From: a virus
Taxonomy: Duplodnaviria; Caudoviricetes
IMG/VR virus record: IMGVR_UViG_3300027772_001925
Span: 1 to 41,831 of that record
Length of the DNA: 41,831 nt
Strand: one strand, 5' to 3'
How positions within the stretch are numbered: the first letter of the stretch is position 1; every line of letters starts with the position of its first letter. The notes under the pieces are model-generated. The model worked only from the letters and a program-made list of their open reading frames with translations. It ran no database searches and was not told the origin of the DNA. The position numbers were made by a program, and so were the translations under genes. Positions 1 through 41,831 of this stretch are shown one piece after another.

Positions 1-29
1 TGGCCCATTAACCCTATTAACTAAATCAA

Positions 30-1076
30 ATGAAAATAGCAGTTTACGCTATCAGTAAAAACGAAGAACAATTTGTTGAACGTTTCTGCAAGTCAGCTAT
101 AGATGCTGATCTAATCCTAATTGCAGACACAGGCTCTACTGACAATACAGTCGCAGAGGCCAAAAAGTACGGTGCTGAAGTATATAGTATCTCGGTACGT
201 CCTTGGCGTTTTGACAAAGCTCGTGACACAGCCCTTAACTTAATTCCGGGTGACTACGATGTCTGCATTAGCTTAGACTTAGACGAAGTCTTAGAACCAG
301 GTTGGCGTGAAGAAATTGAACGAGTATGGAAACCAGAAACTACCAGATTGCGTTACAAATTTGACTGGGGTCAAGGCATTAGTTTCTTTTATGAAAAAAT
401 TCATCATCGCACAGGATACCACTGGCATCATCCAGTGCATGAATATCCCAGACCTGATAATCGTACTAACGAAAAGTACGCTCACACGGATATGTTGTTG
501 GTCACGCATTTACCAGATAATACTAAGTCTCGTGGTCAATATATGCCACTCTTAGAACTGGCAATTGCTGAAGACCCACACTGTCCTCGTAATGCTTTTT
601 ACCACGCACGTGAACTAACTTTTTATTCACGCTGGAAAGAAGCTATTGAGTACTTAAACAAATATTTAGCAATGCCAGAAGCCACTTGGCAAAATGAGCG
701 TTGCTATGCTTATAGATTGTTAGGCAAATGCTATTCTCAACTCGGCAACTTGCCACAATCAATCAAAATGTATCGACTAGCGGTAGCAGAAGCACCTGGT
801 ACACGAGAGCCTTGGGTTGAATTAGCACAAATTGCTTATAGTACCCAAAACTGGACAGAGTGTTATAGTGCAGCTAAATCAGCACTAAACATTCAGGATA
901 AAGCCCTAGTGTACACAATGGACCCAACAGTCTGGACAGAACGTCCGTACGATCTTGCAAGTATTGCTGCTTGGAATTTAGGACTAAAGTCAGAAGCAGC
1001 TGAGCTTACAAAGAAAGCCTTAGAGATTGCTCCAAACAATGAGCGATTGCAGAATAACCTTAAATATATGACTTAA
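30..1076 (+). CDS. Glycosyltransferase family 2 with C-terminal TPR repeats
   Basis: GT-A motifs (IAVYAISKNEE, IADTGSTDNT, SLDLDE DxD-like, HPVHE) followed by TPR-like helices (AYRLLGKCYSQLG...YRLAVAEAP; KALEIAPNN). Confidence 0.9.
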   Translation: MKIAVYAISKNEEQFVERFCKSAIDADLILIADTGSTDNTVAEAKKYGAEVYSISVRPWRFDKARDTALNLIPGDYDVCISLDLDEVLEPGWREEIERVWKPETTRLRYKFDWGQGISFFYEKIHHRTGYHWHHPVHEYPRPDNRTNEKYAHTDMLLVTHLPDNTKSRGQYMPLLELAIAEDPHCPRNAFYHARELTFYSRWKEAIEYLNKYLAMPEATWQNERCYAYRLLGKCYSQLGNLPQSIKMYRLAVAEAPGTREPWVELAQIAYSTQNWTECYSAAKSALNIQDKALVYTMDPTVWTERPYDLASIAAWNLGLKSEAAELTKKALEIAPNNERLQNNLKYMT

Positions 1077-1077
1077 T

Positions 1078-1494
1078 ATGTGGATACTACAGTTTTTACC
1101 CAATTGGCTATTTTTTGTGCTATTCTTTGCATCCTTAGCAGCATTTTTAGCGGTTAAGTTTCTTAAGTTTTTACCGCATGGCGAACTCATTCAAGCAGGT
1201 AGCATTGCTCTAGCACTATTCTCAATTTTTATGATTGGGGCTATAAGCAATAACGACGCATGGTTAGCTCGTGTCAAAGAATTGGAAACAAAAGTTGCGC
1301 AAGCAGAAGCACAAAGTGCAACAATTAACACCGATATTGTGGAAAAAACAGTAGTAAAAACTCAAGTAATCCGTGAACGTGGCAAAGATATTGTAAAGTA
1401 CGTAGATCGTGAAGTGGTTAAACATGATGTTAACTGTGTGATTCCCAAAGAGTTTGTTACAATACATAATCAAGCAGCAGAGGCACCAAAATGA
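1078..1494 (+). CDS. Inner-membrane spanin (Rz-like), copy 1
   Basis: N-terminal TM segments, coiled-coil periplasmic part, C-terminal CVIP; 4-nt overlap with downstream lipoprotein; paralog of 3346..3792. Confidence 0.75.
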   Translation: MWILQFLPNWLFFVLFFASLAAFLAVKFLKFLPHGELIQAGSIALALFSIFMIGAISNNDAWLARVKELETKVAQAEAQSATINTDIVEKTVVKTQVIRERGKDIVKYVDREVVKHDVNCVIPKEFVTIHNQAAEAPK

Positions 1495-1685
1495 AATCTT
1501 TAGCAATTGCACTAGTTTTCCTACTTAGTGCTTGTTCTACAACTGTGCCAGTTACAGCAAAATTTCCACAAGCTCCAGGTAAATTAGTACAAGAACCTTG
1601 TCCTAATTTACAAAAATTGCAAGATGAAGCCAAATTGTCAGATGTGGCAAAAACTGTAACAGTTAATTATACCGAATACTATTAG
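1491..1685 (+). pseudogene. Outer-membrane spanin lipoprotein (Rz1-like), copy 1, C-terminally truncated
   Basis: Lipobox LSAC; aligns with 3789..4055 up to TVNYTEYY then stops, lacking the last 25 aa including a Cys. Confidence 0.65.
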
Positions 1686-1769
1686 GTGAACGCTTTATGA
1701 TAGGCCCTACTATAGCAACAACAAGTTTATTTATTCGCCCACTAGATTACACCGGTGGTTAATAAACTC

Positions 1770-1808
1770 AAAAAAAGTTCTTGGTACAAGTATACCAAGA
1801 ACTTTTTT
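1770..1808. terminator. Rho-independent terminator, likely bidirectional
   Basis: aaaaaagttcttggta / taccaagaactttttt inverted repeat with A and T tracts. Confidence 0.75.
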
Positions 1809-1912
1809 AAATATTAAAATTTTAACAAAACTGTTTGTTAATTCTCATTATTCAGGATAGTTAACTAAGTTAAAAATCCTTCTTTTATAAAAAACTTTTT
1901 TGGAAAACAAAA

Positions 1913-2650
1913 ATGGAAACAGATTGCCCCGTAGAAGCTCAATATAAAGAGGTTAACTTAGCTAACCATCTTTTGGCTATAAAATTAGCTAATTTAGGTC
2001 CAGCAGATCCACGTCAACCTAATACCCTATACTGGGGTGATAAAATGGCTTTATGGATGGTGGAAGAGGGTCAGGCACGCACACAATTATGTATGAATTG
2101 TGGATACTATGACTCAAGCCCAGAAATGCTACAGTGTATTGCTACCGGCGAAGGCGGAACACTAAAACCTAGCGAACTACCAGTTGAACCAAAGTGGGCA
2201 GATATTTCTGGAATGCCTTCTGCAATTTGTACTCGTTGGAATATTACTTGCTCAGCACTTCGCACTTGCGATGACTGGGAAGCATATGAACATGAATCAG
2301 AATATGAAACTGAAACTGAAACTGAAACTGAAACTCCAGCACAAGCCGTAGACTCAATGCCAGTAACTTACCAAACAGATAAAAGTTCAGTAGAAAAAGC
2401 AGTCGACCTAAAAAGAGGTGACAGTGTAAGCTGGAATAGTAGTGGTGGCACTGCTCGTGGTAAGATTACTAAAATTATTACTAATGGTAGTGAACAAGTA
2501 CCTGACAGTAGTTTTACTATTACTGGTACTCCAGAAGATCCAGGTGCTCTTATTAGACTTTATCGGGAGTTAGATGGTGAATATAAACCAACTGATACTA
2601 TTGTAGGACATAAAGTAAAAACTTTAACAAAAATTCCTTCACTAACATAA
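1913..2650 (+). CDS. Two-domain protein: Cys-rich N-terminal domain plus C-terminal Tudor/SH3-like (DUF2945/Hva1-like) domain
   Basis: CMNC...C...C...C...C cluster; acidic ET linker; LKRGDSVSWNSSGGTARGKI...GTPEDPGALI...VGHK motif recalled from DUF2945-like domains. Confidence 0.6.
   Translation: METDCPVEAQYKEVNLANHLLAIKLANLGPADPRQPNTLYWGDKMALWMVEEGQARTQLCMNCGYYDSSPEMLQCIATGEGGTLKPSELPVEPKWADISGMPSAICTRWNITCSALRTCDDWEAYEHESEYETETETETETPAQAVDSMPVTYQTDKSSVEKAVDLKRGDSVSWNSSGGTARGKITKIITNGSEQVPDSSFTITGTPEDPGALIRLYRELDGEYKPTDTIVGHKVKTLTKIPSLT
2306..2335 (+). repeat. (GAAACT)5 in-frame microsatellite encoding ETETETETET
   Basis: Five perfect hexamer copies. Confidence 0.9.
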
Positions 2651-2662
2651 ACAGAGGTACGT

Positions 2663-3346
2663 ATGATCAATCATTATGATAGTATTATAAAAGAGCTAGA
2701 ACGATTGGAAAGTATAGTAGAAATACTACTAGATAATACAGAAACTTCTAATAAAGAAGTTAAAATGTATAAACCCACAGACGGCATGGCAGCAGCAGCT
2801 GTTCGTGCTTTAAAGTGGCGTGAAGAAGGTTATCAAGGCGGTACCATGGTAGGTCTTGCTAGAGCCAATCAATTAAAGAATAAAGAAAATCTTTCCGAAA
2901 GCACAGTATTAAGAATGTACAGCTTTTTTAGTCGCCATGCAGTAGATAAGCAGGCAACTGGATTTTCAAGTGGAGAAGAAGGCTTTCCAAGTAAAGGCCG
3001 CGTAGCTTGGGATCTATGGGGCGGGGATCCTGGGGAATCATGGTCACAACAAAAACGTGATCAAATAATGCGGGACAGAGAAGGTAAATCATTAGACTTA
3101 GCAAAGCTAATTGTAAAAGGTTCTGTATCTGTAACAACCAGAATGGCTGCAGCTCAAACCCTAGAAGATTACGCAAATGAAAATATTAGCGAAGAAATAG
3201 AAGCATTTGGTCAATTTATGTATCATGCCGAGCTATTACGAAATGACCATTTAGATGTATATTTAATTGATCTACATATGGTAGACCAACCTTATCGTGA
3301 TATGCTAGTTAATGTATTTAGCACTTTTCATAATATGGAGTCATAA
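2663..3346 (+). CDS. Phage protein with a conserved PTxxMA..ARAxQL..RMYSFFSRH..AWxLWGG domain
   Basis: Motif recalled as an accessory domain of phage portal/prohead-protease proteins; RBS agagg. Confidence 0.6.
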   Translation: MINHYDSIIKELERLESIVEILLDNTETSNKEVKMYKPTDGMAAAAVRALKWREEGYQGGTMVGLARANQLKNKENLSESTVLRMYSFFSRHAVDKQATGFSSGEEGFPSKGRVAWDLWGGDPGESWSQQKRDQIMRDREGKSLDLAKLIVKGSVSVTTRMAAAQTLEDYANENISEEIEAFGQFMYHAELLRNDHLDVYLIDLHMVDQPYRDMLVNVFSTFHNMES

Positions 3347-3792
3347 TGTGGATAATGAATTTTTTACCTAGTTGGATTTTTCACTTATTATTTATAGCAG
3401 GTGTCTTAGCTTTAGTAGCTAGTTTTGTGTTAAAAGCTGTACCACTTTTAACACAGTATAGAATACCAGTTCAAATAGCAGCAGTAGCAGCTATTTTAAT
3501 AGCCACCTGGTTTGAAGGAGCTATTAGTAATCAAAATGCTTGGGTAGCCAGAGTTAAAGAAATGGAAGCTAAAGTAGCTAAAGCAGAAGAGCAATCTCAG
3601 CAAGTTAATACTGTGATCAAAGAAAAAATAGTTAAACAAATAGAAGTTGTTAAAACTAGAGGTGACGATGTAATTCGTTATGTTGATAGAGAGATTATAA
3701 AATATGATACAAAGTTTGCAGCGGGTGGACAGTGTGAAATACCTGCAGAATTTATCAAAGCACATAATCAGGCAGCGGAGAAAGTAAAATGA
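3346..3792 (+). CDS. Inner-membrane spanin (Rz-like), copy 2
   Basis: TM segments, coiled coil, CEIP; overlaps downstream lipoprotein; precedes endolysin. Confidence 0.8.
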   Translation: MWIMNFLPSWIFHLLFIAGVLALVASFVLKAVPLLTQYRIPVQIAAVAAILIATWFEGAISNQNAWVARVKEMEAKVAKAEEQSQQVNTVIKEKIVKQIEVVKTRGDDVIRYVDREIIKYDTKFAAGGQCEIPAEFIKAHNQAAEKVK

Positions 3793-4055
3793 AATATTTA
3801 CTATTATCTTTACTACTTTTAACAGGTTGTTCAACTACTGTACCAGTTACAGCAAAGTTTCCACAAGCTCCAGGATTACAGTCTCAAACACCGTGCCCTA
3901 ACCTTAAAAAGTTAGAAGAAGGTGTTCAATTATCTGATATAGCTAAAACTATTACTGTTAACTACACAGAGTACTATACTTGTGCTGTTAAACTCGATGC
4001 TTGGATTGAATGGTATGCCAAGCAAAAAATTATTTTTGAGGGAGTTGGTAAATGA
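3789..4055 (+). CDS. Outer-membrane spanin lipoprotein (Rz1-like), copy 2, intact
   Basis: Lipobox LTGC, Pro-rich segment, two further Cys; coupled to i-spanin and endolysin. Confidence 0.8.
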   Translation: MKYLLLSLLLLTGCSTTVPVTAKFPQAPGLQSQTPCPNLKKLEEGVQLSDIAKTITVNYTEYYTCAVKLDAWIEWYAKQKIIFEGVGK

Positions 4056-4675
4056 ATTTAACGCTAACACAATTAAAACAGTTGTTACCTAAAAATCCTT
4101 ATGTTGAGCAATGGCATAATGCACTGGAACAACTACTACCAGAGTATGAGATTAATACTCCTCAACGTATTGCAGCATTTATTGCTCAGTGTGCACATGA
4201 GTCAGGCGGCTTTACTGCACTTAAAGAAAATCTTAACTATAAAGCAGCCACTCTTAGAAAAATATTTCCAAAGTATTTTCCTGATGAGGATACAGCTCAG
4301 CACTATGCCAATCTTCCAAACAAGCAGCAAGCTATAGCTAATAAGGTATACGCTAATCGTATGGGAAATGGTGACGAAAATTCAGGAGATGGATTCCGTT
4401 ATTGTGGAAGAGGTTTAATACAGTTAACAGGTAAGGACAATTATACCTGGTTTGCAGCAAGTTTAAGTATTCCAGTAGAAGAAGCCTCGGAATATCTTCA
4501 AACATTTGAAGGAGCAGCACAGAGTGCGTGCTGGTTCTGGGAAACCAATAAGTTAAATCAGTGGGCAGATGCTGGTGATATTGTTACTTTAACTAAAAGA
4601 ATTAATGGTGGTACTATAGGTCTAGAAGATCGTAAAAAACATTATGAACATGCGTTACATGTATTAGGAGTTTAA
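4052..4675 (+). CDS. Endolysin, glycoside hydrolase family 19
   Basis: RIAAFIAQCAHESGGF, ENLNY, YANRMGNG, GRGLIQLTGKDNY, TKRINGGTIGLEDR. Confidence 0.95.
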   Translation: MNLTLTQLKQLLPKNPYVEQWHNALEQLLPEYEINTPQRIAAFIAQCAHESGGFTALKENLNYKAATLRKIFPKYFPDEDTAQHYANLPNKQQAIANKVYANRMGNGDENSGDGFRYCGRGLIQLTGKDNYTWFAASLSIPVEEASEYLQTFEGAAQSACWFWETNKLNQWADAGDIVTLTKRINGGTIGLEDRKKHYEHALHVLGV

Positions 4676-4676
4676 T

Positions 4677-5774
4677 ATGATTAAAAAAGTTTTAGCAGGT
4701 TTATTAATAGTAAATAGTGTGGGTGCTCAAACTCTTATTAATCAAGGTACGTACGATTCAAAATCACTAGTAGATACAAACTCTACTAGTGTTTCTACAA
4801 GTACCGTTAATACTAACTCAAATACTACTAGTAATTCGAATTCAACCAGTACTTCAGCAGTAAATTCAACTAGCTTAAATACTAATAATAACAATAATAG
4901 TAGTACTTCTGTTAATACTAATAATAATGTTAACTCAGGTACAGTTACTAATAATAACAATAATGTTAACTCAGGTACACTAACCTATAATAACAATAAT
5001 GTTAACTCAGGAACTATGACTTACAATAATAATAATGTAAGTACAAATGTAAATACTAATAATAATATTAATTCAGGGACTATGACTTATAACAATAATA
5101 ATGTTAATCAGTCAACAGCAACTAATAATAATGTTAATACCGGTGATATGACTAATCGTAATATTAATAGTTCAACCTCGACGAATAATAATATTCAATC
5201 TGGTTCAATGACTAATATTAATCAGAATAATAATTCTAGCACTTCAACTGCAACAAACGTTAATCAAAACACCAGCGCTAATACTAATGTTAATCAAAAT
5301 ATTAACAGTGGTGAAATGACTAATCGTAATATTAATGAGTCAACAGTTACTCAAAAAGTAATTCAACCACCACCAACTGCAGTTGCCCCCACGATGATGA
5401 GTGGCGGAAATGCAGACTTATGCTCAACAGGCACTTCAGGCTCAGTACAAACACAAATATTTGGTGTTTCAGGTGGCGGAACAACCCGTGATATGAACTG
5501 TGAACGCTTAAAGTTATCAAAAACTTTATATGACATGGGAATGAAAGTAGCTGCAGTTGCTACAATGTGTCAAGACCGTAGAGTATTTGATGCTATGATT
5601 GCTGCTGGAACGCCTTGTCCTTATGAAGGTAAAATAGGTGAGCAAGCTAAACTTGCTTGGGATACAAACCCTGATAAGATACCTAAACTAGAAAAAGAGG
5701 AGATGGTCGATGACACTACTAAGAAAATTGGTCTTGGTGCTCTGCTTGGGGCTCTTGTCTTTAAATTATTCTAA
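4677..5774 (+). CDS. Secreted Asn/Thr/Ser-rich repeat protein with Cys-containing C-terminal domain
   Basis: Signal peptide MIKKVLAGLLIVNSVGA; NNNNVNSGTMTY-type repeats; four-Cys C-terminal domain; hydrophobic C-tail. Confidence 0.8.
   Translation: MIKKVLAGLLIVNSVGAQTLINQGTYDSKSLVDTNSTSVSTSTVNTNSNTTSNSNSTSTSAVNSTSLNTNNNNNSSTSVNTNNNVNSGTVTNNNNNVNSGTLTYNNNNVNSGTMTYNNNNVSTNVNTNNNINSGTMTYNNNNVNQSTATNNNVNTGDMTNRNINSSTSTNNNIQSGSMTNINQNNNSSTSTATNVNQNTSANTNVNQNINSGEMTNRNINESTVTQKVIQPPPTAVAPTMMSGGNADLCSTGTSGSVQTQIFGVSGGGTTRDMNCERLKLSKTLYDMGMKVAAVATMCQDRRVFDAMIAAGTPCPYEGKIGEQAKLAWDTNPDKIPKLEKEEMVDDTTKKIGLGALLGALVFKLF
4914..5110 (+). repeat. Imperfect ~36-bp tandem repeats encoding 12-aa NNNNVNSGT(V/L/M)T(N/Y)
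   Basis: aataatgttaactcagg recurs at 36-nt spacing three times, with degenerate copies downstream. Confidence 0.85.
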
Positions 5775-7383
5775 TGCACAAACAATAGATACAACAGGTA
5801 ATATTGTTGATAATAATACATGGAATAATGCAGTATATCAAAATCAACTAACTTGCTGGGCCTCGGGAGATCCTGGATATTGTGGACCAAATCCCATAGT
5901 ACGTCCAGGCGGTAATATAAATTTTAGTTATGGTACTGCTGATTTATATCAGATTAAGGCTATATCAAGTGTATTACCAAACTCAGCAACTGGACTACAA
6001 GTTAATGGATTTACTTTTGGATTTACTGCTAAAAATGGTAATGGGTGGGATAATGGTCAACAAGACTATTTATCAGCATATGTAACCCTATATAATAAAA
6101 CAGGTGCTGTAGCTGCTGAGTACGATTATACCGCTTATACCAATCAGAGGTATAACTGGAGAACTTTTAGTTTCTCCGAAACTTTTGCTACTCCTTACGC
6201 AGCGCCTGAACTATCAAATGTTAGATATGGTTTAATAGGTAGAGACAGTAATGGCTGGGCTGGACCTTATGGACCTGAAGTATATGGAGTTAACTTTTCG
6301 TTAAAATACTCAGTAGATCCTTGTGCAACAAATACTTTTTACAGTCCAAGTTGTGCAGGTTACTTTGATGCACTAGCTAAACTAGCCCCTAAATCTAGTA
6401 ATAACACTGATACTACATTAGCATATACTCCTGCTCCTGATAGTCCAGAACTGCCACCTCCACCACCCGGAGCACCTCCACCACCTGGTCAAAATGGACC
6501 GCCTCCACCTTCTGGAGCACCTCCTCCATCTGGTAGCCCTCCGCCACAGCAAGCTTCACAACAAGCAGCTTCTACACCTGTAAATAGTAGTGCACCGCAA
6601 GAAAAGTCTGCGGGAGGCACACCAAATCTAGGCTTTGCTCTTTCCCTAGTAGCTAAAAACTCAGATCGTGAAAAGGCTATATCGCAGCAAGCAGTAGCTA
6701 CTTCAATAGCAGAAGCACAAGCAGCAGGTGACCGTGCGCAACAAGTTGGTACTTCAACAGCTAGTGCAGCAGTATCTGCAAGTACCACAAGTGCAGAAAC
6801 TGCATTTACTGGCTCAGGATTGCAGGTTACAAGTTCGAGTACCAGATCTAGTACATTATTAGTTAACGAAACTCAGCAAGCAAGTTTAAACTTATTGCAA
6901 AATACGCAAAGTTTTAATAGCGCATCTAATACTCAACAAAATGCGGGTTCTCAATTATTAGCTCCCGTTACTGTTGAACAGATACAAAGTACACAAAATC
7001 AAAGTATATTTAGTGTACAACAGTATAGTCAGCAAGAGGCAGAACAAGTAAGCCAACAAATTAGTTTTTTAACTGATTTAAATAATCCTCTTAAGCAACT
7101 TATAGAATCTCAACAGATTCAGCAGGCTCAACAGGATCAACCTCAACAATCTCAACGTCGTGATATTGCACCAAATGAATTAGCAACTGGTGTTAATTTA
7201 GCACAAATAGCAGTAGTTCCTCAAGGCTACGCTAGTTACACGAATTTTATCTTGCGTGATGCAAGTTTTTATGAACCACGGGAAGTTTACAAAAATCAGA
7301 TAGTTATAGATAATGTTAGAGTTTTACGCGGTTTAGGGTCAGATCGTAAGCATCAAGACTTAATAAACTTGCAATATAAATAG
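5710..7383 (+). CDS. Large secreted protein: aromatic-rich beta-like N-terminal domain, Pro-rich and Ser/Gln-rich linkers
   Basis: Signal peptide; Cys pairs; PPPPPGAPPPP; QQ-rich C-terminal half. Confidence 0.75.
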   Translation: MTLLRKLVLVLCLGLLSLNYSNAQTIDTTGNIVDNNTWNNAVYQNQLTCWASGDPGYCGPNPIVRPGGNINFSYGTADLYQIKAISSVLPNSATGLQVNGFTFGFTAKNGNGWDNGQQDYLSAYVTLYNKTGAVAAEYDYTAYTNQRYNWRTFSFSETFATPYAAPELSNVRYGLIGRDSNGWAGPYGPEVYGVNFSLKYSVDPCATNTFYSPSCAGYFDALAKLAPKSSNNTDTTLAYTPAPDSPELPPPPPGAPPPPGQNGPPPPSGAPPPSGSPPPQQASQQAASTPVNSSAPQEKSAGGTPNLGFALSLVAKNSDREKAISQQAVATSIAEAQAAGDRAQQVGTSTASAAVSASTTSAETAFTGSGLQVTSSSTRSSTLLVNETQQASLNLLQNTQSFNSASNTQQNAGSQLLAPVTVEQIQSTQNQSIFSVQQYSQQEAEQVSQQISFLTDLNNPLKQLIESQQIQQAQQDQPQQSQRRDIAPNELATGVNLAQIAVVPQGYASYTNFILRDASFYEPREVYKNQIVIDNVRVLRGLGSDRKHQDLINLQYK

Positions 7384-7391
7384 GAGTTAGT

Positions 7392-7970
7392 ATGGCGGAA
7401 GACCTAAACAAAAAAGTTGACCAACTAGAAGCTGCAACTAAAAAATATGCATCTAAAGATACTGTTATTAGTATTGGTGGATATGAATTTACACCAGCTA
7501 AATTAATGGTAGCCGCAACTATTGTTTCATCTATACTTGGTGGCCTTTATGGTACATTTGAAGTATACAAAGACTACATTGGCATGAAGAAAAAGATTGC
7601 AGAGTATTCTGCTCCTGATTTATCCGATTTTGACAAGCGTTTAGCGGTAATAGAGGAAAATAGTGCAAAGACTAGTGACTATACCAGAGATATTAAAACC
7701 GATTTAAAGAATGACTTACGTCGTAATGAATCAGTTACTGAGCAAGTAGAGCGTAGCGTTAAGTCAGCTCAACGTGAAACTGAAACTGAAATGCGTGAAA
7801 TGCGTAAAGCAGTTCGTGAAGATCTTGAAAAAGCACGTAATGAAGCTAATACAATCCGTAGAGAGATGGCGGATGCGCGTAGAGAAATAGAGCGTGAAGT
7901 AGTTCAACTCAAAAAAGAAGTAGATAGCAAGATACAGAAAGCTATAGACAATCCTTTAGCTAACAAATAA
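7392..7970 (+). CDS. Single-TM coiled-coil membrane protein
   Basis: RBS aggag; TM LMVAATIVSSILGGLYG; long charged heptad-rich region. Confidence 0.75.
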   Translation: MAEDLNKKVDQLEAATKKYASKDTVISIGGYEFTPAKLMVAATIVSSILGGLYGTFEVYKDYIGMKKKIAEYSAPDLSDFDKRLAVIEENSAKTSDYTRDIKTDLKNDLRRNESVTEQVERSVKSAQRETETEMREMRKAVREDLEKARNEANTIRREMADARREIEREVVQLKKEVDSKIQKAIDNPLANK

Positions 7971-8098
7971 TGTCAGCTATATTTATTACCTTTATTCTAG
8001 CATACGCTAAACCAGAATACGAATGTGTCAGATGGACATGGTCTGGTGATGTGTATAATCGAAAGGTAGTTTGCTTAGAATGGAGAAAACGCAAATGA
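7970..8098 (+). CDS. Small Cys-pair peptide, 42 aa (MSAIFITFILAYAKPEYECVRWTWSGDVYNRKVVCLEWRKRK)
   Basis: Read manually; TAATG coupling upstream and ATGA overlap downstream. Confidence 0.65.
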   Translation: MSAIFITFILAYAKPEYECVRWTWSGDVYNRKVVCLEWRKRK

Positions 8099-8592
8099 TA
8101 GATCCAATTACAGCACTGGCGGGTATTACATCCGCTATTAGCATGGTTAAAAAGGCAGCAAAAGTTGCCAATGATCTAGGATCTTTAGCACCTATGATTG
8201 CTAAACTTTTTGACGCTAAAAGTACTGCTACTAAAGCATTAGCTGAAGCTAAAAAGTCTAAAAAAGCCTCTAACATGGGTACGGCTCTTCAAATTGAAAT
8301 GGCACTAGATCAAGCCGCTACTTTTGAAAGAGAATTACAGCTATTGTTTATGCAAGCTGGTAAAATAGACGTGTGGAATAAGATTAAAAATCGTCAGGCG
8401 GCAATGGACAGAGACGATGCTAAAGAGATAATTACCTCTAAAGCTGAGGAAAAAAGACGTAAAGCCAAAGAAGAAGAAATGGGTCAAATTGCTATGGCAA
8501 TTGGAGCAGTATTTTTTGTTTCATTTTTAATTTTTGTAGGCATATATGAATTAGTACAATTTTGCCAAACAACCGGTAGGTGTGGAAGATGA
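8095..8592 (+). CDS. Helical membrane-anchored hypothetical protein (MIDPITALA...)
   Basis: Start reassigned to ATG 8095 by ATGA coupling; C-terminal TM. Confidence 0.7.
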   Translation: MIDPITALAGITSAISMVKKAAKVANDLGSLAPMIAKLFDAKSTATKALAEAKKSKKASNMGTALQIEMALDQAATFERELQLLFMQAGKIDVWNKIKNRQAAMDRDDAKEIITSKAEEKRRKAKEEEMGQIAMAIGAVFFVSFLIFVGIYELVQFCQTTGRCGR

Positions 8593-8738
8593 ATGAAGAT
8601 CAAAAAGCTTTTGATTTAACATTAAAATTACTAATATATGGAATCGCAGCAATATATTTTCTTAACCTTTTAGAGGTTTTGCCAAACGATATAGCAGATA
8701 AAGTTGTTAATTTACTATTAGGGAAAGTTGGCTTATAA
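8589..8738 (+). CDS. Small membrane protein, 49 aa (MNEDQKAFDLTLKLLIYGIAAIYFL...)
   Basis: Read manually; ATGA overlap with upstream stop; one TM. Confidence 0.6.
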   Translation: MNEDQKAFDLTLKLLIYGIAAIYFLNLLEVLPNDIADKVVNLLLGKVGL

Positions 8739-8740
8739 AA

Positions 8741-9025
8741 ATGCATAATGATTTAAAACTATTTAAATGGGCACTAGTATTACTACTATTACCATTAGGA
8801 CTGGCATTCTGTGGGGGAGATAGGTTCAGATACCCTTGCCAAGACCCAGATAACTGGGAAAAGGATTTTTGTAAATTACCAAAATGTGATGTAACAAGAA
8901 CTTGTCCAGAACATATATTTAAGGGACAAAGAGACCCAAGACTAGGACCACCTACTACAAGAGTAGAGCCTATAGCTATATCACAATGTACAACACCCAC
9001 ACAAGGAGCTAACTGTGGAAAATAA
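8741..9025 (+). CDS. Cys-rich exported protein (DRFRYPCQDP motif)
   Basis: Hydrophobic N-terminus ending LAFC; several conserved-looking Cys. Confidence 0.65.
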   Translation: MHNDLKLFKWALVLLLLPLGLAFCGGDRFRYPCQDPDNWEKDFCKLPKCDVTRTCPEHIFKGQRDPRLGPPTTRVEPIAISQCTTPTQGANCGK

Positions 9026-9470
9026 CTCAATAGTATATACCGAAGACCAGTTAATGGCTCGTCTTAAATTTTTTATTGGTATTTGTTTAGCACTTACACT
9101 TACTGGTATTGTATTTGTAGTTCTTTACTCCATTATTTTTATTACACAACCATTAAATGCAATAAGTCCTATTGATCAAAAGTTTTTTGAGATGATAATT
9201 CCTATTGCTACTTTCTTAACAGGTACACTAAGTGGCATTATGCTAGCTGGTGGTAGTAAGGAAGAAATGGAAATGAAAAGGGACATGATTAAGCAGGCTC
9301 AAGAAACCTCTAATACATATGCTAAAGCTAATCCTATAAAAGTTGAACCAGCTTTTGCACCAGCAGCTCAAACAAATAGTGGGTTTAATAATACTTCTGC
9401 AGTTAATGCAAATGTAGTTTACATTAATGGTAAACCTGCCCCAGTTCAAGCACCTCAACCGGAGATTTAA
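9015..9470 (+). CDS. Two-TM membrane protein
   Basis: GTG start; two hydrophobic segments. Confidence 0.7.
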   Translation: MENNSIVYTEDQLMARLKFFIGICLALTLTGIVFVVLYSIIFITQPLNAISPIDQKFFEMIIPIATFLTGTLSGIMLAGGSKEEMEMKRDMIKQAQETSNTYAKANPIKVEPAFAPAAQTNSGFNNTSAVNANVVYINGKPAPVQAPQPEI

Positions 9471-9692
9471 ATGGCACCACTTAGTACTATGCTATCTGAC
9501 AGCACGTCTATTAGCAGTAAACGAGTTATTACTTTCCTTGCATTTGTAATGTGCGCAGTCGCTTTTATAGCAATGATACTAGGTCATCCAATAGATACAA
9601 AACTATTTGATTCTATGATGTATATTGTAATTGCAGGATTAGGCTTTACAGCAAGCGAAAAATTCGCATCCAATAAAGAGAGTAAGCAATAA
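9471..9692 (+). CDS. Small two-TM protein, holin candidate
   Basis: SSKR motif, two TMs, charged C-tail, 73 aa, in lysis region. Confidence 0.5.
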   Translation: MAPLSTMLSDSTSISSKRVITFLAFVMCAVAFIAMILGHPIDTKLFDSMMYIVIAGLGFTASEKFASNKESKQ

Positions 9693-9877
9693 TGGATGCA
9701 TACGATTTACATGAAAAATTATTAACAGAGTGGAGACGGCTAGCTTTAATACCAAGCGCAGACTCTGTTAAGAAAACCTATAACGAGGTTCCTGTTTATA
9801 TTAACTTAAATGATAATACGTATACAGTAACTGATGTTATTACTAGAGACGGAAAATTAATTTTGGAGATTGTATGA
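9692..9877 (+). CDS. Hypothetical protein
   Basis: Coupled by overlaps on both sides. Confidence 0.6.
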   Translation: MDAYDLHEKLLTEWRRLALIPSADSVKKTYNEVPVYINLNDNTYTVTDVITRDGKLILEIV

Positions 9878-10122
9878 AGAATATTTTTTGGACATTATGT
9901 TTAGCACTTAGCGTATCTTTTTTACACTGGAATAATGCAGTAGCTGCGGCACCCGCAGCACCGGCAGTAGCACCAACAGCAGCAGCACCGGCAGCGCCTG
10001 TACAAACTAAGAAAGTTTGTGTGGAGCAAAAAGATGCTAAGACTGGCAAAATGAAAGAAGTTTGTAAAGACGTCAAACAGCATAAAAAGCTAGAAGGTAC
10101 TAAAGTACCTGAAAAGAAGTAA
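9874..10122 (+). CDS. Small secreted Ala/Pro- and Lys-rich protein with a Cys pair
   Basis: Signal peptide; KKVC...EVCK. Confidence 0.7.
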   Translation: MKNIFWTLCLALSVSFLHWNNAVAAAPAAPAVAPTAAAPAAPVQTKKVCVEQKDAKTGKMKEVCKDVKQHKKLEGTKVPEKK

Positions 10123-10136
10123 CTTAAACTTAGGCT

Positions 10137-10165
10137 ACCAACGCCTAAGTAGGCGTTGGTTTTTA
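10137..10165 (+). terminator. Rho-independent terminator
   Basis: accaacgccta / taggcgttggt stem plus T tract. Confidence 0.8.
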
Positions 10166-10185
10166 TTAACTAACCAGGTGTAGGT

Positions 10186-10875
10186 ATGGCAAGTTCATCA
10201 GGAAAAAAGGCTCGTAGAGCACAAAGTTCTCAACCAAAAAATCCAATTGAGTTTGGGTTTAGGGATGTTAAACCTTTGAATTTTATTCAAGGAGAGTATT
10301 TAGAAGCTATCAAAAGTAATGAAATTATTTTTGGTATAGGTTCAGCAGGTACAGGAAAAACATTTGTAGCAGCTTCATATGCTGCAGGAGAGCTATTCCA
10401 TAGAAGAATAGAAAAGATTATTTTAACAAGACCTAATGTAGAAACTGGTAGAGGCTTAGGATTCTTACCAGGAGAATTAGAGGAAAAATATGCACCTTAC
10501 TTAGATCCTTTTGACCAAGTATTTAAAAGGTCACTTGGCGCAGGATTTTACGAATACGCTCTAAAAACTAAGACAATAGATCCAAAGCCATTGGGATTTA
10601 TGCGCGGAGCAAGTTTTGAAAACTCTATAATACTAGTAGATGAAGTTCAAAATATGACCAAAACTGAGTTTAAGATGCTGTTGTCTAGAATAGGTAGGAA
10701 CTGTAAAGTTATACTTTCTGGTGATCCAGATCAGACAGATATTCAAGACTCAGGTCTTAAAGATGCCGTTAATAGACTAGAAGGCATACAAGGGATAGAA
10801 GTAGTTAGATTCCTAGATGAAGATATTGTTCGCAGTAGAATGTGTAAACAAATTATAATAGCTTATAGAGAGTAA
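10186..10875 (+). CDS. phoH: PhoH-family ATPase
   Basis: GSAGTGKT Walker A, LTRP, LGFLPG..EK..PY, FMRG, LVDEVQN, LSRIG, SGDPDQTD, DIVRS. Confidence 0.95.
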   Translation: MASSSGKKARRAQSSQPKNPIEFGFRDVKPLNFIQGEYLEAIKSNEIIFGIGSAGTGKTFVAASYAAGELFHRRIEKIILTRPNVETGRGLGFLPGELEEKYAPYLDPFDQVFKRSLGAGFYEYALKTKTIDPKPLGFMRGASFENSIILVDEVQNMTKTEFKMLLSRIGRNCKVILSGDPDQTDIQDSGLKDAVNRLEGIQGIEVVRFLDEDIVRSRMCKQIIIAYRE

Positions 10876-10912
10876 AAAAAGCCCCTATACTGTAAAGTAT
10901 AGGGGCTTTTTT
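10874..10912. terminator. Bidirectional terminator between convergent transcription units
   Basis: A7-gcccctatact / agtataggggc-T6. Confidence 0.9.
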
Positions 10913-11088
10913 CATTCTGCTACTGGTTCAGCAGCATTAATATCAGCAAAGTCTTTAATCATTTTACTAATTAGTGGCTGAGATACTTTAAAAGGTAACT
11001 CACTAAGTGCAGCAATAATCATATTTAACTCATCTTGAGTAAAACTCATACTGTATTTTTTTGGTTCGATTGGTTCTGTTTGTTCCAT
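10912..11088 (-). CDS. Small hypothetical protein (ELNMIIAALSELPFK)
   Basis: Start reassigned to ATG 11088, just after the RNR stop. Confidence 0.6.
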   Translation of the reverse strand: MEQTEPIEPKKYSMSFTQDELNMIIAALSELPFKVSQPLISKMIKDFADINAAEPVAE

Positions 11089-11090
11089 AT

Positions 11091-13055
11091 TTATTTTATA
11101 GGGCAAGCGCCAGTTGAGCAGTCATCCGATACAATTTCATCAAAACTATTTGTATCATCTAAACTAACGGGTTGAAGAAATTTAATGTATTCGTCATAGT
11201 CTTGCTCACTTACTACTTCTTGTGGAAGATATAAATAACCAAGATCTTTAGCTGTCATACTCGGATCAGTACGATAGATAAAACTAACTCCTACATAGCA
11301 ATCCCAGTTATTTAGCAGCCACTGAATAATATCTTCTACTTCATCTAAGGAGTAGGAAATGGTTACTGAAGTGTTCTGCTGAGTCCAGCTGGTCTGGATT
11401 AATTTATACTTCTCTAGCTGTTCTACTGCGGAATCTAAATTTACCTCTTTGCCTTTAACTTTATGAAAAGGAACATCATCCCATCTTACTGGGAAAGTAA
11501 TTAAGACTCCTGAATCATCCGTTGGATGATTAATAACATTATATCCAGCAGCTTTTAGTTTCTCAACTACTGGGTCATACTTTGAGAATTGAACATTATT
11601 AAATATATACTTACCTAGTGGTTTATGAATACCCTCGGTAGTATCCATAATTTTACTTAATGTACCAGAAGGTTTAACACAAGTAATATTTTTAGGACTA
11701 GGTAGGTCAAGCTCATCTGCCATACCAATAGCAGCAGCAGTTGCTGTGCGTTTTAAATATTCGTAATCGTATCCACCCATATCAGGGCGTTTGGCAATAC
11801 CAGTAAGGCCGACACCACACAGACGAAGAAAATAATTATTAAGATGCCAAGATTCTTGAAGGATACCATCATTTAAGTTTACGCAAGTTTGACGATAATT
11901 TGCTCGTGCAGCAAGTCTGATCGCCTCATGTAAGCCTGCAGTATCTCCTTTGAACTTACCAATATCTGTTTCGGTAAGGTTGCAGAAGGATTTATTTCCC
12001 AATAAGATTTCAACGCAGGGATTGCACCCAGAGAACCAGGGGGCTCTGCGGGTAGCTTCCACTGCATTAATGAATCCAGGCTCGCTACCCCCCGCATCTT
12101 CCATGAGATCGAATATTTTTCGAAGGTCTTCATAAAGTGGTTTTTCTTTAAATACTAAACTATTATTAGACTGTTGGCGATGACTATTGTTATGCAACCA
12201 CCAGTCTTTTTTGCCTACTGCAAATTCTTCCCATTCAGGTTGGCCGTATTCAAAAAGTGCAATTTCAGCACTTCTACGACTACTAAGAATAGTACCTAGA
12301 TGGTTAACAATGTCAAGAATATCCATACGAGTAAGCAGACTATCTGCTCTACCATTAAGTATATTAGCAATTGCTACATAAGCTGTACTAATTGCTGAAT
12401 CTCCTGAACTAATCCACCCATAACCTTTTAGTCTATCACCGGCCGGTCGTAACTGTGAAAAATCTAATACTAGTTCTTTGGCAGGGTATTTACCTGCCAT
12501 TAGCTTACCTACTGATTTAGCCCAGGCTTCGGCAGAGTCTCCAACTTGAATAGTCCAGCTTTTAGTTTCTGGATCCCAAGTTTCCGTATTATGCTCATTA
12601 CCGCCCTTGGCAGTACGAGTAGAACGAATTACTCTAATATTCTTGATTGGTTTTGAAAAACCATTTAGTGTGCCTACTACTGGCTTAAATCCAACCCCAC
12701 ATCCTTGTAATAGTAACCATAAACAGTCTACTACATCATAAATTGTTTCTACTTCTGTAAAAGAACAATTAAATTGAGATGCTTCTCTTTTTTGTGCAAC
12801 TGATGTGCCACCTAACCAAAGAGAACGACCGCTCATAGAAACTTTACGATCTAACATTAGCTGTTCTAAATCATATAGTTCAGCAAACTCAAGATCCGTT
12901 AAATCTCTATTAGCGGCCCGTTCCCATAACCACTGTTGGTGGTCTATAACCCTGGAAACTGTTTGCTCCCAGGTTTCAAATTGTTTTCCGTCGTCTGTAA
13001 GTGGTCTGTTGTATGTGCGTCTTGTAATTACTTGTGCTCGTGTTGAGACAGTCAT
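11091..13055 (-). CDS. nrdJ: Class II (adenosylcobalamin-dependent) ribonucleoside-triphosphate reductase, monomeric type
   Basis: RRTYNR..ETW, SGRSLWLGGT, FNCSF, LQGCGVGF, SRRSAEI, NPCVEI, CNLTE, TCVKPSGTLS, C-terminal CSTGACPIK. Confidence 0.93.
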   Translation of the reverse strand: MTVSTRAQVITRRTYNRPLTDDGKQFETWEQTVSRVIDHQQWLWERAANRDLTDLEFAELYDLEQLMLDRKVSMSGRSLWLGGTSVAQKREASQFNCSFTEVETIYDVVDCLWLLLQGCGVGFKPVVGTLNGFSKPIKNIRVIRSTRTAKGGNEHNTETWDPETKSWTIQVGDSAEAWAKSVGKLMAGKYPAKELVLDFSQLRPAGDRLKGYGWISSGDSAISTAYVAIANILNGRADSLLTRMDILDIVNHLGTILSSRRSAEIALFEYGQPEWEEFAVGKKDWWLHNNSHRQQSNNSLVFKEKPLYEDLRKIFDLMEDAGGSEPGFINAVEATRRAPWFSGCNPCVEILLGNKSFCNLTETDIGKFKGDTAGLHEAIRLAARANYRQTCVNLNDGILQESWHLNNYFLRLCGVGLTGIAKRPDMGGYDYEYLKRTATAAAIGMADELDLPSPKNITCVKPSGTLSKIMDTTEGIHKPLGKYIFNNVQFSKYDPVVEKLKAAGYNVINHPTDDSGVLITFPVRWDDVPFHKVKGKEVNLDSAVEQLEKYKLIQTSWTQQNTSVTISYSLDEVEDIIQWLLNNWDCYVGVSFIYRTDPSMTAKDLGYLYLPQEVVSEQDYDEYIKFLQPVSLDDTNSFDEIVSDDCSTGACPIK

Positions 13056-13492
13056 TGCTCCCCTTCTCTAGTTATAAAACTAGCTAATATTTCTTTTTCA
13101 GACCTATTCAAGTTATTAAACATATAGTTATTATCTTCTTTGCAAAGTACTAATGCATCTTGTTCTGAAATTATTCTGCTAGATACTATTGTTTCAGTTA
13201 GGTGTTCTTGCGAAAACTCTTTCGCTTCTTCCATTGTAACCGTATCTAGCGCCCATTCTTTTTTGCCCTTAGGCACTTCAACTAAGTATCTTGTACGAAA
13301 TTGATTAATACACTCTACCAAAACAAGTTCAGTTTCTTGCTTTGATATAATAATAGAACCGTTGTCTTGAACATTCCAATTAATTTTATCACCTGTTTTT
13401 AGTGATAAAGCTTCCAATACCTCAGGTGGCAGAGGTAGCATTAAGTCCCCCGTATCAGGGTCTTCTTCTATATTTACAATCCAGCGGTTCAT
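13052..13492 (-). CDS. Protein with N-terminal AbrB/MazE-like domain
   Basis: GDLMLPLPPEVLEALSLKTGDKINW..DNGSIIISK swapped-hairpin pattern. Confidence 0.65.
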   Translation of the reverse strand: MNRWIVNIEEDPDTGDLMLPLPPEVLEALSLKTGDKINWNVQDNGSIIISKQETELVLVECINQFRTRYLVEVPKGKKEWALDTVTMEEAKEFSQEHLTETIVSSRIISEQDALVLCKEDNNYMFNNLNRSEKEILASFITREGEQ

Positions 13493-13499
13493 GGTATTA

Positions 13500-13745
13500 T
13501 TAAGTTAAATCTATACTGTAGTTAACATCTTCATCTGGAACATCACGAACAATCGTTAGTTCCATCTCGTCAAGATCAAAACCTTCTTCTTCAAATAGTT
13601 CACTAAGGTCAAATGCAGCGGCAGAACCTGCTGTGCCTTGGCCAAGGCGTACATGAGCTACTAATGTATTGATACAATTAATATGATCCTCAGTCAAGCC
13701 TTTAATAGTATAAGTATCGTTTTGTTTATATTTAAGTTCTAACAT
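13500..13745 (-). CDS. Hypothetical acidic protein
   Basis: RBS aagga; fits operon. Confidence 0.6.
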   Translation of the reverse strand: MLELKYKQNDTYTIKGLTEDHINCINTLVAHVRLGQGTAGSAAAFDLSELFEEEGFDLDEMELTIVRDVPDEDVNYSIDLT

Positions 13746-13762
13746 CTTTTATTTCCTTTAAT

Positions 13763-14239
13763 TTAAGTTCCTGTGCTTCCAAATCCACCTTTACCGCGCA
13801 CAGTATCATTCCATGCATCAACAAAGTCTACTAACAAAACTGGCATAATTACTAGTTGAGCAACCCTATCACCACGCTGAATTTTATATGGGTCATCTCC
13901 AGTATTTTTCAAAATTACTTTTATATTACCACGATAATCACTGTCAATAACGCCTACTGAGTGAGGGATAGTAATTCCCTTTTTTCCTTGACTGCTTCTG
14001 TTAAAAACAAAGCCTCCGTAACCCTCTGGAATTTTAACGGCTACTCCTGTATCAACAAGTTTTTGATCTCCAGGATAGATTTCCAAATCTTCTGTGCTTA
14101 CTAAGTCAGCTCCTGCATCTGTTGGATGTGCACGTTTTGGTAGAAATGCGGAATCTTCTACTTTACACTCAATAATTTGATTAACTTTTGTATCCATGTT
14201 GTAGTCGTATTGTTTATTAATATTTACAAATTTACTCAT
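13763..14239 (-). CDS. dut: Trimeric dUTPase
   Basis: DAGADL, RSS, GVIDSDYRG, GDRVAQL, RGKGGFGSTG. Confidence 0.97.
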   Translation of the reverse strand: MSKFVNINKQYDYNMDTKVNQIIECKVEDSAFLPKRAHPTDAGADLVSTEDLEIYPGDQKLVDTGVAVKIPEGYGGFVFNRSSQGKKGITIPHSVGVIDSDYRGNIKVILKNTGDDPYKIQRGDRVAQLVIMPVLLVDFVDAWNDTVRGKGGFGSTGT

Positions 14240-15086
14240 TTAAGTATTCGTCCATTATTTTATTTATTTGTTTACAGTTTTCTACCCCGATAGCTTCTTC
14301 AGAGTTAGTTACTAAATCCATTAGTTTATAGTTTAACATTAAATTATCTGCACCAAATTCATTTAATGCAGAAATATATTTATATTTACTTGAGATAGGT
14401 AGGGCTGATATAATATCATAAGTACTACCATATTCTTCGATTAATTGTACGGCACGTTTTGGTCCTATACCTGGGACGCCCATAACGTTATCGCCACTAT
14501 CGCCAGTAAGACATTTAATACTGATATAATCGTCAACAGAAAAATCATAATGCTCATTCCAGTTATCTACTGTAATCTCTTTACGAGTTACATAGGAAAA
14601 ACGTGATACTCCATCTGTAACAAGTAAGTCCCAGTCTTTATCTGAGCTAATTAACCAAATTTGATCTAAGCTATAGCGTTTACGCTTTGCTACTATATAA
14701 GCGGCAATATCGTCTGCTTCTACTCCCTGAAAACGAACTACAGGAAACTTGCCTTCTTCTTCATACATAGATAAAATCTGTTGTACTTCTGCAAAGAATT
14801 GCTCGAACTCTTGTTGTTCTTCTTCAGTTTGGTTTGCGTATTTATCTTTACGATTCTGTTTGTAAAGTGGATAAATTGCTTTACGATATGAACTTGAGCC
14901 CATATCGCCTGCAATTATAAGTTTTTTAGTTTTATAAGATTTTTGCAGACTCTCGACTGTTCTCATATAGTCAGTAGCAAAATCTACTGCCTTTGAGTGT
15001 TTATATCGAAATGCAAGGTTTAGTGAGTCCAAAATCATTAGCGATTTAGGGTCAGTGTGGTTTATTTGTTCAAATGTTTTTGTCAT
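14232..15086 (-). CDS. Flap endonuclease / 5'-3' exonuclease (T5 D15-like)
   Basis: LNLAFRYKH, YKQNRK, GVEADD, SSDKDW, GDSGDNVMGVPGIGPKRA. Confidence 0.93.
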   Translation of the reverse strand: MTKTFEQINHTDPKSLMILDSLNLAFRYKHSKAVDFATDYMRTVESLQKSYKTKKLIIAGDMGSSSYRKAIYPLYKQNRKDKYANQTEEEQQEFEQFFAEVQQILSMYEEEGKFPVVRFQGVEADDIAAYIVAKRKRYSLDQIWLISSDKDWDLLVTDGVSRFSYVTRKEITVDNWNEHYDFSVDDYISIKCLTGDSGDNVMGVPGIGPKRAVQLIEEYGSTYDIISALPISSKYKYISALNEFGADNLMLNYKLMDLVTNSEEAIGVENCKQINKIMDEYLNE

Positions 15087-15092
15087 ACGAAT

Positions 15093-15121
15093 ATTATATC
15101 AAAATTGACTAGATGTGTCAA
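15093..15121 (-). promoter_or_regulatory. Sigma70-type promoter TTGACA-N17-TATAAT
   Basis: Perfect consensus upstream of the flap endonuclease. Confidence 0.85.
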
Positions 15122-15570
15122 GTGATAAATTTTGGATCCTCGTACTTTACAAAGTCTTCTAGTAAAGAAACATATACTTCATAACCCAATACGCTTATAA
15201 ATATGTATCTATAATCACAAGTTGGCATACACTCAAATGCACAAAATACCTTTGAACGATCATGTTTAAATATAAGTAGAGGAGTTTTATCAACTTGCTT
15301 ACCCTGCCTTACTGCTTGAGACCACCATTCAAAAAATTGAGGGCTCTTGCCTGTAAGAATAGCACTAGTAAGGTGATCTTCTTCATAGTGTTTAACCTCT
15401 ACAGAGTAAAGATTCTTTTCACCAGGAACGTATAGATCACCTTTTAATTGGTGTCTAGGGTCTAGAGCTCCTGATGCAGGTACTCTTTCCCATTTGAGAC
15501 TAGTTAATTGGCGTAACTGATCTCTAATTAGAGTCTCTGCTCGAGCCCCTTTAGCTCTAGGATCAACCAT
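15118..15570 (-). CDS. T5 D14-like PD-(D/E)xK nuclease (Holliday junction resolvase-like)
   Basis: RAKGARAE, VPASGA, KGD, VEVK; T5 synteny. Confidence 0.85.
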   Translation of the reverse strand: MVDPRAKGARAETLIRDQLRQLTSLKWERVPASGALDPRHQLKGDLYVPGEKNLYSVEVKHYEEDHLTSAILTGKSPQFFEWWSQAVRQGKQVDKTPLLIFKHDRSKVFCAFECMPTCDYRYIFISVLGYEVYVSLLEDFVKYEDPKFIT

Positions 15571-17371
15571 TATCTATCCTTGACATATTTCGTTGCTTTA
15601 CTACTTGTAATTTTTCTAGTAAAGGATGTGAGAATCCGTGTGATATTAAGAAAGTATTTAGGCTTTCCTCTTTTAACAAAACTTCAATTAACTTTTCTTT
15701 ACCTTCTGCATCAAGATTTTCTACTGTCTCGTCTAATATTAGTAAATTAGTACGTGAGTTAGAAAGTGTTTGCATAAGTTTGCGAATAGCTAGTAAGGTT
15801 GCTACATTAACACGGGCACGCTCACCACTAGAAAGGGCGAGTATGTCTACGTCATGTCCATTATCTGTAATAACAACATTAAGTTTATCTGATGAAGCTA
15901 TTTTAAATGATAGTTGGAATCTTCCATCAGCTAGTTCAGCTAAATACTCATTTGTAATAGTTTCTAAATCTTTTACTAAACATTCTATTTTATAAGCTAC
16001 AAGACCAGTTGTTGAAAAGGCTTTTACAAGTACTTGTAAATTGGAAAGCTCGGAAGTATGTTTTACTAATTCAGTAGTATACTCAGCAAGCTCTTTACGC
16101 ATATCTTCCATTTGATCGGCTATAACTGTTACTCTGGAATTATGTTCAGCAACAGTTTTATTTTTAGCCCTTACTTTGGAAATTGTACTATTAATCTCAT
16201 TAATAGCTTTTTCTAGGGCCGTAATCTTACTAGAAAGTTCATTTTTATCTAGTACTTCACTGGTCAAGTCATTGTCAATTAAAGCATAGTACTTCTCCCA
16301 CTCAGTAAAATTTTTCTGATAAGATTGATACTTAGAAATCTTACTTTCTAATAATTTAATACTTGCTTTGAAACTAGTAATATCTTGTTCAAGACTTACC
16401 TTATCTACATTAAACTGTTCTACTAAACTAAACATGGTGCTATTATCCATATCCTGAGAACAGGTAGGGCATTTAATAGTAGGTCCGGAACATTTCTTAG
16501 ATAGTGCAATACCTTCTTTTAATTGATACTCTTTATTAGCTAGTTTTGTTTTTAGTTCTGCTAATATTGTTTCATTAACTTTTTCAGGAACTGGGTCATC
16601 AACAACTATATTGGATAAAACCTGTTTATAGGTATTATTCTGAACTATTTTTTTATTAGTAGACTCAATGTTAGATAGTTCATGTTTTAACAAAGTTGCT
16701 TCTGATACTAGTTCACTAGGAGCCGTAGGCTCTTCTTCTAGTTCTTTTAGAGAAAGGTCTTCTTTTTCATACTTTGATAACCAACTACGTACTGTTGTTA
16801 ATTTAGCCTGCACAGAATCTACTTGTTTATTAGCTTCTGATGAAAGCTCTTTAAACCTCTCTGAAGCCCTAGTATATATAGATAGATTTAATAACTCTAT
16901 TAAGAACTTTTTTCTAGCTGTATCAGTAGCAGTCAAAAATTCTAGACTAGAAACACTACTTTGGTATACTATCTGACTAAAGGTTTTATGGTCAAAACCA
17001 ATAATGCCTTCTATTTGTTTATAAGTATTAGTACTAGTATGACTACTAATATCTTTACCATCTTTCAATAGTTTTACTGTTGCAGATGCTGTGGCTCTAG
17101 AAGTTTTAATTGTGTAATCTGAACCATCTTTAGAAAAGTCTAATTCAATACTGTAACTTTTATCAGAACTGTACCTATTAAGTATATCTGCTTTTTTTAT
17201 TTTTTTGGAGTTCTGATTATATAATATTTCTTCTAATATTAGTGCAATAGAGCTTTTACCATGACCGTTTTTACCAACAATTTGGGTAAGCGGTGCAATG
17301 TCTAATTTAATAGTATTATTTAATCCATATGAGAAAGCATTACCCCATCTAATTTCTTTAAATGTAATCAT
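15563..17371 (-). CDS. SbcC/Rad50-like recombination ATPase (T5 D13-like)
   Basis: GKNGHGKS, CPTC zinc hook, LSSGE signature, LILDE, ISH. Confidence 0.93.
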   Translation of the reverse strand: MITFKEIRWGNAFSYGLNNTIKLDIAPLTQIVGKNGHGKSSIALILEEILYNQNSKKIKKADILNRYSSDKSYSIELDFSKDGSDYTIKTSRATASATVKLLKDGKDISSHTSTNTYKQIEGIIGFDHKTFSQIVYQSSVSSLEFLTATDTARKKFLIELLNLSIYTRASERFKELSSEANKQVDSVQAKLTTVRSWLSKYEKEDLSLKELEEEPTAPSELVSEATLLKHELSNIESTNKKIVQNNTYKQVLSNIVVDDPVPEKVNETILAELKTKLANKEYQLKEGIALSKKCSGPTIKCPTCSQDMDNSTMFSLVEQFNVDKVSLEQDITSFKASIKLLESKISKYQSYQKNFTEWEKYYALIDNDLTSEVLDKNELSSKITALEKAINEINSTISKVRAKNKTVAEHNSRVTVIADQMEDMRKELAEYTTELVKHTSELSNLQVLVKAFSTTGLVAYKIECLVKDLETITNEYLAELADGRFQLSFKIASSDKLNVVITDNGHDVDILALSSGERARVNVATLLAIRKLMQTLSNSRTNLLILDETVENLDAEGKEKLIEVLLKEESLNTFLISHGFSHPLLEKLQVVKQRNMSRIDNG

Positions 17372-18324
17372 TCTGTAGTAATCTTATCCAAATTATTATT
17401 TAAAACCTGCACTATATTTTCTACTGTAGAGTCAGGTAATTGCAGAATATATAATAAATATTCTTTCAATTCAGCAGCTAAAGTCATACTAGGGTCTAAA
17501 ATTAGGGCAGTCTCTGTCTCTCTGCGCACTATCTTTTTATCTATTAGACTATTGTCCTCCATGGCGCCCAGCTCACTCATGTCGCCTTCAACTTCGTAAA
17601 TGGTATGGTCATAGGTAGTAGCTGGCATTTCTTCGCCTGCTTTTATAGTTTTACGAATAAGCTGTGGTAACTTTAACTTTCTCCACTCATGCTCTAAACT
17701 ATTAGTATCAAGTATGATAACGCCGGTATCTACATTATTACGATGAAAACTAGTAGTAGCAGGACTTCCAGGGTAGAGGATATTTCTTTGCGAATTCTCA
17801 TAACTATGTAAGTCTCCAGCTAAAACAACTTTCCATCTGTCAAATAGCTCTAAGTCTAGCTCTGGCTTTACATGGGGCGGTATCTCGCCTCTAACATGTG
17901 TAAAACAAATATCTCCATGTACTAAGTGTGGAGCATTTTCAAATTCTTTTAATTTATTATATGGAATAAAATCCATATTATCAATAGAATAGTAGTCATC
18001 AATAACTGTAACAAGTTTATTAAGTCTTTGAGTACTACGTTTAAGACTAGTAAAGAAAGTGGTGTCTTTCTTTAAAGCTTCGTGATTTCCCGCATATATA
18101 ATGCAAGGTATCTTAATAGACGATACTAGATCAAAATAAACTTCTAGTTCATCCATTGTTGGCATACGATCAAATACGTCGCCACCTAATACTAACAGAT
18201 CACACTCCTGTTGAATATCGCCTAGTTGTTGTATGAATAAATCATAACGATCCTGGGCCCAAGGTATAGGAACATTTTTTTGACCTAGTTTAATATGAAT
18301 ATCAGCTGTAAATAAAACTTTCAT
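17368..18324 (-). CDS. SbcD/Mre11-like nuclease (T5 D12-like)
   Basis: ADIH, GGDVFD, GNHE, GDLH, YPGSP. Confidence 0.93.
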   Translation of the reverse strand: MKVLFTADIHIKLGQKNVPIPWAQDRYDLFIQQLGDIQQECDLLVLGGDVFDRMPTMDELEVYFDLVSSIKIPCIIYAGNHEALKKDTTFFTSLKRSTQRLNKLVTVIDDYYSIDNMDFIPYNKLKEFENAPHLVHGDICFTHVRGEIPPHVKPELDLELFDRWKVVLAGDLHSYENSQRNILYPGSPATTSFHRNNVDTGVIILDTNSLEHEWRKLKLPQLIRKTIKAGEEMPATTYDHTIYEVEGDMSELGAMEDNSLIDKKIVRRETETALILDPSMTLAAELKEYLLYILQLPDSTVENIVQVLNNNLDKITTE

Positions 18325-18335
18325 GATTTGTAGTC

Positions 18336-18370
18336 AAAAAAGCCCCTAAGCTGTTGAGACTTAGGGGCTT
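18336..18370 (-). terminator. Rho-independent terminator
   Basis: aagcccctaag / cttaggggctt stem with U tract on the minus strand. Confidence 0.8.
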
Positions 18371-18375
18371 GTATA

Positions 18376-19017
18376 TTAAGCTGTTAAATCGCTAACTGCT
18401 TCGGAATCAGTAGCAGGATCTTCCTCAGCTACAGCTCCATTAACGATGCGCTCTAATGTAGCTTTTACTTCTTCGGCAGTTTGACGTGGGTACTTAACAT
18501 CAATGCTTTCAGAAGCTGCTACAGCCTCTTTTTCTTCGGCAGTAAGTGGGCGTTTTTTACAACGCAGTACTGATAAAGTATACTCTACATTGAATGGTAG
18601 TGGCCCAGTCTTAACGCGTTTGAATACAACATCCCAACCTGTATCAGGATCAGTAGGATCGCCCAAGTCTTCTGCTGCTGAGCACACTTGCTCAAATAGC
18701 TTCTTTTTCAGATTAAGAATTTTTACTTTTCCATCTTTAAGATCAATACAGTTTGCACTGTAAGACCAAGAACATTTCTTATCTGAGAAGTACTCTGGAA
18801 CATGGTCATGTTCTTTATTATTGAATTTTTCAGCATCACGATCAAATGCTAAGCACTCAACTGGAATATCTTTTCCATTAGTGCCCTTTAACCAATAAAC
18901 ATAACGGGGTAAAATTCCCCCAATCAAACGTACTGTATTTTCTCCGTCTTTGTATTCAAAGGCGTCAAAAGATTTTTTAACTGCTTTGCCTTTAGTTGCT
19001 GTAAATGCTAATGCCAT
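18376..19017 (-). CDS. T5 D11-like single-stranded DNA-binding protein
   Basis: ILPRYVYW, ECLAFDR, GDPTDPDTGWDVVFKR..TGP; acidic tail; synteny. Confidence 0.8.
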   Translation of the reverse strand: MALAFTATKGKAVKKSFDAFEYKDGENTVRLIGGILPRYVYWLKGTNGKDIPVECLAFDRDAEKFNNKEHDHVPEYFSDKKCSWSYSANCIDLKDGKVKILNLKKKLFEQVCSAAEDLGDPTDPDTGWDVVFKRVKTGPLPFNVEYTLSVLRCKKRPLTAEEKEAVAASESIDVKYPRQTAEEVKATLERIVNGAVAEEDPATDSEAVSDLTA

Positions 19018-19019
19018 TT

Positions 19020-19400
19020 TTAATTTTCCTCGTATTTAAAGAGTATTTCTTTGTTTGTTATTTTTAATAACGGATTGTTTTTAATTAGATCAATGTTTAT
19101 ATCAGGAAAAAACGATAATTGTAATCCCCGATATTTATACTGCTTATATAAATTATAGTCTCGTCTAGCTGCTAGTTTAATATATTGTATTTTAAATAAT
19201 ATATCTGTTGATTTATCTGCAAACAGGGAGAGTGGATTTAGTATAAAACAGTTACCAGCTAGTGATACTTTACTAGGTTTAACCTTAGAGTATTTAAACG
19301 GTAATTTTTTAGAATAGTGATACTCTAACATAACCATAAACTTACTTGCATCACCATCTGACTGCTCTTCAAGAGTTTTTAGGTTAAAGAATAGAGCCAT
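19020..19400 (-). CDS. T5-like conserved hypothetical protein
   Basis: Start reassigned to MALFF, downstream of the promoter at 19420..19448. Confidence 0.7.
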   Translation of the reverse strand: MALFFNLKTLEEQSDGDASKFMVMLEYHYSKKLPFKYSKVKPSKVSLAGNCFILNPLSLFADKSTDILFKIQYIKLAARRDYNLYKQYKYRGLQLSFFPDINIDLIKNNPLLKITNKEILFKYEEN

Positions 19401-19419
19401 AATTACTGCTGGAAGATAT

Positions 19420-19448
19420 ATTATATCATTGTTAGAATACATTTGCAA
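19420..19448 (-). promoter_or_regulatory. Sigma70-type promoter TTGCAA-N17-TATAAT
   Basis: Consensus spacing. Confidence 0.75.
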
Positions 19449-19457
19449 GTGTATTTT

Positions 19458-20753
19458 TTACAAGCCCAGTATCTCCCAGCCCTTTCTCATATAAAATGCT
19501 ATACGATCTTTATTTTGTTTTCTATCACTTGCTCCACTAAACTGCATATCTAGAACTAGAGGTGATATTTTATTTTCGTGTTGTCTCATTATACGTCCAA
19601 TAATTTGCTCTAAAAGACCATCATTGGCTATTGGTACAGCTAAAATCACACAACTTAATATATTTACTGATATGCCTTCTGCAAATATTTGACGGCTTCC
19701 AGCAATGCAACTTTTTTGTCCTGATTCGACTTGTTCTTTAAGTAGGACTCTTTCTTCATATGTTGTCCCCCCAGTAATGCACACACACGTTTCACCAATT
19801 AGTTCTCCTACTTGTTGTAAAAATTCTACTCTATCAGCAACTATAAGCACTTTGTGCCCTTTAGCAATCTGTAAGTTTGCTGCTGCCGCTATAAATCTTT
19901 GATAATCTGTGTCGTATAATAAGTTATTTATTTTCTTAACCCAAGTCTCGCCAGGAGATAGGGCTATTCCTGTACGAACTATTTGTACTTTTGGAGTAAG
20001 AGTATTTTCTTGCGGTGGTTGATATAGTTTACTACCAAAGAAGTCTCGAAATAGTACTTGTTTACCGTCTTTGCGCTGCATTGTACCACTAAGACCTATT
20101 TTATATCTAGCATACATGCCGTCTATAAAAGCAGTAAAAGTACTTGCGGGGCAATGATGTGCTTCGTCAACTATTACAGTACCAAACTCTTTACAGATCT
20201 GTGGCACTAGCTTAGTTAAAGTCTGTATATTACCAACTACTATTGAGTGATCTATATCAAAACTGCCAGAACCTATAACTCCTACGGGCATTTCAAATAA
20301 TTTTTCTACTTCTTCTATCCACTGATCTCTAAGCATTGTATTGTGACATACAATTAACGTCTTTTGCCCAAGTTTTCGTGCAATGTGTAAGGCAGTAAAT
20401 GTCTTACCCCAACCTACCATTGCGTTAATAAAGCAAGTATCATCAACTTCATTAAATACATCAAGCTGTGTTCCTCTTAGCGGAAACTTAGGGTCAGGAA
20501 ATGGAAGCTCACATACTATTCTTTTATCTACAATTTCATAACCTTCAGGTATTAAATCTAGCCTACCTACCGGTATAGACATAACACTTTTAGGCAACAC
20601 TTTGTAATTCTTAACTATATCGTACTGTATAAAGTGACTTTTAGCACCCGGAATATTTCTTCTAATTTTATATGTAAGCGTACTTATTAGTTTTTTTGCT
20701 ATTTCAGGCGTAACATCTAAGTATATTTTATTTGATATTATTGCTTTTGGCAT
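19458..20753 (-). CDS. SF2 helicase (T5 D10-like)
   Basis: VGWGKT, DEAHH, GLSGT, QIIGRIMR. Confidence 0.92.
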   Translation of the reverse strand: MPKAIISNKIYLDVTPEIAKKLISTLTYKIRRNIPGAKSHFIQYDIVKNYKVLPKSVMSIPVGRLDLIPEGYEIVDKRIVCELPFPDPKFPLRGTQLDVFNEVDDTCFINAMVGWGKTFTALHIARKLGQKTLIVCHNTMLRDQWIEEVEKLFEMPVGVIGSGSFDIDHSIVVGNIQTLTKLVPQICKEFGTVIVDEAHHCPASTFTAFIDGMYARYKIGLSGTMQRKDGKQVLFRDFFGSKLYQPPQENTLTPKVQIVRTGIALSPGETWVKKINNLLYDTDYQRFIAAAANLQIAKGHKVLIVADRVEFLQQVGELIGETCVCITGGTTYEERVLLKEQVESGQKSCIAGSRQIFAEGISVNILSCVILAVPIANDGLLEQIIGRIMRQHENKISPLVLDMQFSGASDRKQNKDRIAFYMRKGWEILGL

Positions 20754-21304
20754 TATATTTTTCTCCAGGTTTTTGAGTATGCCTGATTATAAAAGCCATA
20801 TAAAATCAGAGATTTACCATAGTGTAGAATTCCAGCATATCTATTAGCAGTATCAGGAGTATATAAAGCCTTAAATCTAGTACTTAGATTTTCAACTTCT
20901 ATTATTGCTCCTCCAGTTTTAATTGGTATCACATCTGTAACTTTATGAAAGTGTAATTCGGCTTTAGTAGACTTTATGTATTTAAATGTTTTGCCTTCTG
21001 AATCTATAAACCAAGTATGCGGTGTAGATAGCTTTATTAAATCACCTAAAAAATAGATAGCTTTACTTATTTTAAATAGTTCTGCACCCTCTGCTTTTAA
21101 TTTAAGTCTACGTAAAGCTAAACTATCTTTTTTTATGGTTAAATCATCTACTATTTTTAATTTACTTACAACTTCTTGTTCGTCTGAAATATATTGATAG
21201 AGGTAAAATACTACTCCATCAATACTTTCTGGCTTAACTAGACCTAGCTTAAATATTGGATAAGCTAGTTCCTTCAACGAAATACTGTTTATCGAATTTT
21301 CCAA
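20753..21304 (-). CDS. T5-like conserved hypothetical protein
   Basis: Between polymerase and D10 as in T5; start uncertain. Confidence 0.65.
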   Translation of the reverse strand: MENSINSISLKELAYPIFKLGLVKPESIDGVVFYLYQYISDEQEVVSKLKIVDDLTIKKDSLALRRLKLKAEGAELFKISKAIYFLGDLIKLSTPHTWFIDSEGKTFKYIKSTKAELHFHKVTDVIPIKTGGAIIEVENLSTRFKALYTPDTANRYAGILHYGKSLILYGFYNQAYSKTWRKI

Positions 21305-23534
21305 AGCTATAATCCTGACCTATTTCTTGATCTACACCGATTGGATATCCTTTAATAGAACATCCTCGGTCTTTTTGTGTGTTACGCTTTAGTATTTCAC
21401 AGTATTCTTCTACACACTCATCTTTAACTAAAGCAACTATTGAGTCATGTACTAACATAAAGATTTTTGCATCAATACCCTTAGCTTTAACTTCATTAGC
21501 AGTATCCATAGCACCAAAAAGATTCATGTCAGATGCTAAGGATTGTATTTCTGCGTTGATTCCGCTTCTGACTTCATGGGCCGCAATTCCTTTGTCAGAG
21601 GAAAACACATTGATAAGACGACGCTTCCTGCCAAAGAAGCTATAAGTATAACCATTAGCTTCAATAAATTCTTTGCGCGATTTAAGCCACTCTTTAAGTT
21701 TATTAAACTTATCAAAGTAGGATTTAATATCTTGCTTTGCTCGATCGATACCATAATATTCTCCTGTTGATTTAGATACTGTATCAGAAACTTTCTGCGG
21801 CCCTGATCCATATAAAATGCCGAAAGAAATTGCTTTAGCAGATTGACGCATAGATCCAAACTTACTTTTTACATCATCTACTTCGCAGGTTAAGTCAAAA
21901 ACCATTTTAGCAATAGTTGAGTGAAAGTCCCCACCTGAAATAAATACTTGTTGTAGGTTTTTATCATTGCTTAAAACAGCAGCATAATACATCTCAGCTG
22001 TTGTTAAGTCCTGGCTTACAATTTTGTAGCCATTAGGTGCTTTGATACATCCTTTAATAATTGGATTATCTCTAGGGATTTGCTGAGCATTAAACTTGCC
22101 ACTACTAGACAGACGCCCACTAGTGGTAAAAATAAGATTAAAGTTTGTACGAATGCGTTCATCTTTATCTAACTCCGGTAAAATCTTACTGATATATGTA
22201 TTTTTAATCTTTCCTAGCTGCCGTACTTTAAGTATAGCTGCTGGCAGAGGGTGTTCTTCTGATAGCTCGGTAAGTACTTCAACGTCTGTGGATATTGCTC
22301 CAGTTCCTGTTTTCTTACCAGTTGGTGTGAGTTTAACATAGTCAAATAGTACTTTACGCAACTGTTGGACGGAGTTTGGATTAAATATAATTCCTGCGTC
22401 TGCTTCAAATTGCTTAACATGTTCAAACCCATAAACTTCTTGCTTAGCCTCAGCTATTTGTTTATCTAGAAAGCCTTCAGCCGCTAACATTCTACTGCGG
22501 TCAATAGGGATTCCTACTTCTTCCATATCCATTAAGAATAGTGTACCTGGAATTAGAATTGTTTTATATACTGTTAATATTTTTGTATTCTTTTGTAAGT
22601 TTGGCCAGAACTTATTAAATAATGTAATTGTTACAGCAGTATCGATTGCGGCATACTTTGAAATTACATCAAAGGGTATCAAATCGTAGGTAAAATCTTC
22701 AAGAAGCATACCTTTACTGGAACAATAGGACTTTTTAAAGTCATCTAGTTCTGCATCATAATCACCATATTCAGTGTATTTTAATGCTAACTGCTTTAGT
22801 CCGTGACTGTCATTTTCATCTAGAGCATAGTGCATTAACATTGTATCATGCACTCTAGCTCTGTTAAATTTAATACCAATATGATATTCAATCATTTTAA
22901 TATCAAACTTCATGTTATGAAATACTATATCGTATTTCTTAACGATCTCTTCTAAAAGATCAGTACATATACTATCAAGACAATCAGTAGATATGTAAGC
23001 ACCGTGTTTATCCTTATAACTGATAGACAAACCCAGTACATAACCATTTCTAGGATATAAAGCTGTAGTTTCAGTATCCATTGCTACATAGCCTTCGGCA
23101 TTTTCTAAAACTTCTTTTAGAAACTCTATAGCTTCGGCTGTGTCAACAATACCAAGATATTTACCAGTAGCACTAGCATTGCTAATGGAACCTTCAATAT
23201 ACTTGTGGATACGATCTACTGATCTTTGGAAATCCGGTTTTCCTTCTGGCTTAAAATGAAGCATTGATGGATTAGTAATACAAACGAATTTGTCGTGCAT
23301 TAGTTGTCCTGCATAATTAGTTACTGAACTAATTTTTGCATACTCTTTAGCTGCTTCAGAACCTACTAAGATTACTAGATCATACTCTTCTAAATAAACT
23401 TCTAAGTCAACATCTTTTTTCAATAGTTTAGTAATTGGTACTGAACTCATATGATAAAGGTCAAAATCAAAGTTAAAATGATTACTATAGTTATTTTTAC
23501 TAGGGGCTTTGTCTATAATTGCAATTTTTTTCAT
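21249..23534 (-). CDS. polA: DNA polymerase family A with 3'-5' exonuclease
   Basis: DTETT, HNMKFD, YAAID; TSGRLSS; DLTTAE; RQSAKAISFGILYG; VHDS. Confidence 0.97.
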   Translation of the reverse strand: MKKIAIIDKAPSKNNYSNHFNFDFDLYHMSSVPITKLLKKDVDLEVYLEEYDLVILVGSEAAKEYAKISSVTNYAGQLMHDKFVCITNPSMLHFKPEGKPDFQRSVDRIHKYIEGSISNASATGKYLGIVDTAEAIEFLKEVLENAEGYVAMDTETTALYPRNGYVLGLSISYKDKHGAYISTDCLDSICTDLLEEIVKKYDIVFHNMKFDIKMIEYHIGIKFNRARVHDTMLMHYALDENDSHGLKQLALKYTEYGDYDAELDDFKKSYCSSKGMLLEDFTYDLIPFDVISKYAAIDTAVTITLFNKFWPNLQKNTKILTVYKTILIPGTLFLMDMEEVGIPIDRSRMLAAEGFLDKQIAEAKQEVYGFEHVKQFEADAGIIFNPNSVQQLRKVLFDYVKLTPTGKKTGTGAISTDVEVLTELSEEHPLPAAILKVRQLGKIKNTYISKILPELDKDERIRTNFNLIFTTSGRLSSSGKFNAQQIPRDNPIIKGCIKAPNGYKIVSQDLTTAEMYYAAVLSNDKNLQQVFISGGDFHSTIAKMVFDLTCEVDDVKSKFGSMRQSAKAISFGILYGSGPQKVSDTVSKSTGEYYGIDRAKQDIKSYFDKFNKLKEWLKSRKEFIEANGYTYSFFGRKRRLINVFSSDKGIAAHEVRSGINAEIQSLASDMNLFGAMDTANEVKAKGIDAKIFMLVHDSIVALVKDECVEEYCEILKRNTQKDRGCSIKGYPIGVDQEIGQDYSFGKFDKQYFVEGTSLSNI

Positions 23535-24385
23535 ATTTTTGTATATTCTATTAAAGAGTTTACATCCTCTTGTGTGATTACGCCAGGGTCTTGACCTTCT
23601 GGCAAATCAATAATTTCTGTTAAAAATCCTGCTTCCTCAATCAGAGGTTTAATTTTTCTAGCGGCTTCTCTGCCTGCGTCGTCTCCATCATAAAGAATAA
23701 ATACTTTTTCAATACCCATTACCTTATAACTTAACATTTTCTCTTTTACATCATTTAGTAGTTTTGAAGTACCAAAGGTACAAACTGTATTCCTTAACCC
23801 TTTATCATAACAATTAAGCATATCAAATATGCCCTCTACTAGAATAATAGTTCTATACTTTTCTTCAAATTTTGCAGGAAATAGTGGTATAGTTACTCCA
23901 CTAGGGTAGTTAACATACCTAGGATTACCGTTAGACATACTATGTCTACCTACATAGCATACTGTTTTACCTCTAACATCAGTTATTGGGAATACAATAC
24001 GATCTATCATCTTTTCTACTTGATCTGTTTCAAATGCTTTAAAGTGCCTCAAAGTCTGAACGGATACATTTCTAAAAGATTTGTTAATAGGTTTAGCCCC
24101 CTCTAGCGGATCTAGGCCGTTAGAAGACTCTTTTAAAACATTTAACTTTTCTTTTAACTTTGCTATTCTTACAGAGACATTGTTTGTTAATAGTCCGTAG
24201 TATTTAAAAATATTAGTTTTAAATCCACAAGAAAAACAGTGAGCAATTCCCGTAGATCTATCTATTCTAAAACTTGGATTAGAATCATTATGATCTGGAT
24301 TAAAGCAAGATGTAACATAATCTCTTCCAGATACTGAAAAAGCAACACCCTTATCTTTGAGTAGGTCTAGTACTGGATCGCTCAT
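23531..24385 (-). CDS. DNA primase (Zn finger plus TOPRIM)
   Basis: C...H...CFSC; VEGIFD; YDGDDAG; DPG. Confidence 0.93.
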   Translation of the reverse strand: MSDPVLDLLKDKGVAFSVSGRDYVTSCFNPDHNDSNPSFRIDRSTGIAHCFSCGFKTNIFKYYGLLTNNVSVRIAKLKEKLNVLKESSNGLDPLEGAKPINKSFRNVSVQTLRHFKAFETDQVEKMIDRIVFPITDVRGKTVCYVGRHSMSNGNPRYVNYPSGVTIPLFPAKFEEKYRTIILVEGIFDMLNCYDKGLRNTVCTFGTSKLLNDVKEKMLSYKVMGIEKVFILYDGDDAGREAARKIKPLIEEAGFLTEIIDLPEGQDPGVITQEDVNSLIEYTKI

Positions 24386-25764
24386 TATGTGTCCCAGGGT
24401 AAGTCTGCGGCAGGCTCGTCTACCTTACCTGCTCTTTTAATCTTTTTTGGTTTTTCTTCTTGTGCAACTGGCTTTTCAATAGATATTGGACTAATACGTA
24501 GGCTTTCCCAATCCATACCGCTTGTAAATTTCATCTCTTTGGCGCCGCGAATTTTTGTGGTTTCAAAACTCATTGCTGCATCTTCTTTGGTATTGGCTTC
24601 CATCAACAGCGCAATATCGGCTGCATCAAGAATACCTTTAGCAAAGCGAGTTTCTCCACTATTATCAATCTGATATGGACTAACCATAACAATATCATAT
24701 TTTCGTGCCATCTCTTTTAGTTTCTTAGAAATAATAATCTGGGGTTGCCAGTCAAACTGACTAGCTCCCTCAACTACAATTTGATTTAAGTAATCAATAA
24801 CTGCAACTGCGAATTTATCTCCAAAGCGAGACTTCATTTTACCTAAGTGTAAATCGATCGAACTTAGGGTCAGTGCCCTATCATCAATAATTACCATTTG
24901 ATTGTGCTCTTTAAGACTGCACTCTCTAACCAAAGATTCTTCAAACTTATATTGATCCCTATCTTTGATAAAATCCATTACTAATTTGTCTGAGTCTTCG
25001 TACATTTCTGCACGAGATTTAACCACTTTTAATAGTTCTGCATCGGTTAATGTGTTATTTTTAAGATTTTGATGATTGACATTAGCTAAAATACTCATAT
25101 TACGTTGCAGCGTTTCGTGCGCTTCCATTTCAATAGTGAAATAGATACAGGCATTTCCTGCCTCATACTGATTAATCATAATATTACTACAAGTAATAGA
25201 TTTACCAGAACCACGTTTACCGCCGATTAATATAAGCTCTTGTCTAGCTACACCGCCTAGTACGGAATCAAAAGTATTATTAAGACCAAGATGTACTCGA
25301 TTCTTGGCTAGTTCATCAGGTCGAATAAATACCATGATATCATTCATGGTATAAACACCCTCTGTTGTTAGAGTTTTTTCATCTAAGGTTAGTACTATAC
25401 TCGCTAAATTATCTTTAATTTCTGTACTATCGTATACTGGTAATTTATCAATAAATTTATCTAGTAAGGCAATAGCTTGATTTTGAGTATACTGATCTAT
25501 TAGAGCATCTAATGCTACATCGGCAGTAATGTCAGTCTCATCAATAAGACGAAGGGTCGCTAACGTTTTTTGCGCCAACCCCTCTCTAGCAATAGCATCT
25601 AAGTCATCGAACGACGGTATAGTACTATACTTATCATAGTATCTAGTAATTAAACTATATACTGAGGAGTAGGCAGGGTCAAGAAACGCGAGCTTTAATT
25701 TGCTCCAAACATCTAAATTCTTTTCAATTAGTAGTTTATTAATGACAACTGCGCTAATATCCAT
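24385..25764 (-). CDS. Replicative DnaB-like helicase
   Basis: GGKRGSGKS, FTIEM, IDYLNQ, SPYQ. Confidence 0.9.
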   Translation of the reverse strand: MDISAVVINKLLIEKNLDVWSKLKLAFLDPAYSSVYSLITRYYDKYSTIPSFDDLDAIAREGLAQKTLATLRLIDETDITADVALDALIDQYTQNQAIALLDKFIDKLPVYDSTEIKDNLASIVLTLDEKTLTTEGVYTMNDIMVFIRPDELAKNRVHLGLNNTFDSVLGGVARQELILIGGKRGSGKSITCSNIMINQYEAGNACIYFTIEMEAHETLQRNMSILANVNHQNLKNNTLTDAELLKVVKSRAEMYEDSDKLVMDFIKDRDQYKFEESLVRECSLKEHNQMVIIDDRALTLSSIDLHLGKMKSRFGDKFAVAVIDYLNQIVVEGASQFDWQPQIIISKKLKEMARKYDIVMVSPYQIDNSGETRFAKGILDAADIALLMEANTKEDAAMSFETTKIRGAKEMKFTSGMDWESLRISPISIEKPVAQEEKPKKIKRAGKVDEPAADLPWDT

Positions 25765-26063
25765 TACTCTACCTTACTTTCATTGTCAATAATTACTTGG
25801 TCTAAAATTTCCTCTAACTTATATAGAGTTTCATTACGTAATTTTTGAATACTAGCTTGATAGCCAAATTTATCGTCAAATAAAATGCCAAGCTGTTGGT
25901 GTGTTATAATTTGTTGTAAACCAAAGTATATTAAGTCGTGAGGTTTATTAGACTCAGGAGTAATATCTACTTTAATTGATTTACCATAGTTGTGTTCTGC
26001 TTGTTTAACCACCTCTTCAACAGTGAACGACTCTGTATCGTGGTATGTAATTGTTATTTTCAT
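25764..26063 (-). CDS. Hypothetical protein
   Basis: Start reassigned to MKITITY; the track's upstream start lies in a terminator. Confidence 0.65.
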   Translation of the reverse strand: MKITITYHDTESFTVEEVVKQAEHNYGKSIKVDITPESNKPHDLIYFGLQQIITHQQLGILFDDKFGYQASIQKLRNETLYKLEEILDQVIIDNESKVE

Positions 26064-26072
26064 AGTAGAAAT

Positions 26073-26110
26073 AAAAAAGGCCAAGAGCTACTAAATAACT
26101 CCTGGCCTTT
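26073..26110 (-). terminator. Rho-independent terminator
   Basis: aaaggcca / tggccttt stem with U tract. Confidence 0.7.
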
Positions 26111-26131
26111 GAATAACCTTAAGGGTTACAA

Positions 26132-26875
26132 TTAAGCTGCTTTAGCTTCGGCCTTAGCCTTCTTAGCTGCACCATCGTAGTCCTTAACGGTAATACCACG
26201 GCGAGTAAGTAGGGTCTTAAGACCACGTTCTGTCTTGTCGACAGCTTTAGCAATTTCAGCAACTGTCATGCTAACGATATCATTACCAAGTGCTTGCACT
26301 GGATCAATTACGTTTTTAGCATGGCTATCTTTTTGTGCAGGGATACGGTCAATCTGACCCTTGCGTGTCAAGCTGAGTGCTTTACCACGAACTGAAGGAA
26401 TGCTTTTACCTAGGGTAACTGCGATTTCTTCAATGAATTTTCCTGCTTGAGCCATTTTGATAAATACGGCTTCTTCTTGCTCTGTGTATGTACGAGCAGC
26501 TTCAACTTTTTCAGCTGGCTTAACATTGCCAGTCAATTCCAAAGCAAGTAACTTGCCTTGAATTTGCTTAGCAGTGAAAATACCACCTTGGAAGCGTTCA
26601 GCAATATCCTTATAGGTCATTGCACCTGCATTGCTTGTTACCAAGTTAGACAGTGCAGCGCCCTGCTCAGGTGTAAAGGCAGAAACCTTTTCCTTAGCCA
26701 TAGAAGCAACTTCACGGTCTAGTTGACGCAGTTTTGCACCTACTGAACGCACTGTTACGCCCAGGGCTTCAGCTGCTTGCTCAACCCGCTCGACACTTAC
26801 TGGACTCTGGTTGCCAACGATGGACAAAAGTTGAGCGACAGCTTGGTCAGACCATTTTTTAGCTTTTTCAGTCAT
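26132..26875 (-). CDS. T5 D5-like DNA-binding transcription regulator
   Basis: Repeated HTH units (RSVGAKLR, KQIQGKLL, SVRGKALSL, RGLKTLLTRRG); synteny with ligase. Confidence 0.85.
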   Translation of the reverse strand: MTEKAKKWSDQAVAQLLSIVGNQSPVSVERVEQAAEALGVTVRSVGAKLRQLDREVASMAKEKVSAFTPEQGAALSNLVTSNAGAMTYKDIAERFQGGIFTAKQIQGKLLALELTGNVKPAEKVEAARTYTEQEEAVFIKMAQAGKFIEEIAVTLGKSIPSVRGKALSLTRKGQIDRIPAQKDSHAKNVIDPVQALGNDIVSMTVAEIAKAVDKTERGLKTLLTRRGITVKDYDGAAKKAKAEAKAA

Positions 26876-26890
26876 TTATTTTTCTCTTTT

Positions 26891-27646
26891 TTAAATTTTT
26901 GATACAAAATCTTTTAGATTTGTTACTATTGTTACGCCATATTCTTCTGCTTTTTTGCGTTTTGTACTTCCTTTATCTTCCTCATCTATTAAGTATTTTA
27001 AAGTCTTTGTTACAGACTCTACTACTATCAAGCCTGCGGCTTCCAATATCTTGGTCGCTTCGGCTTTTGTTTTAAATGAAGTCAATTTACCCGTAATGCA
27101 TACAGTGGGGCCGTCTACATTACTAGGTTTAACTTTGTCGGATTTGAAAGAGAATGGCAAGAACTCTTTCATTTCTGGGTATTCCAGATTAATCCAATTC
27201 AGTAAGTTAGAAGTAACTTTCTCTCCAAGACCTGCTTGTTTACAAGTTTCTTGGGTAATTTCTTCTATAGAACCAACTACACTGGCAATTTTTTTAGAAG
27301 CTGTCCCACCCACTAAGGGGATTGAGAAAGCGGCTAAAACGGTGGCCAGATCAGCACCTTTAGCTCGTTCGATTTCATCTAAGAGCTTATCCGCTACTTT
27401 TTCACTACCAAGGGACTCAATAGCTGAATCTCTATCTAAGTAAAAAAGTTCTGTAATATCAGCTAGACCAAGTTTCTCGATAGTCTTTGGGCCGAAACCT
27501 TTAATACCAAGAGTTTTTGTAAAATGTTCTAGCTTTTTACCTAATTGAGCCTCGCAGGATAAATTTCTACAAAACAGTTGTTCATTAACTGTTTCTAGAT
27601 TATAGGAACAGCATGGACAAGTTGTAGGAATTTCAATCTTTTGCAT
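26891..27646 (-). CDS. ligB: NAD-dependent DNA ligase subunit B (Zn finger, HhH, BRCT)
   Basis: CPCC...FCRN..C, GIKGFG, VCITGKL, SVTK, KAEEYGV. Confidence 0.9.
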   Translation of the reverse strand: MQKIEIPTTCPCCSYNLETVNEQLFCRNLSCEAQLGKKLEHFTKTLGIKGFGPKTIEKLGLADITELFYLDRDSAIESLGSEKVADKLLDEIERAKGADLATVLAAFSIPLVGGTASKKIASVVGSIEEITQETCKQAGLGEKVTSNLLNWINLEYPEMKEFLPFSFKSDKVKPSNVDGPTVCITGKLTSFKTKAEATKILEAAGLIVVESVTKTLKYLIDEEDKGSTKRKKAEEYGVTIVTNLKDFVSKI

Positions 27647-27668
27647 AGTTTTTTCAATTTAAGTAGTA

Positions 27669-27697
27669 ATTATACAGGAAATGGAACGCTTTGACAA
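27669..27697 (-). promoter_or_regulatory. Sigma70-type promoter TTGTCA-N17-TATAAT
   Basis: Upstream of ligB. Confidence 0.75.
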
Positions 27698-27744
27698 GTC
27701 TATTTTTTGTATGCCTGGAGCACAGCTCGAATGATTGAATTTTG

Positions 27745-28698
27745 TTATGCTGCTACCTTGTGAGTAATACAGGGAATAATTTCTCCACCTAGTACTACAC
27801 CTACACGATCGCCTATACAAATATCCAACATCTCTATGAACCCAGGATTATTAAGAGTTGCTTTGCTAACTAACTTATCACCAATATAAATAGGATCTAA
27901 GTGAGCTACTGGAGTAACTTTACCAGACTTACCAACACTCCATTCAACAGATAAGATTGTAGTTTCAATGGCCTCTTGACGCTCTTTTCTAGCGTAAGCC
28001 CCCCGAGGATGTTTAGATGTATACCCTAGACTTTCAAAGTGTTCGTTATTGTTTGCTCTAAATACTAGCCCATCGCAGGGATAAATATTATGCAAATCTT
28101 TTTCTAAAACAGTTTGAAATCCTTGAGTAGTTAACAATACCATATCTCTAACAAATGTAGTAGATTGATACGGATAAACACCATATGCATAAAACGACAC
28201 TGCACGAGTTTTAAATTCATTTAAATCTTTTAGATTTAAAGAACCTGCTGCATAGTTACGGCTATTAGGTATTTCTTTAATGGCTACAACTTCGCCAGTA
28301 ACCTGAAACATATCTAACCTTGGTACCGATAAAGGTACTAGGTCTTTTCTAGCAATAAACTTTTCTGTAATATCTGTGCCTTCAATACCATCGCCACGAG
28401 TTAGTGCTTGTACTAGAAGGCCATTGACATAAAGAAGACTTACTGCTGCACCGTCTAGCTTAGGGGTTGTACTAATATCAGTGATATCTTTTAGAGGGGC
28501 TTCGCCTTCATCGGCATAGTACTTTTGCAAACTATACATAGGGTATATGTGTTTTGCAATATTTTCGTGCTGTTTAGCACCCACCTTAGTATAGCCAGAA
28601 CTTTCAGCTAGACGATCAAAGGCCTCATCAGAGATGATAGGGCTGCCAGAATAGTAAGATATTGAGGCTTCGTCTAGGTAGGCTTTTAATTTATTCAT
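27745..28698 (-). CDS. ligA: NAD-dependent DNA ligase subunit A (adenylation plus OB domain)
   Basis: MYSL, KLDG, TRGDG..G.DIT, GEV, RNYAAGSL, DGLV, GEIIP. Confidence 0.93.
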   Translation of the reverse strand: MNKLKAYLDEASISYYSGSPIISDEAFDRLAESSGYTKVGAKQHENIAKHIYPMYSLQKYYADEGEAPLKDITDISTTPKLDGAAVSLLYVNGLLVQALTRGDGIEGTDITEKFIARKDLVPLSVPRLDMFQVTGEVVAIKEIPNSRNYAAGSLNLKDLNEFKTRAVSFYAYGVYPYQSTTFVRDMVLLTTQGFQTVLEKDLHNIYPCDGLVFRANNNEHFESLGYTSKHPRGAYARKERQEAIETTILSVEWSVGKSGKVTPVAHLDPIYIGDKLVSKATLNNPGFIEMLDICIGDRVGVVLGGEIIPCITHKVAA

Positions 28699-28705
28699 AA
28701 CTTAT

Positions 28706-28734
28706 ATTATACAATATTAAGCAATAAACTTCAA
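28706..28734 (-). promoter_or_regulatory. Sigma70-type promoter TTGAAG-N17-TATAAT
   Basis: Upstream of ligA. Confidence 0.7.
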
Positions 28735-28736
28735 GT

Positions 28737-29378
28737 TCAAATTTTGAAATTTATTAGACACTTTACAAAAGTACTCATATGTACTGCATGAACTGGGTCG
28801 TAGTAGTCAGGCATATTGCCTTCTTCATACCACCAGCTTAGAGCTTCCGGGTGACAACCAATAATACCAACATTATCTTGAATGATAGCCATAGCATCAC
28901 CATTAGCGTACTTAGCAACAACTTCCATGTCTTCACCAATGATAGCGCACCCATCATAGAAATACATAGTTTCATCTAAGCCCATCCAAGTAACATATGC
29001 TATGGTTGGGCCTTCAGTAGTAATATCACTAGTAGGTCGTTCAATGTATTGGCCAATCTGCAGGTTTTGGGTTAGATCGAAATATCTTTCTCCTGCCCAG
29101 TATGCTCCCATGCAGATACCTAAGTACTTACCACCATTATCCACATAGTTTTGTACTACTGTTATATCTTCATCAGTAAAGATATCAAAGAAATCTTCAG
29201 CATCTCCCATTCCTCCTGGAAAGCATACTGCATCAAACTGAGCTAAAAATTGATGGCTAAGGTTATTAACACCAAAAGTTCTGATATCAAAATCACGAAC
29301 CAAACCGTCAATCATGCCCAAAGCACATTCAGTTTCACATTGTGGTTCGTGAATAAAAATTGCAAGTGTCGGTTTCAT
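28737..29378 (-). CDS. Class I glutamine-amidotransferase-like protein (BPL_N family)
   Basis: FPGG, GGKYLGICMGAY, HPE. Confidence 0.85.
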   Translation of the reverse strand: MKPTLAIFIHEPQCETECALGMIDGLVRDFDIRTFGVNNLSHQFLAQFDAVCFPGGMGDAEDFFDIFTDEDITVVQNYVDNGGKYLGICMGAYWAGERYFDLTQNLQIGQYIERPTSDITTEGPTIAYVTWMGLDETMYFYDGCAIIGEDMEVVAKYANGDAMAIIQDNVGIIGCHPEALSWWYEEGNMPDYYDPVHAVHMSTFVKCLINFKI

Positions 29379-29402
29379 GGTTTTATCCTTAATCTAAGAT
29401 AT

Positions 29403-29431
29403 ATTATATCAAATTATAGAGTATAAGTCAA
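29403..29431 (-). promoter_or_regulatory. Sigma70-type promoter TTGACT-N17-TATAAT
   Basis: Upstream of the BPL_N-like gene. Confidence 0.8.
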
Positions 29432-29439
29432 GTCTAATT

Positions 29440-30045
29440 TTAATGAGTAAAGTTAAACCACCCAGTTACAACATATTTTGTCTGAGTTGGGGATGTAATT
29501 CCGCGATGAGTAAATGTCCAGTCTGTGGGCCATATTAATGTTAGCCCTTTTTCTGGCTTAACTTTAAGTTTCTGATGCCAGAATTCAGTCTCACCAGAGT
29601 CAGTAACATCATTTAGGTAAGTCATAAATACAAGGTGTCTAGAAGCTAAAACAGGTGATGTACCGTTTGCTCTCTCAGTATGCCATGCATGATACCCTTG
29701 AGTAGGGTTATATCTCTGAATATTTACATATTGCCTAATATAAAAGGCTTCATATGCATTAGCTTTTGGATATTTTTCAATATATAAATTTACAACTTCT
29801 TGTAAGCTTTTTACATAATCATTATAAAGCAAGGTATTACCATCTAGTATGCAGTCAGTGGAATCTTTTATATCAGTATTAAGACTCTGCACGTCTTTGT
29901 TACCACTTACTATACCTTTATATGTTCCACCCTCTACTTTTTCCATTGTTTTATGGTAGTCTACTAGCCTGTCACATATAGTATGATCTTCTAAGTACCA
30001 TCCACCAATAAAATTATCTAATTCGTTAACTGTGTGTTGGCGCAT
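29440..30045 (-). CDS. 2OG-Fe(II) oxygenase
   Basis: IQRY, WHTE, FMTYLNDV..GETEF, WP.DWTFTHRG, KYVVTGW; true start may be slightly downstream. Confidence 0.9.
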   Translation of the reverse strand: MRQHTVNELDNFIGGWYLEDHTICDRLVDYHKTMEKVEGGTYKGIVSGNKDVQSLNTDIKDSTDCILDGNTLLYNDYVKSLQEVVNLYIEKYPKANAYEAFYIRQYVNIQRYNPTQGYHAWHTERANGTSPVLASRHLVFMTYLNDVTDSGETEFWHQKLKVKPEKGLTLIWPTDWTFTHRGITSPTQTKYVVTGWFNFTH

Positions 30046-30337
30046 CTTTGGACTTTTCTAACCTATTACTAAAGAATTCAAGTATAGTAGCGTCTGACTC
30101 TTCTAATGAGCATATCTCCATTAATCCTTCTAATAATGATAGGATGTTATGAATGGAGGCTTCCATACTTACGCCTTCTCGTGAAGGAACATATTCACCT
30201 TCATAACTAAGAAAGTATTTACGAAGGTGAACATACTGTACTCCCCTAAATTCATTAACAACTAATTTAAGTTGATACCCTTTAGGTTCGTTTTCATATA
30301 TTAGCTTTTCATAAAATTCTGGTTCGTGTTCTGTCAT
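30026..30337 (-). CDS. PC4/YdbC-like ssDNA-binding protein
   Basis: VNEFRGVQYVHLRKYF...PSREGVS. Confidence 0.85.
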   Translation of the reverse strand: MTEHEPEFYEKLIYENEPKGYQLKLVVNEFRGVQYVHLRKYFLSYEGEYVPSREGVSMEASIHNILSLLEGLMEICSLEESDATILEFFSNRLEKSKDAPTHS

Positions 30338-30960
30338 ATTCGTACCCCAAGTTTACGTAAATGTTCTAGACTTGCTAGTTCATATGCTTCTTGATAGGCT
30401 GACTGTAACCATTTCTCAGATAGAAGCCACACTCGATAAATAAATCCATATTTATCTGTATTTTGTTCAGTATCAATACGAGCTAAGCTATCATAGCGCG
30501 CAGAATACACTACTTCACCTACTTGAAAACGCTCACGCATAGCCCCCTCAGGGACTAACTCTGGGGTGAAATAGGTAGAACCAGGTATACGCATAGGAAC
30601 TGCGTTTACTTCCAATATATTTTTAACAAAACTAGAACTACGATATGTAATTTTAGATATTGCATCTATAGTTTCACCATTAAGATATTCACTTATAATA
30701 TATACTACATCTTCCTGTGTTGCTGGCTTACCACGCAAGGCTGCTCTACGCTCGGCATTACGGGCTTGCGTTTTCTTGAAGTCGTCAATAATGGTACCAA
30801 GACGCGTAGTATTATATGCCATGCCAAGAATTTGACAAGCATCTTTTTTAGTGATAGGTTTTACACCTTCTTCAGTAGGCTCAAGTAAGCGGATAACTCG
30901 CGTAATATTTGCTGCTGTCATCAATTCTTCTTCACTGGCCGATTTTTTGCGTGTTGCCAT
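30334..30960 (-). CDS. T5 D2-like DNA-binding protein
   Basis: TKKDACQILG, EYLNGE, FQVGEVV, YRVWLLSE, YELASLEHL; recalled similarity and synteny. Confidence 0.7.
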   Translation of the reverse strand: MATRKKSASEEELMTAANITRVIRLLEPTEEGVKPITKKDACQILGMAYNTTRLGTIIDDFKKTQARNAERRAALRGKPATQEDVVYIISEYLNGETIDAISKITYRSSSFVKNILEVNAVPMRIPGSTYFTPELVPEGAMRERFQVGEVVYSARYDSLARIDTEQNTDKYGFIYRVWLLSEKWLQSAYQEAYELASLEHLRKLGVRI

Positions 30961-30983
30961 ATAAGTTCTCCAAGTAAGTATAT

Positions 30984-31012
30984 ATTATACCAGTTTAGGG
31001 TCAAATTGTCAA
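30984..31012 (-). promoter_or_regulatory. Sigma70-type promoter TTGACA-N17-TATAAT
   Basis: Perfect consensus. Confidence 0.85.
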
Positions 31013-31017
31013 GTATA

Positions 31018-31152
31018 TTAAATTACTTCGTAGTCTTCTTTACCACAACCACACTCAGGGCAAAGAAAATCACTTGGTAATGATTCCCACGCACCTTCTA
31101 GTTCTTCATCATGGATATGTCCACAAACTACGCATACATATTCTGAAGTCAT
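31018..31152 (-). CDS. Rubredoxin, 44 aa (MTSEYVCVVCGHIHDEELEGAWESLPSDFLCPECGCGKEDYEVI)
   Basis: Read manually; CxxCG...LP.D..CPxCG..K; ATGA overlap with rubrerythrin stop. Confidence 0.9.
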   Translation of the reverse strand: MTSEYVCVVCGHIHDEELEGAWESLPSDFLCPECGCGKEDYEVI

Positions 31153-31598
31153 AGTGATTCCTTTATCTTTGTATACGCCTCTGCGTGGCGTTTTTCAATT
31201 TTGGTAAGAGCTGCAAATCTTTTTTCTGCTTTATTCAAGATCTGTGCAAACTGCTCTGCATGTTCTTTACTCTCTGTAATTTGTTCAATAGCAATACCTG
31301 CTGCAATAGTATTGCCGTCTTTAATAGCTTCTTTATGGAACTCTGGATACATTGTAGTGAACTCATATGTTTCACCCTTAATAGCCATCTCTAGACATTC
31401 TTTAGTATCTGGAGTACCAATAAGTAACTCTAAATGCCCCCAGGCATGTAGTAGTTCCTGGTCAGCAGTATGTTCAAAGTGTTCTGCAATTTCATCAAAC
31501 CCTTGCTCCCTTGCCATTTTAGCAAAGTAGCGATATTTTGTATGAGCCTGAGACTCCCCAGCAAATGCTGCTTCTAAATTTTTTATAGTAATATTCAT
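31149..31598 (-). CDS. Rubrerythrin-family di-iron protein (no fused rubredoxin domain)
   Basis: NLEAAFAGESQAHTKY, QELLHA, GETYEFTTMYPEF, ESKEHA, EKRHA. Confidence 0.92.
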   Translation of the reverse strand: MNITIKNLEAAFAGESQAHTKYRYFAKMAREQGFDEIAEHFEHTADQELLHAWGHLELLIGTPDTKECLEMAIKGETYEFTTMYPEFHKEAIKDGNTIAAGIAIEQITESKEHAEQFAQILNKAEKRFAALTKIEKRHAEAYTKIKESL

Positions 31599-31610
31599 GT
31601 TTTATAAATG

Positions 31611-31639
31611 AAAAAGGCAGCACAAGGCTGCCTGTTTTT
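31611..31639. terminator. Rho-independent terminator
   Basis: aggcagc / gctgcct stem with flanking A and T tracts. Confidence 0.75.
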
Positions 31640-31994
31640 AACCAGCAATAACTTTGGTAAAATATGCTGCTGCTTTTCCAGTTAGTTTACTGAGAATTTC
31701 GTCATCAATCTCACCACCTTTGGTCTCAATTGCTGAACGAAGTTCAGCGATTTGTGACTCTTTACTAACCCTTGTAGCTCCAGTAGATTTTGCAGTCCCT
31801 GACTTACCACTAGAAGTACTTGCTTCTTTTTTAACATAAACCCCTGCTTGAACTAGAACCATACGAACGCCATTTGCGCTTTGTTCCATCTCTTCAGCAA
31901 TCTCTTTAATCAATTCCGTAGAATTTTCTGGAGTAGGGTTACCTGCTTTATATGCTTCGATAACTGATTGTTTATCTTCTTCTGTCCATGCCAT
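31638..31994 (-). CDS. T5 D3-like DNA-binding protein
   Basis: NGVRMVLVQAGVYVKK, RVSK, ILSKLTGKAA. Confidence 0.8.
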   Translation of the reverse strand: MAWTEEDKQSVIEAYKAGNPTPENSTELIKEIAEEMEQSANGVRMVLVQAGVYVKKEASTSSGKSGTAKSTGATRVSKESQIAELRSAIETKGGEIDDEILSKLTGKAAAYFTKVIAG

Positions 31995-32006
31995 TTTTAA
32001 TTTTCC

Positions 32007-32288
32007 TTAATGAATTTGTTGTCTGTTAATATTTTGAGGGCTACTATTAGATTGAATTAAACCTTCAACTAATAGTTTTTCATACATAGCTATATAGCAA
32101 TTTGCTATATCATACAATGTTTCTGTTGGTACTGTTGAAATTAATACTTCATTTTCTTCCAAAATTTTTTCAGAGTTTGATATAGACTCCTCAATAGCGC
32201 TTTGGTATTGTACACATAATTGTAAACTATCATGTAGTAGTTTGCTATCCCAAATTCTAAATTTTCTAGGATTATTCTTTTGTTCCAT
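32007..32288 (-). CDS. Hypothetical protein (MEQKNNPRK...)
   Basis: Start reassigned downstream of tRNA-Thr. Confidence 0.55.
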   Translation of the reverse strand: MEQKNNPRKFRIWDSKLLHDSLQLCVQYQSAIEESISNSEKILEENEVLISTVPTETLYDIANCYIAMYEKLLVEGLIQSNSSPQNINRQQIH

Positions 32289-32302
32289 AATTACTACATA
32301 AC

Positions 32303-32377
32303 TGGTGCCGACTATCGGATTCGAACTGATGACCTGCCGCTTACAAGGCGGCTGCACTACCCCTGTGCTAAGTCGGC
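32303..32377 (-). tRNA. tRNA-Thr(UGU)
   Basis: Cloverleaf, anticodon loop CTTGTAA, CCA encoded. Confidence 0.95.
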
Positions 32378-32379
32378 TT

Positions 32380-32658
32380 TTATTTAAACGATGGTTCGAT
32401 CACTATATTGGTCATTTTATCAGGAGCAAAACGACGATAGTTATGATTGAGATCGAATTCATCTTTGATTTGAGTAATTTTGTTTAAATACTCTGTATAA
32501 GCTGCATCCATGTCTTCTGCAAACATAGCCATTTCCATTGGCTCAAGGCTAGTCATATCAATACCTTCATACATAGTATTTGGTGATACTGTTACCGCAA
32601 GTACTCGATATGAGCTAGTTCCGTCTGATTTTGTATATTTAAATGATATTGTTTTCAT
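32380..32658 (-). CDS. Hypothetical protein (FKYTKSDG..S.R, WYL/SH3-like pattern)
   Basis: Own promoter upstream. Confidence 0.65.
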   Translation of the reverse strand: MKTISFKYTKSDGTSSYRVLAVTVSPNTMYEGIDMTSLEPMEMAMFAEDMDAAYTEYLNKITQIKDEFDLNHNYRRFAPDKMTNIVIEPSFK

Positions 32659-32686
32659 GATCTGTTGATTGGCTGTTTAAGTATAT

Positions 32687-32715
32687 ATTATACACAATTA
32701 AGCAGATGAGTGCAA
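32687..32715 (-). promoter_or_regulatory. Sigma70-type promoter TTGCAC-N17-TATAAT
   Basis: Consensus spacing. Confidence 0.7.
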
Positions 32716-32726
32716 CTGCAAAATTT

Positions 32727-32984
32727 TTATTCTTCTGGGAAGAGTCCCTTTTGCAGAGAACTTTTAAACCTACTACTCCACGAGGGAATTATACAGCTAA
32801 AAAATACAAAAGGGGCGAAAACAGCAGTTATAGTTAGAAACACAATATATATTGTTAATTTCGAACTAACTGGGCCGCTCTCGTTAGCTTGTTTGTATAT
32901 TACTGGACTTAGTAGTTCTATTGTTGCTGTAATTGCTGTTGTTAGACAAAAGATTATATACCAATCTATAAAACTCATTATCAA
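32727..32984 (-). CDS. Small two-TM membrane protein
   Basis: Two hydrophobic segments. Confidence 0.65.
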   Translation of the reverse strand: MIMSFIDWYIIFCLTTAITATIELLSPVIYKQANESGPVSSKLTIYIVFLTITAVFAPFVFFSCIIPSWSSRFKSSLQKGLFPEE

Positions 32985-33355
32985 CTACCGCCCTGAATGC
33001 GAGCAGCAATTGAGAAAAAGTTTTTATCGGATGATATTGCCATAGACTTTGTTGGCTGACTAACTTTACCAGGTTTTTGCATAGCAGCCGCTGCTACTGT
33101 TGGATTTGAACTCATGATATCACGATCAAACCTACCTCTAAATAATTTAAAAAGCTGAGCAATACGACGCCAACTATGTGACCACTCTCGTGCATTAGGA
33201 GTTTTACGACGACGATGAATGTTTTGCAAAGCTAATTCAACTTGTTTATTGTTTGGCTGTAGTTTTAGTTGTTTTTCCAACTTTCGTTTGCGATTAACTT
33301 CCCATCGATTTGATTTACCTGATGGAGCCGTCACCGCTTTATTCTTAGTTGCCAC
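32981..33355 (-). CDS. Basic hypothetical protein
   Basis: GTG start with aagga RBS. Confidence 0.7.
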   Translation of the reverse strand: MATKNKAVTAPSGKSNRWEVNRKRKLEKQLKLQPNNKQVELALQNIHRRRKTPNAREWSHSWRRIAQLFKLFRGRFDRDIMSSNPTVAAAAMQKPGKVSQPTKSMAISSDKNFFSIAARIQGGS

Positions 33356-33391
33356 TTGTAGTATCCTTGTTGAATTTCACGATTTATTAAA

Positions 33392-33470
<79 letters not shown>

Positions 33471-33475
33471 TTATA

Positions 33476-33560
33476 TGGTACGAGTGGCCGGAATCGAACC
33501 GGCACGCCTTGCGGCGAGAGATTTTAAGTCTCTTGTGTCTACCTATTTCACCACACTCGC
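33476..33560 (-). tRNA. tRNA-Leu(UAA)
   Basis: Loop CTTAAAA, long variable arm, CCA. Confidence 0.95.
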
Positions 33561-33598
33561 ATAGTTATAAATTATTTTAGTAATTTGTAACATAAATA

Positions 33599-33627
33599 AT
33601 TATATCAAAATATACATAAGAGTTCAA
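33599..33627 (-). promoter_or_regulatory. Sigma70-type promoter TTGAAC-N17-TATAAT
   Basis: Upstream of tRNA-Leu. Confidence 0.7.
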
Positions 33628-33657
33628 GTTAATATTTAAACTCCATAAATTTAAACT

Positions 33658-33691
33658 AAAAAGAGGACTAGCTGTTACACTAATCCTCTTT
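33658..33691 (-). terminator. Rho-independent terminator after hsp20
   Basis: aaagagga / tcctcttt stem with U tract. Confidence 0.7.
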
Positions 33692-33696
33692 ATGGT

Positions 33697-34116
33697 TTAC
33701 ATTATTTCAATACTACGAGGCTTTCTGGCCTCAGGTAAAACTCTTTCAAGTTCTATAATAAGTAGTCCGTCTTCCATTGAAGCGGATCTTACAACCACAT
33801 GTTCAGCAATAGTAAAGTGATGATTAAAACTTCTAGCACTTAATCCATGATGTAAATACTGATGTTTATCTTCTTCTTTTTGTTTTGTACCTTTTACTAC
33901 TAACTTATCTTTATCTAATTGTACTGTAATTTCTTTTTTTCTAAAACCTGCTACTGCAACTTCAATAACATAGTGGTATTCGTCTGTTTTAATTACATTG
34001 TATGGTGGATAGTTTGTAGCTGTACGAAACTCTAGTGTATTGAATAGATCATCAAATCCAATCAAAGCACGATTTAGCGGTCCAAAATTAATATTACCAA
34101 GTCTAAGTTCTGTCAT
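33697..34116 (-). CDS. hsp20: Small heat-shock protein (Hsp20/IbpA-like)
   Basis: IGFDDLF, NYPPYNV, IEVAVAGF, YLHHGLSARSF, DGLLIIEL, PRSIEI; start reassigned to ATG after AGGAGA. Confidence 0.95.
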   Translation of the reverse strand: MTELRLGNINFGPLNRALIGFDDLFNTLEFRTATNYPPYNVIKTDEYHYVIEVAVAGFRKKEITVQLDKDKLVVKGTKQKEEDKHQYLHHGLSARSFNHHFTIAEHVVVRSASMEDGLLIIELERVLPEARKPRSIEIM

Positions 34117-34186
34117 ATTTTCTCCTTTTATAAGCAAGAACATTTGGGCAATCTGCCCAGGTGCAATCCCAGAATGGGCATTGCAA
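34114..34186 (-). promoter_or_regulatory. ROSE-like RNA thermometer in the hsp20 5' UTR
   Basis: Two upstream hairpins plus UUCUUGCUU pairing with the AAGGAGAA SD with a bulged G (U-U/C-GCU hallmark). Confidence 0.75.
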
Positions 34187-34192
34187 AAATTG

Positions 34193-34267
34193 TGGCGGTA
34201 CCAGGGGGTAACGATCCCCCTCCTCAGCAGTGACAGTGCTGTGTGCGTCCATGAACACCTTGGAACC
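34193..34267 (-). tRNA. tRNA-Asp(GUC), non-canonical (A8, U14, T-loop AUCGUUA)
   Basis: CAGCA-CTGTCAC-TGCTG; G73; CCA. Confidence 0.88.
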
Positions 34268-34276
34268 TAAATTGAA

Positions 34277-34493
34277 TTTGTAAGTTGTTCCACCCACTTA
34301 TTGGAACCATTAGCCTGATTATACTAGTCCGGACAGGAACTTGGTACGCTACTTGGGATACTAGTCCAGCGTATAGACCTTTCTACCTCGGACACTACGT
34401 GCCCGGGCGGGGATCGAACCCGTTTGCCTTCTACTATAAAGTACCTTCGAAGAATACAGTATAGCGTGATTTTTTCTTGCTAGCACTTACAAA
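34277..34493 (-). ncRNA. Unassigned ~217-nt structured RNA with an internal T-arm mimic
   Basis: 9-bp terminal IR, several hairpins, CGGG-TTCGATC-CCCG, duplicated GGACTAGTAT. Confidence 0.6.
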
Positions 34494-34496
34494 AGT

Positions 34497-34574
34497 TGGA
34501 ATAGCGGGTGAGATTTGAACTCACGGTTTTCAGGATTTGCAATCCCGTGCATTGGGCCACTCTGCCACCGCTAT
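34497..34574 (-). tRNA. tRNA-Cys(GCA)
   Basis: Loop TTGCAAA, U73, CCA. Confidence 0.93.
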
Positions 34575-34579
34575 ATATA

Positions 34580-34655
34580 TGGTACCAGGAGACGGGATCG
34601 AACCGCCCACGCACAGATTTTCAGTCTGTCGCTCTACCAACTGAGCTATCCTGGC
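34580..34655 (-). tRNA. tRNA-Phe(GAA)
   Basis: Loop CTGAAAA, CCA. Confidence 0.95.
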
Positions 34656-34656
34656 A

Positions 34657-34731
34657 TGGTACATCCTGACGGGATCGAACCGCCGACCCTCTCCGTGTAA
34701 AGGAGACGCTCTACCGCTGAGCTAAGGATGC
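34657..34731 (-). tRNA. tRNA-Val(UAC)
   Basis: Loop TTTACAC, CCA. Confidence 0.95.
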
Positions 34732-34747
34732 TTATCCAACTGTAACC

Positions 34748-34939
34748 TTACGCTAAACCGTTGGCGTTTTCGCAGCCTTTTTTAGAGTCACATAGGAACT
34801 GACTAATTCTATTTAATACTGCCTGCTTCTCTTGATCTGTAAGATCAGACCAAACAGTTATTTCTTCGACAGATCTGTTGCACCCTATACAAACTTTGTC
34901 TTTTAAGGTACATATGGAAATGCATGGTGATTTTACCAT
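34748..34939 (-). CDS. DUF1289-family small Cys-rich protein
   Basis: SPCISIC....VCIGCNRS.EEI..W; start reassigned outside tRNA-Gly. Confidence 0.85.
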   Translation of the reverse strand: MVKSPCISICTLKDKVCIGCNRSVEEITVWSDLTDQEKQAVLNRISQFLCDSKKGCENANGLA

Positions 34940-34944
34940 AATAG

Positions 34945-35018
34945 TGGAGCGGGGTGCGGGAATCGAACCCGCAACTCTAACTTGGAAGGATAGCATTTTA
35001 CCACTAAACTAACCCCGC
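34945..35018 (-). tRNA. tRNA-Gly(UCC)
   Basis: Loop CTTCCAA, U73, CCA. Confidence 0.93.
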
Positions 35019-35182
35019 ATACTTTATTTTAATGAATTTAAATATTCTTTACAAGCAGCAACCCAAGCTATTACTGTTATATTATCTGTAACATTACCAT
35101 AGTTACTAATTACCCAGTTACAAGTATCTTCATTTTTGGCATGATAGCCACATAGTATATTCATATATTTTTACATAATAGG

Positions 35183-35258
35183 TGGTGCGGGCTACAGGGT
35201 TCGAACCTGCGACCTGTTCGTTGGCAACGAACTGCTCTACCAACTGAGCTAAGCACGC
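35183..35258 (-). tRNA. tRNA-Gly(GCC), atypical A73
   Basis: Loop TTGCCAA, CCA. Confidence 0.9.
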
Positions 35259-35270
35259 AATTAATTTTAA

Positions 35271-35347
35271 TGGCCCGTCCTGAAGAATTCGAATCTCCAA
35301 CCTCTAAGTTCGTAGCCTAGTGCACTATCCAGTTGTGCTAAAGACGG
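35271..35347 (-). tRNA. tRNA-Arg(ACG)
   Basis: Loop CTACGAA, CCA. Confidence 0.93.
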
Positions 35348-35359
35348 GTAAAATATTTA

Positions 35360-35433
35360 GGGGTGACCGATGGGAGTCGAACCCATACTAAGAGAATCAC
35401 AATCTCGGGTGCTAGCCGCTACACTACGGCCAC
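35360..35433 (-). tRNA. tRNA-His(GUG), no encoded G-1 or complete CCA
   Basis: Loop TTGTGAT, C73, followed by CCT; A at position -1. Confidence 0.88.
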
Positions 35434-35445
35434 TCCTAAATACTC

Positions 35446-35519
35446 TGGCAGAGGGTACAAGAATCGAACTTGTGACAGCGGAATCAAAATCCGCGGTTAT
35501 ACCATTTAACTAACCCCCA
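35446..35519 (-). tRNA. tRNA-Gln(UUG)
   Basis: Loop TTTTGAT, G73, CCA. Confidence 0.93.
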
Positions 35520-35748
35520 ACTTATTATAAGGCGAATCTGGTAGTTCATCAATACTACACTCAGAGTAACCGCCATCACCAGAGTTAGTATTTGCTCCAG
35601 CAATAATTTGTTGTAATTGTTCTTGCGTAAGAGCGCCCTCATCCGCCTCATATTTAGGCTGTACATCTCTACCAAAAATAGCATCCCATCGAGTTGCATA
35701 CTCATGATTAGTAACGCTAAAAGGTCTTGGAGTTGAACCTTTGCTCAT
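35506..35748 (-). CDS. Hypothetical protein (MSKGSTPRPFSV...WDAIF); stop codon inside tRNA-Gln
   Basis: RBS aaggaa; 14-nt overlap with the tRNA 5' end. Confidence 0.65.
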   Translation of the reverse strand: MSKGSTPRPFSVTNHEYATRWDAIFGRDVQPKYEADEGALTQEQLQQIIAGANTNSGDGGYSECSIDELPDSPYNKLGVS

Positions 35749-35761
35749 TATACTTTCCTTA

Positions 35762-35892
35762 ATTATATAGAAACACTCTGTTAGTGCTTGAATCTAAGGT
35801 AGCCCTGCTCTTCATGGCACTTCTTACTTTACTGCAGGTTTAGTAAGTTTAGTGTTGTTCCACTGTAGCTACTCAGAATGTTTTTATATAAT
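35762..35892 (-). ncRNA. Unassigned ~130-nt structured RNA, possibly pseudoknotted
   Basis: 19-bp terminal stem (one G-U, one mismatch); internal hairpins and crossing complementarities. Confidence 0.6.
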
Positions 35893-35965
35893 GGTAGGAC
35901 TGAAGGGTAACGATCCCTTTTCTACGGATTAAAAGTCCGTTGCTTCACCTTAAAGCTTCAATCCC
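35892..35965 (-). tRNA. tRNA-Lys(UUU), non-canonical (A8, U14, T-loop AUCGUUA)
   Basis: ACGGA-CTTTTAA-TCCGT; CCA. Confidence 0.88.
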
Positions 35966-36077
35966 ATAGTCGCTTCCATTCGCCACGAAGCTGTTTGTGG
36001 CTTTTCTGATGTAACCCACTACCGTTGCGCTTTATGAGTGCTAAGATAATGTGATTTCTAGGTTTTCGTGTTTTCAT
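35958..36077 (-). CDS. Small basic protein, 39 aa (MKTRKPRNHIILALIKRNGSGLHQKSHKQLRGEWKRLWD); stop inside tRNA-Lys
   Basis: Read manually; overlaps the upstream gene end. Confidence 0.55.
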   Translation of the reverse strand: MKTRKPRNHIILALIKRNGSGLHQKSHKQLRGEWKRLWD

Positions 36078-36345
36078 AAATTGTTGACCACTGGTTAAGT
36101 TTTTCTACTTTAGCATGGGCAGCTGCCTCAATACTTTTTTCATCTACTAGTTTTGCATCTACCATGATATTAATCATGGCTACTAAATCTCCTAGTTCTT
36201 CTTCTAGGTGTTCCCTATTAGTTTTAGGTTTGCCTGGCTTAAAATTATCTAAGCCAAATCTATTTACTTTACTAACTGCTTGAATAACTTCTGCACATTC
36301 TTCTTGCAGAATACCCATAATTTCTTTTAGCTGATTCTCTGTCAT
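36058..36345 (-). CDS. MazG-like NTP pyrophosphohydrolase
   Basis: LQEECAEVIQA.SK..RFG, LEEELGDL. Confidence 0.85.
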   Translation of the reverse strand: MTENQLKEIMGILQEECAEVIQAVSKVNRFGLDNFKPGKPKTNREHLEEELGDLVAMINIMVDAKLVDEKSIEAAAHAKVEKLNQWSTIYENTKT

Positions 36346-36599
36346 TAAAACGGTACATCCTCAAAAGGTTTAACTTCTTCTTCATAGTGATACTGTATAG
36401 CCCAAAAAGTTTTTAGTGCTTCACATTCTGCTATGACCTTAGGTTCAAACATATTTTTATTGTTATTGTGTAAGAATATAATATAATTATAATCCATTTG
36501 AACTATAGAGTCAACTCTGCAATTTTGATACTTTCCAAACTGAAAGAAATCAAGCATACCCAAACGGGTAGATTTTAATGATTGAAATGTTTTTGCCAT
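36345..36599 (-). CDS. Small protein with FGKY motif (ExoX C-terminal/DUF3820-like)
   Basis: FQFGKYQN..V..I...DYNYI; start reassigned outside the tRNA. Confidence 0.6.
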   Translation of the reverse strand: MAKTFQSLKSTRLGMLDFFQFGKYQNCRVDSIVQMDYNYIIFLHNNNKNMFEPKVIAECEALKTFWAIQYHYEEEVKPFEDVPF

Positions 36600-36601
36600 T
36601 G

Positions 36602-36693
36602 TGGTACCCCCACCGGGACTCGAACCCAGATGAACCAATTATCTGTTGCTTACGGGATATAAATCCGCCGTTTTACCATTAAACTATAGGGGC
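36602..36693 (-). tRNA. tRNA(UAU), Ile-like, with a 22-nt variable region
   Basis: 7/5 acceptor/T arms, loop TTTATAT, A73, CCA. Confidence 0.8.
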
Positions 36694-36701
36694 GTATACT
36701 T

Positions 36702-36788
36702 TGGCGGAGAGTGTGGGAGTCGAACCCACTCGCCCCTTTCGGAACGTCGGATTAGCAATCCGATGCCTTACCATCCAGCCCACTCTCC
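36702..36788 (-). tRNA. tRNA-Ser(GCU)
   Basis: Loop TTGCTAA, long variable arm, G73. Confidence 0.93.
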
Positions 36789-36795
36789 GAGTACT

Positions 36796-36978
36796 CTATT
36801 TAGACTCAAGCAGATCTTCTAAATCCATAATTTGTCTTTTTAAGCTTTCAATTTCTACTGCTGCTTCTTCTAGTAGATCTGCAATACGATCAGACTTACC
36901 TTCTTCTACCGATTTGCGACCAGGTATTTGTCTGCGTATCTCTGCACGCTTATTAAGTCTATATACTAAAGATTCCAT
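36796..36978 (-). CDS. Conserved small phage protein (RIADLLEEAA..IE.L)
   Basis: Fills the gap between tRNAs. Confidence 0.7.
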   Translation of the reverse strand: MESLVYRLNKRAEIRRQIPGRKSVEEGKSDRIADLLEEAAVEIESLKRQIMDLEDLLESK

Positions 36979-36995
36979 ACTATTCTCTTAAATTT

Positions 36996-37070
36996 TGGTT
37001 GCCTTGGACAATTTCGAAATGTCGGCCTATCGCTTATCAAGCGATTGCTCTTCCTCTGAGCTACAAGGCA
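36996..37070 (-). tRNA. tRNA-Ile(GAU)
   Basis: Loop TTGATAA; atypical U53-U61; CCA. Confidence 0.9.
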
Positions 37071-37071
37071 G

Positions 37072-37163
37072 TGGCGGAAAGCAGAGGAGTCGAACCCCAT
37101 CCCGATTAAGAGAACCTGGTTTTCAAGGCCAGTCGCAGGACCAACCCCGCTGCATTACTTTCC
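37072..37163 (-). tRNA. tRNA-Ser(UGA) with an 8/4 fold
   Basis: 8-bp acceptor GGAAAGTA/TGCTTTCC, 4-bp T stem, loop CTTGAAA, G73. Confidence 0.88.
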
Positions 37164-37164
37164 A

Positions 37165-37635
37165 TTATGCTGTTTTTAAACTGTTAAATCTATCTGCAGC
37201 ATAAGATGCTGCAAATGCATTAGGTTTAACCATAGGTATTACATTACAAGTTCCCTTAATATAGCCTATTGCTTGTTGTACTACACAACTAGATCCGTGG
37301 GATATGTCTGGGTTAATATCTAAATGTACTTCTACTATACGATCTTCTAGTGCTTCTTTTAAACTCTGAAATAGTTCTGATACTTTATACACTTCATTCA
37401 TTAGTCTCATTGAAGGCTTACTTTGTTTTTGGTCAAAGTCAAGTTCAGTTTGTGTTTCGCCAAAAATTTTACAACCATGACGACCATCAATATGTACAAC
37501 TACTACTAGGGTATAGTCAGCATACCAACGCCCATAGCGCTTTACTCTAATAGAGTCTGCTCCGATATATATCTTTGTATCAGGGCCTTGCGATTCTATG
37601 TATGCTTTAACTTGCTGAATATTTAATTTTTTCAT
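37165..37635 (-). CDS. RNase H-like YkuK (DUF458) family protein
   Basis: IYIGADS, RLMNEV, VEVHLDIN, VKPNAFAASYAAD. Confidence 0.88.
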   Translation of the reverse strand: MKKLNIQQVKAYIESQGPDTKIYIGADSIRVKRYGRWYADYTLVVVVHIDGRHGCKIFGETQTELDFDQKQSKPSMRLMNEVYKVSELFQSLKEALEDRIVEVHLDINPDISHGSSCVVQQAIGYIKGTCNVIPMVKPNAFAASYAADRFNSLKTA

Positions 37636-37648
37636 TTTGTACTTCTAA

Positions 37649-37737
37649 AATCATAAGGTAGTATACTAACCCGCGGAAGGCGTGCTCGAGACTGCTCCGC
37701 ATATATGTATTAAGTGGCAGTATACTACCTTATGATT
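37649..37737 (-). ncRNA. Unassigned 89-nt element with a perfect 19-bp terminal stem
   Basis: aatcataaggtagtatact / agtatactaccttatgatt; internal GCGGA/TCCGC helix; adjacent hairpin 37734..37758. Confidence 0.6.
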
Positions 37738-37826
37738 GCTGGGTTAAACCCAGCAATCTGTTTACTGTACATTCTCATGTATCCATTTCCAATATTCTTC
37801 GGTTGTCATAAAATGCTTTCAAGTAA

Positions 37827-37901
37827 TGGTGGTTTTGATTAGATTCGAACTAATGACCATCTCCGTATGAAGGAGGTGCACTACCGCTGTGCTACAAAAC
37901 C
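37827..37901 (-). tRNA. tRNA-Met(CAU), elongator type
   Basis: Loop TTCATAC, G1-C72, CCA. Confidence 0.88.
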
Positions 37902-37977
37902 TGGTTGCAGAGGCAGGACTCGAACCTGCGATTCTTGGCTTATGAGACCAAGCGGATGACCGCTTCCATACTCTGCG
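37902..37977 (-). tRNA. tRNA-fMet(CAU), initiator type
   Basis: C1xA72 mismatch, loop CTCATAA, CCA. Confidence 0.85.
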
Positions 37978-37985
37978 ATATTTAG

Positions 37986-38385
37986 TGCCAGTATTCTGTT
38001 ACGAGGAACTGGCAAAACCCTAAGCAGCGTTTAGGCTGCTAATGCGTAAACTTGATCGTTTGCGTTTATTTTTGTTTTGTTGCTACGGCTGAGAATCCCC
38101 AACCCTACGGCTTTCACATTGCCGAGTTGTCCACTCTAATACTTTTTGCCCTGTCGAAACCATGGCAGGCCCATCAAAAATACACTGTAAAACTTCTCTA
38201 GCATTAAGAATAACATGTCTCAAGCCTTCGTCTTTGGTTTTATACCAAAGATCTTCCAGCTCTTTTAGATGCTTTTGTTCAAACTCTATGTATTCTTTGC
38301 TAAATTTTTTCATAATATGTTTTTGGTGGACCTGGCGGGACTCGAACCCGCGTCCAAGACACTTTTCTCTTTGCTTCATACAACC
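37986..38385 (-). ncRNA. ssrA: Circularly permuted two-piece tmRNA: acceptor piece 38385-38324, intervening sequence 38323-38173, coding piece 38172-~37986; tag ANDQVYALAA* at 38063-38031
   Basis: GGACGCGGGTTCGAGTCCCGCCAGGTCCACCA precedes GGGCCTG..TTCGAC; G3-U70; ATAAAC-GCA resume context; YALAA tag. Confidence 0.92.
38083..38313 (-). CDS. Putative 76-aa ORF starting in the tmRNA intervening sequence
   Basis: ATG 10 nt after CCA; open through the IVS; stop lies in the coding piece; no clear SD. Confidence 0.4.
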   Translation of the reverse strand: MKKFSKEYIEFEQKHLKELEDLWYKTKDEGLRHVILNAREVLQCIFDGPAMVSTGQKVLEWTTRQCESRRVGDSQP

Positions 38386-38480
38386 ATATAGAAGTACCCT
38401 AGTGTTCCTAGGTCAGGAATTCCAGTCCTCGGCTGCATGAGAACAGCCTACATACTACCCTACTCAGTACTTCTATATGG
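38384..38480 (-). ncRNA. Unassigned 97-nt element with a perfect 14-bp terminal stem between tRNA-Trp and tmRNA
   Basis: ccatatagaagtac / gtacttctatatgg; three internal hairpins. Confidence 0.6.
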
Positions 38481-38551
38481 CACCTCACCAGGGACTCGAA
38501 CCCCGACCAACGGTTTTGGAGACCGCTATGCTGCCATTACACCAGCGAGAT
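38478..38551 (-). tRNA. tRNA-Trp(CCA)
   Basis: Loop CTCCAAA, G73, CCA. Confidence 0.93.
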
Positions 38552-38556
38552 GCATT

Positions 38557-38628
38557 TTATTTTCGTTTTATAACCCGTCTTGCTGTAGCTTTAATACTAC
38601 GCTTATGGTGGGCTTTAAATTTAGCCAT
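38557..38628 (-). CDS. Basic micropeptide MAKFKAHHKRSIKATARRVIKRK (23 aa)
   Basis: Read manually; starts 2 nt after the upstream stop. Confidence 0.55.
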   Translation of the reverse strand: MAKFKAHHKRSIKATARRVIKRK

Positions 38629-38630
38629 AC

Positions 38631-38696
38631 TTACTTGCGTTTACGCAATTGTCTGCGTACAGCTGCTTGAATTTTTGTTTTTGCTCTATAAGCCAT
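38631..38696 (-). CDS. Basic micropeptide MAYRAKTKIQAAVRRQLRKRK (21 aa)
   Basis: Read manually; RBS TAAGGA. Confidence 0.6.
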   Translation of the reverse strand: MAYRAKTKIQAAVRRQLRKRK

Positions 38697-38707
38697 ATTA
38701 TATATCC

Positions 38708-38818
38708 TTAATAGCCTGGTTTCTTTTTAGGAGGCATTTTTGGTACATGAGGTCCTTCAGGTTGCATTGGCATAGCACCACCTGGTTTTTTAGGTTTACT
38801 AGGTTTCATAGGTTTCAT
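38708..38818 (-). CDS. Lys/Pro/Met-rich micropeptide (36 aa)
   Basis: MKPMKPSKPKKPGGAMPMQPEGPHVPKMPPKKKPGY; starts 2 nt after the upstream stop. Confidence 0.55.
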   Translation of the reverse strand: MKPMKPSKPKKPGGAMPMQPEGPHVPKMPPKKKPGY

Positions 38819-38820
38819 AG

Positions 38821-39291
38821 TTAATGTCTTTCCATTGCTTGTTTAATTGCCTTTTCGCAGAACTGATTGAAAGTAATATCCATATCATGAGCTGCTTTAG
38901 CGTACTGTAAAAACTCTTCATCTGTTAGATTAATGGGTACAGTTACCCTATTATCATACTCTCTACCACTAATAACTGCGTCTGCCTTTGTCAAAATATC
39001 TTCGGCTACTTCTAGTTCGCAATATTCTGCTGTAAGCATCAAGGTAGTTTTGCTATCCTGTTTATCACGGAAATCTTCTTGAGTCCAGCGATAGTACCGC
39101 TTATTGTTGTAGTCTTCAACAACAATCTCAAAAACTTCTTGCGTAACTAGATCAAATGCACAGTTCAAAAAGCACTGTTCATTTGCATAAGTTACTTCAC
39201 AAGCAAGATCACCAAAAATAGGTCTCTCTGCTATAAATTTATCATGGATTCTATATCCAATAACATTCAAAAATTCGTGTAATTTAGTCAT
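38821..39291 (-). CDS. Conserved phage hypothetical protein
   Basis: RBS aggag, own promoter; C-terminal AKAAHDMDITFNQF motif. Confidence 0.75.
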   Translation of the reverse strand: MTKLHEFLNVIGYRIHDKFIAERPIFGDLACEVTYANEQCFLNCAFDLVTQEVFEIVVEDYNNKRYYRWTQEDFRDKQDSKTTLMLTAEYCELEVAEDILTKADAVISGREYDNRVTVPINLTDEEFLQYAKAAHDMDITFNQFCEKAIKQAMERH

Positions 39292-39314
39292 ATTTACTCC
39301 TGCTTTAAAACTAT

Positions 39315-39343
39315 ATTATATCAAATAATAACTGATCGGGCAA
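39315..39343 (-). promoter_or_regulatory. Sigma70-type promoter TTGCCC-N17-TATAAT
   Basis: Consensus spacing. Confidence 0.65.
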
Positions 39344-39387
39344 ATACAAATTTCAGGCCTCTCACCTGATTGTCCTTAAGGATCCGA

Positions 39388-39550
39388 ATTTTATAACTGT
39401 TCTACTATGATTTTAAGAAGCTATATGCTTCACCTATATCTATGCAAACTTAATTTCAAGACTTTGTGTTTCGTAGACTCAGAAACTATAGGCGGGTATT
39501 ACCTCAGTAGATAGGCATTGTCCTAACTTTCACATTCACAGTTATAAAAT
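39388..39550 (-). ncRNA. Unassigned 163-nt multibranch RNA with a perfect 13-bp terminal stem
   Basis: attttataactgt / acagttataaaat; at least six internal helices. Confidence 0.6.
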
Positions 39551-39574
39551 CCCTCTATTAAAGAGGGAAGTGTT

Positions 39575-39650
39575 TGGCTCCCCAGCGTGGGATCGAACCA
39601 CGGACAACTTGATTAACAGTCAAGTGCAACTACCGCTGTGCTACTAGGGA
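39575..39650 (-). tRNA. tRNA-Asn(GUU)
   Basis: Loop CTGTTAA, G73, CCA. Confidence 0.95.
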
Positions 39651-39657
39651 ATACTAA

Positions 39658-39879
39658 TTATTTAGTATCTTTTGTGGAAAATTCTTTATCAACATAGAAC
39701 TGAATTAGTTCTCGTTGGATTTGTGTTATCAAATCGCCATGAGCATCATTAAGTACAAATCGAACAGGGCATGTACCCCACTTACGAGTTGCATTAAATT
39801 CAGCAAACCACTTACGATGTTCTTTATCGCTAGCATTAAATACTGCGTAAGGACGTCCGTGCAATTGTAGGCTGCTCAT
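39658..39879 (-). CDS. Hypothetical protein
   Basis: RBS agga; FNAS.KEHR...WGTCP.RF. Confidence 0.7.
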   Translation of the reverse strand: MSSLQLHGRPYAVFNASDKEHRKWFAEFNATRKWGTCPVRFVLNDAHGDLITQIQRELIQFYVDKEFSTKDTK

Positions 39880-39894
39880 TGTAATTTCCTAATG

Positions 39895-40050
39895 TTAAAT
39901 GTATGTGTGATTTGTTTTTACGACGAACTCGTATTTTCTTTGTAGCTGTTCTACTTCATGCACGGATTTTGGATTATGATCTTCAATAAATCTTTGCATT
40001 GGCATATCTTGTTCTAGTATTTGTTTAATAAATGATAAAAGACTCATCAT
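39895..40050 (-). CDS. Small hypothetical protein (51 aa)
   Basis: Read manually; ATGA overlap with the upstream stop. Confidence 0.55.
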   Translation of the reverse strand: MMSLLSFIKQILEQDMPMQRFIEDHNPKSVHEVEQLQRKYEFVVKTNHTYI

Positions 40051-40271
40051 TTTTTAGTAACAAATGAGTAAAACTCCTGAGCTTGATCAAGAATCTCTTT
40101 TGCAGTAGGAAATGCAAGTTTAGGCATCTTTTCAGCAGTAGCTACGCCAGCATCTACCATTTTCATGTATGCCTCCGTAGTAAACTTAAGATTAGCTACA
40201 TACTGCTTTTCTAGGTGTTCTTGAGAAAGTTTAAGTAATTCGGCACGAATTTCAAAAGGCGATTTAGTCAT
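40047..40271 (-). CDS. Conserved small phage protein (SPFEIR.ELLKL...FPT..EIL..A..FY.FV)
   Basis: Coupled to neighbours. Confidence 0.7.
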   Translation of the reverse strand: MTKSPFEIRAELLKLSQEHLEKQYVANLKFTTEAYMKMVDAGVATAEKMPKLAFPTAKEILDQAQEFYSFVTKK

Positions 40272-40494
40272 TTTTAGCTGCCTTTAACTTAGTTGGGTAC
40301 AAGAAGTCAGAAAATCCATCAACTGAGTACTTGCTCATGTCAATGGTGTTCTGAACCAACATTTTAGCAAACTGAGTTTGTGCGTCAATAAATTTATGAG
40401 CAGCTTTGTTCAGTTTAGGGTCAGTAAAAACTTGGTTTGTGATAAGTTTCTTTGTTGATTGAAAATTATCAATATAAAATTCTAGAGTAAACAT
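40264..40494 (-). CDS. Small helical hypothetical protein
   Basis: Start reassigned to ATG 40494 after a CA-rich leader and AAGGA RBS. Confidence 0.7.
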   Translation of the reverse strand: MFTLEFYIDNFQSTKKLITNQVFTDPKLNKAAHKFIDAQTQFAKMLVQNTIDMSKYSVDGFSDFLYPTKLKAAKND

Positions 40495-40526
40495 AATGTT
40501 TCCTTTGTGTGTGTTGTGTGTAAAAT

Positions 40527-40601
40527 TGGTGGACCGAGGGAGGATCGAACTCCCACCCGAGGCTTGCAAAGCCACTGTGCTCCCATTATCACTATCAGCC
40601 C
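40527..40601 (-). tRNA. tRNA-Ala(UGC)
   Basis: Loop TTTGCAA, G3-U70, CCA. Confidence 0.93.
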
Positions 40602-40653
40602 ATTTTGGCATTAAGCCACAGAAGTTTTAAAGATGCTTCTTATCATCTAAATT

Positions 40654-40732
40654 TGGTCCAAGTAGAAGGATTCGAACCTTCGATCTCCTGCTCCCAAAGC
40701 AGGCGGATTAAACCAGACTTTCCCACACTCGG
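40654..40732 (-). tRNA. tRNA-Pro(UGG)
   Basis: Loop TTTGGGA, CCA. Confidence 0.93.
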
Positions 40733-40738
40733 ATTAAG

Positions 40739-40821
40739 TGGTGCCCCAACCGAGACTCGAACTCGGATGCCTGCGCACTGGCTTCTAAGACCAGCGTGTC
40801 TACCAATTCCACCATCGGGGC
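40739..40821 (-). tRNA. tRNA-Leu(UAG)
   Basis: Loop CTTAGAA, variable arm, CCA. Confidence 0.95.
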
Positions 40822-40827
40822 AAAGTA

Positions 40828-40983
40828 CTACCAGTGTCTAATAACACCAGCAATAATAAATAAATTTGTTATTACATAGCAGAGTACTATACAAGTTCGA
40901 ATAATAGCTACTCGATCAGCTTGCTCGTCATCTCCTGCTTTTTCACCTAAGGCTTTTGCCCATAGCTTCCATATTTGTTTCAT
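40828..40983 (-). CDS. Small membrane protein (MKQIWKLWAKALGEKAG...IIAGVIRHW)
   Basis: Read manually; 51 aa; one TM. Confidence 0.7.
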   Translation of the reverse strand: MKQIWKLWAKALGEKAGDDEQADRVAIIRTCIVLCYVITNLFIIAGVIRHW

Positions 40984-40993
40984 TTTTAATAAC

Positions 40994-41083
40994 TGGTGGA
41001 GCCTGAAGGAATTGAACCTAATTGCCAGCCACCCTACATAATTAAGGCAACGGATTTACAGTCCGCCGTAGGGAACAGGCTCC
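40994..41083 (-). tRNA. tRNA-Tyr(GUA)-like RNA lacking a canonical D arm
   Basis: 8-bp acceptor, GCGGA-CTGTAAA-TCCGT arm, T-loop TTCAATT, A73, CCA; no D hairpin. Confidence 0.8.
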
Positions 41084-41094
41084 GTATATAAGAA

Positions 41095-41176
41095 TCTGAA
41101 GTATACTGCGCCCTTAATTTTAGGTTCGCAATAATTATTGCCAATGGGCTAGGTGGTACGCTTTGTATACTTCAGA
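41095..41176 (-). ncRNA. Unassigned 82-nt element with a perfect 12-bp terminal stem
   Basis: tctgaagtatac / gtatacttcaga; internal GCCC/GGGC and GCAATA/TATTGC. Confidence 0.5.
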
Positions 41177-41180
41177 AAAC

Positions 41181-41455
41181 CATATATTAGTACACTAAGA
41201 ATGCACTAATATATGATAACCATCCCTAAATGGTTTCATATAGTCTTATTACTGAGGGCGACAGCCCCACTGTATCTTAATATCCGAGTACCTTCTCTAC
41301 AGCGGTGAAGGCTCATTTTAGTGACGGAGTTTACATCCGCCTCGACTGAAGTGTGCTGCTAACCACTAGGGAGCGTGGCAACAAGCATAGCGGGACTTAT
41401 TATTCTTTTGTGAAAATGAGCGTCATAGCTATACCATCAGCTTCATATCACTAAA
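41181..41455 (-). ncRNA. Unassigned ~270-nt structured region directly downstream of a promoter
   Basis: No track ORF; GCTCATTTT/AAAATGAGC long-range helix; several GC-rich hairpins; two AU-rich hairpins at 41181..41239. Confidence 0.5.
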
Positions 41456-41461
41456 AGATAT

Positions 41462-41490
41462 ATTATATCAACAAACAACAACTTCTTCAA
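41462..41490 (-). promoter_or_regulatory. Sigma70-type promoter TTGAAG-N17-TATAAT
   Basis: Points into the ncRNA/tRNA array. Confidence 0.7.
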
Positions 41491-41794
41491 GATCAAGAAG
41501 TCGAATCTTAATATCAGGGCGTTCTTCAAATTTTTTCTGCCAGCCTAGTAGGACACTCATCATGTAGCTACTCATTCCATAAGCATTAGCGTGGCAGTAA
41601 TAAGTACTACCTGAGTATCCATCAAATTCGTAATTACCATCTTCACAACGAGTTTCTGTAATACCTGAATTAAGTTTCCAACTATCTGAGCCTGCAAAGC
41701 CACCGTACCAACCTGCAAATACTTTAAGTACAGGCTCTTGCTTATCACTAGACATTTCTAGTACTACCCAACGATCTGGTGTATAATCACTCAT
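41468..41794 (-). CDS. Conserved phage hypothetical protein (YTPDRWVV...GWYGG...DSWKLNSGI...GYSGS.Y.C)
   Basis: RBS aggag; intact ORF. Confidence 0.75.
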   Translation of the reverse strand: MSDYTPDRWVVLEMSSDKQEPVLKVFAGWYGGFAGSDSWKLNSGITETRCEDGNYEFDGYSGSTYYCHANAYGMSSYMMSVLLGWQKKFEERPDIKIRLLDLEEVVVC

Positions 41795-41831
41795 TTCAGG
41801 GACTCCTTGTACTTTTTAATAGCTTCTGCAT

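Follow-up and report, generated by a model that had tools for sequence, protein, structure and literature searches.

Outside mitochondria the cloverleaf is, to our knowledge, treated as universal among tRNAs, and the D-armless tRNAs that we know of are essentially mitochondrial. The D helix of the canonical molecule consists of six layers, four stem pairs and the tertiary pairs U8:A14 and G15:C48. Permuted and split tRNA genes, in which the 3' half lies upstream of the 5' half or the two halves are separate genes, are joined after transcription, and permuted genes exist in algae and archaea. Among the closest described systems are the (8/4) tRNA-Ser and tRNA-His, the allo-tRNAs and the selC* tRNA-Cys of Mukai et al., which have a 12-bp 8/4 acceptor/T branch and a long variable region, match the tRNA-Sec model weakly, occur in phages and bacteria, all as in the family described here, and work in Escherichia coli (PMC5389517, in part). 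Mitochondrial tRNA-Ser(AGY/GCU) likewise lacks a D hairpin between its acceptor and anticodon arms, and viral tRNA-like structures such as BMV TLS-Tyr attain tRNA function, as may our gene, through a pseudoknot and a different strand connectivity (PMC9976931, in part). Finally, phages T5 and T6 also encode a tRNA-Tyr, in their case an anti-defence one, and the variable arm is the target of the host nucleases (PMC11555353, in part; PMC13096335).

The window, by which we mean the whole stretch of 41,831 nucleotides analyzed here, is a 41.8-kb virus record encoding a family-A polymerase, a primase, a DnaB-like helicase, a split NAD ligase, a D5-like regulator and SbcCD-like genes, a set that we take to resemble that of T5-type phages; none of the 45 ORFs tested is a synthetase gene. 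A permuted phage tmRNA of the betaproteobacterial type, with the tag ANDQVYALAA, lies at 37940-38438 (minus strand), and its type, together with the freshwater runs, gives a hint as to the host. A cluster of 23 tRNA genes, which also includes this tmRNA, has at its upstream end the gene that concerns us, a pseudoknotted (8/4) tRNA-Tyr(GUA) gene of 90 nt, encoded CCA included (40994-41083, minus strand), so defined from the sequence and from covariation in its family. Read from its 5' end, it comprises the 8-bp acceptor 5' strand (41076-41083; both-sided changes are found at all eight pairs), the 5' strand CCCUAC of the pseudoknot helix (41068-41073), the N26 equivalent (41067), which pairing counts and RNAalifold partner with N44 (41049), the first base past the anticodon stem, the anticodon stem-loop (41050-41066, with GUA at 41059-41057), the 5' strand of the variable stem (41046-41049), an unpaired A/U-rich linker (41038-41045; family linkers are ~88% A+T and mostly 6-9 nt), the 3' strand GUAGGG of the pseudoknot helix, within the variable loop (41032-41037), a putative relocated D-loop segment with equivalents of U16, G18, G19, N20 and N20a (41027-41031), the 3' strand of the variable stem (41023-41026), a T arm with a 4-bp stem and a 7-nt loop (41006-41020), and the acceptor 3' strand, discriminator A73 (40997) and CCA (40994-41005). 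Both strands of the pseudoknot helix and of the variable stem are assigned by covariation. We infer that the first pseudoknot strand corresponds to positions 22-25 together with the pair of tertiary layers that lie above, and the second to positions 10-15 moved into the variable loop.

When the sequence was re-read, the layout given in the original prediction was confirmed, with only 9 nt between the acceptor and anticodon arms and hence no D hairpin, CCCUAC complementary to GUAGGG in a 19-nt loop and UGG immediately following. The tyrosine marks (GUA, A73 and G1-C72) and the encoded CCA are all present, as had been claimed, and the gene is the only one for tyrosine in the window: ARAGORN makes 24 calls there, 23 tRNA genes and the permuted tmRNA, none of them Tyr, and passes over the gene itself. 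One refinement is needed, as the acceptor/T branch is 8/4 rather than 7/5, the T stem of the window copy having one U-U. Rfam gave no match to the gene at gathering level, the best score, 23.5 bits, being to tRNA-Sec, where the cut-off is 47 bits. Two close relatives have a canonical Arg-UCU gene ~1 kb further upstream and no Tyr gene within 3 kb. A weak candidate sigma-70-like promoter lies 34 nt upstream of the window gene (41117-41144, minus strand), in a search that found 5 sites where 3.5 were expected.

Several other features of the window deserve mention in their own right. At 37072-37163 (minus strand) a gene similar to tRNA-Ser(UGA), its branch 8/4 and its discriminator G73, likewise escapes ARAGORN and, at gathering level, Rfam; it fits the (8/4) tRNA-Ser of Mukai et al. 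(2017) and has homologs of 75-91% identity at L454, L435, L484, L011 and L046. A 92-nt tRNA (36602-36693, minus strand), whose anticodon is UAU and whose variable region is long, is tentatively Ile on the ARAGORN call, and similar long UAU genes are present at L014 and L026. Between tRNA-Cys and tRNA-Asp, ~225 nt (34270-34495, minus strand) with a hairpin resembling a T loop and no Rfam match are 72-86% conserved in other phage tRNA clusters (L014, L020, L026, L030, L035 and L052) and are likely to represent an uncatalogued structured RNA. Upstream of the Tyr gene, the stretch 41150-41430 (minus strand) holds no ORFs and many hairpins and is kept at L013 and L041; one RNA run yielded 41276-41371 as a 96-nt contig of its own, about twice as deep as its neighborhood.

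Parts of the gene region occur in 20 RNA runs from 17 studies. Contigs assembled from three of four runs, each from a separate study, span the Tyr gene without a single difference inside it (run X8 gave no coverage of the gene), although such contigs are uninformative on strand, ends and charging and may stem from DNA carry-over. Upstream of the gene, one RNA contig ends at 41119 and two reach 41138 and 41146.

The gene belongs to a large family. A first viral pattern derived from the window gene yielded 52 loci, all of which keep its layout. A second pattern, drawn from the 3' half only, gave at least 120 viral loci from 26 of the 64 parts of the collection, and a scan of 12 of 64 GTDB parts and one of 63 of 64 metagenome parts again gave at least 120 loci each. 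Among the matches listed, the structure filter passed 93 of 120 viral, 22 of 120 GTDB and 11 metagenome loci, and 27, 98 and 109 of 120, respectively, failed it. The GTDB loci that passed (at least 22) are mostly from Planctomycetota, with some from Alphaproteobacteria. Scans for other anticodons produced rewired Arg, Cys, Trp and UAU members. The family has at least 252 distinct genes (179 GUA, 63 UCU, 3 CCU, 1 ACG, 4 UAU, 1 GCA and 1 CCA), two rows being left out of this count (L556, a canonical Tyr gene, and L465, a genuine member with a G37 loop), and the metagenome scan added at least eight distinct GCA genes and one UCG gene. In all 252 the acceptor and anticodon arms are 7-10 nt apart. 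The RNA measures 81-95 nt, and an encoded CCA is present in 133 of 181 GUA rows and in 52 of the 63 UCU genes. ARAGORN calls none of the 252, and Rfam has no family for the gene at the 12 loci tested.

Members reside in phages and in bacterial tRNA arrays, and cultured phages of E. coli, Vibrio, Aeromonas and Pseudomonas are among the carriers. Unannotated rewired Arg-UCU genes are found in Escherichia phage Av-05, Salmonella phage Arash, Aeromonas phage AhSzw-1 and many Vibrio and Acinetobacter phages; an Arg-UCU query matched 349 cultured-phage records, 311 of them over at least 80% of its length, many being near-identical. Pseudomonas phages Lyrsu01-03 carry an unannotated rewired Tyr gene. 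In one 543-kb phage contig, a canonical tRNA-Trp(CCA) is followed immediately by a rewired Trp(CCA) gene (L385:289-454, minus strand). The limits of the family were also probed. No amber or ochre version came through the structure filter, the scan aimed at them matching mostly Arg-UCU genes by a one-base shift of the pattern; no G37-type isotype (Leu, Pro or His) was recovered, the 3 of 61 loci that passed being two GUA and one UAU; and BLAST against plasmids gave short T-arm matches only. The T5 stable RNAs (RNA1, 2, 3, I, III, IV and 2H) were considered as members and rejected, as their layout does not fit, and DNAVirus_1423, which is 66 nt long, is represented by five soil sequences and overlaps an ARAGORN Tyr call, is probably not a member (PMC10690425, in part). 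As separate observations, the AhSzw-1 cluster contains a tRNA with a CUA (amber) anticodon (L591:5786-5860, plus strand), and four phage tRNAs with UGU anticodons (L791, L804, L805 and L806) are labeled Thr by ARAGORN, yet are 83-93 nt long with a long variable arm.

The proposal that this is a topologically rewired, pseudoknotted tRNA has held up well, as both of the crossing helices are supported by covariation, and among homologs the CCCTAC/GTAGGG helix covaries as strongly as the acceptor stem. In a test anchored solely on the moved GG, all six positions of this helix pair in 182 of the 192 genes of the 9-nt-gap class (shuffled mean 40, maximum 55), the outermost G being fixed by the search patterns; for the subset first found with scans blind to the 5' half the figure is 71 of 80 (shuffled mean 10.6, maximum 21). 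Sixty-nine distinct pseudoknot helices occur, and the corrected mutual information at the three variable pairs, 1.09-1.17, is within the range of the acceptor stem. In a MAFFT alignment of 62 genes (61 picked for diversity and the window gene), 98.4% of the 372 helix cells pair, against 39-68% in slid registers, with 101 two-sided helix changes against 21.9 in shuffled data. On a tree built without the helix columns, whose 65 columns resolve it poorly and which gives neither origin nor direction, pair 3 shows 49 and 41 single-side changes and 53 joint changes; as the joint count barely exceeds the single-side counts, both sides of the helix change together. RNAalifold chooses the pseudoknot helix unprompted and makes it continuous with the anticodon stem via the 26:44 pair, which is a standard pair in 218 of 237 genes, the 15 of the 252 genes that lack an anchor being excluded from the pair and A20 counts. 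The variable stem pairs in 164 of 168 Tyr genes (80 when shuffled) and 47 of 63 Arg genes (15 when shuffled), and because these two supported helices cross, the structure is a pseudoknot. Compensatory changes are present in every helix of the family, and we consider it virtually certain that the fold is real. The minimum-energy fold of the window sequence by itself is a different structure, and the computed probability of the pseudoknot helix is ~0.25 for the window copy and on average 0.44 in the family, values from a model that cannot score pseudoknots. One prediction, that a longer variable stem should be accompanied by a longer linker, was unsupported (rho -0.27 for Tyr and -0.04 for Arg).

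The acceptor/T branch is paired 8/4 in 242 of the 252 genes, and 7/5 pairing would be possible in 29. A subclass that is 7/5 or compatible with it, mostly from phage contigs of 89-413 kb, retains U8 and A9 and an AGUGG segment resembling A14-G15-U16-G18-G19; it may be an intermediate.

The best evidence regarding function is that the identity marks switch with the anticodon, which favors functional tRNAs. A73 is found in 181 of 181 GUA rows (one being the canonical gene later dropped) and G1-C72 in 170 of them, whereas all nine GCA (Cys) genes have U73 and the single CCA (Trp) gene has G73. In 61 of 63 Arg genes, vs. 14 of 168 Tyr genes, the moved GG is followed directly by A, the anchor rule for the 8-nt-gap class having partly required that A; in the Arg genes for which the rule is blind to it, the A is present in 17 of 19. 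A73 for Tyr, U73 for Cys, G73 for Trp and A20 for Arg are tabulated as determinants, with A20 in the D-loop the main determinant for ArgRS (PMC9976931, in part). Since A20 follows the relocated GG in the Arg genes, and occupies the place of N20, the relocated segment is apparently recognized in the manner of a D-loop. The Arg members are mutually related, with three changes on the tree, so their A20 pattern reflects few independent events, and in the UAU members the Ile marks are inconsistent. The family further retains a 5-bp anticodon stem, a 7-nt loop with U33 and purine 37 (both demanded by the structure filter), the T loop, the 12-bp acceptor branch, the discriminator and CCA.

The genes also fill vacant slots in tRNA sets. 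In 18 of the 19 matching phage records, among 20 searched, the rewired gene is the only Arg-UCU gene found; AhSzw-1 has 34 ARAGORN tRNA calls without UCU or CCU, and its rewired UCU and CCU genes are adjacent. Similarly, 9 of 12 near-complete phage records lack a canonical Tyr gene and have the rewired form only, and planctomycete arrays of ~30 tRNAs have no other Tyr gene within 3 kb on each side (6 kb examined). A canonical tRNA-Tyr accompanies the rewired one in 12 of 36 phage records, one record holds two rewired copies, and the 3 of 121 sampled Planctomycetota genomes with the rewired gene each have a canonical Tyr gene too. As the canonical copy coexists, the rewired gene is often not the sole source of tRNA-Tyr. 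That it might be the main tRNA-Tyr of Planctomycetota was considered and rejected: 114 of 121 genomes match the pattern, nearly all through a canonical arm, and three have the rewired gene, making it accessory in this phylum. In a long tRNA array of this kind in Anabaena, 23 of 26 tRNAs are charged, Tyr not being mentioned in the portion available to us (PMC8421152).

Taken as a whole, these sequence data suggest that the rewired genes most likely do an ordinary tRNA job. That the product is a charged, decoding tRNA with a re-routed backbone is in our estimation quite probable, and the best overall explanation of the window gene, which we consider likely, is a pseudoknotted tRNA that is charged by the host TyrRS and reads UAU and UAC during infection. 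In the structure we envisage, six Watson-Crick pairs would take the place of the 4-bp D stem and the U8:A14 and G15:C48 layers. The strand past the acceptor would act as the 48/21-25 side and run into N26 and the anticodon stem, and the variable-loop strand would act as positions 10-15 and run into U16, G18, G19 and N20. The 6-bp helix would then stack on the anticodon stem through the 26:44 pair and the relocated GG would contact the T loop, with the eighth acceptor pair bringing the backbone to the elbow end of the helix and the A/U-rich linker leading back from the variable stem to position 10. The outcome, judging from the conserved GG, the 26:44 pair and the placement of A20, would be a normal L-shape with altered connectivity that RNase P, EF-Tu and the ribosome could accept. 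The benefit to the phage would be a second tRNA supply once host tRNA is depleted, and the retention of a rewired Tyr gene beside a canonical copy fits such a back-up role.

Why the fold was adopted is the weakest step, and here we offer escape from nucleases that cut the variable arm as a tentative reason. The variable arm is where Septu and retron-Eco7 cleave tRNA-Tyr (PMC13096335), and with this arm as the target, rebuilding the variable region could plausibly let a tRNA-Tyr escape. The link to PtuAB is thus plausible for Tyr and leaves the Arg, Cys, Trp and UAU members unexplained. Purified PtuAB gave no cleavage of tRNA-Tyr in vitro in one study (PMC12819146, in part), and another stresses the amount of tRNA (PMC11555353, in part). 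As the anticodon loops are normal, anticodon nucleases would not be evaded. A core independent of host modifications would be an alternative reason. It is possible, if somewhat speculative, that the family represents a widespread natural class of cloverleaf-free decoding tRNAs, re-tuned for at least four amino acids, whose L-shape has a pseudoknotted core with base pairs in place of the U8:A14 and Levitt contacts, and that phages draw on it for tRNAs resistant to nucleases or independent of modifications, which present annotation overlooks.

The explanation that survives best beside this one shares its functional step and differs only in the reason for the fold: a working tRNA whose rewiring is a neutral isomer, which arose once by internal duplication and deletion and hitch-hiked in mobile arrays with no defense advantage. 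Ordinary slots are filled, T5 having a canonical Arg-UCU gene where AhSzw-1, a member of the T5 family, has the rewired one; several amino acids with no shared known nuclease are affected; and adjacent rewired pairs (L591, L659 and L700) suggest spread driven by duplication. Nevertheless, we think neutrality somewhat doubtful, as only phages and accessory arrays carry the fold and no housekeeping copy was encountered (the three planctomycetes of 121 always have the canonical gene as well), and its retention beside canonical Tyr, in one record as two copies, suggests a role that is not redundant.

A second alternative denies that step, making the product a folded tRNA mimic unused on the ribosome that acts as decoy or sponge toward the host's tRNA nucleases, its synthetases or its tRNA-sensing defenses. 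The coexistence with canonical Tyr genes, in the 12 phage records and the planctomycetes alike, would suit a decoy, as would the stable tRNA-like RNAs without assigned function of phage T5 and the irregular tRNAs of Mukai et al. that were charged but unused, or inactive (PMC5389517, in part). Weighing against it are a discriminator and an A20 that track the anticodon across four amino acids, the position of sole UCU gene in 18 of 19 records, and the U33, purine 37, 5-bp anticodon stem and 12-bp acceptor branch that are retained, and a change of anticodon abolished escape from retron-Eco7 (PMC11555353, in part); we consider this explanation improbable. It is far less probable still that cutting and re-ligation turn the precursor into a canonical cloverleaf in the manner of permuted or split tRNA genes. 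Every canonical part is present in a different order, as this would require, but the native 5' and 3' ends are already in place, moving an internal segment would cost three cuts and as many joins, the 6-bp helix together with the 8/4 branch suits the rewired connectivity and not a restored cloverleaf, and, as a weak point, no such joint appears among the RNA contigs listed. A decayed pseudogene or an assembly artefact, the outcomes that the original prediction named against itself and to which the lack of ARAGORN and Rfam calls might point, can be dismissed, being refuted by covariation across at least 252 distinct genes and by the identical gene in independent RNA-library contigs and members in cultured phage genomes.

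If the preferred reading is correct and the rewired tRNA is charged and decodes, then synthetases, RNase P, EF-Tu and the ribosome would read shape rather than connectivity, and the movement of A20 along with the D-loop is a natural experiment on this distinction. There are also practical consequences for annotation, as hundreds of cultured phage records (311) carry an unannotated rewired Arg-UCU gene and tRNA arrays believed to be without Tyr do have one. The family additionally offers a testable reason for phages to carry their own tRNAs and a possible new scaffold for suppressor or orthogonal tRNAs.

We found no description of this fold in the literature covered, which lay largely outside subscription journals; an unnamed model of it may be among the 10,006 candidates of PMC10690425. 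The 8/4 tRNAs of Mukai et al. keep a Sec-like D stem-loop and the G73/U73 of serine identity, whereas the window gene has no D hairpin and has A73; in the supplement table of that study all 12 rows with a GUA loop have a D hairpin and 11 of the 12 have G73, and the word pseudoknot is absent from its main text and supplement (PMC5389517, in the parts available). The mitochondrial D-armless form loses the arm and needs adapted partners, unlike the rewired family, which keeps a D helix and GG elsewhere in the chain (PMC9976931, in part); compared with organellar D-armless tRNAs, moreover, the rewired gene lies in a phage genome and its D helix is re-formed with covariation. Viral tRNA-like structures are the 3' ends of RNA-virus genomes with a pseudoknot in the acceptor arm, and the rewired tRNA is a free-standing gene in a DNA cluster with the pseudoknot in its core (PMC9976931, in part). 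The T5 tRNA-Tyr has the canonical cloverleaf, and the tRNA region of T5 yielded no rewired gene. Unlike permuted and split genes, the rewired gene is one gene with its native ends in order. With the canonical class II tRNA-Tyr (RF00005) it shares GUA, A73, mostly G1-C72, a variable stem, the T loop and CCA, and its variable stem opens with a UG-C-type motif, as does that of the canonical planctomycete tRNA-Tyr. It differs from RF00005 in having no D hairpin, a 9-nt gap, positions 10-20 placed 3' of the anticodon arm and an 8/4 rather than 7/5 branch, and U8:A14 and G15:C48 appear to be replaced by Watson-Crick pairs. It fits none of the structural classes tested and is a new structural class of tRNA gene.
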